NCBI GenBank assembly: GCA_022426155.1 | Contig: JAKMEE010000028.1 | Coordinates: forward strand, 55,442-119,441 | Origin: Poseidonia sp. | Lineage (GTDB): Archaea > Thermoplasmatota > Poseidoniia > Poseidoniales > Poseidoniaceae | DNA: 64,000 bases | Reading direction: 5' to 3' | Shown here: positions 1 through 64,000 of the stretch, piece by piece | How positions within the stretch are numbered: the stretch's first letter is position 1 | Layout: each line of letters opens with the position of its first letter | Notes under the pieces: generated by a model | The model's input: only the letters and a program-made list of their open reading frames with translations | Told to the model about the DNA's origin: nothing | Database searches by the model: none | Program-made: the position numbers and the translations under genes

Positions 1-2
1 GC

Positions 3-458
3 TATGAAAATTACGATTCTGATGTCACGCGTCGATTGAATCTCTCACGTACAGAACTCATGGATGTTGACGCTAGCCTATCGCAACTGGAACAATTGAT
101 TGCAGAAGAAGCACCGATGGGCCCACTTATTGTCGGGGGGTTTTCACAGGGCGGAGCAATAGCCCAAGAATTACTCCACCTTCCAATCGCCGATCGAATC
201 CAAGGACTTGTTTGCATGGGCACCAGGCTTGTTCGACCGATGGAACTGCGAATGCGTTTACGAGACTTAGAGAATAAACGATTATTTTGGATGCATGGAA
301 TCAAAGATTTACGCGTGCCCATTGAAGATGGATGGGCAGTGGCTCATTTGTTCGAATCAGCAGAGTGGGCGGTGGAATTAATCGAACACCCCAAGGGCCA
401 CATGATTCCGCTTGAACATCATGATGCGCTCAAAGAATGGCTCATAACGTTTTCTTGA
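3..458 (+). CDS. Phospholipase/carboxylesterase family alpha/beta hydrolase (5' truncated by window edge)
   Basis: Frame is open from position 3. Motifs GGFSQGG (nucleophile elbow), HGIKDLRVP (Asp) and GHMI (His). Confidence 0.85.
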   Translation, partial: YENYDSDVTRRLNLSRTELMDVDASLSQLEQLIAEEAPMGPLIVGGFSQGGAIAQELLHLPIADRIQGLVCMGTRLVRPMELRMRLRDLENKRLFWMHGIKDLRVPIEDGWAVAHLFESAEWAVELIEHPKGHMIPLEHHDALKEWLITFS

Positions 459-729
459 AGTAACGACTGGTTTCATCAAAACCACCGATGAACATAGGTG
501 CATCGCCCCGTAGGTCAAAGACCACTGGGACCGTACGATGTCCTGTGGCTGCCACAACTTCTTTTCTCAGAGAGCGGTCTTGTTCATCGTAATTATACTC
601 GGTATAGGTGAATGATTTGGTCTTCAGCAATTGCTTCAGCGCTCTACAATATCCGCAGAAGTTCCCCGTATAGATGAGAAAATCATCTTCGCTATTCGCA
701 GCGTGTTCAAGGATTCGTTGTTCTGACAC
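442..729 (-). CDS. Glutaredoxin family protein
   Basis: 95 aa with CGYC active site, GHRTVPVVF (cis-Pro motif) and FIGGFDE. Confidence 0.85.
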   Translation of the reverse strand: MSEQRILEHAANSEDDFLIYTGNFCGYCRALKQLLKTKSFTYTEYNYDEQDRSLRKEVVAATGHRTVPVVFDLRGDAPMFIGGFDETSRYFKKTL

Positions 730-739
730 AAAACAAGGG

Positions 740-1333
740 TCAAGGCCGACCTTCTTGAAGACTCTGTGTCATGAACCAAGACTCAAGTTCCTGTGGATTT
801 TGATAGATTCCCCGTTCATCAAGGCAAAGACTCAACCAACCGTCCATTGAAGGCCGGTGAGACCGATGCAATGACCGAAGAGAATTCGATGCAGCTGATA
901 GTGCTACCCTGAGGTGTTGTTGAATTCGTTCTTGGCTCGTTTCTCCGATTCGGAAAAGTACCACGTCACGGCCCTTATTTGCGAGGCTTTTAGCAAATAT
1001 CTCAACCATCAATTGACCCATCCCGTGGACACTTGCTAGGCTGGTTCCCGACTCATCGTTCCATGGCCCGTCCACGTTGGCCCATCGCCCACCTTCAAGG
1101 GAGGCAAGGTCGCTGAGAATCACAATTCGTTGTATCTTGCTTGGAAGATCTTCGAGCATGTTTGAGATCCGACCTACACTTCCATCCAGAACTCGCAGAT
1201 TCTCTCCATCTCCTGCTTCAGTTCGTAATATTGCCGTGGTACAGCCATCTGGTTTCTTTGAGAAATGAACGTTGTTGATAGCACAAAGCAATGCATCGGT
1301 TGGCTCAATGCCCACACACCATGCCTTGCTCAT
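740..1333 (-). CDS. Hypothetical protein
   Basis: 197-aa ORF co-directional with and 10 bp from the glutaredoxin gene; no motif confidently recognised. Confidence 0.6.
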   Translation of the reverse strand: MSKAWCVGIEPTDALLCAINNVHFSKKPDGCTTAILRTEAGDGENLRVLDGSVGRISNMLEDLPSKIQRIVILSDLASLEGGRWANVDGPWNDESGTSLASVHGMGQLMVEIFAKSLANKGRDVVLFRIGETSQERIQQHLRVALSAASNSLRSLHRSHRPSMDGWLSLCLDERGIYQNPQELESWFMTQSLQEGRP

Positions 1334-1425
1334 GGTACATCCACGAAGCGATAGGAAATGTGTCTTGCCATTGAAACTCTGGCAGATACTACCAATCCCA
1401 AATAGGAGAAGTCCCTGCCATCATC

Positions 1426-1932
1426 ATGGCATCTCTTCTCTTTCTTATGGCATCTGATGGTAAAAATTTAGAGTTAGCCTCACAAATTTCTGTGCTGGCT
1501 GAAGGGGAAGGCCATCATGTCTCATTTGTTTCATTGTGCGACCAAGATTTCCCACTTTTCACACCATTGAAAGAATCACAAACACCATCGGTAGAGGGAC
1601 TTCATCGGCTGATAGAACGCATGGAAAAAGCAGATGCTTGGTGGGTTTTTGCTCCTGAATACAACGGTTCTATGCCTCCTGTTCTGAACAATACGATCGC
1701 ATGGTTGTCAAGAGAAGGCGATGATTTTCGCCGTCTCTTTCGTTACAAGCGTGTGGCTTTGGCCTCACACTCTGGCGGGGGCGGTCACCATTGTATCATG
1801 GCCATGCGTGAACAATTTTCCTTCATCGGTTGTAACGTTCTGGGGCGCAACATAGTGGTCAACAAGTCCCGTCCTTACAACCCTGAAACAGCCAAAGACA
1901 TGTTATCTGCGCTTACGGAGGGCCTCGAATGA
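1426..1932 (+). CDS. NAD(P)H-dependent FMN reductase (flavodoxin-like)
   Basis: APEYNGSMPPVLNN motif and ASHSGGGG loop. Confidence 0.9.
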   Translation: MASLLFLMASDGKNLELASQISVLAEGEGHHVSFVSLCDQDFPLFTPLKESQTPSVEGLHRLIERMEKADAWWVFAPEYNGSMPPVLNNTIAWLSREGDDFRRLFRYKRVALASHSGGGGHHCIMAMREQFSFIGCNVLGRNIVVNKSRPYNPETAKDMLSALTEGLE

Positions 1933-2768
1933 TGCGAACTCTGACCTCCATCGTCCCCACCCACACGGTTTTGGAAGGTGGCGGTTTCAAAGTACGTCGT
2001 CCAGTGGCCATGGGCCGATTGATGAGTCCCTTTTTGCTCTTAGATGAAATGGGTCCTGTCGTCTATGGTCCAGGAGAAGCTGTCGGTGCTCCATCACATC
2101 CGCATCGTGGGTTTGAGACGGTCACGTATTTGCTTGAAGGAGCCATGCAACATGCTGATTCAGCAGGCAATCAAGGAGATCTCAATCCCGGAGATGTGCA
2201 ATGGATGACGGCAGGTAGGGGCGTTATACATTCCGAAATGCCGACCGATGCAATGATGAATCAAGGTGGAAAGATGCATGGATTCCAGATCTGGGTGAAT
2301 CTCCCAGCAAAGGACAAAATGATGAAGCCAAGGTACCAAGACATACCTTCACTCGGGATACCATCGGTTGAATCCGATGACGGACTCGTTTGGGCGAAGG
2401 TTGTCGCTGGCGAAGCACTGGGAGTGAAAGCCGTGATCGATACGGTCATTCCCATTACCTACATCCATGTCCGAATCAAACCCGGGGGGACTTACACCCA
2501 TGCTTGTGTTGATGACCACAACATGATGCTCTATGTATTTGGAGGCAGCATGAGCCTCGAAGGCCGTTCAATTTCGGATGGAGGACTCGGTCTTCTTTCT
2601 GAAGGCTCCAGTGTTGAATGCATTGCTGGAGAAGAAGGTGCTGAATTTTTGATTCTTGGTGGCCCACATTTGGATGAGCCCATTGCCCGTTACGGACCGT
2701 TCGTCATGAACACTCGTGAGGAAATCTATCAAGCGATTGATGATTACAATAACGGGACACTTGCCTGA
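1929..2768 (+). CDS. Pirin family protein
   Basis: SPFLLLDEMGP, HPHRGFETVTY, HADSAG, VQWMTAGRGVIHSE, YGPFVMNT. ATGA overlap with the upstream gene. Confidence 0.95.
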   Translation: MMRTLTSIVPTHTVLEGGGFKVRRPVAMGRLMSPFLLLDEMGPVVYGPGEAVGAPSHPHRGFETVTYLLEGAMQHADSAGNQGDLNPGDVQWMTAGRGVIHSEMPTDAMMNQGGKMHGFQIWVNLPAKDKMMKPRYQDIPSLGIPSVESDDGLVWAKVVAGEALGVKAVIDTVIPITYIHVRIKPGGTYTHACVDDHNMMLYVFGGSMSLEGRSISDGGLGLLSEGSSVECIAGEEGAEFLILGGPHLDEPIARYGPFVMNTREEIYQAIDDYNNGTLA

Positions 2769-2776
2769 GGGCTCCA

Positions 2777-3238
2777 TCATGCAGCGCAGTGTGCGATGAT
2801 TGTCTCGTAATCTGGCTCATCACCGAGACTGTCACATCGCCATACATAGCCGATGTTTCCATCAGCTTCAACGATCACAATACCACGGTTAGCGACTGTG
2901 TATCCATCAATGACGAAGTTTTCGAAGGTCATGTTGTAATCTGTGATCATGGTTCGGTGAACATCGGAAAGCAGTGGGAATTCCAAACCGTTTTCTTTGG
3001 CAAAGGCACCGTTTGAGAATGGGGCGTCTACTGAAACCCCCATGACGATTGCGTTCAAATCGTTCAGTTTTGCCATGGAATCTTGGAAGTGGCACATTTC
3101 TGTAGTACACACACCGGTAAATGCAGCTGGATAAAATGCCAAGACAACTCGCTTGCCTGCATAATCTGAGAGGCTAATCTTGCTCTTGTCGGTGGTTGTT
3201 AGCGTAAATTGGGGGGCGGTGTCACCTTGGTTGACCAT
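2777..3238 (-). CDS. Peroxiredoxin, BCP/PrxQ-like (AhpC/TSA family)
   Basis: FYPAAFTGVCTTEMC (PxxxTxxC with a second Cys five residues later), FPLLSD, conserved Arg in ANRG. Confidence 0.9.
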   Translation of the reverse strand: MVNQGDTAPQFTLTTTDKSKISLSDYAGKRVVLAFYPAAFTGVCTTEMCHFQDSMAKLNDLNAIVMGVSVDAPFSNGAFAKENGLEFPLLSDVHRTMITDYNMTFENFVIDGYTVANRGIVIVEADGNIGYVWRCDSLGDEPDYETIIAHCAA

Positions 3239-3377
3239 GAATCGGCTTCAAGTGACCCTCATTTAACTCTCACCGTCGGGATGGATGGAAGGGATTGGGG
3301 CAAGGGAGTTCAGAGACGGCTTGACTTGGATGTTCTCTCCAAATTATAACGCCGCAGTCTCACGGTTCTTGATGGAG

Positions 3378-3452
3378 TGCTCGTGCCGGGATTCGAACCC
3401 GGGTCGGCGGGATGAAAACCCACTATGATGGACCTGGCTACACCACACGAGC
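3378..3452 (-). tRNA. tRNA-Glu (anticodon TTC)
   Basis: Reverse complement folds as a cloverleaf: acceptor GCTCGTG/CACGAGC, anticodon arm GTGGG-TTTTCAT-CCCGC, T arm CCGGG-TTCGAAT-CCCGG. CCA not encoded. Confidence 0.95.
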
Positions 3453-3526
3453 GCCATTCTCGCCCACCGACCGCCTCTTCATAACCGTTCCCGTCCCTCA
3501 AAGTGGAGGCTGTGGTCTCTTTGGAT

Positions 3527-4129
3527 TCAAGCAGTGCTTCCGTCTCCGATGGAATTCCACCATCGCCAGGACATCCAAGCCATTGCAGCACACGCAATAG
3601 TGGCAATCGCGAGCAAGATTTCGTTGGCGATGAACCATTCCATTGCTTGAAGAGCTTGGTTACCATAGATGCCAATGAGGAGTGCTTCCAAACCAAAGCG
3701 TAAGCCTCGGCCAAGGAATCCTGCGATGAGGAAGGATTTCTTTTCCATATGACCCATTCCAGCCATCCATCCGAGAACCTTGTAGGGAATGGGTGAAAAC
3801 GCTGCGATAAAAATTCCGATTGAACCATAGTTTTCTGTGAGATGTTCTAATTTTTTCAATTGGTGTTCTTGTCCGAAACGGACCATCAACGGTGTACCCC
3901 AACGTTGTCCGATCAGATATCCAACAAGAGATCCAAGAACGGATGCTACGGTAACCACTCCCCAAAGCCATACTACAAGCGGGGTGTCACCCATCGCGTT
4001 GACGAGCATTGGAAGATAGAGAATATCTGGAGGGAGCGGTTGGATGATCGCCTCGGTAAAAGAAAGGACTGCAAGACTTGCAGGGCCAAAGACCTCGAAC
4101 ATTTCGAGCATCTCCTGTTTCCAACTCAT
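3527..4129 (-). CDS. YqaA/DedA (VTT domain) membrane protein
   Basis: LSFTEAIIQPLPPD, GSLVGYLIG, FSPIPYK, GRGLRF. Start moved to ATG 4129 because the longer ORF overlaps nob1. Confidence 0.9.
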   Translation of the reverse strand: MSWKQEMLEMFEVFGPASLAVLSFTEAIIQPLPPDILYLPMLVNAMGDTPLVVWLWGVVTVASVLGSLVGYLIGQRWGTPLMVRFGQEHQLKKLEHLTENYGSIGIFIAAFSPIPYKVLGWMAGMGHMEKKSFLIAGFLGRGLRFGLEALLIGIYGNQALQAMEWFIANEILLAIATIACAAMAWMSWRWWNSIGDGSTA

Positions 4130-4206
4130 GATGTTGGCTGCTTGCTTCCTTTCATGAACATTGAGGTCAACGGTGCCTTCATGGAGGTGATTCTCCTGTT
4201 CGGGAC

Positions 4207-4710
4207 ATGGACCGGGTACTCGATACAGCGGCATTGCTGCATTGGCCCCTTGAGCGGCTGTCTGGAGGCATTTGTGCATCTTCGCAACGTCGTGAACTGG
4301 AGTCGGTTAGTGAAACACGCTCTCTATTACTAGAAGCTGCAAATTTGGATTGGAGGGATGCACCTCCATCTTGGCTTGACCGAGCGAAACAGGTCGCTTC
4401 AACCAGTGGTGATCTTCCTCGCCTTTCAGATGTAGATTTGGATGTCTTGGCCCTTGCCGTAGGCTTATCTGCTGTTTTGGTCACGGATGATTACAAATTG
4501 CAAAACACCTTCAAGGCACATGGTGGAGTGGTTGAATCCGTGAATACTAAAGGAGCCTCCCAGGTTTGGCATTGGGAATTACGTTGTTTAGGGTGCCGTG
4601 CTACATTTCCTGTTCCGAAGGACGCTCAACGTTCCAAAAAAGGGGCGGTTGGAGAATGTGAACGGTGTGGTTCACCAACCGAGATGAAACGCTCAAAGCG
4701 TCGTTCGTGA
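4207..4710 (+). CDS. nob1: Nob1 family endonuclease (PIN domain + Zn ribbon)
   Basis: VLDTAAL, LSDVDLDVLALA, LVTDDYKLQN PIN motifs; C-terminal CLGC...CERC. Confidence 0.9.
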   Translation: MDRVLDTAALLHWPLERLSGGICASSQRRELESVSETRSLLLEAANLDWRDAPPSWLDRAKQVASTSGDLPRLSDVDLDVLALAVGLSAVLVTDDYKLQNTFKAHGGVVESVNTKGASQVWHWELRCLGCRATFPVPKDAQRSKKGAVGECERCGSPTEMKRSKRRS

Positions 4711-4713
4711 GGT

Positions 4714-5028
4714 TCACTCATCGCTGTCCAATGCTTCGAGGGCAGCAACTTTCTTTTCCAATTCATCAACAGGCATGCCAGCTGGTTCAAGGCCAACCGC
4801 TTTTGCTCGGTCCATCAGTACTTGTTCAGGAGTTCGGCCACCTGCTTCAAGATCGTTGACGGTACGTGTTACATCAGCCAATTGAGTGGTTTCTTGAAGC
4901 CCCTTTTGGAATTCTCCTTTTGAGCGACCAAGGGCATTGGCTAACTCAGGGAGGCGCTGTGCGCCAAAGAGAATGAAAAATAATCCCAATAGGATGACGA
5001 GTTCAAGCGGTCCGGGAGTGAATGCCAT
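4714..5028 (-). CDS. tatA: Twin-arginine translocase TatA/TatE subunit
   Basis: GPLELVILLGLFFILFGAQRLPELANALGRSKGEFQKG; GAGGAAG upstream of start. Confidence 0.92.
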   Translation of the reverse strand: MAFTPGPLELVILLGLFFILFGAQRLPELANALGRSKGEFQKGLQETTQLADVTRTVNDLEAGGRTPEQVLMDRAKAVGLEPAGMPVDELEKKVAALEALDSDE

Positions 5029-5100
5029 GGTGCTTCCTCAAACTTAGGCAAACGCTCCCCGTTGTTCAAGGCTTTCCTTCTTCGGAGAGCAAAATGAGGG

Positions 5101-5355
5101 TTAGCCCCCGCTCACAGGGGGGAGAAGGGCAACTTCATCTCCTTCATTCAGGATTTGTTCAAGGTCACATCGTGTTCCATTGACGGCAACGGAGAGTCCA
5201 AAGCTAATCCATTCACTCAACCCTAAATCTTCGACCAAGGACCTGATGGTTTGGTCTGGTTGATGGGGGTGTGAATGGGTTCGTCCGCCCAACCGTTCGG
5301 CAAGCGGCCCGAATGCGATGAGAGTAATCTGGCCCGTTGTAGAATCATCAGTCAT
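5101..5355 (-). CDS. MoaD/ThiS family ubiquitin-like protein (SAMP-like)
   Basis: 84 aa ending LNEGDEVALLPPVSGG (C-terminal di-glycine). Confidence 0.9.
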   Translation of the reverse strand: MTDDSTTGQITLIAFGPLAERLGGRTHSHPHQPDQTIRSLVEDLGLSEWISFGLSVAVNGTRCDLEQILNEGDEVALLPPVSGG

Positions 5356-5376
5356 ACCATAGGCTAAGGACGGGCC

Positions 5377-5384
5377 TTTATCAA
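5377..5384. promoter_or_regulatory. Putative shared bidirectional TATA-like element
   Basis: TTTATCAA (TTGATAAA on minus) lies at the centre of a 51-bp divergent gap, at -30..-23 from ATG 5407 and -29..-22 from ATG 5355. Confidence 0.45.
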
Positions 5385-5406
5385 CGCAGTTCTCTGTGCG
5401 TGAATC

Positions 5407-6111
5407 ATGACCGGGGCACTCGTTGCAAAGGCGCTTTGGAAGTTATACCAAGCAGGCGAATCAGTGGTTGAGGCAGTTAGGGGTGTGGACTTGACGGTTG
5501 ATTCCGGCGATATGGTCGCAGTTATGGGCCCTTCAGGATGTGGAAAAACGACGCTGTTGAACATCCTCTCAGGCATTGATGAACCGAGTTCTGGAGGCGT
5601 GATGGTGAAGGGTTTGCCCCTCTACGGCGTCTCCGATAACCGCCGAACTGACCTACGCGCTGAACATTTCGGATTCATTTTCCAAGACTTCAACCTCCTG
5701 CCAGTTCTTTCCGCTGTTGAAAACGTTGAATTACCGTTGCTCTTGCTTGGAACCAGTCCAAGCGAAGCCCGGCAACAAGCCTTGCAGTCCCTATCAGAGG
5801 TTGGTTTATCAGACCGAGCAGAACATCGACCTGCCGAATTATCTGGAGGTCAACAGCAACGTGTTGCGGTAGCAAGAGCGATTGTTCATCGGCCCTCCAT
5901 CATCCTCTGTGATGAACCCACGGGGAATCTTGACACAACAACATCCACTGAAGTGATGGAGTTGCTGACAAAGATGAATCGCACTATGGGGACAACGTTT
6001 CTCATTGTCACTCACGATTCAAATGTGGCTGAACAATGCCAGCGGACTGTGACCATGATGGATGGCAAAATTGTGAGTGACCATCGCTCACCGATCACTC
6101 AGGAGGAGTGA
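5407..6111 (+). CDS. ABC transporter ATP-binding protein (LolD/MacB family)
   Basis: Walker A GPSGCGKT, signature LSGGQQQRVAVAR, Walker B ILCDEPTGNLD, VTHD. Confidence 0.95.
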   Translation: MTGALVAKALWKLYQAGESVVEAVRGVDLTVDSGDMVAVMGPSGCGKTTLLNILSGIDEPSSGGVMVKGLPLYGVSDNRRTDLRAEHFGFIFQDFNLLPVLSAVENVELPLLLLGTSPSEARQQALQSLSEVGLSDRAEHRPAELSGGQQQRVAVARAIVHRPSIILCDEPTGNLDTTTSTEVMELLTKMNRTMGTTFLIVTHDSNVAEQCQRTVTMMDGKIVSDHRSPITQEE

Positions 6112-9100
6112 ACTTGCTCATTGAATCCGTGGTTTTGGTGCTCGTCATAGCACTCTTGAGCACGGTGGCTACCTTGAGTTTGGGTCGTTTAGATTCAACA
6201 GGACTTTGGGTCAAAACACTCCTGATTCTCGGTCCTATCGTGGATGGCTGGCTTGGAATGGTATTCCTTCTGTGGCTTGGTCTCGGTCCCATCAACGCAG
6301 TTTTGGGAGGCGTCTTACTTGGCATTGCATCCCTGACATTCTTGCAACCGCTCTTAGTCCCTCGTCGCCTTGTTGTTTGGCGCCTTGCCATGGAAAATAT
6401 TCGACGAAGAAAACGTCAGTCTGCATTGATGATTGCAGGCCTTGTGATTGCTTCTGCTATCATCACATCTTCTTTGGTGGTTGGAGATTCATTGGACGCT
6501 ACGGTGACGCATGAGGTTGAAGCATCTTGGGGGAGCACGGATTTATTGATTGCAGGGTTCAATCCCCAAACTGGTGTTGCGGTTGAATTCGAAGAAAACG
6601 TGGGCGCACGGATTTGGGGCGCATTGCAGAATGATTCGTCGACTTCGCCTCACATTGAGGGACGTCAACATGGTCTGGCAACCTCGGTGAGTCTGACGAA
6701 CTCAGAGGGCAGAGGTGAGCCAACTGTGTCATGGTTTGCCCGAAACTCCACCATTGACGCAGAACAAATCTGGGAGCCCTTGGGCGATGATGGACTACGC
6801 TTTGAGACCATTCGAATGGCGAATGAAGGTGCCCAAATACCTCAAATTGTCCTCAACCAAGCCGCCGGTGATGCAATGAAAGTGGATGTGGGTGATGTGA
6901 TTAAAATGGGGTGGTACATCTCTGGGGAGGGCGGTCAGCGCGTTCATCAGGAAACGAATGTTTCGGTCCTCGAAATCGTTGCGAATACAGGTCAAGGAGC
7001 CATGGCAGGTAGCGTCACTCCAGCGGTGTTTACGGATCTCAGAACTGCACAAGAATTGATGAAAGCACCAGGGGCCATGAACCGCCTCTCTCTTGCATTA
7101 AAATCTGGCATGAGTGATGCGGATGTGCGTACTTTTGGAGAAACAGTTGAAGAATTCGTCAATCAAAGTCTTCTTGCTTCTGATGTTGGATTCAATTTGA
7201 CATTTGCAGAATCAACTGGAACGGCCACTCTTTCCAACAGCGCAGGTCTTGGACGTATTTCTGGTGAAGATGTTCTTTCCCTTCGAGAAAACATGACCTC
7301 CTTTGCAGGAAATGTCTCAATGATGGAAGTGTTACAGGTGCCGCTAATCGATGTATCGTTTGATAATCAATCGCTTCTCACTCTGGCAGATTCCGATGTT
7401 CACACCCTGGCCTACAGCGGCTCGGCCCTATGGCACATCGGTCTTTCAGGGGCTGGATTTGAGCCAAGTGATGCTGATGATTCATGGGTTTGGAGAGCCG
7501 ATGATGGTGAGCGAATCAACGATGCAGCATTTTCTCCCAATGGGACACAGGCTCTCCTGGCACATGATGGTGGCATTGAGCTAGCCGCAGAATGGGCAAG
7601 CGATTCAACATCCTATGCCTCATGGAAGACAGACAACTCAGCAGTTGCAGCCGTTTGGGCCGATGGAGAATGGTTCGTCTTGGAGGCCAATTCAAGCAAT
7701 GCAAAATTGCATCGTTTTGATGCGAACCTCAACCCTCAAGGAATGGAACCCCTAACTCTTGAACTGCCCAGCACAGTTTTGTCCTACGATCTGTCGGTTG
7801 ACATCGGGTTGCACCTTCGTGTTGAAGGTTTGCTAAGCACATCATATTACGCCACTGAATCCCTGAATTTGTTTGAATTCTTACCAAGCGAAGCCGTGGA
7901 TTGGCCTTCAACCGAACCAGGTTCAGATATTGACCTCCATCCAAGATGCGACAATACTGCATCTGTATCCCTTTCTTCAACATTGCATTGGTGCACATTT
8001 GAACATGGTTTAATGCAATGGAATTCAACCACAAACAATGCTACTGGGATACGTCTTCCGATTATCTCTGAGGCCCCGGGCTTTGGTCAGTTTCCTCAAA
8101 TGTTCCTCGCTTTTGGTGGAAGTGATGGAACTCAAAACCTTGAGCCAGGGCATGTGCTGCTTTCCTCTCGACTTGACACCTTGGCGCTGGATGACCTGAG
8201 CATGGAATTGGCTGTACAAGGAGCGCTCCCGTATGCTTACGGAAACGATACTGCCGTGTTCTTCACCAACGATGGAGCCTATGCCTCTCTCCCTGGTTTT
8301 GAAGACCTTTCAGCACTCGAATCGGTTGTCTTAGGATTGATATCTCTCCAAGATGCAGAAATATTGGCACTGGCAGGGGATGATGAACGATCCTTGTTGT
8401 TGCTTTCTGGGGGGGATTTCACCAATTCAAGTCTACAAGACAAGGCCTTCGAGGCAACATCTTTGTGGCTTGATGACCGAAGTACACTGGACGACCTTCA
8501 TTTGCTTGTACAACCCGTCAAAGTGGATGCTGCTGAGCAAGCCGAAGCATCAGCTGGCGTTCTATCTGCCATGTTCCTTGTGTTCGGCACCTTCACGATG
8601 GCCGCTGGCGTTTTACTGGTGCTCACAATCATCACACTCTTGGCCGATGTGAGGCGTTCAGAATTGGCTACAGCGCGGGCATTGGGACTGAGGATCAGCG
8701 ATGCACGAGCATTTTTCATCCAAGAGGGGACCGTCCTATCTCTCATGGCGGGGGGGCTTGGCTCCTTGGTCGGTCTCGGTCTCGCTTGGCTGATCTCCAT
8801 CGGTTTCAGTACGATTTTCTCATCGGTTGGCGCTCAGTCCTTCCGATTTGATTGGACCCTAGATTCATTCCTTGCTGGTTGGATTTGGGGGTCATTAATC
8901 GCCCTCTTTTTGCTATGGGTTGCAGCGCTATGGAATAGCAACCTCAACATCGTCAAAGCCCTCAGAGGTGCTCGTACTTCACTTCGAAAAGGCGTTCCAT
9001 GGGGTCTGTATTTACTTCAAATTCTGGCCCTCGGAGGTGCAGTTCTCTCGTACACTTCCCTGTTCCTTCTGGGTACATCGAGTAGTTTGGCTTACCTTGC

Positions 9101-10718
9101 CTACGTGTTAGGTGGCTTGTTCCTCCTAACAGTTATCTTACCGGTTTTGACATGGCAAATACCCTATCTTTTCTCAAACCGCCCTTTCTGGAACGGGTTG
9201 CAGCGACATGCGCCGAGAACTACCTTGGGTGTTTTGGGAACTTCCTATCTTCTTTGGACCTTGATGCTCGGTTCCATTGATCCTTTCCGCCAAGACCTTC
9301 AAGCCAATGAATTGGCATTCATCGTCCTCGGCTTATTTGAAGTGCTTGCAGGTGTGATGGTTCTGACAAGCTTTGCCCCCTTGATGGTGCAATCCCTTTC
9401 CAAATCACGTGTTTTGACCAAGCGATTTGGGGCCATTGGGCCAGTTGCACTCGCCCACCCACTCGCCCATCCAGTCAGAACTGCCGTGGTGATGGGTATG
9501 TTTTCAATCACCATGTTTTCTGTTGTTGTTCTCTCAGGTTACACGGCACAGTTTGATACATATTCATCGGGTTTTGTTGAAGAGGCAGAGGGTGAATATG
9601 AGTTATTGTTGACATCGACCCGATCTCGACCAATCGAACTCGGGCCCGACCCCGATGAATGGAATATAAGCCATCCATCCATCTCAAACATTGATTCCGT
9701 GGGAGCCATACATCGTGCCCCTGTCCATTTGGAAGATGCTTCAGGCGAGAGAATGCCCTACATCTTACGAGGGTTTGATGAACATTTTTCCTCGCATGGT
9801 GGCTTGCCATTGCACATCTGGGACGAAGCCTTAGGAGAGACTCAAGAAGACGCATGGATTTCAATTGAAAAATTCGATAACATCGTATTTGTTGATGCCT
9901 CCTTTGGACTCGAATCTACCGCCGATGGAACAACGCTTGTTCCCTTGCAACTATCAATTGGAGATTCAATTTCTCTAATTGACTTTTCAAACCCTTCAAA
10001 CACCCGTCAAGTCACGGTTGGAGGTTTCCTGAAACAATCCTCCTACATTTTCTCTCCAGGTGTCTGGATGGATGGGTCTGTCGTGGAGGAGCAATTCGGA
10101 GGCGAAGTGACGAGAATGTACGTGAGTGTCACCCCCTCAGCCGAAGCATCTGAAATGAGTGATTCGCGCGATGTCATCCTCTCCGGCCAGGGAAAGACAC
10201 TCGGGGAGCGGCAGGCGGCCCATGAACTCGAAGAGATTCTGGGCGCAGAACTCGCTTCTGACGGTCTCAATGTCATGACTGTTGCAGAAGAAGTGATGGT
10301 CATACAATCGCTTGTCCTTGCTATCCTTTCTTTGTTTGAAGGGTACCTTGCTCTTGGTTTGATTGTCGGTATCGCTGGCATAGGTGTCGTGACCGTTCGC
10401 AATGTGAGTGAACGTCGCCGAACGATTGGGATGTTAAGGGCTATGGGGTTCCGGCAACGGCATGTGATGGGTGTGTTTGTGCTCGAAACATCCTGGGTGG
10501 CTGTTTTGGGAATGTTGAACGGGTTCATGATCGGTTACGGGTTTCACAAAGTCCTCTATGAGACAATCTGGGCTTCAGAGGGGGCAAGTTTCGTATTTCC
10601 ATGGGCAACGACATTGATGATATTTTTCTTTGCTTGGATCTTCGTCATTCTCGTAACCTATCCCCCTACAAAAGCCGCATCTCGAATTCTTCCGTCCGCT
10701 GCATTACGCGACCGATGA
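6108..10718 (+). CDS. FtsX/MacB-like ABC permease, unusually large (1536 aa)
   Basis: Two FtsX-type TM blocks (RRSELATARALG; ERRRTIGMLRAMG) and large extracytoplasmic domains. GTGA overlap with the ATPase gene. Confidence 0.9.
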   Translation: MNLLIESVVLVLVIALLSTVATLSLGRLDSTGLWVKTLLILGPIVDGWLGMVFLLWLGLGPINAVLGGVLLGIASLTFLQPLLVPRRLVVWRLAMENIRRRKRQSALMIAGLVIASAIITSSLVVGDSLDATVTHEVEASWGSTDLLIAGFNPQTGVAVEFEENVGARIWGALQNDSSTSPHIEGRQHGLATSVSLTNSEGRGEPTVSWFARNSTIDAEQIWEPLGDDGLRFETIRMANEGAQIPQIVLNQAAGDAMKVDVGDVIKMGWYISGEGGQRVHQETNVSVLEIVANTGQGAMAGSVTPAVFTDLRTAQELMKAPGAMNRLSLALKSGMSDADVRTFGETVEEFVNQSLLASDVGFNLTFAESTGTATLSNSAGLGRISGEDVLSLRENMTSFAGNVSMMEVLQVPLIDVSFDNQSLLTLADSDVHTLAYSGSALWHIGLSGAGFEPSDADDSWVWRADDGERINDAAFSPNGTQALLAHDGGIELAAEWASDSTSYASWKTDNSAVAAVWADGEWFVLEANSSNAKLHRFDANLNPQGMEPLTLELPSTVLSYDLSVDIGLHLRVEGLLSTSYYATESLNLFEFLPSEAVDWPSTEPGSDIDLHPRCDNTASVSLSSTLHWCTFEHGLMQWNSTTNNATGIRLPIISEAPGFGQFPQMFLAFGGSDGTQNLEPGHVLLSSRLDTLALDDLSMELAVQGALPYAYGNDTAVFFTNDGAYASLPGFEDLSALESVVLGLISLQDAEILALAGDDERSLLLLSGGDFTNSSLQDKAFEATSLWLDDRSTLDDLHLLVQPVKVDAAEQAEASAGVLSAMFLVFGTFTMAAGVLLVLTIITLLADVRRSELATARALGLRISDARAFFIQEGTVLSLMAGGLGSLVGLGLAWLISIGFSTIFSSVGAQSFRFDWTLDSFLAGWIWGSLIALFLLWVAALWNSNLNIVKALRGARTSLRKGVPWGLYLLQILALGGAVLSYTSLFLLGTSSSLAYLAYVLGGLFLLTVILPVLTWQIPYLFSNRPFWNGLQRHAPRTTLGVLGTSYLLWTLMLGSIDPFRQDLQANELAFIVLGLFEVLAGVMVLTSFAPLMVQSLSKSRVLTKRFGAIGPVALAHPLAHPVRTAVVMGMFSITMFSVVVLSGYTAQFDTYSSGFVEEAEGEYELLLTSTRSRPIELGPDPDEWNISHPSISNIDSVGAIHRAPVHLEDASGERMPYILRGFDEHFSSHGGLPLHIWDEALGETQEDAWISIEKFDNIVFVDASFGLESTADGTTLVPLQLSIGDSISLIDFSNPSNTRQVTVGGFLKQSSYIFSPGVWMDGSVVEEQFGGEVTRMYVSVTPSAEASEMSDSRDVILSGQGKTLGERQAAHELEEILGAELASDGLNVMTVAEEVMVIQSLVLAILSLFEGYLALGLIVGIAGIGVVTVRNVSERRRTIGMLRAMGFRQRHVMGVFVLETSWVAVLGMLNGFMIGYGFHKVLYETIWASEGASFVFPWATTLMIFFFAWIFVILVTYPPTKAASRILPSAALRDR

Positions 10719-10856
10719 AAGCCTCAACAAGTCACAATGGCTACGGATTCACAAAGCGAGTGAACCAATTCACAAAGGAATCGGCCTACTGGTCGGTAGT
10801 GAGGTTATTGAAATCGCTGTTTTTGGGTGAATTTTCCAATAATCAACCTTCCTATA

Positions 10857-10865
10857 GTATAAATA
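10857..10865 (+). promoter_or_regulatory. Putative TATA box of the 1055-aa surface protein gene
   Basis: TATAAATAC about 50 bp upstream of ATG 10912. Confidence 0.5.
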
Positions 10866-10911
10866 CGACGCATGATGTGGGGAGGGTTACCGAACCATCG
10901 GGGGTATAGAC

Positions 10912-13900
10912 ATGAAGAATATGACACCAATGATTCTCGGACTGTTAATGATGACCAGCGTACTTGCTGGAATTGACTTCACCGAGCTTGAAGAAACCGT
11001 GGTAATTGACGAAACAGGGGCCCGCTCAGGCGCCGACCCTGCCGTGATTGCCATCACCACGCCGAAAGAAACCACGTGTGACATCCTAGGATGCCGCAAC
11101 GAGTTGAAAGTCGGCGAGCCGACCAACTTTGCAGCCTACATTAGGAATCTAGGCGATGCAGACGTAGAAGAGATGAGTTACACTGTAACTGTCTACTTGA
11201 CGGATTCACTAGGTGCCGTCGGTAATATCGCTAGCGACACCAGCGGAAACCCACTGCAATGGGAAAACCTCGACGCAGTATGTGATGATGGGTCGGTATG
11301 TGACTTTGACTCAACAGATACAGCACAGGCGTTCACCCCAGGTAACGACCTTGGAGGTGGAAAACTCATCCTCATGAAAGCAGGCAATGCCATTGAATGG
11401 ACTCCTACTCAAGGTACCTACATCGTTGAAGTCTCAGTTGACGCTGGATCCGATGCAGACATCGCCAACAACGTGGAACAAATTGATGTTTCCGTTATTG
11501 ATTGGTTCGACATCTCTGTTGAACTCACATGGGATGAACTTGATGCAGAGGGCAACCCAAAGACTTCCGTGACCGGCGCAGGTGACAAAGGATTTACCTT
11601 GACTGTGGAAGCAGATGGGTCTTCAGACTTCAGCCCTCGTGATGTCGAAGTGGTGGTCCTCCTCAGCGGAGATGCTACTGCAACGACTGTTGCTAACGAC
11701 GGTGTTGGTTCGACAGTGTTCCCTGGAACAATGCAAACCGTCCGCACATTCGAGAATGAAAGCGACCCTTCAGATTACACTAATTCAACCACCACTATGG
11801 TTTTGGATTACCAAACCCCTTGGACCTTCACCGGCCTGGTTAGTCCTGACGGCGACAACAACGAATCCCGATATGAGTTGACCGCTGAACTTCTTGGATA
11901 CGCCTCCTATGGCCAATTTGCAGATTGTGAAGAGACCTGGGACGATGGTGCTGGAAACTCCACCACTTGGCGACACTTCTGTGAAGTTGAACAAACCGGT
12001 GATGACCGTGCAACCACTGATTTCTCAGAAATCACAGGCGCAGTCCAGAACTACCACGATATTCGTATCAGTCGCATGGGCGTCTACCAAGGATACGAAG
12101 GTGCAGATGCAACTGGTACCCCTAGTAGCACCGTTGACGACTCCTCTGATGCAGACCTTAACGTTGGCCCATCTCGAGTATACGCGCTCTTGGAGCACCG
12201 CGGAACCGATGCTAACATCGGATATGGCTGGGATGTTACCTACTCCATCACTCATGATGGAAACAATGTTGACAGTGGAATGGTCAATGAATGCATGGAA
12301 GGTATCGAGATGCCCTATGAGTACCAACCTCTCGGCGGTATGGCAGGTCAACTGATTGCAACTGTTTGCGTAGAAGTTAACCTTGAACCAGGATCTTACA
12401 CCTTTGACTTCATGTTGAACATGGATGACAAAGGAGACTCTGCTTCACCACCAGGTCAAGAAATGTGGGTTGGTGCATACGATGCACGTACCTCAAACAA
12501 TGACCGTTCGATGACATCGTCCGTTGTTAACAATCTCCCCCTCATCACGTCATTTGAACTGGTGAACACAGGAGACCTGATTGTTGGACAAGACGATAAC
12601 TTGCAACTTACCGTTACCGCTTTTGACGTTGATGACCCAGCTGGATCAGAACTCAATTTCATCTACAACATCGTTGGAGGCCAACTCCCATGTGGTGGTG
12701 CAATGGCAGATGGTGGTACCCTTTGTAATGTTCCAATCGTCCAAGATTACGTCACAGACTTCCCAGTGACTGTTGTTGTAGAAGACAACCACGGCGGCCA
12801 AGTCAGTGAAGAACTCATTCTTGAAATCTGGAACACACAGACCGGAGTGGGTGAAACTGCTACCGAAGTGTCAATCGAATATCCGTTGACATACTACTCC
12901 CCTGGAAACTTCACGGTTAGTACTTGGGCCGATGCGGATATTTCAGACTACACTGGCGAAGTGCTTCCTGATTTCTCGGGAACCTACGACGCTGTTGCAG
13001 CTGTCTCATACGCTCCAAGCACCACCTTTAGTGCAAGTGACGTGCTTTCACAGTCTCTCTCAGTGACAGTCCCTAAGGCCCTTGAAGCAACCTCTCTATG
13101 GTATGTTGACTCAACCGGTAAGTGGGTGCTCTTCTCAGACACAGCAGTCGATGCTGAAGAGGACGGTAACAACTTCGAAGTTTTCACCTACAACATCCCT
13201 GCAAACAGCCCTGTTGTCCCTGCTGGTGATCTGGTGTTGATGGGTGGCGCACTTGCTCAAGCAAGCATTCCAGACGCTACAATCAGTGGATTTGACGCAA
13301 AAGCCGAAAGGGCAGGTGCTATCTCCATGATTTGGAACGTCTCGGGAACTATGTTACAGAGTGACAACATCGTTGTCTCCATCTGTGCTGCTGATGCTAA
13401 CTGTACTGCCCCGTTCACTGCAACCACTGGCGATGAAGACCGAACTTACTCCTACTCTGGTGGTAGCACCACACACGGTGAAACATACTTCGTAACTGTC
13501 GCAGTTTGCAACGAAGAAGGCTGTTCTACACCTGGGTACAAAGAAGTCGTCGCAGACAAAGAGGTTGACGGCGATGTCTCTGCTACAGGAATGACCGTTG
13601 AAGAAAACGGTGAAACCTGGATCGTGAAATGGACCATCGAAGGCGATGATTCCGATGTTGCAATGTGGCATGTTTGCATGGTTCGTGGCGAAGACTTCAC
13701 CGCAGCCACCATGCCTATGGGCACTGGTGCTGGTGAGCCATGTGAATCAAACACAATGAACAACACGGTCACCATCGATAAGCCAACAACTGCGGGTACG
13801 TTTACCTACTACTTCACGGCCGTCCCAATGGATGAATTGGGCAACATGGATGCAGCAGGTTCAATGAACACTGCAGATTACTTCCGTGCAGCTGATAACA

Positions 13901-14079
13901 CCAACGTCAACGACGGCAATGGAACCATTGGTGGCGATTCCGCAGACGACGCGTCGGGAGATATCCCAATGGCGGCCTGGGGCATGATTGCTGGTGTTGT
14001 CATCATCGCCTTTGTAGCCGGTGCTTTCATTCTCTCTCGAGGAGATGAAGAAGGCGGCGACAAGGACTTTGATTACTGA
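10912..14079 (+). CDS. Large membrane-anchored surface protein (1055 aa) with CARDB/Ig-like and Fn3-like modules
   Basis: Signal peptide; CARDB-like segment (AAYIRNLG...EVSVDAGSDADIANN); Fn3-like (MIWNVSG...YFVTVAVCNEEGCS); C-terminal TM helix and short acidic tail. Strong C-ending codon bias. Confidence 0.85.
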   Translation: MKNMTPMILGLLMMTSVLAGIDFTELEETVVIDETGARSGADPAVIAITTPKETTCDILGCRNELKVGEPTNFAAYIRNLGDADVEEMSYTVTVYLTDSLGAVGNIASDTSGNPLQWENLDAVCDDGSVCDFDSTDTAQAFTPGNDLGGGKLILMKAGNAIEWTPTQGTYIVEVSVDAGSDADIANNVEQIDVSVIDWFDISVELTWDELDAEGNPKTSVTGAGDKGFTLTVEADGSSDFSPRDVEVVVLLSGDATATTVANDGVGSTVFPGTMQTVRTFENESDPSDYTNSTTTMVLDYQTPWTFTGLVSPDGDNNESRYELTAELLGYASYGQFADCEETWDDGAGNSTTWRHFCEVEQTGDDRATTDFSEITGAVQNYHDIRISRMGVYQGYEGADATGTPSSTVDDSSDADLNVGPSRVYALLEHRGTDANIGYGWDVTYSITHDGNNVDSGMVNECMEGIEMPYEYQPLGGMAGQLIATVCVEVNLEPGSYTFDFMLNMDDKGDSASPPGQEMWVGAYDARTSNNDRSMTSSVVNNLPLITSFELVNTGDLIVGQDDNLQLTVTAFDVDDPAGSELNFIYNIVGGQLPCGGAMADGGTLCNVPIVQDYVTDFPVTVVVEDNHGGQVSEELILEIWNTQTGVGETATEVSIEYPLTYYSPGNFTVSTWADADISDYTGEVLPDFSGTYDAVAAVSYAPSTTFSASDVLSQSLSVTVPKALEATSLWYVDSTGKWVLFSDTAVDAEEDGNNFEVFTYNIPANSPVVPAGDLVLMGGALAQASIPDATISGFDAKAERAGAISMIWNVSGTMLQSDNIVVSICAADANCTAPFTATTGDEDRTYSYSGGSTTHGETYFVTVAVCNEEGCSTPGYKEVVADKEVDGDVSATGMTVEENGETWIVKWTIEGDDSDVAMWHVCMVRGEDFTAATMPMGTGAGEPCESNTMNNTVTIDKPTTAGTFTYYFTAVPMDELGNMDAAGSMNTADYFRAADNTNVNDGNGTIGGDSADDASGDIPMAAWGMIAGVVIIAFVAGAFILSRGDEEGGDKDFDY

Positions 14080-14108
14080 TTGGTAACATCGTTCCTTCAG
14101 CAACAATC

Positions 14109-14172
14109 CACCTTTCATCAGAAAGGTGTACAACGCTGGGGGGGCTGCTTCGGCGGCCCCTTCAGCCTTTTT
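14109..14172 (+). terminator. Tandem hairpins followed by a pyrimidine tract
   Basis: CACCTTTC-ATCA-GAAAGGTG (14109..14128), then GGGGCTGC-TTCG-GCGGCCCC extended by GCTG/CAGC (14135..14166), followed by CTTTTT and a C/T tract. Confidence 0.65.
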
Positions 14173-14625
14173 CCTCTTCCTTCTCTCGCTTTCAGTTGAG
14201 TCTACTCGATGAAGATTTAATCTAAATATTGAACCAGACAACAACCGGCTCAACTCACAGCAGCTCCAAATTCCGATTGATGGAAAGGTCATTCTTCAGT
14301 ACTCATGACCATTTGCGATATCTCTTGCTGGTAGCATGGTCCATCAGTTGCAGAAAAGATCAACGTTCATCAGGATTAAATTGGGCGAGAATAAGCGTAT
14401 ATTATTTTGATAGAATTCGACACGTTATCAGGCAAATATTGATCTTTATCCAAGCGCTGTTATTTTTGGTATGAAATCAATCCCATTTATTCGGAAATAT
14501 CTCCGTGGTATCGTGGTTAATTATTGGCAGGACCTTCGTTTTTTCAAATGTTATGCACCCCAATCCTCATAAGGGGTGTAAGATGTGGGATGCACTGCAT
14601 ACAGTCCGTATGAGGTGAATGACAC

Positions 14626-17600
14626 ATGTTGGGAACTAAGAAAAACCAGAAAAAAACCGTGTTTGGCGGTATCGGAATTGCACTGTTGTTGTGCGCACTA
14701 ATGGCACTCATGCCTATGAGTGGCTTCGTCAACAACAATGCTGAAGAAAGCAACTTTGTGGAAGCAGAAACGACTTCGGTCGATGAAGACTTCTTCAAAC
14801 TGCCCGATAACCTACAAGCATCAGAATACGAATATGACCCATCGCTTGAATTGCAAGGGATGAGAGACGCAAACGTGAAGACCTTCATCAATGATGAAGG
14901 CGATATGGTGCAGTTGACTGCATCAGAACCTCTTCACTACATGACAAATGATGGCGCTTGGGCCAACATCGATTTGAACATCGAAGCAACACCCAATGGC
15001 TACCAGGTCGTAGAGAACACCTTTGCCAGCTACTTCGCTCCAGAAGTGTCTGGTGGAATCATCGTTCAACCCAATCAATGGGTTGATCCTATGGTTTCCG
15101 GTATCAATCCTACGATTGTCACATTGGATGAGGCAGCAGTCGCTCCTCGACCATACGATGCTGGACCTTCGTCCAAAGGCGTCGAAATCGGTGGAAACGT
15201 CATCCGCTATCCAATTGCAGAAGGCTTTGATTTGGACTACACAGTCATGCAAAACGAAGTCAAGCAAAATCTCATCATCCGCGAACGCCCAGTTTTGGAT
15301 GAAACTGCAGAATGGTTCGGCCTAACCGAAGCCCTTCGAATGCCAGTTGGTTACGCCCTCTACTCAGGGGAAACCATGTTGGGCGAAGAGATCTTCCAAA
15401 CTCAGGAGTCTCTTTACGTTCGTAACATCGAAACCGGTGAAATGCTGGTTGAGATTCCTACGCCAGTGATTGTTGAAGAAGGCCAAGAGGCTCCATACGT
15501 TGGAACCTTCTTTGTCCAAGTAAACGGTCCTGACATCATCTTGACCACAGCAGTCGACACCGATTGGCTTCTGTCTGATGACCGTGTCTTCCCCTTGGGA
15601 CTTGACCCAACCATCAAGGTCAACAGCGCTAACGGTGGATATTGTTACATCTACTACGGATACTGCTACAACAACGCAAACTACCGATACGCCTACCGAT
15701 ACTACGGTAGCCTGTATTACTACCCCTGGGCTAAAATGACCTTCTCCAGCTCCTCCCAACTCCCAACAGGAGCTACGGTTTCAAAGATTGAGTACAAGCA
15801 TTACATGCAATACTGGTACAGTTATTCCTCCAGTAACTCAAACGCCAAGGCCAAGATTCTCGAAAGCTGTGGTACTGACGCACGATACAACTACGGTATC
15901 ACGAGCGCAAGTTGCAGCGGTGCAATTTCCGCTAACCTCTTGTCAGGAAGCAATTCTAACTTGAATGAGCGTAAGCTGATTTCATCCATCGGTAACTCAC
16001 CCAACGGGCCAAGCATGGCCCGAGGAACCGGTTGGAAGACCGCTACTCTCTGTAACAGCGCAACAGCCTGTTCAGGTTCAACAAACGGTGTGAACTACAT
16101 CACCTCCGCTCAAAGCAATGCTGGTACAATCGGTACAAGCATGGTCTTGACCGTGAACACTTACACCTACACCTACCACCGTGGATCAGGTACTTCAAAC
16201 AATTACATTGCCATCACCTACACCGGTGGTGTTGATGCAGATGCACCAACCCCAGATTTCGTCCCATACACAGGAATTGACTCCTATGTTGAGGGAGAGC
16301 GAACGTTCTTCATCACATTGCAAGACAACTCTGGTATTGATACAACATCATCCAACGGCCCTAAACTTGTGTACTCCACTGATGGTGGATCCACATGGGC
16401 CTCGACCACCTATGGATTGGGCACCAACAATGCTCTAGATGCAGGTGAAGTGATTTCAATAGGCACATGCAGTTCAACCACCACTGAATGTAAATTCAAG
16501 GCTCGAACACCAAAGGTTGAGTACGGCGATGACTTCCGTTATTACTGGAAGTTTGAGGACCTCAACACCGGTAGCAGTGGCCACAACGTTGGATATATGC
16601 CAGCTTTGACAGGAACACAAACTACGCCTACGGCTTACCAGTTCGATGTCATTGACCCAGTTAATGCACCAACCTCTTCAAAGAAGATGACTGTGCTATC
16701 AACAGATGTCCATGCAGGAAGTTACTACAACCCTTCAGGATACCTCGACCGACAAATGACCTACTACAGTGCCAACGACGAATATTTCTTCGAATTTGAC
16801 ACCTCAGGTTGCGGCACAGGCTCCAGTGCTTGCTGGTACACCAGCACCAGTACCTTCTATGGAAACTGGATTGCACGATGGTCCAACGCACCCGGTACTG
16901 GCTCCTACGGAATGAACAGCGGAACCAACAGCGGTAATCAAATGCTGTGGACTCAAACTGACGGATACCTACAAATTGCTGCTAAAGACGGCCCAGGGAT
17001 GAACCTGGCCTTCTTGTATGATTCAACCAGCAATAAGTGGGCCGTGGTTGGTATTGGTACATCTACTGATATCGGTACACCACTGACAGGTGGAGCAACT
17101 GCATCCACGTCTACGGGCTACGGTTACACGAATGCTTACAAATTTGCCATCCCTGGTGACATCACTGGAGACTTTGGTAAGTTCAGCTTCAACAGTACTG
17201 GAAGTTCGAGCGTCGCTGACCGAATGTGTGTTACGACAAATGGATGGTACTACTTCTACCGAGCAACATCCACTGACCGTTGTACGTCTGCGTACTACAT
17301 GATCTATGGAGCTGCTAGCTCATACCGCTGGAGCGGATTTGCTCTTGGGTCTGGATACTACGGTCGCCAAGCGTCTACTGGCTCCATAACCTACAAGGTA
17401 GGAAATGTTGCACCTACGCCTGACACATTCAAACCAATGTTCACCCACTCAGCAATGGCTGATTCGCACGCAAAGACACGAACTGTTTCCGTTGACATTC
17501 TTGATGCAGGGGATCCAGCATCTGGTCTGAACGTGAACACATCTGCTGGCGTGGGGCCAACGCTCTACCACCGAGTCACCCCCGACGGTGGTTCAGCTGG

Positions 17601-20600
17601 TAGCTGGGTCTCTACCCTGATGACTCAAAGTGGTACCTCTCGTGCCGCTTGTACTCTCGCAGAATGTACTTGGAGTGCTGACATTGAGGATTTGGAAGTC
17701 AACGACTCTGTGGAATACTACTTCACTGCTCGTGACGTTTCAAATGTATCTGCAGGAATTAACTCAAACACATCTTCAACAAACACATTCGAGCGTGGAG
17801 ACCCGACTAAGGTCTTCGTCGTGGAATGGGTTGACAGAGCATACTACACCTACGGTACATACTGCACCGTCCAAGCGTTGTTCTATGACGTGACCAATGA
17901 GATTGAATACAAGTACGACTCAAACTGCCGTACTACCTACAACTCCTGGTCGATTGGTTACATGGATCAAACACGACAAAAGGGTGCGAGCATTGCTCAC
18001 AGTGCATCCACTTCCTTCAACAGTAACCCTGGGCATACCCCCGTGACTAGCAACTTCCGCATCTCGACAAGTTCGACAGCACACGCCTATGAAGCGTTTG
18101 ACCAAGGTCTCGTTGAATTGTCGAATGCCAACACAGCTTTGTCAGGTAACTCCAATGGACGTCCGTACACCTACTACTGCTGGTATTATTACAGCAGTTA
18201 CAAGAACGACTGTAACGCCAACATTGACTTGCCATCTGGATTTGAATTCGACTACTTCGGAACGACCTACGATGGTGATGACTCCAACGACCGTGTTCAA
18301 ATCGGCCGTCAAGGATACATGTACTTCATTGACAACAATAACCAAAACGTTGAGCGAGGTGTCTGGACATGGCACAACCCTGAATTGCCTTACAGCGGCA
18401 CAAGCATTGCACGTGCTGGTCTAATTGCACCATTCTGGTCCAACTACAACAACTACTACTGTTTCTCAACAAGCAGTGTTGACTGTTCAACCTACTACCG
18501 TATCATGCCTTACGAAGGCAAGGGTACGGATGTTACAGCTGACATCACTGCAGACCCGAACTGGGATCTGACTGACAGCCCAATCCGCATCAATCCATCC
18601 AACGACTATTTGGTTGTGTCATCTGACCTGACCATTCAACCAGGCGTTGAGATTGAAATTGCAGCAGGAAAGGGTATCTCCTTTGATGGAGCATGCACAA
18701 AGTTCACTGCTAACGGTAACGCAACACACCCCATCACCTTCACCGGAATGAACGGTGCAGAATGGTTGGGTATGGCCTTCACTGATGATTGTACATCAGC
18801 TGGTGGCACAGATGACCGTCACCAATTCACGCATGTGAGCTTCAACAACACATCTGACGCAGTCTTCCAATCTGGAAGCCGTCACGATGGGACAGGGCCA
18901 TCCTGTGGAAGCAGCACAGCCGATTGTAACACCGGTAACTACACCATGAGCGAAGTCTCTTTCACCGACGTTGGTGGAATCTTCTCTCACGGAAGTGGAC
19001 AAGGTACTGTTTTGTCAATGTCTGACTTTACAGTTAGTGGTGTTTCAGGCGCTTGTTTCGACTTTGCCGAGAATACTGTGGCAACACTGATGGAAGGAAC
19101 TGTTGAGAACTGTAACACCGATGGTGGTGCTGGAGACGGTGCAATTATCAGTGTCACAGGATCAACTGCAGGTATGCTTCATGTGGAGAACACCACCTTT
19201 AGCAACTCCTACAAGAACTTCATCAGCACTGATCTTGCTGGTATGTTCTTGAGCAACGTGAGTGTTACCAATACTGGTGCACAAGCAGGACATGCAGTGA
19301 CCCACAACCCATCTGTTGGAAGTGGATCCACGACATACATGTACAACGTCGACGCTGATTCCTACGCAACTGCGAACCTATTTGCAATGGACTCCATGAA
19401 CTTGGAAGATGTTGACTTTGGAACAGCCACCATGGCACTCACGCCTGGCGGCACCTCCCAAACAGGTAATGGGCCATCTGGAACCTCTGCAACTCTGGAC
19501 ACAATCACCGCTGGTGATGTGACCATGCAACGCATGCATCCATCAGTCTTCACAGATTTGACTGCAGGCGATGTTAGCATGACTGGTAACACCATCACAT
19601 CTGATGTATTGGCCATGGACAACTTTGACGTAGGCGCTATGGTCGTAACTGGCTGTGGATGGTCTATGAAAATGGTGAACCCATCCATGGACCGTATCAA
19701 GAGTTCTGCATCATGTACGACCTCAAAGAATACGTTGGTCATTGACGGTGGTTCAATCACACACACATCAACAACAGAGCACGCTATTGATGGACGAAAC
19801 TCCCGCATCACCGTCGGTGAAGTGAGTGTTACTAGTTCCACCATTGGCTCAGGCGCTGAACTTGCTAAGGCTCGAACGGGTACGGATATCGTCCTTATCG
19901 CAGTCGACCTAAACGGTGATGATTGTTCAGACGAGAACGGAGATACAGGAAACTGTGACTACGATGTTTCTTCATCGACCTCCAACCCGTCCATGATTTA
20001 CTTCGGTGGATTGGCATCTATTCGTGTGTACCGCCTCGCTAGTGGAACTCAAGTGTGGAAGTCTGGCCATATGGTGACAGCAACACTCCTCGACGCAAAC
20101 CAAAACGAAATGTTCCAAGTTGGCGCTCACCGCACCAACGCTAGCGGAAACACCAGTGTTTGGGTTGTTGTCGGAGATAGCGACACTACTTCCTACGAAG
20201 ATCACATTGTGCGTGCATTCGGGTCTGCAGGTCAGAACGAGACCTACCCGGAAGACTACTCCGATGTGACTCTTGCAAGCGATTGGTATCCGACTACCGG
20301 ATTCAACTGGGGAACCCACTTGGACCTCCTTTTGGAACCTGCTCCAGTCACCTTTAGTGATCCAGCCACGGATTGTTCCAGCATGATTGCGAACACCTCG
20401 TTGGCAGGAAACTACGATGCGCCATCCAACACTTTCACGTTTGATGATACATCAATTACTATTGCTGCAGATTTCATGATTGATGGATGTAACTTCGAAT
20501 TGCAGGGTGGTGTGTTGAAGGTTCTCAGTACAGCAACCTCGTCTCCTGTGATCACGATCAAGGACGGTGGATCACTCACCGCTAACGATGATGGTACTTC

Positions 20601-23600
20601 AGGAAGCCCAGCTGCTATTCGAGCAGTTTCCTCTGCCTATGGACTTCATCTTGATATCCAGGATGGTACCTTTGAATTAGACCATGCAGTGCTACGTGAC
20701 GTTGCTCAAGACGCTACTGAAAAGGGAGCTTTGATCATCGGTAACGGTGCTACATTCCGCATGATGGATTCAGCAACCGTATACGGTTCTTCAGCATCCT
20801 CTGATGACATGGCTACTGTCAAGATTGATGGTGGACAAGTCAGCATCGATGCATCCAGCATTATCAACATCGGTCAAACCGGAACAGCCCTTTGGGTTGA
20901 ATCCTCTGGAGGTAACATCAACGACATTATTGTGAAGAACGCTGCAGTTGGAATTCAATCTTACAACGGCGCACCTCAAGTTGATGGCTTCACCTCACAG
21001 GGTAACACCGTTGGTGTTGGAGCGTACGGTGGAATGTCACTACCTTCCATCTACCGAAGCACCATCTTGTCTGGAGCATCTGCTGGTTGGGAAACCTACC
21101 AAATTGATCTATCGACATACCTTGGTACTGGCGATTACCTCCAAGTTGGAGCTAACTCCATCTTCGGTGGCGGTAACGCTCACCCATCATACAACTATGC
21201 AACAAGCAAGTATTACTTCATCACAGACCGAATGAACATTGAGTTTACCGATACCAGTGGAAACAGTTGGAACATCACAGATGGAAACCAAAAAGGATAC
21301 TATCCTCACTCCTCTACTGACCCAGCCATCGGTTCCAACGATGTTGGAAACTATGAAGGCGGTACTGGTGGTGCACCATCGTGGCATTGTAACTTTTACA
21401 GTTATGACTACGGTCCAAATTACCAATACAATGATGGTTACTTCTACTACTTCTACTACTATTGGCTCGGACAGAGTGTCAGCTATCCTGACTACTACGA
21501 CAAGCCTGATGAGTTTGGATTTGACTGGGAAAACATCCCAGGCACTTCCCCAACTGGAAACTACGCATACTATCCGTACAAGTACTGGGGATACTACTCT
21601 CCAGCTAACTACTTCTCTGGTGTTTACTCACCACCTGAAGGAACCAATGGACAAGGTCCATGGCAAGGTGCTGGAAACGGTAACTACGCTAATGGATACC
21701 CGAACAACTACGGTATTTGCCTCGACTACGCTTACACATATTACATGAACAGCGGACAAGGTGCTCGTATGACGTTCCCAATCGTTGACATCAGCGGTGC
21801 TGAAGCCAACGGCGGAAACATTTCATCAGTTACACTTTGGATTGACGTCCTCCACCGTGGAGCAGACAACTATCAAGACCGCTACGACTTCGTGGCACGT
21901 GCTGGTAACGACCCATCGGCTCTTGGCGACTACGCCCGTGAATCAGGTACACCGCTCTTTGAGAACGGTGTCATCACTGGTGCAGAAACTGGAATCGAGA
22001 TCGGTGGCGCTTTCGCTGCAGGACACTTCGAAGACATCACAGTGACCAACCCGACAACTGCAGGTCTGCATGTTACCGGTCAAACTTCAGCCAGTGCCAC
22101 ACGTTTGAACGTGACTGGCGGTGACTACGGTGTCTTGGTTGGCAGCAGTGGTTCAGGAACCATGCATCTTAACCAAGTTGATTTGGATGACCAAATATTG
22201 GCTGGTGTAAGTTACCTCAAGGATATTGCTGGTGATTTCTCTGGATCTATCGAAGGTAGTGATGGGGCTGCGTTCCAATATGGAGCGAACACGAACAATG
22301 ATATCACCTTTGATTCAGTGACAATTGGAACCAACGAGATTGGTATCGAATCCGCCGGTGGTGGTGACTTCACCCTTACCGACGTGACGATGGCAAACAC
22401 AAAGGATTTCGTACTAACAGGTTCGAGCCAGGTGGAATTCATCGAGGGAGATCTCGATATTGACTCAGTTGAAGTAACTGGAACTGGTAAATTCACTCGG
22501 ATGCGTACCGTTGACGTCACTATCATGGCGAACGTTTCATCGGTAACGAGCAATGTTGTTGATACGAATGTTGTCCTCAAGGATGCAGATGGTGTGACGG
22601 CAGGAATGGCCTCAACCGATACAAACGGTGTTGCTTCTGACATTACATACCCAACACAAGAGGTCGACTCGGGCTCTTGTTCAACCGTGTGTAATCTATC
22701 TCTTGCAGGTTACGAAGTTGTGACAGTGGCAACCATTGGAAACTACTACTATACTTCGAGTAGTGACAACAATGCTGATTTCCGATATGCCTTTGCTGAT
22801 GTCACTCTTGACAACACCGCTGGAAACACAGCAGATGTTTACTTGGAAGATGAATTCACAGCTCGTGTTTGCTACGGATACACAAGTACGTTCTACCTTG
22901 TTCAAGAGACCTGTACAGGTATGGGAACTGGTGCAAGCCGAACATATTCCAGCGGATTGGTTGAATATGGATACTACAACTCACACAGTGGTTCCGATTT
23001 GACTGGCGAAACTGTGATGTTTGACTCTCCGTTCTATTATCTCGATGACGAAGATCACGACTGGAATGGTACAAACATCATCTCCACAGGTTCCTACACA
23101 TCATACGGATCGAACTATTTCTATCCGTATTACCGCGGTGAAGTGAACGTTTACTTCGACGACGGTTCAATCACCGCCGTTGGTGTGACAGATGCGGGCG
23201 ATGTACAAGGATTCCAGTTCGGTTACCGCTACTACAGCATGAACTTGATGTCGAACAACACTACCTACTCTGGTATTTCCTCGATCATCGGTGCAATAGG
23301 ATACGGATACTACCCTGATTACGAACTCAACTTCTGGGAAATCACCAACAGTACGATTTCTCACTACAAGGGTTACACTGAGCTCAACAATGCAATAAGT
23401 TACACTGATATTTGTATGGTCATGAATGGTGGAGATGGCAACATTGTCTCCGACAACACCTTCAACAATTGTGGTGTTGGTGTCATGTCCGAGCGTTCTC
23501 CGTACTATTACTCCCACAATTCGGATGAAATTGGAACGGATAACCTCACAATTAGTGGAAACCAGTTCAACGATGGTGGTGAAATTACGGACGTATGGTT

Positions 23601-26600
23601 CTACGGATCCAACGAAGCCCAAGTGGTTGATATTACATCCAACAGTTTCAATCCATCCGGCGGACATGCTATTGCAATGTACAGCGGAAACAGCGCTGAT
23701 GTGACCATCTCCGACAACACCGTTGTTGGCGGAGATGATGCAATCTATCTGATCAATGTTGACAACTTTACTGTTGACAGCAACAATATCGGTGGTATTG
23801 CAGACTCCAGTTCAACTGGTATTTACATCCAACGTGGAAGTGGAGATGTGACAGATAACGTCCTTACCGACGCTGATGGTGGAATTTACCTCGACAGGAT
23901 GGAAGCACCGCCTTCCCCAACCTCCTCGTTGTGTGCTATCGCTTCTAACGACTACCGAACATCAACATCGTGTACGTGGACACTTGCTTCAGGCAAGGCC
24001 GCTGACTTCAACCTCGGAACTGATAGTTGGGGATATGAAATCAGCATCACTGTCGACAAGCCAGACGGTTCAACTGACACTTGGCCCACCTACTCGTTCA
24101 ACAGTAACGCAGATTACAACCCATTGCGAACTTACACCGACGCAGGAAATTACACCTTGACGGTGACAGATTCCTGGGGTGACGGTGGAGCGACCATCAG
24201 TGTCCTGGAATCCAGTCCAGGCTCAAGTAGCTACAGTGGTCCAAGTGTTAGTGATAACATCATTGGATTGTCAAGTGGTCGTACCTCGCCAAACGCTGCA
24301 GGTATTACTGCCATTGATTGTCAATCTGTGAGCATCAACTCTGCTTCAAACACCGTGACATTGACCGACAATGCCATTGTGATCGAAGACTGTGACTTCT
24401 CCGATGTGGGTTCAACCCTCACTGGAGCAGACTCGGCATCGACCACAGGTATCCTTGGAGATGACACGAACACTGTTTTGACCTTGAACGGCACAACCAT
24501 CAGTGGTTACGCTACAGGTGTGCTCAAGGAAAACGGTAACCTCCACATGATTGGTGGTTCTGATATCGCAGGTTCCGATTACGGTGTCTATGCTGACTCA
24601 ACCAGTGTTTACGCAATCGACGCTTCAGTCGATGGTGGTACCGCTGGAACAGGTTTGGCTGTTGTAGACAGTCCTGATGTCTGGGTTTACCCAATGGATG
24701 CCAGTGGCGCCATCGGTATGTCCGTTGACGACTCTCCGTTCCGTTGGGACGGTGGTGTTGTTGACGCTACAACCGCAATTAGTGTGGTAGACTCAACAGG
24801 AAGTGTCGAGAACATGACTTGGTCCCTATCAACCACACAGATCAATGCAGGATACAACGCCCATGTAACATCCATCGGTAATACATTGGATGACCAAAGA
24901 ATCGTTGTAGACTCCACTGCAATCATCGATGAAGCCAACCTCCTTTCGGTGGAGACCACGCACCTCGGTGCATCTCCTACCTCACAAGTTGGACTCATGG
25001 TTTCATCCACTGATAGTGAGCGTGCCTCCTACGTCTCAACCTCTTTCCAACCCGAAACCATGAGTGTTGACGGTTCAGATGAGGATTGGGTCGGTGGAAA
25101 CGCCCTCAACCCATCTGGCTATGCTATGCCAGGTAACATGAGCGGCGACGGCACCGATGATTTCATGGTGACCTACATTGAAGGAGACAGTATGTACTTC
25201 GGAATGACTGACGCAGACCTTGCCACCTCTGACGTGATGATTTACATCAGCGTCGATGGTAGTGGTTCATCTGTTGGTTACAACGGATTGGGCGGTGCTC
25301 ACAACCTACCGTTCAACGCAAATTACGTCCTTTGGGCTGACAGCGAGAGTTCCTATGACCTCTACAGCTACGGTTTCCTCGGATGGGGCCCGTCCTCACT
25401 GAGCACAGCCAACGTCGATGTGGATTTCTCCACATCACTTGCTGAGATCTCGCTCCCATGGAGCCGAATCGGTGGTATGCCAGACCAAATCGACATTGTC
25501 GCAGTGGTTCAAGCAGAAACAACAGCTGATATCAACACAGTTCACCCAACTCAATCCATTGACAGCGGTGCAACTTTGCAGAATCTCAGCTCGTTCATGA
25601 CCATTGAGTTGACGCATGACGATTTGACCGCAGGAAGTTTGTCCGATGAAGTTCTAGTGTACCGCTCCTACAAGGGCAGCACAACTCCATCGGCCGCTAA
25701 GGACTACAACTTGATGGTGAAGACACAAGCAGACTGCGCCTACGACTGGGCAACAGTGGAAGACATTTCGATGTCCACCAACGTTGTCTTCTCGGACAGC
25801 TATGTAGCCGGAAGTGGAGACACAACTAACGCCCAGAGCACCATCGACATGAAGCGTGCTTGCCCTGTGATTAGCACAGTGGGCTCAGTCAGTGCAGACA
25901 CCGGTCTTACCGACTTTGCCAAGGATGAAGATTCAGGATCCTTCACATTCAGTCTCACCAACTTGGTGGACGATGTGCAAGACCTCGAAGCCGACCTTGA
26001 TTGGGTCATGACAGAGGGTACCCTCGTCGCTCATGACAACATCTTGATCGATTGGACCCAGGATGGCCATGATATTACCATCACGCCTCTTGACGACCAA
26101 TTCGGATACGTGACCTTCGCCTTTGTAGTGACAGACAGCAACGGATTGACAGACAGGCACAACATCACCTACACGGTGGACAACGTGAACGACAAACCAG
26201 TCATCTGTAACATCGAGCGCGTTGCAACAGATTGTATGCCAATCTTCTCCAGTGACGACACCTACAACAACATCTTGCCTGAAGGATTCGGCGTTCACAC
26301 CAAGTTCCTTGGTGATGTGTCAAATGCTACCCGCTCCTACATCCGTGACATGGCTAACGAGCAAGCACCTGCTCGCCAAGTTTACACTTGGAGTGCTAGT
26401 GTTCCTTCGACTTGTGAAGCGTTCAGTGTTGGTGTTAACAACAACGAGTTGACAATCACCGAGAACACGGACAACGAAAAGGGTGGCACATGTGCCGTGA
26501 CCCTCGGCTTGTCTGATGATGGCGCTGAGAACACTGCTGCAGACACAATGGATGTACTGTTCTCCGTTTCCCCAGTCAACGATGCACCTGTTATCAAGAC

Positions 26601-28350
26601 CTGGGACCGTCAGAACAACACCGTGATTGAAGCCAACAACGGCTCCATCCCGCAAGTTCCATGGGCTATCACCTTGATTGAAGACGATACCAACGCAGCT
26701 AACCTCACCTACAACCTATCGGCTGTCAAGACAGACGTTGACCATGAAATGGACGACCTAGTCTGGACTGTTGAAGCAGTGGACCAATGTGTCTACACCA
26801 ACTACTTCTCCACATCTATTGTGGGTGACGAATTGGTGTTTGACCTCATTCCAGATGCAACAACCAACGCCAAGGATTGGGAGATCGACTACCTCAACGA
26901 CAACGGAATCCACCAAATCGGTCCATCCGGTTCAGAGTTCTGTCAGATCCGCTTGGTTCTCCGTGATACAGCAGCAGCCCCATCGTACATACCAAACTAC
27001 GACCAAGGCCTCATGCCAATCGCTGACTACCAACAAGGTGTGGCAACCAAGGAACTCGGTGTCCGTGTTACTAACGTGCCTGAACTTGTACCAGACTACG
27101 CCTTCAATGACTTGACTGGCTTCAGCTTCAGCGGTATCCAGAACGTCATGACAGGAACCTACGTCCCAGTCACCGTCACTATTGACGGTGGTGGCGATGA
27201 AGGTCCTTACACCTACGACCACATGTTGGCGATCACATACCATACTGACGGACACGACGATGTCGAATTGACTCGCTACTATGCTGTGCCTGCTTACCAA
27301 GACTCTGTGGATTACACAGAAGACGTGTATGTTACCAAGGACACATCGCATGTGTGGGTTGAGATGGATGTTCTCACCTGTTTGAACAACCCCTGTGACA
27401 TGACCGCTACTACGGCAGACCGCTTCCAAGCAGACGACCCTACCTCGCACCGTGCCACCATCAATGGAGTTCAATCCACTGATGACTGGTCCAAGCCAGG
27501 ACAATACGGTTCCAACGCTACGAAGACCTCCGAGCGACGTCCACTGCTTGAAGATAGCAACTGGTGTAACAACGTGATGACCTCGATGCCTACCGCAGAT
27601 GTCTGCTACCACGCTAACCAACCTGCTGGCAACTTCTTGGCAACGAACCAATCCTTGCCAAACGTTGTGCAGACCATCGGTGCCAGCTCCGTGCCTTCCT
27701 TTGCCCCAAGCATCATCGCTGTGGCAATGACTGGATTGTTCGTGAGTGCCCTCACCTTCAGCAGCCGCCGTGCTGATGACGAAGAGGAATTGGAAACCAT
27801 GGCTGACGACGATGCTGCAGTGAGCCCTGTGATCGCTACCATCCTTATGGTTGCTATCACAGTGGTCTTGTCTGGTGTGATCTATGTCTGGGCCTCCAGC
27901 CTCGCAGAAACCGACGTTAAGGGCGTGCCTCGTGTCACCTTCGATATTGAAGATGTCAACGGGTACGACGCTGACGAAGGCCACTGGCGAATCACCATCC
28001 AACAATCAGAAACGCCGCTTGCTACGCAAGCCGTTGAGGTCAAGGTGTTCTATACGAACGCTACTGGCCAGTTGAATGTGTTCCAGGTGAACTTGGCTGA
28101 CAGCGCAGGTGTTTACGGCTTTAACCCAGCCAACAGCGATGCATTCGTGACATTCGTTGACTCTGTTACCATGGACGGTGCTACGTCGATCTCGACGTTC
28201 AACTCCGGTGACACGCTCTTCGTGCGTACACACGCTCCTGATGGCACACCTCTTGAAGACGCTTCAATCGTCCTGAGCTACGCTCCGGTGAACAGCGATG
28301 GTGCAACACTACGCACCTGGGACGACCTAAGCTACGACAAGAAGGCTTGA
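14626..28350 (+). CDS. Giant surface protein/adhesin (4574 aa) with C-terminal sortase-like anchor and fused archaeal type IV pilin domain
   Basis: Signal peptide; WapA-like N-terminal region; NIDO-like motifs; several parallel beta-helix regions; DOMON/CBM9-like segment (~25060..25500); cadherin-like repeats (VNDKP, VNDAP); VPSF-TM-RR; then AVSPVIATILMVAITVVLSGVIYVW pilin helix. Uninterrupted frame with strong codon bias. Confidence 0.9.
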   Translation: MLGTKKNQKKTVFGGIGIALLLCALMALMPMSGFVNNNAEESNFVEAETTSVDEDFFKLPDNLQASEYEYDPSLELQGMRDANVKTFINDEGDMVQLTASEPLHYMTNDGAWANIDLNIEATPNGYQVVENTFASYFAPEVSGGIIVQPNQWVDPMVSGINPTIVTLDEAAVAPRPYDAGPSSKGVEIGGNVIRYPIAEGFDLDYTVMQNEVKQNLIIRERPVLDETAEWFGLTEALRMPVGYALYSGETMLGEEIFQTQESLYVRNIETGEMLVEIPTPVIVEEGQEAPYVGTFFVQVNGPDIILTTAVDTDWLLSDDRVFPLGLDPTIKVNSANGGYCYIYYGYCYNNANYRYAYRYYGSLYYYPWAKMTFSSSSQLPTGATVSKIEYKHYMQYWYSYSSSNSNAKAKILESCGTDARYNYGITSASCSGAISANLLSGSNSNLNERKLISSIGNSPNGPSMARGTGWKTATLCNSATACSGSTNGVNYITSAQSNAGTIGTSMVLTVNTYTYTYHRGSGTSNNYIAITYTGGVDADAPTPDFVPYTGIDSYVEGERTFFITLQDNSGIDTTSSNGPKLVYSTDGGSTWASTTYGLGTNNALDAGEVISIGTCSSTTTECKFKARTPKVEYGDDFRYYWKFEDLNTGSSGHNVGYMPALTGTQTTPTAYQFDVIDPVNAPTSSKKMTVLSTDVHAGSYYNPSGYLDRQMTYYSANDEYFFEFDTSGCGTGSSACWYTSTSTFYGNWIARWSNAPGTGSYGMNSGTNSGNQMLWTQTDGYLQIAAKDGPGMNLAFLYDSTSNKWAVVGIGTSTDIGTPLTGGATASTSTGYGYTNAYKFAIPGDITGDFGKFSFNSTGSSSVADRMCVTTNGWYYFYRATSTDRCTSAYYMIYGAASSYRWSGFALGSGYYGRQASTGSITYKVGNVAPTPDTFKPMFTHSAMADSHAKTRTVSVDILDAGDPASGLNVNTSAGVGPTLYHRVTPDGGSAGSWVSTLMTQSGTSRAACTLAECTWSADIEDLEVNDSVEYYFTARDVSNVSAGINSNTSSTNTFERGDPTKVFVVEWVDRAYYTYGTYCTVQALFYDVTNEIEYKYDSNCRTTYNSWSIGYMDQTRQKGASIAHSASTSFNSNPGHTPVTSNFRISTSSTAHAYEAFDQGLVELSNANTALSGNSNGRPYTYYCWYYYSSYKNDCNANIDLPSGFEFDYFGTTYDGDDSNDRVQIGRQGYMYFIDNNNQNVERGVWTWHNPELPYSGTSIARAGLIAPFWSNYNNYYCFSTSSVDCSTYYRIMPYEGKGTDVTADITADPNWDLTDSPIRINPSNDYLVVSSDLTIQPGVEIEIAAGKGISFDGACTKFTANGNATHPITFTGMNGAEWLGMAFTDDCTSAGGTDDRHQFTHVSFNNTSDAVFQSGSRHDGTGPSCGSSTADCNTGNYTMSEVSFTDVGGIFSHGSGQGTVLSMSDFTVSGVSGACFDFAENTVATLMEGTVENCNTDGGAGDGAIISVTGSTAGMLHVENTTFSNSYKNFISTDLAGMFLSNVSVTNTGAQAGHAVTHNPSVGSGSTTYMYNVDADSYATANLFAMDSMNLEDVDFGTATMALTPGGTSQTGNGPSGTSATLDTITAGDVTMQRMHPSVFTDLTAGDVSMTGNTITSDVLAMDNFDVGAMVVTGCGWSMKMVNPSMDRIKSSASCTTSKNTLVIDGGSITHTSTTEHAIDGRNSRITVGEVSVTSSTIGSGAELAKARTGTDIVLIAVDLNGDDCSDENGDTGNCDYDVSSSTSNPSMIYFGGLASIRVYRLASGTQVWKSGHMVTATLLDANQNEMFQVGAHRTNASGNTSVWVVVGDSDTTSYEDHIVRAFGSAGQNETYPEDYSDVTLASDWYPTTGFNWGTHLDLLLEPAPVTFSDPATDCSSMIANTSLAGNYDAPSNTFTFDDTSITIAADFMIDGCNFELQGGVLKVLSTATSSPVITIKDGGSLTANDDGTSGSPAAIRAVSSAYGLHLDIQDGTFELDHAVLRDVAQDATEKGALIIGNGATFRMMDSATVYGSSASSDDMATVKIDGGQVSIDASSIINIGQTGTALWVESSGGNINDIIVKNAAVGIQSYNGAPQVDGFTSQGNTVGVGAYGGMSLPSIYRSTILSGASAGWETYQIDLSTYLGTGDYLQVGANSIFGGGNAHPSYNYATSKYYFITDRMNIEFTDTSGNSWNITDGNQKGYYPHSSTDPAIGSNDVGNYEGGTGGAPSWHCNFYSYDYGPNYQYNDGYFYYFYYYWLGQSVSYPDYYDKPDEFGFDWENIPGTSPTGNYAYYPYKYWGYYSPANYFSGVYSPPEGTNGQGPWQGAGNGNYANGYPNNYGICLDYAYTYYMNSGQGARMTFPIVDISGAEANGGNISSVTLWIDVLHRGADNYQDRYDFVARAGNDPSALGDYARESGTPLFENGVITGAETGIEIGGAFAAGHFEDITVTNPTTAGLHVTGQTSASATRLNVTGGDYGVLVGSSGSGTMHLNQVDLDDQILAGVSYLKDIAGDFSGSIEGSDGAAFQYGANTNNDITFDSVTIGTNEIGIESAGGGDFTLTDVTMANTKDFVLTGSSQVEFIEGDLDIDSVEVTGTGKFTRMRTVDVTIMANVSSVTSNVVDTNVVLKDADGVTAGMASTDTNGVASDITYPTQEVDSGSCSTVCNLSLAGYEVVTVATIGNYYYTSSSDNNADFRYAFADVTLDNTAGNTADVYLEDEFTARVCYGYTSTFYLVQETCTGMGTGASRTYSSGLVEYGYYNSHSGSDLTGETVMFDSPFYYLDDEDHDWNGTNIISTGSYTSYGSNYFYPYYRGEVNVYFDDGSITAVGVTDAGDVQGFQFGYRYYSMNLMSNNTTYSGISSIIGAIGYGYYPDYELNFWEITNSTISHYKGYTELNNAISYTDICMVMNGGDGNIVSDNTFNNCGVGVMSERSPYYYSHNSDEIGTDNLTISGNQFNDGGEITDVWFYGSNEAQVVDITSNSFNPSGGHAIAMYSGNSADVTISDNTVVGGDDAIYLINVDNFTVDSNNIGGIADSSSTGIYIQRGSGDVTDNVLTDADGGIYLDRMEAPPSPTSSLCAIASNDYRTSTSCTWTLASGKAADFNLGTDSWGYEISITVDKPDGSTDTWPTYSFNSNADYNPLRTYTDAGNYTLTVTDSWGDGGATISVLESSPGSSSYSGPSVSDNIIGLSSGRTSPNAAGITAIDCQSVSINSASNTVTLTDNAIVIEDCDFSDVGSTLTGADSASTTGILGDDTNTVLTLNGTTISGYATGVLKENGNLHMIGGSDIAGSDYGVYADSTSVYAIDASVDGGTAGTGLAVVDSPDVWVYPMDASGAIGMSVDDSPFRWDGGVVDATTAISVVDSTGSVENMTWSLSTTQINAGYNAHVTSIGNTLDDQRIVVDSTAIIDEANLLSVETTHLGASPTSQVGLMVSSTDSERASYVSTSFQPETMSVDGSDEDWVGGNALNPSGYAMPGNMSGDGTDDFMVTYIEGDSMYFGMTDADLATSDVMIYISVDGSGSSVGYNGLGGAHNLPFNANYVLWADSESSYDLYSYGFLGWGPSSLSTANVDVDFSTSLAEISLPWSRIGGMPDQIDIVAVVQAETTADINTVHPTQSIDSGATLQNLSSFMTIELTHDDLTAGSLSDEVLVYRSYKGSTTPSAAKDYNLMVKTQADCAYDWATVEDISMSTNVVFSDSYVAGSGDTTNAQSTIDMKRACPVISTVGSVSADTGLTDFAKDEDSGSFTFSLTNLVDDVQDLEADLDWVMTEGTLVAHDNILIDWTQDGHDITITPLDDQFGYVTFAFVVTDSNGLTDRHNITYTVDNVNDKPVICNIERVATDCMPIFSSDDTYNNILPEGFGVHTKFLGDVSNATRSYIRDMANEQAPARQVYTWSASVPSTCEAFSVGVNNNELTITENTDNEKGGTCAVTLGLSDDGAENTAADTMDVLFSVSPVNDAPVIKTWDRQNNTVIEANNGSIPQVPWAITLIEDDTNAANLTYNLSAVKTDVDHEMDDLVWTVEAVDQCVYTNYFSTSIVGDELVFDLIPDATTNAKDWEIDYLNDNGIHQIGPSGSEFCQIRLVLRDTAAAPSYIPNYDQGLMPIADYQQGVATKELGVRVTNVPELVPDYAFNDLTGFSFSGIQNVMTGTYVPVTVTIDGGGDEGPYTYDHMLAITYHTDGHDDVELTRYYAVPAYQDSVDYTEDVYVTKDTSHVWVEMDVLTCLNNPCDMTATTADRFQADDPTSHRATINGVQSTDDWSKPGQYGSNATKTSERRPLLEDSNWCNNVMTSMPTADVCYHANQPAGNFLATNQSLPNVVQTIGASSVPSFAPSIIAVAMTGLFVSALTFSSRRADDEEELETMADDDAAVSPVIATILMVAITVVLSGVIYVWASSLAETDVKGVPRVTFDIEDVNGYDADEGHWRITIQQSETPLATQAVEVKVFYTNATGQLNVFQVNLADSAGVYGFNPANSDAFVTFVDSVTMDGATSISTFNSGDTLFVRTHAPDGTPLEDASIVLSYAPVNSDGATLRTWDDLSYDKKA

Positions 28351-28384
28351 AGCCCGACGTTGACATAAACTGCCTCCGCAGGAG

Positions 28385-28440
28385 AACACGGCCTCGTGTC
28401 GTGTTTGAACTGGGGAGCCCTTCGGGGCTCCCCTTCCTCT
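28385..28440 (+). terminator. Tandem hairpins followed by a pyrimidine tract
   Basis: AACACG...CGTGTT (28385..28405), then perfect 9-bp GGGGAGCCC-TTCG-GGGCTCCCC (28412..28433) followed by TTCCTCT. Confidence 0.65.
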
Positions 28441-28494
28441 GGAGATTCACAGTAATGAGCGAAGCCTTTCAAGGAAGGGCATCCACGCAGGTAC

Positions 28495-29193
28495 ATGGAC
28501 AACGTTGTTGATCGGACCCTACCCCAAGTGGTAGTGTTTGATTGCGATGGTGTGCTGGTCGATGCTGTGAGCTCATGGAAGACACTCCATGATGCCTATG
28601 GCACCGACAACTCAGTGAATCTGAATCGCTTCATAAGGGGCGAAATCAGTGACATGGAGTTCATGCGGTCGGACATTGCCATGTGGAAAGAGGTGAGCAA
28701 CCCAATCCACCGAGATGAGGTCTTTCGGGCCTATTCAGGTGCGAAGCTCATGAAGGGGGCGAGGGAACTCGTCAACGCTCTGAAAGAAGCAGGCGTGTTT
28801 GTTGCCATAGTTAGCGCAGGAGTTGACGTCTTTGTCAGTTCCATCGCCTCTCTGCTCAAGGTGGATGATTGGATTGCGAACGGTTTTGTTTTCGACGATG
28901 ATGGATACCTGACCGATGAAGGTGTATGCAGATTGCATGCCACAGGTAAAGGACAGATCATTGAGAATCTTCTCGCCATGCACGGTTTTGACGCCAGTGG
29001 TTGTGTATCTGTCGGAGATTCAGAAATGGATTTGTCGATGCAAGTAGAGGGCAGTCGCTTCATTGGATTCAATCCAAGCCGAGAAAGTTCCTGGGAAGCT
29101 TTTACCGCCGCAGAAGTTCCGATTATCGTTGAGAAAGATCTCTTTCTGCTCTACCCCTACCTGGGATTGAATCCATCAGGCGAAGGGAATTGA
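28495..29193 (+). CDS. HAD-IB hydrolase, phosphoserine phosphatase-like
   Basis: VVFDCDGVLVD (DxD), IVSAG, conserved Lys in GKG, VGDSEMD. Confidence 0.88.
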   Translation: MDNVVDRTLPQVVVFDCDGVLVDAVSSWKTLHDAYGTDNSVNLNRFIRGEISDMEFMRSDIAMWKEVSNPIHRDEVFRAYSGAKLMKGARELVNALKEAGVFVAIVSAGVDVFVSSIASLLKVDDWIANGFVFDDDGYLTDEGVCRLHATGKGQIIENLLAMHGFDASGCVSVGDSEMDLSMQVEGSRFIGFNPSRESSWEAFTAAEVPIIVEKDLFLLYPYLGLNPSGEGN

Positions 29194-30783
29194 GATTGAT
29201 TGATGGCTCTTGAGATTGATGATGGTGAGCATACATGGCTTGGGTTGGAACCCTAGCATCCTTTGGTAGGATGTTTGGTCTTGCCAGGTACTTGAGCAAA
29301 CCAATGTGGTCCCTCGAAAATCAACACATTCATGCCCGTGGACGTGCCCAGTCACAAAGATATCAGGGACATTACGGATGACCAGTCCGTCTTCTGGTTC
29401 TGGAGAGAGTGGGGTTTTTCCACCCCATTGGGGGGCTAAATGCCTCCTTCTCAACATTTCTCGCATAGCCTCAACTGGGTCGGCGTATGTGACGGTTCTC
29501 AGGCCTGCGACAAAATCGTCAATTGATTTTCCATGGTAGGATAGAAGGCGTACTCCATGCAGTGAAAAATCACATGGATTACCAACAAATGTCGTTGCAT
29601 TGTAATCCTGTTGAATGTCCTTTTCAAATGTAGGTTGAGGCTCAGCGGGGCGAACGGCATCGTGGTTACCCGGGAGCATGACGCACTCCACCCAATCTGG
29701 TAGTAGTTCCAATAACCGTGCAAATTCAGTGTATTGTGCAAAGAGATCTGGGATGGCTAACTCTTTGTCCTGTCCAGGATAAATTCCAACACCATCAACA
29801 CAATCCCCTGATAGAATAAGATACTTGATGGTCTTGGCTAACGGGTCGGTGTGGAACCATCTCACCATTTTGTGCCACTGTGCTTCGAGGAATGTCTTTG
29901 ATCCCACGTGGATGTCCGAAAGGAATGCAACACTCACGCCATGTTCTGAACTGACTTTTTTATGCTGAGTTTCCAGAGGGAAATGTAAATCATCGACATA
30001 GAATAAATCACCAGTTTGACTGAATGTCCCTGAGACTCCAAGCACATCATCTGGCATCAAGCCGGCTTCAATAATCGCCTCATGCGCTCTATCTCGGTCG
30101 CTGCCAGATCGCTTCGTTAGCAGACATGTCATTTCACCTGTTTCATCTTCGAGTCCCCACATCAAATGCCCGTTCTTGGTATATCTTGGTTCATTGACCA
30201 ATCCAATAGCAACTGCCTTATTTTCGTAGCCCTGATACCGTGACGATTCAGCTAGTAGGCGTGCGATTTCTTGATGCTTACGGGGCAGACTTGAATTTTG
30301 AATAATCAATTTACGAATGCTTTGCAATCGATCGTTAAAACAAGCAGTGATATCTGTCATTTTTCCTTCAGTTGTCGAGTTTCCCGTTATGTCATAATGA
30401 ACCGTTATGTCATTGCCAACATCGTTAGCATGTGTTGAAAAATCCGATTGATTCCAATCTGGAAGGTTATTTCGAAATTGGATGTCAATGGGTTGAGGTT
30501 CAATTAATGGGGCTACCGTTCGAGCAAGATCACTTGGCAGTTTGGAATCAGGCTGTGCTCGTATTGGAGTGGGTGTTGTAATTGAAACATCATCTCCAAC
30601 ATGTGCAATCATTGCATCAAGCATCTCTGATGTCAGAAATCCCTTTGAGTAATTCAAAGATTGTGCCGCAGATATGACCTGCTCGGGGTGCTTTAATTCC
30701 AGTAATCGCTGTTTTAGGTCACGTTGAGGGAGTAACTTCTGAATTTTGAGGAGTTCCGCAATCTCGGCCCACCTCTCATCCAT
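29176..30783 (-). CDS. DNA polymerase D small subunit (DP1, 3'-5' exonuclease)
   Basis: OB fold (GLVNE...LEDETG); calcineurin-like motifs SDIHVGS, GDCVDGVGIYPGQ, PGNHD, YHG, GHVH; TWQDQTSYQ. Confidence 0.96.
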   Translation of the reverse strand: MDERWAEIAELLKIQKLLPQRDLKQRLLELKHPEQVISAAQSLNYSKGFLTSEMLDAMIAHVGDDVSITTPTPIRAQPDSKLPSDLARTVAPLIEPQPIDIQFRNNLPDWNQSDFSTHANDVGNDITVHYDITGNSTTEGKMTDITACFNDRLQSIRKLIIQNSSLPRKHQEIARLLAESSRYQGYENKAVAIGLVNEPRYTKNGHLMWGLEDETGEMTCLLTKRSGSDRDRAHEAIIEAGLMPDDVLGVSGTFSQTGDLFYVDDLHFPLETQHKKVSSEHGVSVAFLSDIHVGSKTFLEAQWHKMVRWFHTDPLAKTIKYLILSGDCVDGVGIYPGQDKELAIPDLFAQYTEFARLLELLPDWVECVMLPGNHDAVRPAEPQPTFEKDIQQDYNATTFVGNPCDFSLHGVRLLSYHGKSIDDFVAGLRTVTYADPVEAMREMLRRRHLAPQWGGKTPLSPEPEDGLVIRNVPDIFVTGHVHGHECVDFRGTTLVCSSTWQDQTSYQRMLGFQPKPCMLTIINLKSHQSISIPFA

Positions 30784-30860
30784 AACACGAATGGGGGACG
30801 ACGCTTCAAAAGGTGTGTGCTTCTTTCTGATGACGTGGAGGTGAGTGGAGGTTCACAAAA

Positions 30861-31556
30861 TCACTCTTCACCATCAACCCATTCGACCTCAAGGTCCAAT
30901 CCTGAACCATCATTCGAATCAGATGCAGACCAAGCCTCGTCTTGCCACGGGGCAGATTCCCTCGCCTCTTCATCACGACGTTCACGTTCTTCCTCTCGCT
31001 CTTTCTCTTGGCGTTTCGCAGTTTCAAGAGCCTCAATTTTCTGATTTCTTGCTTCTTCAGCATCGACCATGGCCTTGTCAAAACTTCCGATTGCTGTAAT
31101 CAGTGCAAAATGAACAAATCCAAATTTATTTTCTGCTCTTGTTCCACCGATTTGTGTCTGTTTTGCCGTTGCCCATGTGCGTGAAGCAATACCAACATAA
31201 ACGGTGCCAATTGGCTTGGTGGAACCTTCATTGGTGGGTCCAGCAATACCCGTAACAGAGATTGCAAAATCAGCATCTGCCCGCTTGAGCGCGCCTTGAG
31301 CCATTTCAATTGCAACCTTCGCAGATACGGCACCTTTTGCTTCTAAGGTTTCAGGAAGAACATCGAGTTCACTAATTTTAGCTTCATTCGCATACGTGAC
31401 CCATGACTGGGTGAACCAAGAACTTGCTCCAGCAATATCGGTGAGGGTGCTGGCAAGTAAACCGCCGGTGCACGATTCAGCAACGGTGATCTTGTGTCCA
31501 CCTCCTTTGAGACGGCGGACCAATCGAGTGGCCGTCGTTTGGATATTGTCATCCAT
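30861..31556 (-). CDS. CinA C-terminal domain / PncC (NMN deamidase) family protein with acidic tail
   Basis: TVAESCTGG, GASSWF, YANEAK, GAVS, SVTGIAGP, PIGTVY. Start placed at MDDNIQ. Confidence 0.88.
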   Translation of the reverse strand: MDDNIQTTATRLVRRLKGGGHKITVAESCTGGLLASTLTDIAGASSWFTQSWVTYANEAKISELDVLPETLEAKGAVSAKVAIEMAQGALKRADADFAISVTGIAGPTNEGSTKPIGTVYVGIASRTWATAKQTQIGGTRAENKFGFVHFALITAIGSFDKAMVDAEEARNQKIEALETAKRQEKEREEERERRDEEARESAPWQDEAWSASDSNDGSGLDLEVEWVDGEE

Positions 31557-31635
31557 TGGTAATGCCTCGCGACGGCTGGTTTTGAGGTTATGCCTTGTGC
31601 GGATTCTTGAAAAGGGAGGCTCAACAGGACTCATT

Positions 31636-31708
31636 GGGTCTGTGGTCTAGCGGTTATGACACCGCCCTTACACGGCGTTGATCGAGGGTTCGAGTCCCTC
31701 CAGACCCA
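31636..31708 (+). tRNA. tRNA-Val (anticodon TAC)
   Basis: Acceptor GGGTCTG/CAGACCC, anticodon loop CTTACAC, T arm GAGGG-TTCGAGT-CCCTC. Confidence 0.93.
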
Positions 31709-31709
31709 C

Positions 31710-32015
31710 TTACCACAAATGAGCGGATAAATCGTCCTTTTTACTAGCAATGACCTTCGTTATGCCTGTTTTTTGTTGGAGGGCAAGGGCGTCGTTGGAT
31801 TCATCGACGAGCAGGAGATGCACCGCCCTCATCCATAGTCCTTCTTCAATGAGTTTACCTCGGTGGTCAACCGCAACCAAAACGTCTTCTAATTCGCTGA
31901 ACATTAGTGCAGCGGTTGCATGAGGGAGATTCTCTGCTACAAGGATTAACCAGCGCTTGTTTTGAAGCGCTGCTCTCGGGCGTTCACCCAACTCATGGAA
32001 ATGAACCACTTCCAT
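31710..32015 (-). CDS. Hypothetical protein (~101 aa)
   Basis: ATG lies 1 nt after the pelota stop (TGA-G-ATG), suggesting translational coupling. Confidence 0.65.
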   Translation of the reverse strand: MEVVHFHELGERPRAALQNKRWLILVAENLPHATAALMFSELEDVLVAVDHRGKLIEEGLWMRAVHLLLVDESNDALALQQKTGITKVIASKKDDLSAHLW

Positions 32016-32016
32016 C

Positions 32017-33084
32017 TCAATCCATCCTGTATCGAAGGAGAGCAATAGCCCCACCCATCCCCAACAACTGCTCACCGGGGTCATGGTCGGTTGAACATTG
32101 AACGAGTTTTCCCCCCATCGCAGAGAGTTGCTCCGCCCAGGTCATCCATGTTTTCCCATCAATTTCCACCGATGGTTCGCGTAGTAAATCAGCTGATATG
32201 AGCAAGGTTTCGATGGCACCCTCTTCCATTGCTCGTTGTAGGGCAGATCGGCCATAGGCTACTGCACCATTTGTCCCGATTCGTGTGAGAGATTCATTGA
32301 GGAGTGCAATCTCCTGAACCATGTTGTGATGTTCAAGAATTGAACCTGCTAAACCGTCTTGCAATACTTCGTTGGCTGCCCCGCGACCCCCCATCTTGGT
32401 CCCTACGGAAATCATTTGTCGGACATGCCCTTCTGACTTGAGTTCGGCGAGAACCCGATCACGATTGTGGCCTGGTCCACAAATCACCAATGGAATCTCT
32501 TTCGATAATTGTTGAGTCAGTCCGTGAACCACTTTCGATCTGAATTGATGAGCCACATTGGCAGCCTCACGTGCACCACTGCGTTTTCCACCTCCGCGCA
32601 TGGTCCACGTAGCACTCTCTTTGAGCCCACGTCCTGTGACAAAGAAAAGAATCATTTCATCTCCTTCAACCACCAATAGTGCAACTTCTCCACGCTTAGC
32701 AGCTTCCTCTGATTCCAAGAGTAAATCAACATCAATTGAAGACCATGGGTGGGATGAACGAAGCATGACGTCATCTCTGACCTCTACGATGTGGGTGTGA
32801 TGCATGCCGATGTCAATGGGTGCCTTCTCAATGGTACCATGCACGCGTAATACGTCGCTGAATGGAACATGCTCTGAAGAAAGAACCGCTAGTTCGATCC
32901 ACATTTTCTTTCGCTCTGCCTGTTTTGCACGACCCCCCTCTTCACCCCCGGTGGTTTGATCTCGACGTTCTCCGAGCATGCCAAAGGTTGTACCTGATCT
33001 TGCAAGACGAGTCAACGTCCATAAATCATCAACAGATTCTACGCGCAACCGCCATTCCTGTGCGTCACGTTTCAGAATCTTCAT
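32017..33084 (-). CDS. pelA: mRNA surveillance protein pelota (aPelota/Dom34)
   Basis: ESVDDLWTL, LRVHGTI, GMHHT, LVICGPG, AVAYG, GAIETLLISADL, GGAIALLRY. Confidence 0.93.
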   Translation of the reverse strand: MKILKRDAQEWRLRVESVDDLWTLTRLARSGTTFGMLGERRDQTTGGEEGGRAKQAERKKMWIELAVLSSEHVPFSDVLRVHGTIEKAPIDIGMHHTHIVEVRDDVMLRSSHPWSSIDVDLLLESEEAAKRGEVALLVVEGDEMILFFVTGRGLKESATWTMRGGGKRSGAREAANVAHQFRSKVVHGLTQQLSKEIPLVICGPGHNRDRVLAELKSEGHVRQMISVGTKMGGRGAANEVLQDGLAGSILEHHNMVQEIALLNESLTRIGTNGAVAYGRSALQRAMEEGAIETLLISADLLREPSVEIDGKTWMTWAEQLSAMGGKLVQCSTDHDPGEQLLGMGGAIALLRYRMD

Positions 33085-33088
33085 GCCT

Positions 33089-34804
33089 TCACCCGAATAC
33101 ACCGAGAAGATTTCCATCTTCATCCATGTCCATGTCCAAAGCAGCTGGTCGTTTTGGTAATCCTGGCATGGTCATCATGTTTCCTAGGATGGCTACAATG
33201 AAACCGGCTCCAGCATTGAGGCGGAATTCCCGTATGGGGACGGTAAATCCACTTGGGGCGCCGAGTTGCCCGGGGTCATGAGAAAATGAATACTGTGTCT
33301 TTGCCATGCAAACGGGGAGGTGTCCATATCCCCATGAACGGATACGGTCTAATTCTCTCTTCGCCTTTGCATCAAGGGCCAATCCACTCGCCTTGTACAT
33401 CCTTGTTGCAATGGCTTCTGCCTTTTCAAGAACATCGGTTTCAGGAACAAATAACGGTACAAAAGGTCGTCCTGCTGCGACATGGTTTTGCACCGCCTTG
33501 ACCACTGCTTCAGCCAAATCTTTGCCTCCTGGGCCACCTTTGCTGTGAACTTCAGTAATGCAAACACTGGCTGCACCACTCTCATGGGCGGCATTTGTGA
33601 TAGCAGAAATTTCAGCATTTGTGTCAGAGGCGAACCGATTGATTGAGACGACAACCGGTACGCCAAACGAGGCCATGTTGCGAATGTGACGATCAAGGTT
33701 ACTTTTCGCTCCGACTTCGGTAGCAGCGATATTTTCTGCCTCAAGTGTTGCTTTGTCTGGACGGATACCTCCTCTGTCTCCGAAGGCACCACCATGGAGT
33801 TTCATTGAGCGGACGGTGACGTTCATGACGACGCAATCAGGGGATTTCCCTGAATTTGCGGCTTTGATGTGCATGAATTTTTCTGCTCCCATATCCGAAC
33901 CAAACCCTGCTTCAGTTACGACAAAGTCTGCGCTTGCCAATGCCATTCGGTCAGCGATGATGCTTGAATTCCCGTGGGCAATGTTGGCAAATGGCCCACC
34001 GTGGATAAATGCAGGGTTTCCTTCCAGAGTTTGTACGATGTTGGGGAGGAAGGCTTGGCGAAGGAGGAGAGCCATCGCTCCAGCCCCACCGATGTCGCTG
34101 GCTTTGACAGGATTTCCTTCAGTCGAGGTCCCTACAACAATTTGACCGAGGCGATGTCGGAGATCTGCGTAATCTTTGGCCAGGACGAGGATGGCCATCA
34201 CCTCACTCGCCGCGGTGATGTCGAATCGGTCTTGGCGGACATGGCCGTTTGCAGGACCACCTAAACCAACGACGGTTTGGCGAAGAGCCCGGTCGTTCAT
34301 GTCGATCACACGTGGCCAAACAATACGTGTTGAGTCCAATTTCGAAGCATTCCCATGTTTGATATGGTTGTCAATGAGAGCTGAGAGAAGGTTGTGCGCT
34401 GATGTGACGGCATGGAGGTCTCCGGTCAAGTGGAGATTGATATCTTCCATGGGAAGCACCTGTGCGTGGCCACCGCCCGCTGCTCCTCCCTTGATGCCAA
34501 ATACTGGGCCCATGGATGGTTCTCGAATGACACAGGTTGCGGATTGGCCAATATGACAGAGGGCTTGCGTGAGGCCAATGGTCGTCACCGTCTTGCCTTC
34601 ACCAAATGGGGTTGGGTTGACCGAGGTGACGAGGATGAGGCTCCCCTGGGGCTTGTCAAACCGGGATTTGAGTGCACTCCAAGTAATCTTTGCAACTCCT
34701 TGACTCATCGGTGTGAGTTCATGAGATGAAATGCCCAATTTCCATGCAATGGCTTCGATGGGTTCCATTTTTGCCGCTCGTGCGATTTCCAAATCACTGG
34801 CCAT
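33089..34804 (-). CDS. fhs: Formate--tetrahydrofolate ligase
   Basis: PTPFGEGKT, IREPSMGPVFGIKGGAAGGG, HGGPFANIAHG, TEAGFG, CMAKTQYS, MPGLP. Confidence 0.97.
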   Translation of the reverse strand: MASDLEIARAAKMEPIEAIAWKLGISSHELTPMSQGVAKITWSALKSRFDKPQGSLILVTSVNPTPFGEGKTVTTIGLTQALCHIGQSATCVIREPSMGPVFGIKGGAAGGGHAQVLPMEDINLHLTGDLHAVTSAHNLLSALIDNHIKHGNASKLDSTRIVWPRVIDMNDRALRQTVVGLGGPANGHVRQDRFDITAASEVMAILVLAKDYADLRHRLGQIVVGTSTEGNPVKASDIGGAGAMALLLRQAFLPNIVQTLEGNPAFIHGGPFANIAHGNSSIIADRMALASADFVVTEAGFGSDMGAEKFMHIKAANSGKSPDCVVMNVTVRSMKLHGGAFGDRGGIRPDKATLEAENIAATEVGAKSNLDRHIRNMASFGVPVVVSINRFASDTNAEISAITNAAHESGAASVCITEVHSKGGPGGKDLAEAVVKAVQNHVAAGRPFVPLFVPETDVLEKAEAIATRMYKASGLALDAKAKRELDRIRSWGYGHLPVCMAKTQYSFSHDPGQLGAPSGFTVPIREFRLNAGAGFIVAILGNMMTMPGLPKRPAALDMDMDEDGNLLGVFG

Positions 34805-34897
34805 GGACGAGTTTGCGTGTCGTTGAGTCTTTCAACCCCTCGCTTGTTGAACGAGCAGAAGGCCTGTTTCCACACCAATTTGAATGGGCGGAATGCT

Positions 34898-36292
34898 TCA
34901 ATCATCTTTCATTTCGCCAAGATACTCTGGTAGTTCAACACCAGCCATCTTGGCAACATCGTGAATTGGTGGAAGACTTTGCATAAGGGATGAGACAAAG
35001 TTTGACGTTGAACCGTTGCCATCAGCGCTGTTTCCAGAATCCCATACAGTGATCTTGTCAATCTTGAGGTTGGCAATGGCTTCAGTTTGTCGAGCCACCA
35101 AGTCCTCAATCTTCTCGACCATAAGGAGAGTGGCTGCAGCCTTTGCATCTCCGTTAGCACTTGCGACTAGCTTAGCGTATCCTTCGGCCTTAGCTTCCAG
35201 AACGGCACGTTGTCCTTCTGCTTCTGCATTGTAGGCTGCAAGGGTAGCATCTGCCCGTCCTCTTGCGATGCGTCGTTGGCGTTCGGCTTCTGCTTCAGCA
35301 GCAATTTCGATTTGTTGCTTCGAAACTTCTTCACGAGCAATTTCATCAGCACGAAGGCGTTGACCCTCAAACTCGTATTGAGCCTTTTCGATTTCAACTT
35401 GAGCACGACGCTTTGCAACTTCTGAACGTTGCAGAGCTTCTGCTTCACGCTCTGCCAGGTCGGCATTGTATGAGGCGATGTCGGCACGGGAGATGTTCTC
35501 ACCTTCAACTGCTTTGGATTCTTGTTGCTGAACGAAGACACGTCGGTCCGCTTCCGCTTCCTTTTGTCCCTTGTCAGATTCAGCTTGATTCCGTGCGACT
35601 TCAATTTCACGGTCACGGTCGGCTACTGCTTGCCCAACTGCACCTTGGCGAGTTGCATTTGCACGGTCGACGTCAGCGGAAGCGATTGCTTCGGCTGCAG
35701 CCTTTGCACCGATGGACTTGATGTAATCAGCCTCGTCAGTGATGTCAGTAATGTTGACGTTGATGAGGTACAGACCAATCTTGTGCAACTCTGTGTCGAC
35801 GTTGTTGGCCACAAGGGACAAGAATGCTTCACGGTCTTGGTTGATTTCTTCGATGGTGAGTGAAGCAACGGTCAAACGAAGTTGACCGAAGATGATCTCC
35901 TTGGCCATGTCTTCAATTTGGTTTGGAGGTAGGTTGAGCAATCGCTCTGCAGCGTTTTGCATGATGGATGGTTCAGTTGAGATACCAATGGTAAAGGTTG
36001 AAGGAACGTTGATACGGATGTTTTGCTGAGAAAGCGCGTGTTCAAGGTTGATGTTGATAGTGAGTGGTTTCAAGTCCAGCATGGCATAACTTTGGATGAG
36101 CGGCCAAACGATGCGTCCACCTCCGTGGTAACATGCTGCTGCACCTGATCCTTTCACGTTACCGTAAACGACCAGGATTTTATCTGAAGGTGCGAGTTTG
36201 TATCGGTTTGCTGCGATGTAAACGGTTGCAAGCAACACGAATACAAACAGTCCAGTTCCAAGTAGTACTAATGATCCAACTATATCTGCCAT
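34898..36292 (-). CDS. Flotillin family (SPFH + coiled coil) protein
   Basis: N-terminal TM, SPFH core (GQLRLTVASLTIEEINQDRE), long Ala/Glu coiled coil, NLKIDKITVWD. Confidence 0.93.
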   Translation of the reverse strand: MADIVGSLVLLGTGLFVFVLLATVYIAANRYKLAPSDKILVVYGNVKGSGAAACYHGGGRIVWPLIQSYAMLDLKPLTININLEHALSQQNIRINVPSTFTIGISTEPSIMQNAAERLLNLPPNQIEDMAKEIIFGQLRLTVASLTIEEINQDREAFLSLVANNVDTELHKIGLYLINVNITDITDEADYIKSIGAKAAAEAIASADVDRANATRQGAVGQAVADRDREIEVARNQAESDKGQKEAEADRRVFVQQQESKAVEGENISRADIASYNADLAEREAEALQRSEVAKRRAQVEIEKAQYEFEGQRLRADEIAREEVSKQQIEIAAEAEAERQRRIARGRADATLAAYNAEAEGQRAVLEAKAEGYAKLVASANGDAKAAATLLMVEKIEDLVARQTEAIANLKIDKITVWDSGNSADGNGSTSNFVSSLMQSLPPIHDVAKMAGVELPEYLGEMKDD

Positions 36293-36294
36293 AA

Positions 36295-36918
36295 TTATTC
36301 CTCTTCATTTATTATTTTGGCTTTCCTGTTAAGGGGTTTGACGATAAGAATCTCTCCTATCGTGTCAACAACCTCAATCAATGTGCCTGTTTCAAGGGTG
36401 ACTGCCTCCTCGTCTGAACGAGCAGACATGGTGCGCAGAGCTCCCTGGAATTCAACTTGTACTTGCCCAGGCTTGTTCGAGGCAATGCGACGGTATACCG
36501 TTCCTCTCGAGCCGAGTGCTTTGTTGTGGACAACGGTCCCATCAGATTCCAAACTTCTCATGGCTTGGAAAACTTTGGCGACGAGATACATTGAGGCGAT
36601 ACCTGCTGCTGTACCTGCTAAAACGGCAAGAACAGCGTTTGTATTTTCTCCAGACTGTGATACTGCGAGGCCAAAAATCCCGAACATCATAATGAAACTC
36701 AGTAGTCCTTGAAGGGTAAACATATGGAAGACGCCAGCAGCATCCATTTCAAAGTCAAAACCAGCGACCTCCAACATTCCGTCGGCTGCGCCGGTGACCA
36801 GTACAAGGATGAAATAAAGGATGAAGAGGATGGTTCCAATGATAGCACAGGCCGCAAAGAGAACATCAACGCCAGAGACGCTTCCGAGTCCGAACCAGTC
36901 TAGAATCGTGTCGAGCAT
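36295..36918 (-). CDS. NfeD-like membrane protein (YuaF-type, C-terminal OB fold)
   Basis: Three TM segments, then GTVYRRI...GQVQVEFQG...G(T)LIEVV; directly upstream of flotillin. Confidence 0.85.
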   Translation of the reverse strand: MLDTILDWFGLGSVSGVDVLFAACAIIGTILFILYFILVLVTGAADGMLEVAGFDFEMDAAGVFHMFTLQGLLSFIMMFGIFGLAVSQSGENTNAVLAVLAGTAAGIASMYLVAKVFQAMRSLESDGTVVHNKALGSRGTVYRRIASNKPGQVQVEFQGALRTMSARSDEEAVTLETGTLIEVVDTIGEILIVKPLNRKAKIINEEE

Positions 36919-36927
36919 GAATTCACC

Positions 36928-37200
36928 TCATTCACCCGAGTCTGTGTTACGCTTTGATACTTTGCCCGCTTTTATTGCAGGGCGAATATAGAGAATGTAG
37001 TAATGACCGTAAACGATGGGGCCAAGTGAAAAGCCAACTGCGAGACCAATCCCCCATGCAGGAAGATTAAGTGCCCAAGCAATAGCGAGTACGATTAATA
37101 GAGAAAGCAATATGGAGGCCTTTTCGAGAATCATGGCATAGATGTTGGTGCCCTCGTTCACTTGGTCTTTCATGAGAAAGACATCCCCCAAGCCAGTCAT
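36928..37200 (-). CDS. Small hypothetical membrane protein
   Basis: 90 aa with two hydrophobic segments; 9-bp gaps to neighbours. Confidence 0.7.
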   Translation of the reverse strand: MTGLGDVFLMKDQVNEGTNIYAMILEKASILLSLLIVLAIAWALNLPAWGIGLAVGFSLGPIVYGHYYILYIRPAIKAGKVSKRNTDSGE

Positions 37201-37209
37201 TGATGTTCC

Positions 37210-37587
37210 TCACAATAAATTGGACCATGTGCTTTCACAGGCCCAAACGATGAATATCACAGTGATAAACAACCCAAATGCTCCAGAGCGTTGTTGCTCT
37301 TGGTTGGTTTCAACGATTTGATACGCACCAGTATCATCCTTGATGATTTGAGTGTATGGGTTGGTGATGTAACTTCCATCTGTCATGTTCTTTTTGTCCA
37401 TTTTTATGATTTGATAACTCGCCAATAGTATGGTGCCAATGATGATGCCAACAGCAGGCCCAAATTCAGAAGCTAAGGCCTCCTCGAAACGTGCATAGCT
37501 TGCAACTGACAAGTACATGGTGAGCAGGCCAAACATCGTTTTACCAAATTTGGATTGCTTGTTCGCTTCGGTTATCATATGGTCCAT
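37210..37587 (-). CDS. Hypothetical membrane protein
   Basis: 125 aa with three hydrophobic segments; TTAAAA at -29..-24 upstream. Confidence 0.65.
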   Translation of the reverse strand: MDHMITEANKQSKFGKTMFGLLTMYLSVASYARFEEALASEFGPAVGIIIGTILLASYQIIKMDKKNMTDGSYITNPYTQIIKDDTGAYQIVETNQEQQRSGAFGLFITVIFIVWACESTWSNLL

Positions 37588-37682
37588 GAAAATTTGAAAG
37601 CATGCTGTCGTTTTAATCTTCCTCCTTGACCGTGGGCAATGGATGAAGCTTGGTGCAGTAAGATTGGTGTGCGTGGATTGAA

Positions 37683-38690
37683 ATGCTTGAGGGGTTTACC
37701 AAATCCATGGGCGATATCAGGTATGCTATCGCTGGTTCACCTGTTAAACACAGTCTATCTCCTCTTTTGACCGCTCTTGTCTGTGATGCTCTGGGCCTCA
37801 CAAGAGGTCCTGTCAGCCTGCACATGGAGTTGGTCGATGCGACGCGCATCAGCGATGCGCTTGCTTGGGGGTATGCAGGGGCGGTTCCTCAACCGATGGA
37901 ATGGGATTCAACTCAATCCCCTTTCGGTAAATTTCGAACAACAGCATTGCTGGAAAAAGCCATGACCAGTGCCCGTCAGATAGAGGAAGGGTCCCCGTAC
38001 TTAACGCAGGAACATGATGGTTCGAATATACCTACATTTAATTTTGAATTGGATGCTCTACCGACGAGAATGTTCAAAAACGAAATATGGATGAATTTAA
38101 CTTCACCACTGAAGCACCAGTTGGATTCAGATGCTGTGGTATGCATCGACCAATCAATGGAATACAAAAGCATCAATGCCTTGCGTTGGGATGGTAAAGG
38201 ATGGTGGTGCGGTGGATTTGATGGATTAGGTGTTTGTGAAGTATTCCAGCATTTAGGATTTGAACCAAACCAACACGTTTTGGGCATCATTGGTGGGGGC
38301 GGAGCTGCCCGATCAACTGCTGCAGCTTGGGCAGAAAGAGGAGGGCGAATCAACTCAATTGGAGGGCGCAGAGAACTCATGAATGGACCATGGGATCAGG
38401 CACTTACCGATGACGAGGCCAACATCACTGTAAATTTTGAACCAGCCGATGTGAATGCCGAACATCCAAACCTCCTCAATGGCATTTATGTTGAGATGGA
38501 AGGTCCAGCAGAAGAGCGTCTTCGTCAATTAGCTCAGCCACCCTATGATGGTCGATGGCTGCTTGTTGCTCAACACTTGGCATGTTGGCGGTGGCTCTGG
38601 GCCCCCGAACTAGCCGACTCCTTGCCTAGCCTTGACCTCTTGTTGACGCGTTTGGTTGAGGCTGAAACAACGCTTGCAGAGTATGCCTGA
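37683..38690 (+). CDS. Shikimate dehydrogenase-like protein (AroE family, divergent)
   Basis: HSLSP, NLTSPLK (catalytic Lys), INAL, FDGLG (Asp), GGGGAAR. Confidence 0.75.
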   Translation: MLEGFTKSMGDIRYAIAGSPVKHSLSPLLTALVCDALGLTRGPVSLHMELVDATRISDALAWGYAGAVPQPMEWDSTQSPFGKFRTTALLEKAMTSARQIEEGSPYLTQEHDGSNIPTFNFELDALPTRMFKNEIWMNLTSPLKHQLDSDAVVCIDQSMEYKSINALRWDGKGWWCGGFDGLGVCEVFQHLGFEPNQHVLGIIGGGGAARSTAAAWAERGGRINSIGGRRELMNGPWDQALTDDEANITVNFEPADVNAEHPNLLNGIYVEMEGPAEERLRQLAQPPYDGRWLLVAQHLACWRWLWAPELADSLPSLDLLLTRLVEAETTLAEYA

Positions 38691-38727
38691 GTGCGAAGGC
38701 TCTAAGTGAGTTTACAGACAGAGATAA

Positions 38728-41472
38728 GTGAACAAGATGAGGATGATTCAACACACTCTCGCTTTCCTGCTCGGAACTTTGGTCCTTTCATTGCCTCTCA
38801 CAGGTGCCATTCTCAATGAGCAGACCGCTTTTGAAGAACGACATGAAGGGGTTGATTTCCCAGTTGGTTGGACCGATATCAGGCTTGGAGGCGTCTTTGC
38901 GCCTCAAGTGCGCATGGTTTACCCTGCTATGGAGGCTGGAGAGGATGCAGAGATGGCGGGAAATGGGCCGTTTCCATGGACGGTGTTCATCGGTGATGCA
39001 GGTGAATCTCGTGACAGTTACATGTTGGTTTCAGAATCCTTGGCGAAACGAGGTTTCATCGTCGTTGTAACGGATGCCATGGATTCGGAAACAGATGTTT
39101 CTGAAACATTGATGTTAGCCTCAGACATTGTTGAGGTCATGATCGATCAAAATGAATCGAATGCTTACATCCTTGGCACACCAGGAAACATCGATGTTGA
39201 CCACTGGGGCGTGGGCGGTCATGGAGAAGGTGCAACAGCCGCATATACCATGTTCCCATTCTGGAATGAATCATCGCTCTCAGAATCACAACACCCTCCG
39301 CGTGCCCTGTTCGGTTTGGCCATGGATCTCGCAAACCTTGACGAAGATTACGATATCGCTAAATCGAATTCACAATTTCCAACACCGAATACAGGCTTTT
39401 TCATAACTGGAACCGTCGATGAGGTATCGCCTTCCCAAGAAACGATGGAACAAGTTCGTTCCATGGGTGGAATTGGTTGGCAATGGATGCATTTGTTGGG
39501 TGCAGATCACTACCAGTTCCAAGATTCAACATCATTTTTTGAGAGCGATGGGGATCCAAGCATGAGTCAAAGTGCTCAAATCAATGTTAGCACAACCCAT
39601 GTCGTGGCCTATCTTGACTCTGTTCTTCACGGGGATACATCCCGGTTCCGTGATGCCTTTAATCGAGAACAGGCACACAATATAGTGAGCGATTCCAGTG
39701 CTTATATTGATGAAGATCTTCGACAAAGTTCGTTCTTGCGTTTGAATGACACCACCGTGTCTCATAATTCTACTGTCACACTCAATGCAACGCAAACATT
39801 TGTTATGACTACCAACTGGTCACTTCGCAATGGTGATACATATCTCGATTTGCCGGCTTCATGGACCACAGAGGTCACTTGTGGTTGGAAAGGGCAATCA
39901 TGGATTGCCAACGCTACTTTGGAGAACGCAACAGCATCATGTTCATTCCCGATGCAAACGGTAGCACCAGGATTTCATGAAGCTTGGATGCAAGTCTCTG
40001 TTGAAGGGGCTCCCTCAACCGTACGAGCTCAGATTGCACGTACCAATACACCCATCATTCTCGCCTCTCCCTTGCCGACCATCTATCTTCCACAACATGG
40101 CACAGCCTCACTCAATCTTACAGAAGTAGCCATTGACCCAGATGGGCAAATCGTCCGTGCAACACAAGTGAATATGACCGGTCTGGATGCTGAACACTTT
40201 GAAGCGGCAATCTCCTTAGACGGTACTGTTCTCATCGTTGAGCATGCTCTGGATGAAGAATGGCTTGGAGAAGCCATGCTCAATGTGAGCATGGAAAGTG
40301 ATGGAGGTGTTTTGGATGAAGCCAATGCAATGATTCGAGTCTTAATGCTCCCAGTTGATGACCCCGCAGAGAAAACTGGAATTGTACCCCAAATTACTCT
40401 CGAAGAAGACGGTGTCAGTAAGATATTTGATTTCGGAACAATCATTTCTGACCCTGAAGGAGAACCTCTCATCGCCACCATATCTGGTCAAACATACGGA
40501 GAAACTGAACCGGTTCAATATGCTATACAAGATGGCATTCTTACACTCACTCCGTTGCCCAATGCTAACGGAGGTGTTGTACTCAAAGCCCTCGTAGGCG
40601 ACGGGACAACCCAATGGATTGAAGTTGATGTTCCAGTGCTGGTGGAACCTCGAAATGACCCTGTCATCATCAACGCGACAGAATGGGAGGATATCACCCT
40701 CGACGAAGATTCATCTCATACTCTGATACTCCATACTATGGCTTACGACATAGACGGCGATGTCTTAGTATGGACCTACTCAAACGAGAACGAAGAACTC
40801 CAAATCATCCGTATCCTTGATGAAATTGTAATCACTCCACAACCCGATGTTTTTGGTACATTTACGGATGTCTGGATCAATGTCACAGATGGTGAAAGCA
40901 CCCATAGTGTTGCCTTCCTCGTTAATGTGACTCCAGTTGCAGATTCACCCGTGGTTAGCGTCAACAGTTTATCTCGAATCGATGGAGGAAACACCGCCAC
41001 CATGCAATGGCAGGTCTTCGATGTGGATGGTGAAGTGAACACTCAAGCCCGTGTATTCTTCGGGGCCGACGAGGTAGCAGTGAATCATTCATGTCTGGCA
41101 AGTACCGTTGATTCATTTCAATGTGTGACCCTTCTTCCTATCCCAGAAGGGGTTGATGAATTGATACTTGTTCAAGTCAAAGTGACAGATGAAGCTCTGG
41201 GGCGAGACATTGTTGCGACGTACACCTTCGATCCTGGAATTGGCTCCACTACAACACCTCCAACATCGGATACGACCTCTTCATTCGATTTAGAAACAGA
41301 ATGGGTGGTGGGAGCCCTCGTGCTTGTACTGGCTCTTGGAGTGGGATTGGTTCGTCTCACACGCAAGCCATCCAATGACTCATTTCAACACACCCACTTA
41401 CAGGATTCAGAACCAACCAGTTCGACAGAATCCCAAGGCGGCTTGTTAGCTCGAGCAAAGAATTTCAAATGA
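38728..41472 (+). CDS. Secreted membrane-anchored alpha/beta-hydrolase-fold protein with cadherin-like repeats (nucleophile Ser replaced by Gly)
   Basis: Signal peptide; hydrolase core (GPFPWTVF, LAKRGFIVV, GGHGEG, TGTVD, GADHYQF); EED/DED..DPDG repeats; C-terminal TM. Confidence 0.8.
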   Translation: MNKMRMIQHTLAFLLGTLVLSLPLTGAILNEQTAFEERHEGVDFPVGWTDIRLGGVFAPQVRMVYPAMEAGEDAEMAGNGPFPWTVFIGDAGESRDSYMLVSESLAKRGFIVVVTDAMDSETDVSETLMLASDIVEVMIDQNESNAYILGTPGNIDVDHWGVGGHGEGATAAYTMFPFWNESSLSESQHPPRALFGLAMDLANLDEDYDIAKSNSQFPTPNTGFFITGTVDEVSPSQETMEQVRSMGGIGWQWMHLLGADHYQFQDSTSFFESDGDPSMSQSAQINVSTTHVVAYLDSVLHGDTSRFRDAFNREQAHNIVSDSSAYIDEDLRQSSFLRLNDTTVSHNSTVTLNATQTFVMTTNWSLRNGDTYLDLPASWTTEVTCGWKGQSWIANATLENATASCSFPMQTVAPGFHEAWMQVSVEGAPSTVRAQIARTNTPIILASPLPTIYLPQHGTASLNLTEVAIDPDGQIVRATQVNMTGLDAEHFEAAISLDGTVLIVEHALDEEWLGEAMLNVSMESDGGVLDEANAMIRVLMLPVDDPAEKTGIVPQITLEEDGVSKIFDFGTIISDPEGEPLIATISGQTYGETEPVQYAIQDGILTLTPLPNANGGVVLKALVGDGTTQWIEVDVPVLVEPRNDPVIINATEWEDITLDEDSSHTLILHTMAYDIDGDVLVWTYSNENEELQIIRILDEIVITPQPDVFGTFTDVWINVTDGESTHSVAFLVNVTPVADSPVVSVNSLSRIDGGNTATMQWQVFDVDGEVNTQARVFFGADEVAVNHSCLASTVDSFQCVTLLPIPEGVDELILVQVKVTDEALGRDIVATYTFDPGIGSTTTPPTSDTTSSFDLETEWVVGALVLVLALGVGLVRLTRKPSNDSFQHTHLQDSEPTSSTESQGGLLARAKNFK

Positions 41473-41473
41473 T

Positions 41474-43036
41474 TCAGAGGGGAATGTTCCCATGTTTTTT
41501 GGGAGGTGACCATTCACGCTTTGATTTGAGGATGTTCAAAGCACGACACAGGCGAAGGCGGCTTTCTGAAGGCTCAATCACATCATCAAGCCATCCATTT
41601 CTTGCAGCAACATAAGGGTCGCCAAACTTGGCTTTGTACTCGTCAACCAATCGGAGTCGAACGTTCTCTTTCTCGTCATCTTCCACAGCGTTAATTTCTC
41701 GTCGGTGGATGATATTCACCGCACCTTCTGCCCCCATTACCGCCAACTCTGCTGTTGGCCACGCGACGTTGTAATCGCTTTGCAGATGTTTGCATGACAT
41801 GGCTAGGTAAGCCCCACCGTAGGCCTTCCTTGTAACCAGCGTTAATTTTGGAACGGTTGCTTCAGCATAGGCGAACAGTAATTTTGCTCCATGGCGAATA
41901 ATACCACCCCATTCTTGGACGACACCTGGAAGGAATCCAGGCACGTCTTCAAAGGTGAGCAGTGGAATGTTGAATGCATCACAGGTTCTGATAAAGCGAG
42001 CTGCTTTGATGGAGGCATCGATGTCCAGGCATCCTGCAAGGACCTTTGGTTGGTTTCCAATCACGCCAACCGTCATGCCGTTCATTCTCGCATATCCAAC
42101 AATGATGTTGTCTGCATAGGCTGCAAACAATTCCATGAAGATTCCATCATCAACCACTTCCTCAACCACTGAAACCATATCGTATGGCTTGTTTGGATTA
42201 TCTGGGACAATGTCTTGCAATGTCTCATTGCTTCGATCGATTGGGTCTGCTGTTGCCTCAACTGGAGGGTCAGCCATGTTGTGATCTGGCAGATAGGAAA
42301 GGAGGGTTCGTGCCAGTTCGCATGCATCGTCCTCATCCTCGGCGATGAGTGATGCGATTCCCGAGCGCGAGGCATGTAAATTCGCCCCGCCTAATCCGGC
42401 AGCGTCGACTTCACCACTGATCACTTCCGGAGTTTCGAGAGGAGATGAAAGGAATAGTTGACCGTGTTCTTCACCCAAGATGGTGAAGTCGGAGAGCGAG
42501 GCTGCGAGAGCCGATGCTCCCACGACGGGGCCTAATACAACACTAATGATGGGGATTCGACCGCTGCATTGCACCAAACGGTCAAGCAATTCACCAGTTC
42601 CTGCTAGCGCACGTACGCCGTCCTGCGCTCGTTGGCCTCCACCGTCCCATAAAGCGATCAAAGGTGCTTTTGATCGTTCAGCCATCTCAACAATTTTGGC
42701 GATTTTCAGTGCGTGCATCTCCCCCATGCTTCCACCGTGGACGCTGAAATCTTGGGCAAAGCAATAGATGCGACGGCCGTCGACCGTTCCTTGGCCAGCG
42801 ACCACGCCATCACCCAGTGTCTTGTGGAGGAACATGTTGTGGTCGTCGGTTCTGTGAGTCACAAAAGCATCAATTTCGAGGAATGAATCCTCGTCCAATA
42901 ACAAGGACAAGCGATCACGGGCGGTTCCACGACCGCTGGAGCGAATGGCTTCTTGACGCTTCAAACCTCCACCGAGCCTCGCCGCCTCTTGTTTGGCTCT
43001 GAGGTCCTCCAGCAGGTCTTCGGAACGCCCCTCCAT
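41474..43036 (-). CDS. Acyl-CoA carboxylase carboxyltransferase (beta) subunit
   Basis: GDGVVAG, AQDFSVHGGS, GNQP, DVPGFLPG, RKAYGGAY, WPTAELAVMG, KKHGNIPL. Start placed at MEGRSE. Confidence 0.95.
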   Translation of the reverse strand: MEGRSEDLLEDLRAKQEAARLGGGLKRQEAIRSSGRGTARDRLSLLLDEDSFLEIDAFVTHRTDDHNMFLHKTLGDGVVAGQGTVDGRRIYCFAQDFSVHGGSMGEMHALKIAKIVEMAERSKAPLIALWDGGGQRAQDGVRALAGTGELLDRLVQCSGRIPIISVVLGPVVGASALAASLSDFTILGEEHGQLFLSSPLETPEVISGEVDAAGLGGANLHASRSGIASLIAEDEDDACELARTLLSYLPDHNMADPPVEATADPIDRSNETLQDIVPDNPNKPYDMVSVVEEVVDDGIFMELFAAYADNIIVGYARMNGMTVGVIGNQPKVLAGCLDIDASIKAARFIRTCDAFNIPLLTFEDVPGFLPGVVQEWGGIIRHGAKLLFAYAEATVPKLTLVTRKAYGGAYLAMSCKHLQSDYNVAWPTAELAVMGAEGAVNIIHRREINAVEDDEKENVRLRLVDEYKAKFGDPYVAARNGWLDDVIEPSESRLRLCRALNILKSKREWSPPKKHGNIPL

Positions 43037-43073
43037 GCATCTTCCACTCCGTGCAGGTTCTTGATTCAAACGC

Positions 43074-44429
43074 TTACTCAAACAGGTTATTCTGATGTTC
43101 GCCACAGAGATTTTGGGTGAGTGTATTCACAGGGTCTTTGTTCTGGGAGAGCGTCCAATGAAGTTTTGTAATCGTGGTCTCAGGTGCCGAACTAATTCCA
43201 TGTCCAAGCAATCCCATGCTGATTTGCTTCCTTCCTTTGGAATATACATGCATGTCAACAGGTCCATGGATGCATTGGTTGATGATGACCACAGGGAGGT
43301 TACGATTGACACAACGAGTGAGTCCTCGCCAAAGTGCAGTATTCTCAGGAGCATCCTTCTGAGGGTCATCGATCGGTAGATGCCCCAATCCGGTTCCATG
43401 AATCACCACGCCCTGACACCCCGTCCCCACCACTGCTTCGATGTGTTCTGCATGAAGCCAAGGCCCTGCCACAAACTGGGCAATTCGTTGACGTTCCTCG
43501 TACGTGGTTGGTCGTTGAGTCACTTCACGTTCATCTCCGTCGGCACGTTGCTGCTCATATCCTGTGTTCAAAGAAATCTCAAAGCTGCTTCCCTCCAATG
43601 TCATGCGCGCAAGCGGCTGAGCATTCACCGATTGAAATGCGTCTCGGCGTGAAGAATGCAATTTTCTGACAGCAAGACCTGAATGAACTGCCATCACGCC
43701 ATCGCTTTGGCCGTGATGCATGATGACGACGGTTGCGTCGCTTGCATGGCCCGTGGGGAGAGGTCCATGAGCAGCCCAATGTACCGCAGCCAACAGATTC
43801 TCAGTAGCATCCGATGAGCCTCGATCGCTTGAGCGTTGGGAACCAACCAAAGCAATCGGTCCCGCAGGGCGCCCCCCTGTGCCAGCAAATGCGAAAGCCA
43901 GCGCAGCAGATGTGATGTGAAGTGTATCGGTGCCATGAGAAATGACAACGCCTCTGCATCCATCTGCAAATGCTTCATCACAGGCCTTGATCATCAAATT
44001 CCAATGTTGTGGGCGAATGTCATCGCTGAACATATTTCCGATTTTAACTGCCTCTAACTGAGCGATTGATGCCAATTCTGGAATGGCCTCCATCATTTCT
44101 TCTGGCTCGAATTTGGCTTCAACTGCGCCAGTTATGTAATCAACCTTGGATGCGATGGTCCCGCCAGTGTGAATTAAACGAACCCGAGGTAAATGGTCAG
44201 CATTTGATGGTTCAAAAGACGTCTCAGCCATCGGAGTCTCAATTCGTTCTTGAACAGTCCACGATTGAATGGCAGAGGTTGGATAATTGACATTGTATCC
44301 GTTGTCCAATTTCATGGTGAGGTGTTTTGGCGCAGCGGACGGTAATACCAAGCCTTCGTGCGTGCCAGTCCCGTTGAGTGTTTCGACGATGACAGAGATG
44401 CGTTCGCCAAGAGCGGGGAGGTCTTCCAT
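43074..44429 (-). CDS. gatD: Glu-tRNA(Gln) amidotransferase subunit D
   Basis: N-terminal KLDNGYNV domain, TGGTIASKVDY, HGTDTL, GSQRSSDRGSSD, KLHSSRRDAFQS. Confidence 0.96.
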   Translation of the reverse strand: MEDLPALGERISVIVETLNGTGTHEGLVLPSAAPKHLTMKLDNGYNVNYPTSAIQSWTVQERIETPMAETSFEPSNADHLPRVRLIHTGGTIASKVDYITGAVEAKFEPEEMMEAIPELASIAQLEAVKIGNMFSDDIRPQHWNLMIKACDEAFADGCRGVVISHGTDTLHITSAALAFAFAGTGGRPAGPIALVGSQRSSDRGSSDATENLLAAVHWAAHGPLPTGHASDATVVIMHHGQSDGVMAVHSGLAVRKLHSSRRDAFQSVNAQPLARMTLEGSSFEISLNTGYEQQRADGDEREVTQRPTTYEERQRIAQFVAGPWLHAEHIEAVVGTGCQGVVIHGTGLGHLPIDDPQKDAPENTALWRGLTRCVNRNLPVVIINQCIHGPVDMHVYSKGRKQISMGLLGHGISSAPETTITKLHWTLSQNKDPVNTLTQNLCGEHQNNLFE

Positions 44430-44467
44430 ATACTTTGGAGGTCAAGGCGCCACATGAAGGGTTCGCT

Positions 44468-46915
44468 TCACTGAGACAGGTCTTTGATTTTCTCAACCAA
44501 ATCCATACGTCGCAGTCTCCAAACTCCAATCGGTGTCATGGCGATTGCAATCATGATTACACCTCCCATAAGTTGGTAGGCAACACTGGGGACAATCTTT
44601 ACGGGGACAAAGAATTGCCAGGATGAAAACGACGCGGCGAGTCCAATCGCTCCTCCATAGGCAAACATGACGCCCACGATTCCACCAATGATTCCGATCA
44701 GGAGGCTCTCGAACAATAACATCATGCCCAAACTTTTGGTAGATGCACCAAGAACACGTAATGTGGCCAGTTCGAAATCACGTTCAGCTACGTTCATGAT
44801 CATAGTATTGAACATGACAACAACCGTGAACAGCAAACCAAGATACATCATCGTCTGGAAAATCTGGGTCTGCTGGTCGAGCAAACTGTTGATGCCATTG
44901 AGGAGGGTCTGGCGCTCAACAATACCCATGGAGGCCTCTCCTAAATCAGAATCAACCTCGACGCCTTGTGGAAGTTCAAGGTAGACTGAAGTCGCATTGA
45001 CGCCTAAAATCTCGCTCAGATCTTCCCGCAGAAAATACATCGTTCTCGCCAATTCTGCAGACGATGTGGCAACGATCTCGACCTCGGTTTGAGCGCCATT
45101 AAGACTGACTGTTTGCTGCTCTCCAATGCTCCAACCAAGGAACGTCATGCTTCCTTCATCCATCATGACTTGAGGAAGCGTCATGTTTGCTGTAGGTGTA
45201 TTGCCCTCCAAAAGGGAGACGTCACGCATGCCTGTTTCAAATGAGTCAAGGCCTACGAGAGTGAAGGTTCGTTCTATTTCGTCAGCATCAGCAACTGAAC
45301 CAAGTGGCATTTCAATGAGCATTTCATAACTTGCAGCGTTGTTTTCTGCCCAATCCACGACGGGTTGTTCGCCATTTGGCATAATGTAGACTTGCGCATC
45401 CCAAGTTTGGTCGTCCTCAAGAGCGCTGACCATTGTGTCTTGCAAACCAGCTGACATCATTTGAATTGAACCAAACAGCATGAGAGAAATACCGACGGCA
45501 ACAAAGGTCATGGTGAGGCGAACGGGTTTTCGAACGCTTGAACGAATGGAGAGGCCAAGCGTTGTTGGCATCCATGAGGTGAGTTTTTGCAGCACGTTTG
45601 ACCCCACTCGCATCTCGTTTTGACCGCTTAGCACTGCCAAAGGATCGAGGCGGCTTGCTTTCCATGCAGGGAAAGCACCCGAAAAGAACACCACAAGCAT
45701 GGTCGAGCCGATGACAGATGCAACAACCGAAGTTGGCACGGAGCGTTCCACAATCGGGACGCCAACTAAATTTTGGTAAAAGTCCAACATTCCATTCATG
45801 CCACTTGGCCCTGCTAATGCTCCAAGTGCACACCCTAGCCCACCAATCGCCAATGGAGCAATGAGGTAACCTGTCATGAGTGATGAGCGCTTGACCCCTA
45901 GTGTTCGCAGTACTGCGATCTCCTTGGCTTGACTTTGAACCAAGCGTTGAAGACTCAGGACAATGGTGATAGCGGCAATTGAAGCAATCATGACGGTGAA
46001 CGGGACGGTCGTTCGCTTGGTCCCTTCCAAATCCTGTCGCATGACTTCGACGGGTTCGTTTTGCCCCCGGTCTCGAACACGGGCGTCCAACGCTGCTTCG
46101 CCAAGAGCCGAATCGACGAGTTCCTTCACCTCATCAATTTCATCGCCTTCATTTTCGCTGGTATCGGGCAAATCAAACGATGGCGTGCCTTCGATATCCA
46201 ACAGAATCATGTTGCTCGTGCCAAGTACTTCTCCGGTAAGACGAGCCATTCCAGCATCAGAAAGGTAGCCCACGACGTATTGACCTGGCTCGGAAGGGAA
46301 CAACTCACCTTCAGGCGCAAAGAGGATGTGAAGGGGGTGATATCCCGTGCCCACAATCGTGAATTCAGCCGTTGCATTTCCCGCCCCGATACTTACTGTA
46401 TCGCCGAGATGAAGGTCAAGCGCTTCCGTTACGTGAGCATCGATGACAATCTCATCAGCAGCAACAGCAGTTCTGCCTTCAGAATGACCCTCGGGTATCC
46501 AGACACGGTCGGCGTTGGCACCCTCGGCAATGCCATGCCATAGTGAGTTGATGATGTACTGACCGGTATCGTTGGTGTGAAACATCGCGCCTTGAGTTAC
46601 GGTTCGACCCTCACAAGAGTCAAGCGATTGAGAAATGGATGAAGAATCCCACGCAGTTTCCAAAGCTGTACAGAATGAAGTGACCTCCTCTGGAGTCCAA
46701 AGAGCACTGCGGTTGTCGATCCACAGGTCCGCGAGATTCGCCCCCTTTTCATCGTCGGCTTGCATGGTTTCGTACATGCCACCGAGGTTGTGAGCATAGC
46801 CTCCAAAGGTAATGCCGGCAAAAACACCAACAAATACCATCAATACCACGGCCAAAAGTCGTAATTTGGTTCGCCATAGGCTTCGAGCCAAGCGCTTGTT
46901 TAGGAGAGCAGACAT
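44468..46915 (-). CDS. FtsX/MacB-like ABC permease
   Basis: Two FtsX blocks (QAKEIAVLRTLG; ERDFELATLRVLG) with extracytoplasmic domains. Confidence 0.92.
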   Translation of the reverse strand: MSALLNKRLARSLWRTKLRLLAVVLMVFVGVFAGITFGGYAHNLGGMYETMQADDEKGANLADLWIDNRSALWTPEEVTSFCTALETAWDSSSISQSLDSCEGRTVTQGAMFHTNDTGQYIINSLWHGIAEGANADRVWIPEGHSEGRTAVAADEIVIDAHVTEALDLHLGDTVSIGAGNATAEFTIVGTGYHPLHILFAPEGELFPSEPGQYVVGYLSDAGMARLTGEVLGTSNMILLDIEGTPSFDLPDTSENEGDEIDEVKELVDSALGEAALDARVRDRGQNEPVEVMRQDLEGTKRTTVPFTVMIASIAAITIVLSLQRLVQSQAKEIAVLRTLGVKRSSLMTGYLIAPLAIGGLGCALGALAGPSGMNGMLDFYQNLVGVPIVERSVPTSVVASVIGSTMLVVFFSGAFPAWKASRLDPLAVLSGQNEMRVGSNVLQKLTSWMPTTLGLSIRSSVRKPVRLTMTFVAVGISLMLFGSIQMMSAGLQDTMVSALEDDQTWDAQVYIMPNGEQPVVDWAENNAASYEMLIEMPLGSVADADEIERTFTLVGLDSFETGMRDVSLLEGNTPTANMTLPQVMMDEGSMTFLGWSIGEQQTVSLNGAQTEVEIVATSSAELARTMYFLREDLSEILGVNATSVYLELPQGVEVDSDLGEASMGIVERQTLLNGINSLLDQQTQIFQTMMYLGLLFTVVVMFNTMIMNVAERDFELATLRVLGASTKSLGMMLLFESLLIGIIGGIVGVMFAYGGAIGLAASFSSWQFFVPVKIVPSVAYQLMGGVIMIAIAMTPIGVWRLRRMDLVEKIKDLSQ

Positions 46916-46924
46916 GGTAAAACC

Positions 46925-47647
46925 TCACTCCGATGAATCGTTGTTCGTCAGTTCGTCAGAGACAATTTTTCCACTGTCAATTCGGATCACTCTGGTTGCA
47001 TACTTGACTAAGCCTTCGTCGTGCGTGACGAAAACTGAAGTGATGTTTTCTTGCTTGCATGCGCTCACCAAGGCCTCCATCACTTTGTTCGAAGTTTCAG
47101 TATCGAGGTTGCCGGTGAGTTCATCCCCTAGCAAAAGGGTTGGACGCTTTGCAATGCTCCGAGCAATGGCCACCCGTTGCTGCTGGCCTCCGCTGATTTC
47201 ACCAGGAAAACGCTCGACTTCGGCTTCTAGGCCGACGAGTTTCAACAATTCCTTCGCCCGTGCAGGGTCTTTTTTACCAGCCAATTCTTGGATCAAGAGG
47301 ATGTTCTCAAGAACGGTGAGGTCCTGCAGGAGATTGAAGAATTGGAACACATAACCAATATTTTCTCTTCGGAAAGAAGTCATTTTCTCGGAACTATTTC
47401 GGGGGACTGCATTCAACCCTCCCGTTTGTTTGGACATGAAGGTGTACTCGCCACCGGTTGGACTGTCAAGGGCTGAAAGACAATTCAGAAGCGTGGTCTT
47501 TCCTGAGCCCGACGGGCCGAGAAGAATAACACGTTCACCTTCGTGGATTTCAAAACTCACCCCGTCAAGTGCTTTGACGACGCCTGCAGGGGTTTCGTAA
47601 TGCCGTTCTAGATTTTCCATTTGTAATAATTTATTCATTTTATTCAC
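46925..47647 (-). CDS. ABC transporter ATP-binding protein (LolD/MacB family)
   Basis: GPSGSGKT, ISGGQQQRVAIAR, LGDELTGNLD, VTHD. Confidence 0.95.
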   Translation of the reverse strand: MNKMNKLLQMENLERHYETPAGVVKALDGVSFEIHEGERVILLGPSGSGKTTLLNCLSALDSPTGGEYTFMSKQTGGLNAVPRNSSEKMTSFRRENIGYVFQFFNLLQDLTVLENILLIQELAGKKDPARAKELLKLVGLEAEVERFPGEISGGQQQRVAIARSIAKRPTLLLGDELTGNLDTETSNKVMEALVSACKQENITSVFVTHDEGLVKYATRVIRIDSGKIVSDELTNNDSSE

Positions 47648-48267
47648 CTTCTAGCTTCAAAGAGTTGCTTAAACATCTTGAAAAATTTGTCAATCGCTTG
47701 TTGTTCACTCATACACCCCTCTTGCGTTTCTTGCATCAGCCACACCTCATATTCGGTGTTCATGCGAATGAGTACATTGAGGGGGACATCATCACGGATT
47801 GCGCCAATCTCGATTCCGTGTTCGAGAATGGCCATAATGTCACCATACCCACTCAAGCCCTCACATTCTGCGTTCAACTTATGGAAAATAGGGTGATCTG
47901 TCCCCAGTGAAACCAATTGGCGCATGAGGGACATCAGGATTGGGTGCTGAAAAGCGTCATTCCATTGCTTCGATGAAATCGCCATGATTGAATCCCAATA
48001 TGTGGCTTTGTCCTCCGTCAACGGGGATGAAGCCTTTGCAAAACCTAAAGTTCCTGTCGCACGTGCTTCATCGAGAAAACACGTAACAAACAAGTCTTCT
48101 TTATTTTCGAAGTAATAGTACATTGAACCTTTTGAGATGCCTATTTTTTGAATGATTTTGTTGTACGAAGCGCCTTCGAACCCGTTGTCAGAGAATTCAT
48201 GCTTAGAAACATCAAGAATCCTCGTTTTGAGGGATTCATCAATGGATTCATAGCGAGCAAGAGGCAT
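47644..48267 (-). CDS. TetR/AcrR family transcriptional regulator
   Basis: N-terminal HTH: EFSDNGFEGASYNKIIQKIGISKGSMYYYFENKEDLF. Confidence 0.95.
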   Translation of the reverse strand: MPLARYESIDESLKTRILDVSKHEFSDNGFEGASYNKIIQKIGISKGSMYYYFENKEDLFVTCFLDEARATGTLGFAKASSPLTEDKATYWDSIMAISSKQWNDAFQHPILMSLMRQLVSLGTDHPIFHKLNAECEGLSGYGDIMAILEHGIEIGAIRDDVPLNVLIRMNTEYEVWLMQETQEGCMSEQQAIDKFFKMFKQLFEARR

Positions 48268-48268
48268 G

Positions 48269-48295
48269 CGACCAGTTGGTTAGACTGGGTGGTCG
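48269..48295. promoter_or_regulatory. Putative TetR operator (two GACYnnnnGGTY sites)
   Basis: GACCAGTTGGTT and GACTGGGTGGTC in tandem, enclosed by CGACCA...TGGTCG, between a TATA-like TTTATA (minus strand, 48304..48299) and the TetR start codon. Confidence 0.5.
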
Positions 48296-48430
48296 AATAT
48301 AAATTTATTCTTTGTAAAGTTTAGACACAAAGTCGCGAACCCCAATCAAAATGGTATCGCGACCTATCTTGTGACGAATTCACTATGAATTTTTGAGTTT
48401 AAAATGCCACGAGGAAATCCAAACAAATAA

Positions 48431-48560
48431 TGGTGCCGGGAGCGGGGCTCGAACCCGCGACCTTCGGATGTCTCAGACACCGCAAGGGGCTTGCACGTCA
48501 TACGATCGCCTTGGAGGCTGCCCTATGAGTCCGACGCGCTACCAACTACGCCACCCCGGC
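48431..48560 (-). tRNA. tRNA-Met (CAT) with 54-nt intron at 37/38 (48470..48523); CCA encoded
   Basis: Acceptor GCCGGGG/CCCGGC, anticodon stem TCGGA/TCCGA, BHB motif with CTCA/TGAG helix and bulges TA|G and AC|A, T arm GCGGG-TTCGAGC-CCCGC. Confidence 0.93.
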
Positions 48561-48668
48561 CTAACTTGAGCGTGCCACCTTCCCTCTTTGAATAAATCGG
48601 AAGAATTCTCTGTGATAGGACAACACCGAACCGTAGTATTCTAACACCCTCTTGCCCCCCGGTCTAAC

Positions 48669-49583
48669 ATGGTGGACCTCAGTACAGCCATTGCGGCGGC
48701 ACAAGCCGAGCGAAGGCAGCGCACAGGTCGCGGCGGGTCTGATGACAAGAAAAAGCGCCGTTCCGGGGCAGATTTGGGCATTGAACCATTCGATCCAGTC
48801 AAGTATGTCAACAAAGAACGAGCCGATACGGCCTCTATGTGGTTAACCATCGGATATGCAACACTCGTCACATGTTTGATGCGATATGTGTTGATGCCAA
48901 ATACGGCGCCAGAAAAATCGGATGTCCTTTACATGTTGCCTTTGGCCATGATTATGTTGATTCCACAAATCCATCGAATGGTCATGCCTGAACGGTTTGT
49001 GGAACACTACACAAAAGGGACCTGGTTCAAGGCATCATTCCTCCACACGTTCACATTCCTATCTCTTGCCTTCTTGCTTGTCAATCCGCCCTTCGGTGAC
49101 ATCGTCGCCCCACAAGTCTCGAGTGATTGGGCAATTGTTCTCAACGATGGCGACACGTTCACATTTGCGGATGGTAGTGGAAGCGATAACCATCTTGATT
49201 GGACTCTCGAAGAGGGTCAATCTCTTGACGGGGCAGTTTGGTTATTGTTCGGTCTTGCGGACAACGTGGAGAACGATGGAGCAGAGGTTCTTGTCAACCA
49301 CCGTTTCCAAAACACGGACACGACCCTAGAAACCAATGGCACGTTTTGGGCTGAACATGGGGAAATGATTGGAACTTGGCGAACCGTTTCAAATAATTCA
49401 GCACCAATGCTTCTTCCTCATGGTGAACAGGACCAAGAATTTGCCATTTATCTTGGAGATTCTTTGGCAGTTGGCGACCACACCATTGTTGTTGAAATCA
49501 CTGAACAAGGTAATCCATGGGTTAACACACGCACCTATGAGTGGATCTTTACGGTACTACCCCCTGTTGAATTAGGCGAGTAA
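48669..49583 (+). CDS. Hypothetical membrane protein
   Basis: 304 aa: basic N-terminus, three TM segments, then a soluble acidic C-terminal domain. Confidence 0.75.
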   Translation: MVDLSTAIAAAQAERRQRTGRGGSDDKKKRRSGADLGIEPFDPVKYVNKERADTASMWLTIGYATLVTCLMRYVLMPNTAPEKSDVLYMLPLAMIMLIPQIHRMVMPERFVEHYTKGTWFKASFLHTFTFLSLAFLLVNPPFGDIVAPQVSSDWAIVLNDGDTFTFADGSGSDNHLDWTLEEGQSLDGAVWLLFGLADNVENDGAEVLVNHRFQNTDTTLETNGTFWAEHGEMIGTWRTVSNNSAPMLLPHGEQDQEFAIYLGDSLAVGDHTIVVEITEQGNPWVNTRTYEWIFTVLPPVELGE

Positions 49584-49748
49584 ATCTCCGTGTTGAATGA
49601 TAATTTGATTCAGCAATGAATCAATCTTTCTTCGGTCGTAAGCTTCACTCGTAGAGCGTTGAATGGCAGCACGACGGTATCGTCGGATGATTGGAGCAAA
49701 AGCAGTCCAGCACAGCAAATCGCCAGCGGTTTGTATAGTGCGGTTCAT
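49572..49748 (-). CDS. Small hypothetical protein (58 aa, below the ORF-track cutoff)
   Basis: Manual translation MNRTIQTAGDLLCWTAFAPIIRRYRRAAIQRSTSEAYDRRKIDSLLNQIIIQHGDLLA fills the gap downstream of the RFC gene. Confidence 0.45.
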   Translation of the reverse strand: MNRTIQTAGDLLCWTAFAPIIRRYRRAAIQRSTSEAYDRRKIDSLLNQIIIQHGDLLA

Positions 49749-49815
49749 GCATCAAGGTCAGGACAGACATACTCCTTCGTTTTCGGGACCCCTTTCATAA
49801 AAACTGAAAGTGAAA

Positions 49816-50772
49816 TTACGACTGAAGGTGGGTGACTATTTTGGCAGTCATTGCATCGAGTTGGATCTGCTCACCCCCACCTTCGACCAAACGGTAATCG
49901 ATTTCTGCCATCCACTCAGTAAGTGCCAATTTAGAAGATTCTTCGAGGAAATCAGCACTGTAGAGTTCTCTATGTAATTGATTGACAAAGTCAGTTCCAG
50001 CCAGGCCGAATTGGTCCAGTAATTCACGAAGGCGGCGGCGGGCTACATGGAATCCATCATCTCGGCATGACATCAAGTAATGGTGCAGGGCCTCGGGTGG
50101 GGCTGTTGCTGAGGTCTCATAGACCAAATCACGAGAAATGGTCGTGTTGAGTGCTGCGGCCACTTGGAGTGCAGTCAATGCCTTTCTGAGATCTCCTTGT
50201 GAAATTCTCGTGAGGGCCTCCACCGCACCATCTTCGAGCGTCAATGATTCTAATTTTGCAACATAAATCACTTGTGATGATACGTCCGCATCCGCTAAGG
50301 GGCGGAATCGGAAGACAGCGCAACGTGATTGGATGGGTTCAATAATCTTTGAAGAATAATTGCATGAAAGAATGAATCGACAGGTTTCTGCATATTGCTC
50401 CATGATTCGCCGAAGTGCTCCCTGGGCATCGTTGGTCAAAGCATCTGCTTCGTCCAAGAAGATGATTTTGAAGGCAGCACCTCCGTAGGGCTGGGTTCGG
50501 GCAAATTGCTTGACCTTGGTTCGGATACTTTCCAATTTCCGTTCATCTGAGGCGTTCATCTCTAACAAATTCTGACGGTAGTGTTCTCCAAAAATATCCT
50601 TCGTCAAAGCCATCGCTGCAGTGGTTTTCCCAGTGCCAGGCGGGCCTGCAAAGAGCAAGTGGGGGAAATTCTTCGACCCCGCATAAGTCCCCAATCGCTG
50701 TACGACGGCAGCTTGTCCCCGGATTTCTTGCACAGATTGGGGTCGGTGCTTCTCCACCCAGAGTTCGCTCAT
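49816..50772 (-). CDS. rfcS: Replication factor C small subunit (no intein)
   Basis: LWVEKHRP, GPPGTGKTT, LEMNASDER, LDEADAL, QGALRRIME, IQSRC, GDLRKA. Confidence 0.97.
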   Translation of the reverse strand: MSELWVEKHRPQSVQEIRGQAAVVQRLGTYAGSKNFPHLLFAGPPGTGKTTAAMALTKDIFGEHYRQNLLEMNASDERKLESIRTKVKQFARTQPYGGAAFKIIFLDEADALTNDAQGALRRIMEQYAETCRFILSCNYSSKIIEPIQSRCAVFRFRPLADADVSSQVIYVAKLESLTLEDGAVEALTRISQGDLRKALTALQVAAALNTTISRDLVYETSATAPPEALHHYLMSCRDDGFHVARRRLRELLDQFGLAGTDFVNQLHRELYSADFLEESSKLALTEWMAEIDYRLVEGGGEQIQLDAMTAKIVTHLQS

Positions 50773-50912
50773 TATCTCCTCTCTCGTCGGCGAGCCTCCT
50801 TCAACATTCGCATGGTGTAAATTTCAAAGAAATGTGATACAGCAACGAATATCCACTTCTTTTCTCATGTCGGCAGAGGGAAAAGTCCGTATAACGGGGA
50901 GTGGTGTAGGGC

Positions 50913-53900
50913 ATGAGTCCCATGCGTAATCAACCGTCAAACCAACGTGGCATCACTGTCCTGCTTCTTGTGATGATGTTCATCTTTGCCGACATGGCCC
51001 TGCCTCAGACCCTTGAAGGTTGGACCCTATTGGAAGACGAACAAGAGCCTAGTCGAACGGTTTCGACACACAGTGTATTGGCCGACACATACATCACCGT
51101 CGCCGACCCAACTGGGACCTACAACGGTTCCACCACAGGGTCGCTTAATGACGACTTGATCAGCGAGTCAAAACTCCTGTTCCGCTTCCCGATGAACTTC
51201 ACCTCTTCCGATACCATCCACAGCGCCACGCTGGACCTCAACTGCACCACGGACGCTGAAATTGGAAGCACGGAAATGATTGCTTATGCTGCAGAGATGA
51301 AGCGAACGTGGAACGGTTCCTATGCCTCGTGGATGATCTATGCCAGTTCTCTTTCATGGGATGTCGCAGGTGCAGATGGCGATGCTGACCGTGGAATCTG
51401 GGAGCCTCCAGTCCGCCTTAGTTCGAATGGAACTCTCTCTCTGAATGTAACTGCCATCGCACAAGATGCTGCACTTAGCAATCAAGCGCATGTCTCCATC
51501 ATTGTAACTTCACTTGGAGCCGCCTACGATTGTTCCATGTCAGAAGCTACCAATGCGGCCTCCCGTCCGTCACTCCTCATCGACAGTTCAGCAACTGCGG
51601 CGGGCTCTGGCCAAACCGTGCAAACGGATTTACCGATTGCAGAAGGGGCGCCTTGGATGGAATCAGCCTTCCTCTTGGCCCCAGTCACAACCCCTGACAT
51701 CAGCTATGCCAACAACACAGGTGCCGAAGTTGAAATTCAATTGAGTCATTCGGATGACTTCCGTTCAATGAGCGATGACCTCTGGCATTTCTCCACCCTA
51801 TGGAATACCTTTGGCTCCACTGGAACAAGTGGACATTACACCATTCCCTCGTCGTTGGCTTTGACCAATGGGAGTGATATGTACATGCGAGTCCGCTCAT
51901 TGGATTCATCTGGGCAGATTGGTACATGGGACAACACCCATTTCCTTCTCCCTAGCCTTGATGTCACCGATAACGGCGACGGTACCGCTACGATGACCTT
52001 AGAGCCAACAGATCTCGGCCTTGCCTCAAATTTCTTCCAAGATGCAACCGTGAGTGAAACATCCAAGACCACCAAGTACGGTGGTGAAGCTACCTTTGAA
52101 GCCAGTATGACTTCGAGCAAAGAACGCATTTCTCATCTCCGTGCATCGCTCAACCAATTGGGCCTCCATGATAATCTCACTATCGTTGACGCTTCCTTGA
52201 ATCTCACTCGCTTTGGCCATACGGGAGATCCCGTTGTATCTTTGCATGGCATGGACGATTCTGGTTTGTGGGTTGAAGATGATATCACATGGAATCAAAT
52301 GTCAACCAACGGAATCCAATGGTACGACGGTGGCCGTGGTAACGGAACTGCAGCATTTGGGTTGGCAGATGGAAACCGCAGCCTTGACCTCTTCTCGTTC
52401 GACATCACGCATCCTGTTCAGAATTATTTGGATGGCGGCGACGATGATCCACTCGACATGCTTCTTGCAGTCCGTGGAAAATACGAATCTCACACCAACG
52501 GTGAAGGAATCGTGTTCCATGCTGCTGAAGGGAACGGTGACCTTCCGGTCTTTTCACTCACCTATGAATGGGGAAGTGGTGTTACACCAAACGCGGTGAG
52601 CCTTACCGCACCCACCGATGGCCTCGCTATTTGGAATCAGACCGGTCACAACCTCTCCGGCAATACCCAACCTTCACTCAACTGGAGTCTTCCAAGCAGT
52701 GGGGATGATATCGTCTTCGAAATGGCGACCGATGAAGACTTCAGATTGCGAACCATGCGTGTGGACACTCGAATCGACAATGACTTCTCACCCGTCGATG
52801 GAACTCTCGCTATGACTGGAGCTAAGACACTCGACCTTGGTAACATGTATTTCTGGCGCATGGCAACTGTGGACGCTGACGGACACTATGGGACATGGGT
52901 CAGTTCAAGTTTCTTGATCTCAAATTTAGAAAGTGAGTGGTTGGGCGGAGACCGATATGAATTCAGAATGAAGCATGGGAACGGCACAGACGACAACCAA
53001 TATCCAGAATGCATGGATACTTACATCGATAGTGGAGATACAAACGGAAATTACAATGGTGACGAAGAAATGGCCATTGATTACAACACCTTGCCTTCAG
53101 AAACCACGGTTTTACTTGGTTGCAATCTGGTTTCAAACCTCTTGCCAAGCGGATATGCAGTAGAGTCTGCTCAACTTCATATGACATTGACCTCCTCAAC
53201 ATTCGGGAACCCAACCATTGCGGTGTGGGAGAATTTGCAGAATAACTGGTCGGACGGAGATGCCACATGGGCAAGTTACGATGGGGACAACTCCTGGGCT
53301 ACAGGAGGTGCAAAAGGAGCGGAACGGGGCTCATTGCTGGACAGTGAGAGCATTGGTAGTTCTTACAGCGAAGGAGATGTTGTGGAATGGAACGTGACAT
53401 TGGCTGTCCAAAATGCCATGCGGGAAGACCGACGTGTTGACTTCATTGCTGGTATGTTGGCTATTGGTTCAGGTTCTTCGAGAACGGCCTACTTCAGTTC
53501 TGCAGAAGGGAGCATGAGCGATCGTCCTGAGTTGACATTTGTATACGTTCCTGGTTCTGATGCAGTTCCTTCCAACCCAACCCTCAATCTGCCTTTGAAT
53601 GGCTCGTGGTCCATTGGGACTGGGGTCGACATGACACCAATTGCTCAACCTGAATTGGATTGGAGCTTCAGCGGAACCATGACCATTGGTGGCTATTTAC
53701 TCCAACTTGACACACAATCTGATTTCAGTTCAGTCGCGTCAATGACCTACGCCTCATGGAATGACCCCGGTTTCGATTTGACAAATTTCAGTTTCACTCC
53801 AAGTTCGGACCTTGATGACGGAAATACATGGTATTGGCGTGTCCGAGCAGTCTCGGCAACCAACCAAATTGGAAATTGGTCCTCCACCTATCATTTCCAT

Positions 53901-56900
53901 CTCCCCAACTTGACCACTCATGTTGTTGATGCTACAAAAGCATCAGTCGAATTGCATCATCGAGAGGCTCTCCCTCACATGAACCTCCCCAATTTCATTG
54001 ATACGTACGTGATGGAAGGTGGTCAAGGGGCATCATCAACCAATGAAAATTCAACTGGGCTTTTGGTTGGAGAAACCAGCAGTGGTCACCAATCTGCTGC
54101 TCTGATTAAACTCCCCTTGAGCGAAATCCCACAGCCTGCAAATGCCCGTGTGACGCAAGCAGAAATCAACCTCTTCGCCGAGTATGGGTCAGCCGTAGGT
54201 GAACCCGTAGCTGTTCGCCAAGTCTTGCAAAATTGGACCACTTCTGCCAACAATACTACCTATGACGGCGTCAACAATTGGTCGTTGCCAGGTGGTCGAA
54301 ATATCGGTGTTGACATCGGCGGATATGTCGATTTAGTTTCAAGCGTGGATGATTCATGGATGACATTTGACATCACCGAAGCAGTTCAAGCAGCTATCGC
54401 TAACGGTGAAACCCATGTTTCCCTAATGATTTACACCTCCTCTGAGACTACGGACGATATCGTGTTCACCTCGACTGAAGGTTCTTCCACAGAACATCCT
54501 TGGATGAATCTCACTTGGGAAGATGGAGCAGGAACGACTCCGACACTTGCCGCGACGAACATTGGGCCTGTTTCAAACAGCATTGTATGGGATTCAACTT
54601 CCCACGCCTTACTGGCCGATGACCAACCCACATTCTCTTGGACCTACGGTTCAACAACAGCCGCTGATCACTGGCGGGTGTTTATTCTCGCAGACGCAAA
54701 TAATGACATGGCGGGATTGTACACCTACGATTCTCGAACGAATGGTTCAGCCTTTGACATTACCAACATGACCTTCACACCACCCGCACCGCTGGTCTAC
54801 TCACGTGAGATTCGTTGGATGGTGCAAGCTGTGAATGATGGAATGCTAGGTCCACGAAGTAATTCCACCCATTTCCACCTACCATCAACCGTCGCCACAG
54901 AAATCAACAGTACAGATGCAACCCTTTCAGTTCAGGAAGGAGCGATTGTCCCGGTTCTGAATTATCCAACTTCAACACAGGATACATTCCTTGACAGTGG
55001 CAATACGCAAAGCAATGAGGGAAATGGTTACTCATTGTATGTTGGTCGAAGCGCTACCGCATACAACAATGTGAACCTTCGTAGTTCATCCTTGATCTCT
55101 GTTGATTTCTCCATGCTCCCAATGCCCGCTACCTATGAAGTCGTTGATGCAACATTGGAACTTGATGTTCTCAACCGTAATGGACAAGTCTTGATGTCGG
55201 TATCCGACATGGTCTCGAGTTGGACTGAATCATCCACATGGGCCTATCCAGCGGGTAACAACTCCTCTTGGTCAGGTACTGGTGCTTATCATACCTCAGA
55301 CTCGAACGCTCCATTCAATCCAGGTTTTTGGGTGAACAGTTCTGATACTGTTGCAGCTAACGTGACTGCTCTAGTTCAACACGCACTTGCCAATGGCCAA
55401 AGTGGAATTGATGTGATTCTGCAAGCCGAAGAGTACAACGGGGCTGTTAACGGCCGAATTGAATTTGCGAGCAGCGAATATCCATTGTTGGACTTGCGCC
55501 CTCGATTGAACATGACTTATCGCTTGATTACACCGCATGTTCCCAGTGCCTCAACAGGTTTACTTCCTGCGGATGGGGCTACCCTTTGGGACACTTCACA
55601 ACCTCGTCCATCTGGCCAAGATATGAGCGAGTTCACATGGTCAGCAACAGTGAACAACGAAACACGATGGATTGCTTGTGCAGCCGACGATGAGCGAATG
55701 ACTCAGGAGGTGGAATGTTATGACCTCAATGCTATCATGGACGGTGCAGAAACAAACATCACTTACGACCCGGTCAATATGACCATCTCAGTAAGCAATA
55801 TGAGCAAGGGTGATTCCTGGGTTTACTGGAGAGTACGAGCTGATCAAGATCATCGAATCGGGGAATGGTCAGCCGTCCATTCTTACCGAAACCCAAGTAA
55901 TTACGGGTCCGATGATGGAAATGGAAACCACACATTGGAACTCTACCGAGAATCGATCTTCAGCGTAACGGGTTCCATCCCATCAGTTCCTGATGTTGAA
56001 ATTGATTCATCAACGAGCGTGAACACTGGTTCATCCGCAAGTCTTGATCTTGGACAATCCTCTGGAGGAAGTGGAGAAAGTCGTATTTTGATGGAATTTG
56101 ATTTGACCAACCTTCCATGGCCAGCTGCGATGACACCCACCTCAATGGTGTTGCAAATGTACCGCACAAGCCTCCAAGGTACATCCTCGACCACCGTATC
56201 AGCACATGCTTGCAGTTCCTTCAACGAAGGAAGCACGATTTGGGCTACAGCACCAAGTTGTTCCACTACTGAAATTACTCGAACGACTCTGACTCTCTTG
56301 CCTCCCGATGGATGGATGGAATGGGATTTGACCAGCCTTGCTCAAGATAACATTGCCAACGGAAACACAACGATGACCATCATGCTGCAGCGTGTTGGAA
56401 CTTCTTCGACCACACACTCCTTCCATTCCTCAGATGTAACCAATGAATCGCTTCGCCCTAGAATTGTATTGGATTACGTTGACAACGTTGCCGGCATTAT
56501 CCCTCCTGCACAACCCTCCCTCATCACACCAACTGATGGGGAAGTTCTGTACGAAGAACTGAGCGGCCTCTTAGTGCCTGAACTCCAACCACTTTTGTCA
56601 TGGAATCCTGTGACGGGAGCCACTGGATACATCGTTTCGATTGCCAATGAGTCTGGAGTGACAAAATACAGATCATGGGAGGATTCTGAAATCACGAACA
56701 CGACCTTCCGTTTCTCGGATAACCTCTCTCAGAGCGATGTTTACTCCTGGTGGGTCCAAGGTGTCAACCAATCAATTCCAGGGCCATCATCGGCCCGATG
56801 GAGTTTCGCTGTAGGTTCCCCAAATCATGTATTCAACAGTGATTTGACCTATACTTACACCTTCCAAACAGGAAATGAAATCGTTCAATACGGCCATACG

Positions 56901-59900
56901 AACATCCAAGATACTGCTATTTATTCCGAATACGGTGCTCAAAATTACGTGGATGACGATGTCATGTCGGTCGGAGAATTCTGCGGTACACTATGGACCG
57001 ATGAATGTCGTGCGACACTGGGACTTGATGCAAGTCAGGTGCCATTTGCACCATACCAACAAGTCCATTCAGCCTCTCTCGGCCTCTTCATCGAAGATTG
57101 GGTCTCAGTTGGTCAAGCGACCTCAATGACCTTCTCAATCCACGAAGTGACCTCTTCTGCATGGAGTCAAACATCGGTGACTTGGAACGGAACAACTTCG
57201 GGTTCACAATGGGGCGCACCTGGAATGCAGGCTGGCGTGGATTATGCTGCCACACCACTGTCACAAGTTGTTCTCAACGTTGATACGACGGGATGGGTTT
57301 GGTTTGATATCAGCACTGAAGGGATGACGTTGTCAAGTTCAACCAAGTGGATTATCTTGGGAACATCCAATGTCGGACACGCACATGCTTCGTTCTACAC
57401 GAGTGAAGCCGGTGACCAAAATTACCGTCCACAAATTCTCTTCAACACGACAAACGTTAGCACCATCGATCTCTCGCCCAGTGGAACTCCTACCACGGAT
57501 GCAGACACCAATGTGCTCTTCCAATACGCTGCTTACGACCATTTGTCCATGGTTCAATCACCGCCAGTTGTCTGGAAGGCAAGTGCAGGTTCAATTGGTA
57601 GCAATGGCTTGTTTACGCCAAGTATGTCTGGTACCATAACGATCAGTGCTTGTTTCGGATTGGTCTGTGGCTCGCAAAACATTACAGTAACTCCTGGTGC
57701 TCCCACTGATTTGATTGTGAGTCCACTCACTGCAACGATCACTGCTGACCAGACCCTTCTCATTACAGCGAACATGGTTGACCAACATGGAAACATCGTT
57801 CCAGGCCAACCTCTGACATTCACTCCAAGCAACGGTTCAATGAGCGCTACAATGCCCAATGAATTCTTACCTCATGCAGCTGGAAGTCATACGATCCGTG
57901 TGACGCATGCTATCACGGGAGGAAGTTTCGTTGATGTTGGTGTCACGGTTCTGACTGGCACTCCTGATTATTTCGAATTGACTGGTTGTTCAGGAACCGT
58001 ACCCGCAGGTGAATGGTGTGATATCACAACGAAATTATTCGACCAATTTGGCAATGAACTGAACCTGAGTGAAGCAGGGAATCTGACATGGACCACAACC
58101 AATGGCAATTATTCTGAAATCAATCAACAATACTTCCCCGACCATGTGGGGCAGTGGTGGTTGAATCTTACCTCAGTGTACGGGGTCAGCTCAGAATTAC
58201 TGATCACAGTTGGCCATGGAGAAATGGCCATGCTTGAATTGAATGTTTCTTCGACCGAGATCACAGCAGACGAACGAGTCTATGTGAACACAACACGTGT
58301 TGACGTTCGTGGTAACCGAATAGCAGTTGTTCTACCCGCAGAAAACTGGACCAAGATCGCAGACGGACAACTTACGCCAGGTGCTCCAGCGATTTGGGAC
58401 CCAATTTCCCGAGGGGCCAAAACCCTTGAGGCTCGGTATGAATCAACACTTGCCCAGGTGATTATTACTGTCTCTGAAGGCGAAATTCAAGCATTGATTT
58501 TGATCGTTGACAACGAAGACGCTGCATTGTCGAATTCACAATTTGACCTCACTGCAGATGAGAGTCTCGAAGTGAAGGTCAAGGCAATTGACGCCAAAGG
58601 AAACCGTTGGGTTGTGGTTGCAGATTGGACCCTCGACCACCCAACAATGGGTGACTCGTCATCGTTCTTGGAAAAGGTCGTTGGCGATTCCACGGTGTTC
58701 ATGCCGTACCTCGCCAGCGAAGATGAATATGTCTTGACAGCGACCTATGATGATGGAACAATCATTCATCAGGTCTCTTTGGAGTCATTGATTAGTCACG
58801 GTTTCTTGCACACTGTCTCCATCTCGGGTGTCGTGAACAATCCTCTATCCACAAATGGTGCAAGTTTCGACATGACCTCAGATTATGCTGTTGATTTCAG
58901 TGCCGAACTATCCGATATGGATGGCAATCGAATCGATGTAAGCCAACTCACATGGTTGCTCATCGAAGATGAATCGGGCGTAGCTACGGACATTACCACC
59001 GACTTGCTGATGAGTGGTATGCGTTGGGAAGCAGGCTCAATTGGAGAATATAGCATTCAAGCCTACAGTATCAGTGGAACGGGATACAATATCACTGACA
59101 GTATCGCCATCACTGTTTATCATGGAATTGCAGTAAGCGTGAATTCCAATCTCATCGCAGGGTCATCTTCAACGACACCCGTTGCGGGCGACTTGATTGA
59201 GATTTACATCAACGGTACAGATGCAGATGGGAACATCTTCGCACAAAATGTGCAATGGGCCGAAAACGGAAGTGAAGTTACTACACTCACAGCGGTTGAA
59301 GCCACCGACGGAGCCTATGTCTACGCTGCAGAAATTGCTGGTATCCACACCCTCTTCTTTGAAGCAGGTGATGCATCCTCGAGCCTGGAATTGAATATTT
59401 CAGCCCAGAGTATCGTCAATCGTTTGGAAGTGAATCTTTCTGCAACAGGGGTTGAACAACTTGGCACCGTCCAAATATCCATCCGAGCATTCGATGTGTT
59501 CAACAATGAAATCCCTGTACCTTCAAGCATTCAAGTTGATGCTACTGGCCGTGCAAGTGTGACCATGCAAACTTCAGATTCATGGACCATCACAACACTC
59601 GAAGATGGAGCTCAAACGATCACCGTCAATGTGGGAGCCGTCCGTGTAGATTCAGACATTGAAGTGACGGGTACATTGGCAGGATTCTTTGAATCAGGCG
59701 GAACATTGTATTACGTTGGGGCAGGATTACTGGCCCTCGTTGGGTTGGTATTGGTTGGCTTGCTCGTTAATTTCATGCGCTCTGGAAGCGATGATTGGGA
59801 CGACGAATATGAGGAAAAATACGAAGATGAATCAGTAGGAGTTTCCTCAGGTCCTGCAGCAGGCCCAAGTGGTCCCGCACCAGGTCAATCAGGTCCTGCT

Positions 59901-60143
59901 TCCGGTCCGAGTGGTCCTGCGCCAGGTCCATCAGGTCCTGCTTCCGGTCCGAGTGGCCCTGCGCCAGGTCCATCAGGGCCCGCTCCTGTTTCAGAACCAG
60001 AACCTGTTGAGGAGCCTTCTGCCATTGAAGACGATGAAAGTTATCGTGTTGATGATGAAGGCACTGAATGGTGGGAAGATGATGAAGGAACTTGGTGGTA
60101 CCGAGTTCAAGGCGCCGAAGAGTGGGATGAATGGACTGAATGA
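50913..60143 (+). CDS. Giant surface protein (3076 aa) with seven DNRLRE-like modules, Ig-like stalk, TM anchor and cytoplasmic tail
   Basis: Repeated D[TA]YI...F/L-D-L..P...A.L.L...W...[TA][TS]W...W..FDIT..VQ...F.S.E...RP.L modules; many N-x-S/T sequons; TM near 59700..59775. Confidence 0.88.
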   Translation: MSPMRNQPSNQRGITVLLLVMMFIFADMALPQTLEGWTLLEDEQEPSRTVSTHSVLADTYITVADPTGTYNGSTTGSLNDDLISESKLLFRFPMNFTSSDTIHSATLDLNCTTDAEIGSTEMIAYAAEMKRTWNGSYASWMIYASSLSWDVAGADGDADRGIWEPPVRLSSNGTLSLNVTAIAQDAALSNQAHVSIIVTSLGAAYDCSMSEATNAASRPSLLIDSSATAAGSGQTVQTDLPIAEGAPWMESAFLLAPVTTPDISYANNTGAEVEIQLSHSDDFRSMSDDLWHFSTLWNTFGSTGTSGHYTIPSSLALTNGSDMYMRVRSLDSSGQIGTWDNTHFLLPSLDVTDNGDGTATMTLEPTDLGLASNFFQDATVSETSKTTKYGGEATFEASMTSSKERISHLRASLNQLGLHDNLTIVDASLNLTRFGHTGDPVVSLHGMDDSGLWVEDDITWNQMSTNGIQWYDGGRGNGTAAFGLADGNRSLDLFSFDITHPVQNYLDGGDDDPLDMLLAVRGKYESHTNGEGIVFHAAEGNGDLPVFSLTYEWGSGVTPNAVSLTAPTDGLAIWNQTGHNLSGNTQPSLNWSLPSSGDDIVFEMATDEDFRLRTMRVDTRIDNDFSPVDGTLAMTGAKTLDLGNMYFWRMATVDADGHYGTWVSSSFLISNLESEWLGGDRYEFRMKHGNGTDDNQYPECMDTYIDSGDTNGNYNGDEEMAIDYNTLPSETTVLLGCNLVSNLLPSGYAVESAQLHMTLTSSTFGNPTIAVWENLQNNWSDGDATWASYDGDNSWATGGAKGAERGSLLDSESIGSSYSEGDVVEWNVTLAVQNAMREDRRVDFIAGMLAIGSGSSRTAYFSSAEGSMSDRPELTFVYVPGSDAVPSNPTLNLPLNGSWSIGTGVDMTPIAQPELDWSFSGTMTIGGYLLQLDTQSDFSSVASMTYASWNDPGFDLTNFSFTPSSDLDDGNTWYWRVRAVSATNQIGNWSSTYHFHLPNLTTHVVDATKASVELHHREALPHMNLPNFIDTYVMEGGQGASSTNENSTGLLVGETSSGHQSAALIKLPLSEIPQPANARVTQAEINLFAEYGSAVGEPVAVRQVLQNWTTSANNTTYDGVNNWSLPGGRNIGVDIGGYVDLVSSVDDSWMTFDITEAVQAAIANGETHVSLMIYTSSETTDDIVFTSTEGSSTEHPWMNLTWEDGAGTTPTLAATNIGPVSNSIVWDSTSHALLADDQPTFSWTYGSTTAADHWRVFILADANNDMAGLYTYDSRTNGSAFDITNMTFTPPAPLVYSREIRWMVQAVNDGMLGPRSNSTHFHLPSTVATEINSTDATLSVQEGAIVPVLNYPTSTQDTFLDSGNTQSNEGNGYSLYVGRSATAYNNVNLRSSSLISVDFSMLPMPATYEVVDATLELDVLNRNGQVLMSVSDMVSSWTESSTWAYPAGNNSSWSGTGAYHTSDSNAPFNPGFWVNSSDTVAANVTALVQHALANGQSGIDVILQAEEYNGAVNGRIEFASSEYPLLDLRPRLNMTYRLITPHVPSASTGLLPADGATLWDTSQPRPSGQDMSEFTWSATVNNETRWIACAADDERMTQEVECYDLNAIMDGAETNITYDPVNMTISVSNMSKGDSWVYWRVRADQDHRIGEWSAVHSYRNPSNYGSDDGNGNHTLELYRESIFSVTGSIPSVPDVEIDSSTSVNTGSSASLDLGQSSGGSGESRILMEFDLTNLPWPAAMTPTSMVLQMYRTSLQGTSSTTVSAHACSSFNEGSTIWATAPSCSTTEITRTTLTLLPPDGWMEWDLTSLAQDNIANGNTTMTIMLQRVGTSSTTHSFHSSDVTNESLRPRIVLDYVDNVAGIIPPAQPSLITPTDGEVLYEELSGLLVPELQPLLSWNPVTGATGYIVSIANESGVTKYRSWEDSEITNTTFRFSDNLSQSDVYSWWVQGVNQSIPGPSSARWSFAVGSPNHVFNSDLTYTYTFQTGNEIVQYGHTNIQDTAIYSEYGAQNYVDDDVMSVGEFCGTLWTDECRATLGLDASQVPFAPYQQVHSASLGLFIEDWVSVGQATSMTFSIHEVTSSAWSQTSVTWNGTTSGSQWGAPGMQAGVDYAATPLSQVVLNVDTTGWVWFDISTEGMTLSSSTKWIILGTSNVGHAHASFYTSEAGDQNYRPQILFNTTNVSTIDLSPSGTPTTDADTNVLFQYAAYDHLSMVQSPPVVWKASAGSIGSNGLFTPSMSGTITISACFGLVCGSQNITVTPGAPTDLIVSPLTATITADQTLLITANMVDQHGNIVPGQPLTFTPSNGSMSATMPNEFLPHAAGSHTIRVTHAITGGSFVDVGVTVLTGTPDYFELTGCSGTVPAGEWCDITTKLFDQFGNELNLSEAGNLTWTTTNGNYSEINQQYFPDHVGQWWLNLTSVYGVSSELLITVGHGEMAMLELNVSSTEITADERVYVNTTRVDVRGNRIAVVLPAENWTKIADGQLTPGAPAIWDPISRGAKTLEARYESTLAQVIITVSEGEIQALILIVDNEDAALSNSQFDLTADESLEVKVKAIDAKGNRWVVVADWTLDHPTMGDSSSFLEKVVGDSTVFMPYLASEDEYVLTATYDDGTIIHQVSLESLISHGFLHTVSISGVVNNPLSTNGASFDMTSDYAVDFSAELSDMDGNRIDVSQLTWLLIEDESGVATDITTDLLMSGMRWEAGSIGEYSIQAYSISGTGYNITDSIAITVYHGIAVSVNSNLIAGSSSTTPVAGDLIEIYINGTDADGNIFAQNVQWAENGSEVTTLTAVEATDGAYVYAAEIAGIHTLFFEAGDASSSLELNISAQSIVNRLEVNLSATGVEQLGTVQISIRAFDVFNNEIPVPSSIQVDATGRASVTMQTSDSWTITTLEDGAQTITVNVGAVRVDSDIEVTGTLAGFFESGGTLYYVGAGLLALVGLVLVGLLVNFMRSGSDDWDDEYEEKYEDESVGVSSGPAAGPSGPAPGQSGPASGPSGPAPGPSGPASGPSGPAPGPSGPAPVSEPEPVEEPSAIEDDESYRVDDEGTEWWEDDEGTWWYRVQGAEEWDEWTE
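59850..59987 (+). repeat. 21-nt (7-aa) tandem repeat encoding GPA[A/P/S]G[P/Q]S, about 6.5 units
   Basis: GPAAGPS GPAPGQS GPASGPS GPAPGPS GPASGPS GPAPGPS GPAP, with a near-identical 42-nt higher-order unit. Confidence 0.95.
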
Positions 60144-62761
60144 AGATTGAGGTGTTTGACTTGCTGCAACATCGTCGAATCTTCACCTTCGTTGCTATCA
60201 TCTCATTGTTATGTGTCTCGTGGCCAGCATCATTTGAACTCAATGATGCCTCCACCCCGTCATTCGCAGGGCCGGCCGACAGAATTGTCATTGACTCACC
60301 GCCAGCTGAATTGACAGCAGATGAAGTGGTTCAATTTGAAGCCATCATTTACGATGCAGTGAACAATGTCGTTACCGGTCAAGTGAATTGGACGGTGAGC
60401 AATGGTAGCATTTCTTCTAACGGTTTATTTTTCCCATGGGCGTCTGGAAGCGTTGAAATCATTGCAGAACACAATGGCCTGAATGGACATTACAACCTCA
60501 CAGTGACTCCGGGAGCTGCGACTTCTATTGAGATATCGACCACTCATTTCATGGTTAAAGAAACAACCTCGTTACAGGCAGATCTACTCGATGCTCGTGG
60601 AAACCGAGAGGCCGGGGGCGAAGGGATGGTATGGGACCTCAATGGTTTGTATTTCGGACATGGTATGCCAGAGTGGACGCCTGAAAAGTTAGGTGATATG
60701 GACCTTCGAGTCCGCTTTAATCAGCTTGAAGACAACGCTGAAGTGACCGTCGTCTCAGGAGACCCTCATACCTTTAGTTTTCTCGATAGGATTCAGGTTC
60801 GTGCAGGGGCAACGGTTCGCATTGTTCCAGACCTCATTGATATCAACGGCTACTCAATGCCATTGTCAACCATTCCATCGATCGCTTGGTATGCAGAGAA
60901 TGGAACATTCAATGCAGCTGGCGATTATACAGCGACCAATACTGGCCGATGGAACATTAGTGCAACCTACGGGAATATCACGGGTGAAGGAATCATCGAA
61001 GTGATTCCTGGTGATGCTGTGGCGTCTGAATTGATTTTCGTCAATTCTCCAACAGAATTCGTTGCAGGTGAGCAATACGAACTCGCAGTTGAACGCAGAG
61101 ATGCCAACGGTTACATTGGGACGGTATCCCTACCTCTAAGTGCTTGGACCGTGAATTCAGGGGGCCTGTCTACTGACGATAATCGCGTGTATTGGAACCC
61201 CTCTGGTGTTGGCCCAGCGACTCTTTCTGTCATGGACAACGATGTGTATTCTGAACGTTCAGTTGAGGTCTTGCATGGTACTCCAATGGACCTTGAAATT
61301 ATGATGAACCCCGCTCTTCCTTCTGCAGGTGACCAAGTTGCCCTCATTCTCCAAGCCGTTGATGTCATGGGGAATACTTGGATTGTCAACGGCTCCATTG
61401 AAATGAATATGGGGAATGAAACTGAAATCATGGACCAGACACCTTACCTACTCATTCAAGCACAACTTGCCCAATCATGGCGTTTTGAGGCCAGTTGGTA
61501 CGATGAAGTGACAGCTATCATGTTTGTCGCAGACCATTCATTTGATGTTCATCCAGGACCCCTTGCTTTCATCACCATGGATGGAGAGGGTGAGATCGTT
61601 CCAGCAGACGGAGATCTCAATCTCAATCCACAATTTTTTGATGCATACGGTAATCAACTTCCTGAACTCGTTCTAAATTGGACCATCGATGGGAATGACA
61701 TCACCTTGGATATGTTGCTCAATGATGGACGTTGGGTGGCTACCTCTCTAGGTGGGCATGAAATCCGCGTGAATGCTGATGGGGTGTTCGCAACCGTTCG
61801 TTTGACGGTGGTTGCAGGAGATGCCCATGGGCTTGTGACGGATGTCGAGGAAGGGTTCACTGTTGTGGCTGGAGTTCCAACCGATATGTTTGTTCAAGTG
61901 GTTGATATTCATGGGAACTTAGCTGAGGCAACCCAAATTTCAACCACAATCAATGGCTCCGTGGCCATGCTAGAAGCATCGCCTACTGGCTTGGGTTACT
62001 GGCAAATGATTGGAAAGCAAGCCGGAGACCACGAACTTGTGATGGTCCAAGATGAAGCGATCCATTCCGTCTCGTTGAAGGTTGTCCCGGGCAAACCAAT
62101 TCGAATTCAATCAAATCTCAATCAAGATTTTGTTTCACAAGGAGATGTTGTCCTTTTGCAAGCCTATGGCATTGATGCGTATGGAAACTCGGTCCCTATC
62201 GATGAAACGAATGCCAGTGTAACTTGCACAGCAGGAACAGCCACATTCGTCACCAATGGAATCTGGGAAATAGATGTGACAAATGATGGAACTGACCGAG
62301 CATGCACATTGGTATGGGACGGACTTTTAGCGCAAAATTTCTTTGATGTTGAATCGGTATTGCTCGGAGGAGCTGTTGGTTCGACAAATACTGCCATGGT
62401 GATGGGGATTATTCTCCTCAGCCTGATCCTTGCCGTATTGGTTGTACTCACTAAGAAAGCCAACGAAGAAGGAAATGAATGGATTGAAGATGCATTTGAT
62501 GAGGATGAATATGATTCTAATGGTGGGGATGAGGACGATGATATTCCCGATGATGATGAAAGCGAATTAAGCCGTCATGGATTGACGGATGCTGGTCTCA
62601 AAGAATTGGCTGCTGAGGCCACAAGAGTTGGTGTCATGCAAGCAACCCCATCAACTAAGCAAGGTCAAACAGGATGGTATGTTGATGTCTCTGAAGAATT
62701 ACAATACTGGGAAGTAACTCCAGCAGGGGAATGGATTCGCCATGAATCCGAAGAAGCTTGA
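60140..62761 (+). CDS. Membrane-anchored Ig-like repeat surface protein (873 aa), paralog of the upstream stalk
   Basis: Signal peptide, repeated YDxxxN/DxxGN Ig-like units, C-terminal TM, acidic and Trp-rich tail. ATGA overlap with the upstream gene. Confidence 0.85.
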   Translation: MKIEVFDLLQHRRIFTFVAIISLLCVSWPASFELNDASTPSFAGPADRIVIDSPPAELTADEVVQFEAIIYDAVNNVVTGQVNWTVSNGSISSNGLFFPWASGSVEIIAEHNGLNGHYNLTVTPGAATSIEISTTHFMVKETTSLQADLLDARGNREAGGEGMVWDLNGLYFGHGMPEWTPEKLGDMDLRVRFNQLEDNAEVTVVSGDPHTFSFLDRIQVRAGATVRIVPDLIDINGYSMPLSTIPSIAWYAENGTFNAAGDYTATNTGRWNISATYGNITGEGIIEVIPGDAVASELIFVNSPTEFVAGEQYELAVERRDANGYIGTVSLPLSAWTVNSGGLSTDDNRVYWNPSGVGPATLSVMDNDVYSERSVEVLHGTPMDLEIMMNPALPSAGDQVALILQAVDVMGNTWIVNGSIEMNMGNETEIMDQTPYLLIQAQLAQSWRFEASWYDEVTAIMFVADHSFDVHPGPLAFITMDGEGEIVPADGDLNLNPQFFDAYGNQLPELVLNWTIDGNDITLDMLLNDGRWVATSLGGHEIRVNADGVFATVRLTVVAGDAHGLVTDVEEGFTVVAGVPTDMFVQVVDIHGNLAEATQISTTINGSVAMLEASPTGLGYWQMIGKQAGDHELVMVQDEAIHSVSLKVVPGKPIRIQSNLNQDFVSQGDVVLLQAYGIDAYGNSVPIDETNASVTCTAGTATFVTNGIWEIDVTNDGTDRACTLVWDGLLAQNFFDVESVLLGGAVGSTNTAMVMGIILLSLILAVLVVLTKKANEEGNEWIEDAFDEDEYDSNGGDEDDDIPDDDESELSRHGLTDAGLKELAAEATRVGVMQATPSTKQGQTGWYVDVSEELQYWEVTPAGEWIRHESEEA

Positions 62762-62829
62762 GTTCACTTGGATGACTGGACCGCTAATGCTCAATTCACC
62801 TTGATGGGTTCCATGAGATTGTGGAGCAA

Positions 62830-63999
62830 TCATTCATCGCTGTGATCTTCAAAGAGTTGGAAGAATTCATCAATGTCGATCACTCCGTTGGCGTCAATAT
62901 CTGCATTGTGGAATATCATGCGTGATTCATCGCTCGTGTATTCAAAGCCAAGAGAGGAGAGTGCATGCTGGAATTCTCGAAGTGTGAGATGGTTCTTCCC
63001 ACCTAAGTCTGCTGCATGGAACACTGCGACTCTCACCTGTTGTTCGTTGGGTGTACCACTCTTGAATTGCTGTCGGAATGATTGAACGGGTGTTGTTTGA
63101 ATCGTCGCATGTTTCTTTCCATAGAGGTAATAGGTGGCTGAACCAGCAAGAATGGCTGCTCCTCCACCAATCAAGGCTTTCTCTCCAATGAAGTACATCA
63201 GGACGGCTCCTGCAACGATGCCCCAAATTTGGATATAGGGGTACATGGGTCCCTTGTAACTTGGATTCCAATCGTACTCTTTACTGGTCTGCCTCAATAT
63301 GATAACACAAGAATTAATCATCATAAAAATCATGATTTTGAAACCTGATGCCAGTTTGACCACGTCCTTCAGGGGGGCCTCCATAATCGCAATACCCATG
63401 ACAATTCCAGTCAGAATAATCGGCCAATGGGGGGTTTCATAGCGGACATTGACCTCTTCCAGAGCTTGCGGCAAGAGGTTATCTTGAGACATAGCAAACA
63501 GGAAACGAGATGAGGCCAGAATTCCAGCTAACGCCATGGAGATCATAATCAGCACAGACAAGATAGCCGCAAAAATACCAAATTCAGTACCTGCAACTTT
63601 TTCTGCGAAAACAAAGATGGGGTTCTCAACGACTTTGCCATCCTGTATCCACCATTCTCCTGGAATGGCTGCCATCATCAGATAGGCGATGGCTGTGTAA
63701 AGTACGGTGGCGATGAGTAATGAAAGCATGATTCCTGCTGGAAGGTTCTTTTCAGGATCTTTGACTTCTCCACCAATTGCTGCAACTTTGGTGACACCTG
63801 CATAGGCAACAAAAACGAAGGCAGCTGCCTCAGCCAGTGTCCAAATATCTGTGGAAAATGCCGCATCAACGGGTCGCTGAGCATCAAATCCGTCCACAAA
63901 GAATGCTGCAACACAGATGAACAGCAAAAGAGCGACAGTGGCAATGACGATCGGGGTTTGGATTGCCTTTACTTTGGAGACACCGAGTATGTTGACAAC
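62830..63999 (-). CDS. APC family amino acid permease with C-terminal EF-hand pair (5' part outside window)
   Basis: Frame open to the window edge. FVFVAYAGVTKVAAIGGEVKDPEKNLP, SSRFLFAMSQD, TPHWPI; EF loops DLGGKNHLTLRE and DIDANGVIDIDE. Confidence 0.9.
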   Translation of the reverse strand, partial: VVNILGVSKVKAIQTPIVIATVALLLFICVAAFFVDGFDAQRPVDAAFSTDIWTLAEAAAFVFVAYAGVTKVAAIGGEVKDPEKNLPAGIMLSLLIATVLYTAIAYLMMAAIPGEWWIQDGKVVENPIFVFAEKVAGTEFGIFAAILSVLIMISMALAGILASSRFLFAMSQDNLLPQALEEVNVRYETPHWPIILTGIVMGIAIMEAPLKDVVKLASGFKIMIFMMINSCVIILRQTSKEYDWNPSYKGPMYPYIQIWGIVAGAVLMYFIGEKALIGGGAAILAGSATYYLYGKKHATIQTTPVQSFRQQFKSGTPNEQQVRVAVFHAADLGGKNHLTLREFQHALSSLGFEYTSDESRMIFHNADIDANGVIDIDEFFQLFEDHSDE

Positions 64000-64000
64000 G

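What the first reader, a model, noticed from the sequence alone, without database searches (positions are those of the whole stretch)
62830..63030. Amino acid permease carrying a calmodulin-like EF-hand pair
Seen: after the last TM, helix-DLGGKNHLTLRE-helix (62974..63009, degenerate loop) and helix-DIDANGVIDIDE-helix (62866..62901, canonical D-x-D-x-N-G-x-I-D-x-x-E) with EF-hand pair spacing. Established: APC permeases commonly carry regulatory C-terminal domains, but paired EF-hands are mostly eukaryotic and uncommon in archaea. Inference: Ca2+-regulated solute uptake in a marine archaeon.
Basis: partly seen in the sequence, partly recalled or inferred. Interest (0 to 1): 0.65.

Follow-up and report, generated by a model that had tools for sequence, protein, structure and literature searches.

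The report
Archaeal amino-acid permease with EF-hand tail
A marine Group II archaeon (Poseidoniaceae) encodes a 12-helix amino-acid-type transporter ending in a small calmodulin-like calcium-binding module on the inside of the cell; the fusion is kept across the whole order, so calcium may tune nutrient uptake, but nobody has tested this.

Summary
The minus-strand gene ending at 62830 is cut by the window end; the full protein is 541 aa. It encodes an APC-superfamily permease. Its closest solved relative is GkApcT (5OQT/6F34). After TM12 come a short conserved helix and an EF-hand pair that passes Pfam's curated cut-off.

- **Loops:** Loop 2 (DIDANGVIDIDE) is canonical. Loop 1 (DLGGKNHLTLRE) lacks two side-chain ligands but is itself strongly conserved.
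- **Topology:** The helix count, charge bias and homology all place the tail in the cytoplasm.
- **Distribution:** The fusion is found across both major families of Poseidoniales and is under purifying selection. It was lost at least five times within Poseidoniaceae.
- **Outgroups:** Thermoplasmatota homologues carry Usp or PTS-EIIA2 domains in the same C-terminal position. The EF pair therefore sits where related permeases carry regulatory domains.
- **Genome context:** EF-hands are not rare here. This genome has at least 8 loci over the Pfam cut-off, including one inserted in a NuoL-like subunit.

My best reading is a built-in, single-site Ca2+ sensor that modulates transport. This is inferred, not shown.

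I found no paper describing this fusion. An earlier report of this scan described the same architecture in another genome.

The parts
62830..64000 (-). 3' part of the permease-EF-hand gene: residues 153-541 plus the stop codon. The gene continues beyond the window end; the full gene is contig C40:118271-119896, 541 aa.
   Evidence: Open reading frames; translation; position in the genome.
63097..64000 (-). APC/LeuT-fold transmembrane core, residues 153-453 (about TM4 to TM12).
   Evidence: Pfam AA_permease_2 E 1.5e-26. GkApcT aligns to query 19-453. AF2 model with Foldseek TM-score 0.85 to 6f34.
63052..63096 (-). Juxtamembrane linker with a conserved amphipathic helix (residues 454-468; T455, P456, F460 and F464 are invariant or nearly so).
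   Evidence: Invariant columns. AF2 helix 456-465. The helix is retained in several tail-less variants.
62953..63051 (-). EF-hand 1 (helix 469-482, loop 483-494, helix 492-501). It is non-canonical: G at loop position 3 and K at position 5.
   Evidence: AF2 secondary structure. Loop statistics over 65 distinct loop pairs: D1 65/65, G3 54/65, K5 53/65, N6 55/65, H7 58/65, E12 59/65.
62974..63009 (-). EF-hand 1 loop, DLGGKNHLTLRE. It fails the PROSITE-type EF-loop pattern at position 3.
   Evidence: Sequence. Pattern read by eye against the regular expression used.
62848..62934 (-). EF-hand 2 (helix 508-518, loop 519-530, helix 528-536). It is canonical.
   Evidence: Pfam EF-hand_1 and EF-hand_6 hits on residues 512-536 of the full protein (360-384 of the window fragment). 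AF2 secondary structure.
62866..62901 (-). EF-hand 2 loop, DIDANGVIDIDE, with every canonical Ca2+-ligand position filled.
   Evidence: The only EF-loop pattern match in the window. Conservation over 65 distinct loop pairs: D1 65/65, D/N3 59/65, N/D5 61/65, G6 65/65, I/L/V8 65/65, D/N/E9 62/65, E12 59/65.
62833..62847 (-). Short acidic C-terminal end, DHSDE. Its length and sequence vary among orthologues.
   Evidence: Alignment.

Best explanation
The gene encodes a 12-TM APC-superfamily amino-acid (or amine) permease of a Poseidoniaceae archaeon. Its cytoplasmic C-terminus carries a calmodulin-lobe-like EF-hand pair.

Shown:
- The fold, the domain order and the loop chemistry.
- Order-wide conservation under purifying selection.
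- Related permeases outside the order carry other cytoplasmic regulatory domains (Usp, PTS-EIIA2) in the same position.

Inferred:
- EF-hand 2 binds one Ca2+ ion.
- EF-hand 1 is a non-binding partner that stabilises the pair, as the 'hidden' EF-hand does in STIM1.
- Ca2+-dependent opening of the pair changes how the tail contacts the conserved juxtamembrane helix (residues 456-465) or the cytoplasmic face of the transporter.
- Through this, a rise in cytosolic Ca2+ switches transport up or down. A possible precedent is the self-sequestered EF-hand domain of the mitochondrial ATP-Mg/Pi carrier.

The substrate and the sign of regulation are unknown.
For: - **Permease core:** Pfam AA_permease_2 and AA_permease hits. 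GkApcT aligns at E 1.3e-32 over query residues 19-453. The AF2 model has pLDDT 82.4 and matches 6f34 with TM-score 0.85 on the target length.
- **EF pair:** EF-hand_7 scores 38.5 bits against a cut-off of 30. The tail matches the calmodulin C-lobe at E 1e-10. AF2 gives helix-loop(beta)-helix twice, with pLDDT 76-89 in the full-length model. Foldseek on the tail alone returns only calmodulin or centrin lobes and the SCaMC regulatory domain 4zcu.
- **Cytoplasmic side:** There are 12 hydrophobic segments, with K/R enriched in the N-terminus and the even-numbered loops, and KKH directly after TM12. The protein is homologous to 12-TM GkApcT. Outgroup homologues place Usp or PTS_EIIA_2, both cytoplasmic domains, at the same point.
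- **Conservation:** 112 of 121 genomes of the order have the permease, and in most the match runs to residue 533-541, in families f1, f2 and f3. Loop-2 ligand positions are 90-100% canonical over 65 distinct sequences. Tail pN is 0.21-0.51 while synonymous sites are saturated.
- **Low resting Ca2+ is plausible:** The genome has two CaCA-type Ca2+/cation exchanger genes.
- **Lineage context:** EF-hand modules are fused to many membrane proteins in this genome and this order. Poseidoniales-specific Ca-binding modules are noted in PMC9258230.
Against:
- The tail was lost at least 5 times within Poseidoniaceae, leaving no coding remnant. Transport therefore does not need it, and its benefit is conditional.
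- Loop 1 cannot bind Ca2+ canonically, so any sensor has one site and no cooperativity.
- A few Thalassarchaeaceae-type orthologues have Q or G at loop-2 position 12, or H at position 9, which would weaken binding.
- No interdomain confidence (PAE) or coordinates were available, so the docking of the tail onto the core is unsupported.
- The N-terminal extension shows no simple co-variation with presence of the tail.
Confidence: 0.5

Rival explanations
1. The EF-hand pair is a Ca2+-independent (or permanently Ca2+-loaded) structural or protein-interaction module. It might mediate dimerisation or docking to a partner protein, without acting as a switch.
For: - Loop 1 is degenerate, yet its own sequence (G3, G4, K5, N6, H7, L8, T9) is highly conserved. 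This suggests a role other than ion ligation.
- His480 and His516 are invariant in 'FH..D' ahead of both loops.
- Repeated loss of the tail shows it is dispensable.
- Many EF-hand-like pairs in eukaryotes act as Ca2+-insensitive interaction modules (background knowledge; Pfam even has a family 'Ca2+ insensitive EF hand', PF08726, seen).
Against: Every canonical ligand position of loop 2 is kept at 90-100% across proteins that are only about 45-55% identical overall. A pure scaffold would not be expected to keep them.
Confidence: 0.27
2. The tail senses another signal, such as Mg2+, another divalent metal, or pH through the conserved histidines, and not Ca2+ transients.
For: - H480, H489 and H516 are invariant or nearly invariant.
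- Other EF-hand insertions in this lineage are flanked by His-rich runs.
- Canonical EF loops also bind Mg2+ at cytosolic concentrations (background knowledge).
Against: Glu at loop position 12 with the D-x-D/N-x-N/D-G framework is the classic Ca2+-selective geometry (background knowledge). There is no direct evidence for any other ligand.
Confidence: 0.13
3. The tail is extracellular and binds seawater Ca2+ (about 10 mM) as a permanent structural ion.
For: Seawater is Ca2+-rich. Several secreted proteins of this genome carry EF-like or dockerin-like loops, for example the 1218-aa protein on C10.
Against: - There are twelve TM segments with N-in/C-in charge bias and KKH after TM12.
- The core is homologous to 12-TM GkApcT.
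- Outgroup homologues place the cytoplasmic Usp and PTS_EIIA_2 domains at the same point.
Confidence: 0.05
4. The fusion is an assembly or gene-calling artefact, or the motif is a chance match.
For: None found.
Against: - It is one uninterrupted frame.
- The same architecture appears in more than 100 independent genomes and about 1700 database proteins.
- The Pfam score is above the curated cut-off.
Confidence: 0.01

Closest known systems
GkApcT (Geobacillus kaustophilus CAT/SLC7 homologue; PDB 5OQT, 6F34)
   Same: It has the same 12-TM APC/LeuT fold. phmmer gives E 1.3e-32 over residues 19-453. Foldseek gives TM-score 0.84-0.85 on the target length.
   Different: Identity is only about 24-25%. 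GkApcT ends shortly after TM12 and has no EF-hand tail. The substrate of the archaeal protein is unknown.
Thermoplasmatota APC permeases with C-terminal Usp or PTS-EIIA2 domains (loci L051, L052, L055, L057)
   Same: They are the nearest homologues outside the order, at 33-40% identity over residues 19-450. Each has a cytoplasmic accessory domain fused directly after TM12.
   Different: The accessory domain is Usp or PTS_EIIA_2, not an EF-hand pair, so the input signal differs.
Mitochondrial Ca2+-regulated carriers (ATP-Mg/Pi carrier SCaMC/SLC25A24; aspartate/glutamate carriers Aralar and citrin)
   Same: A secondary transporter is fused to EF-hand domains that impose Ca2+ control on transport. 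The SCaMC regulatory domain (4zcu) appears among the structural matches of the tail.
   Different: The transporter fold is unrelated (mitochondrial carrier family). The regulatory domain is N-terminal with four to eight EF-hands. They are eukaryotic. This is an analogy, not homology of the whole protein.
Calmodulin C-lobe and single-site EF-hand pairs such as STIM1 (canonical plus 'hidden' EF-hand)
   Same: The tail aligns to calmodulin residues 79-146 at E about 1e-10. Like STIM1 (background knowledge), it pairs one canonical loop with one non-binding loop.
   Different: It has one lobe, not two, and is covalently tethered to a transporter. Loop 1 has G and K at ligand positions 3 and 5.
GadC C-plug and other C-terminal autoinhibitory tails of APC transporters
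   Same: A cytoplasmic C-terminal extension of an APC transporter that can gate the inward-facing pathway (background knowledge).
   Different: The GadC plug is an unstructured, pH-sensitive peptide, not a folded EF-hand domain. No sequence similarity was detected: the best GadC-family hit covers the core only (TIGR03813, E 4e-6).

Membership tests
APC superfamily amino acid permease (Pfam PF13520 / PF00324) | Profile match above the curated cut-off | tested here: met
   On the window fragment, PF13520 scores 93.7 bits (cut-off 27) and PF00324 scores 78.9 bits (cut-off 24.6).
APC superfamily amino acid permease (Pfam PF13520 / PF00324) | 12-TM LeuT-type fold | tested here: met
   The AF2 model has pLDDT 82.4. 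The top Foldseek hits are all APC transporters; 6f34 has TM-score 0.85 on the target length. Hydropathy shows 12 segments.
APC superfamily amino acid permease (Pfam PF13520 / PF00324) | Transports amino acids or amines | not testable with these tools
   Only family-level annotation is available: JGI 'APA family basic amino acid/polyamine antiporter' and NCBI 'amino acid permease'.
TC 2.A.3.6-type 'amino acid transporter' subfamily (NCBIfam TIGR00909) and BcaP equivalog (NF053761) | Score above NCBI's curated cut-off | tested here: not met
   TIGR00909 scores 194.9 bits against a cut-off of 556.8. NF053761 scores 174.9 bits against 690. These are the nearest families, but the protein is not a member at the curated level.
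Eukaryote-type cationic amino acid transporters (CAT, SLC7A1-4) | 14 TM helices with the AA_permease_C (PF13906) C-terminal pair | tested here: not met
   There are only 12 TM helices. PF13906 scores 20.2 bits, below the cut-off of 27.
EF-hand domain pair (Pfam PF13499) | Profile match above the curated cut-off | tested here: met
   38.5 bits against a cut-off of 30, E 1.5e-9. The whole-genome scan gives 42.5 bits.
EF-hand domain pair (Pfam PF13499) | Two helix-loop-helix units joined by a short antiparallel beta bridge between the loops | tested here: met
   AF2 gives H469-482, E489-491, H492-501, H508-518, E525-527, H528-536.
EF-hand domain pair (Pfam PF13499) | Canonical 12-residue loop (ligands at positions 1, 3, 5, 9 and 12; Gly at 6; hydrophobic at 8) | tested here: met
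   Met for loop 2, which matches the PROSITE-type pattern. Loop 1 fails at positions 3 (G) and 5 (K).
EF-hand domain pair (Pfam PF13499) | Binds Ca2+ | not testable with these tools
   Needs ITC, 45Ca overlay or Tb3+ assays on residues 455-541.
Calmodulin / calmodulin-like sensors | Stand-alone protein with four EF-hands in two lobes | tested here: not met
   It is a single lobe of about 70 residues fused to a permease. It resembles the calmodulin C-lobe but is not a calmodulin.

The most novel reading that the evidence does not exclude
Poseidoniales, among the most abundant planktonic archaea, may use cytosolic Ca2+ as a true second messenger. The signal would be read directly by one-site EF-hand switches built into a nutrient permease and, in parallel, into a NuoL-like respiratory subunit and other membrane proteins. 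This permease would then be the first Ca2+-gated APC transporter and the first Ca2+-regulated secondary transporter described in Archaea.
Probability: 0.3. Interest if true: 0.8.

Novelty: new variant of a known kind. Interest (0 to 1): 0.55.

Why it matters
Ca2+ signalling is considered mainly a eukaryotic trait, and evidence for Ca2+ as a second messenger in archaea is almost absent. Here a defined transporter with a solved-structure relative carries a small, separable EF-hand module. The module is conserved across an entire order of very abundant ocean archaea and has natural tail-less variants that can serve as controls.

That makes the question directly testable, even though the organisms are uncultured. 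The tail can be expressed alone to measure binding, and the permease can be expressed with and without it to measure transport.

The study also shows that the C-terminus of this APC subfamily accepts interchangeable regulatory domains: Usp, PTS-EIIA2 or an EF-hand pair. If Ca2+ control is confirmed, it would link amino-acid uptake by major marine heterotrophs to an ionic signal.

Tried and rejected
- **HMMER search of 1.84 billion representatives with the 82-aa tail.** The top 150 hits were dominated by long multi-EF-hand proteins whose summed scores outrank single pairs. Only one full-length permease representative (P0243) and some fragments appeared. A Pfam scan of ten size-matched hits found no other permease fusion. 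The search therefore could not show whether APC+EF-hand exists outside Poseidoniales.
- **Word-indexed search restricted to the tail.** It returned only the same family.
- **Origin of the module.** phmmer of the tail against the other EF-hand proteins of this genome gave only weak matches (17 bits at most), weaker than to calmodulin (43-45 bits). Recent domain shuffling within the genome is not supported, and the origin stays open.
- **dN/dS.** Synonymous sites are saturated in nearly all pairs, so I report only pN and identity.
- **N-terminal partner helix.** I checked whether an N-terminal extension co-varies with the tail as a possible partner helix. No clear pattern emerged.
- **Tail-only AF2 without an alignment.** It gave only pLDDT 64.6, and its Foldseek E-values are weak at 3e-3 or worse. 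I use it only as supporting evidence.
- **Operon link to the LigB/RidA genes.** I considered that the upstream LigB/RidA genes define the substrate through an operon. In the other family, opposite-strand genes lie between them and the permease, so I treat this as conserved synteny only.

Full report

The minus-strand frame ending at 62830 reads ...VAVFHAADLGGKNHLTLREFQHALSSLGFEYTSDESRMIFHNADIDANGVIDIDEFFQLFEDHSDE*.

The window cuts the gene. In the assembly, the window is contig C40:55442-119441. The complete gene is C40:118271-119896, encoding 541 aa (P0001).

Several results show the motif is not a chance match:
- On the window fragment, Pfam gives AA_permease_2 (E 1.5e-26), AA_permease (E 4.3e-22) and EF-hand_7 (38.5 bits against a cut-off of 30, E 1.5e-9). 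EF-hand_6 and EF-hand_1 are also above their cut-offs.
- Against PDB sequences, residues 19-453 match the bacterial CAT homologue GkApcT (5OQT/6F34, E about 1e-32). Residues 467-535 match the calmodulin C-lobe (residues 79-146, E about 1e-10).
- A PROSITE-type EF-loop pattern occurs once in all six frames of the window, and that match is loop 2. It occurs 40 times in the genome, against 3-6 in residue-shuffled controls.

**2. Anatomy**

Hydropathy gives 12 hydrophobic segments. Lys and Arg are concentrated in the N-terminus, in the loops TM4-5 and TM10-11, and in 'KKH' directly after TM12. This indicates N-in/C-in topology.

AlphaFold2 with a 39-sequence family alignment gave mean pLDDT 82.4 and pTM 0.80. 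After TM12, which ends near residue 449, the model has:
- a short helix at 456-465;
- helix 469-482, strand 489-491 and helix 492-501 (EF-hand 1);
- helix 508-518, strand 525-527 and helix 528-536 (EF-hand 2).

This is the textbook EF-hand pair. pLDDT is 76-89 over residues 460-530.

Foldseek placed the whole model with APC transporters. The top hits were 6f34 and 5oqt, with TM-score 0.84-0.85 on the target length. The tail modelled alone had low confidence (pLDDT 64.6). It matched only calmodulin or centrin lobes and the Ca2+-bound regulatory domain of the mitochondrial ATP-Mg/Pi carrier, 4zcu.

NCBIfam puts the core nearest TIGR00909 (a TC 2.A.3.6-type family) and BcaP, but far below their curated cut-offs. 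The protein belongs to the APC superfamily without belonging to a named equivalog. The substrate is unknown.

**3. Loop chemistry across the family**

I compared 65 distinct loop pairs from database proteins and genome loci.

| Position | Loop 2 | Loop 1 |
|---|---|---|
| 1 | D 65/65 | D 65/65 |
| 3 | D/N 59/65 | G 54/65 |
| 4 | variable | G 45/65 |
| 5 | N/D 61/65 | K 53/65 |
| 6 | G 65/65 | N 55/65 |
| 7 | mostly V | H 58/65 |
| 8 | I/L/V 65/65 | L 61/65 |
| 9 | D/N/E 62/65 | T/N 61/65 |
| 12 | E 59/65 (plus D 2) | E 59/65 |

Loop 2 is fully canonical. Loop 1 lacks the side-chain ligands at positions 3 and 5 in nearly all members, yet it is itself strongly conserved.

Other invariant tail residues include R475, F479, H480, F495, L502, R512, F515 and H516.

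The tail is less conserved than the core. Mean pairwise identity is 44% for the tail against 57% for the core. However, pN is 0.21-0.51 in the tail while synonymous sites are saturated, so the tail is under purifying selection.

**4. Distribution**

The 120 best database hits are 72-99% identical, and all carry both PF13520 and PF13499. The names attached to them are 'amino acid permease [Candidatus Poseidoniaceae archaeon]', '[Poseidonia sp.]' and JGI's 'APA family basic amino acid/polyamine antiporter'.

In 121 genomes sampled across the order, 112 have the permease. In most of them the match runs to residue 533-541. This holds in the window's own family (f1) and in the two others (f2, f3), down to about 45% identity.

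Sixteen f1 genomes have a best homologue that stops soon after TM12. Downstream of these genes there is no EF-hand remnant.

A maximum-likelihood tree of the TM core roots the EF-bearing proteins at the base of the order. It needs 7 changes of state, of which at least 5 are forced by well-supported branches. All of them are losses inside f1. The tail was therefore gained once, early, and has been lost repeatedly.

**5. Beyond the order**

In 251 genomes of the phylum, homologues outside the order reach only 25-40% identity. They align only to residues of about 19-450. The sister lineage in the same class has no homologue at all.

Their reading frames are nevertheless 620-830 aa long. Pfam shows Usp domains (L051 and L052, the nearest outgroup) or PTS_EIIA_2 domains (L055, L057) directly after TM12. 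The C-terminus of this permease subfamily is thus a position that holds different cytoplasmic regulatory domains in different lineages. The EF-hand pair is the Poseidoniales version. This is independent support both for a cytoplasmic location and for a regulatory role.

**6. Lineage context**

The genome has at least 8 loci over the PF13499 cut-off. They include:
- a stand-alone EF-hand pair of about 95 aa;
- a membrane protein with zinc ribbons and three EF-hand pairs;
- a NuoL-like subunit with an EF-hand pair inserted mid-protein;
- two other polytopic membrane proteins with EF-hand pairs;
- a single EF loop at the C-terminus of gyrase A.

Across the order, 59 of 61 genomes have PF13499 matches. 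Poseidoniaceae genomes mostly have 6-10 each (range 3-10), while only 1 of 14 control genomes has any.

Méheust et al. 2022 (PMC9258230) briefly note Poseidoniales-specific gene modules with calcium-binding domains.

The genome also has two CaCA-type exchanger genes. This is compatible with Ca2+ being kept low in the cytoplasm against 10 mM in seawater, although such genes are near-universal.

**7. Mechanism**

The shown facts are summarised in sections 1-6. The following steps are inferred:
- EF-hand 2 binds one Ca2+ ion.
- EF-hand 1 is a non-binding structural partner.
- Ca2+-dependent opening of the pair alters its contact with the conserved juxtamembrane helix (TP-F-x-x-F-R-x-x-F, residues 455-464) or with the cytoplasmic gate, and this modulates transport.

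The closest functional precedents are the EF-hand-regulated mitochondrial carriers and the C-terminal plugs of some APC transporters. Both are analogies drawn from background knowledge, not homology.

I give the Ca2+-regulation reading about 0.5. The rivals are:
- a Ca2+-independent interaction module (0.27), favoured by the oddly conserved loop 1, the invariant histidines and the repeated losses;
- another ligand or pH (0.13);
- an outward-facing structural Ca2+ site (0.05), which topology and the outgroup domains argue against;
- an artefact (0.01).

**8. Novelty**

Four full-text searches found no paper describing an APC permease with an EF-hand. Automated Pfam annotation of these proteins already exists in public databases.

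An earlier report of this scan (e1-888283) described the same architecture in another genome and reached the same reading. I re-derived its claims independently here. This report adds the Usp/EIIA2 exchange in outgroup homologues, the loss pattern, the loop statistics and the structural models.

I class the finding as a new variant of known kinds: APC permeases with regulatory tails, and EF-hand-regulated transporters.

**9. Limits**

- No PAE or coordinates were available for the models.
- The global HMMER search with the tail was swamped by multi-EF-hand proteins. The existence of APC+EF-hand fusions in other lineages is therefore not excluded.
- The origin of the module is unresolved. It resembles calmodulin more than it resembles the other EF-hand proteins of its own genome.

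Noticed in passing
Own genome, outside the window: C38:31932-34481(+), C42:21248-23254(+), C23:8471-8800(+), C22:90329-92269(-), C3:9076-10437(-), C2:16026-17534(+), C31:65298-68096(+): EF-hand modules are spread over many unrelated proteins of this 2-Mb genome. One pair is inserted in a NuoL-like membrane subunit between His-rich runs. Others sit in a membrane protein with zinc ribbons and three EF pairs, a stand-alone pair of about 95 aa, and two other polytopic membrane proteins. A single loop, DTDNDGVVTRDE, lies at the very C-terminus of DNA gyrase subunit A.
   Followed up: partly
L002:3004-5321(-) and 7602-9074(-), i.e. contig C40 just beyond the window end; related loci L059, L061, L062, L064, L066: Directly upstream of the permease, on the same strand, lie a LigB-family gene and a LigB::RidA fusion, with an aldehyde dehydrogenase-like ORF (judged from its sequence, not scanned against Pfam) further up. 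This set resembles a 2-aminophenol-type (amnBA-D-C-like) ring-cleavage pathway. The neighbourhood LigB, LigB/RidA, permease, PanB is kept in both major families of the order. In the other family, opposite-strand genes intervene, so an operon or a substrate link is not established.
   Followed up: partly
window 50913-60143(+) and 60140-62761(+): Two very large adjacent surface-type proteins of 3076 and 873 aa. The first has CBM96 and disaggregatase-repeat matches; the second has no Pfam match. Both end with a TM helix followed by an acidic, Trp-rich cytoplasmic tail (...EWWEDDEGTWWYRVQGAEEWDEWTE and ...TGWYVDVSEELQYWEVTPAGEWIRHE). The first also has a GPSGPA-type repeat before that tail. The 873-aa gene converges on the permease gene, with 68 bp between the two stop codons. 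Its adjacency to the permease is kept in several Poseidoniaceae genomes.
   Followed up: no
window 48434-48560(-): A tRNA match that spans 127 bases for a 71-position model, which suggests an intron-containing archaeal tRNA gene.
   Followed up: no
Loci L031-L047 (Poseidoniaceae genomes G076, G030, G046, G054, G112, G034, G040, G066, G118, G014, G106, G096, G120, G010, G084, G068): Natural tail-less versions of the same permease, some 76-77% identical to the EF-bearing form. They end 5-25 residues after TM12 and have no EF-hand remnant downstream. They are ready-made controls for any functional test.
   Followed up: yes
L050 (G115:C20) and relatives G019, G077, G099: Some Thalassarchaeaceae-type orthologues carry an insertion of about 20 residues (GEGPNIPDDAIVVPSSSKTRPD) in the linker between the two EF-hands. 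In these genomes the genome search matches stop at about residue 504.
   Followed up: no
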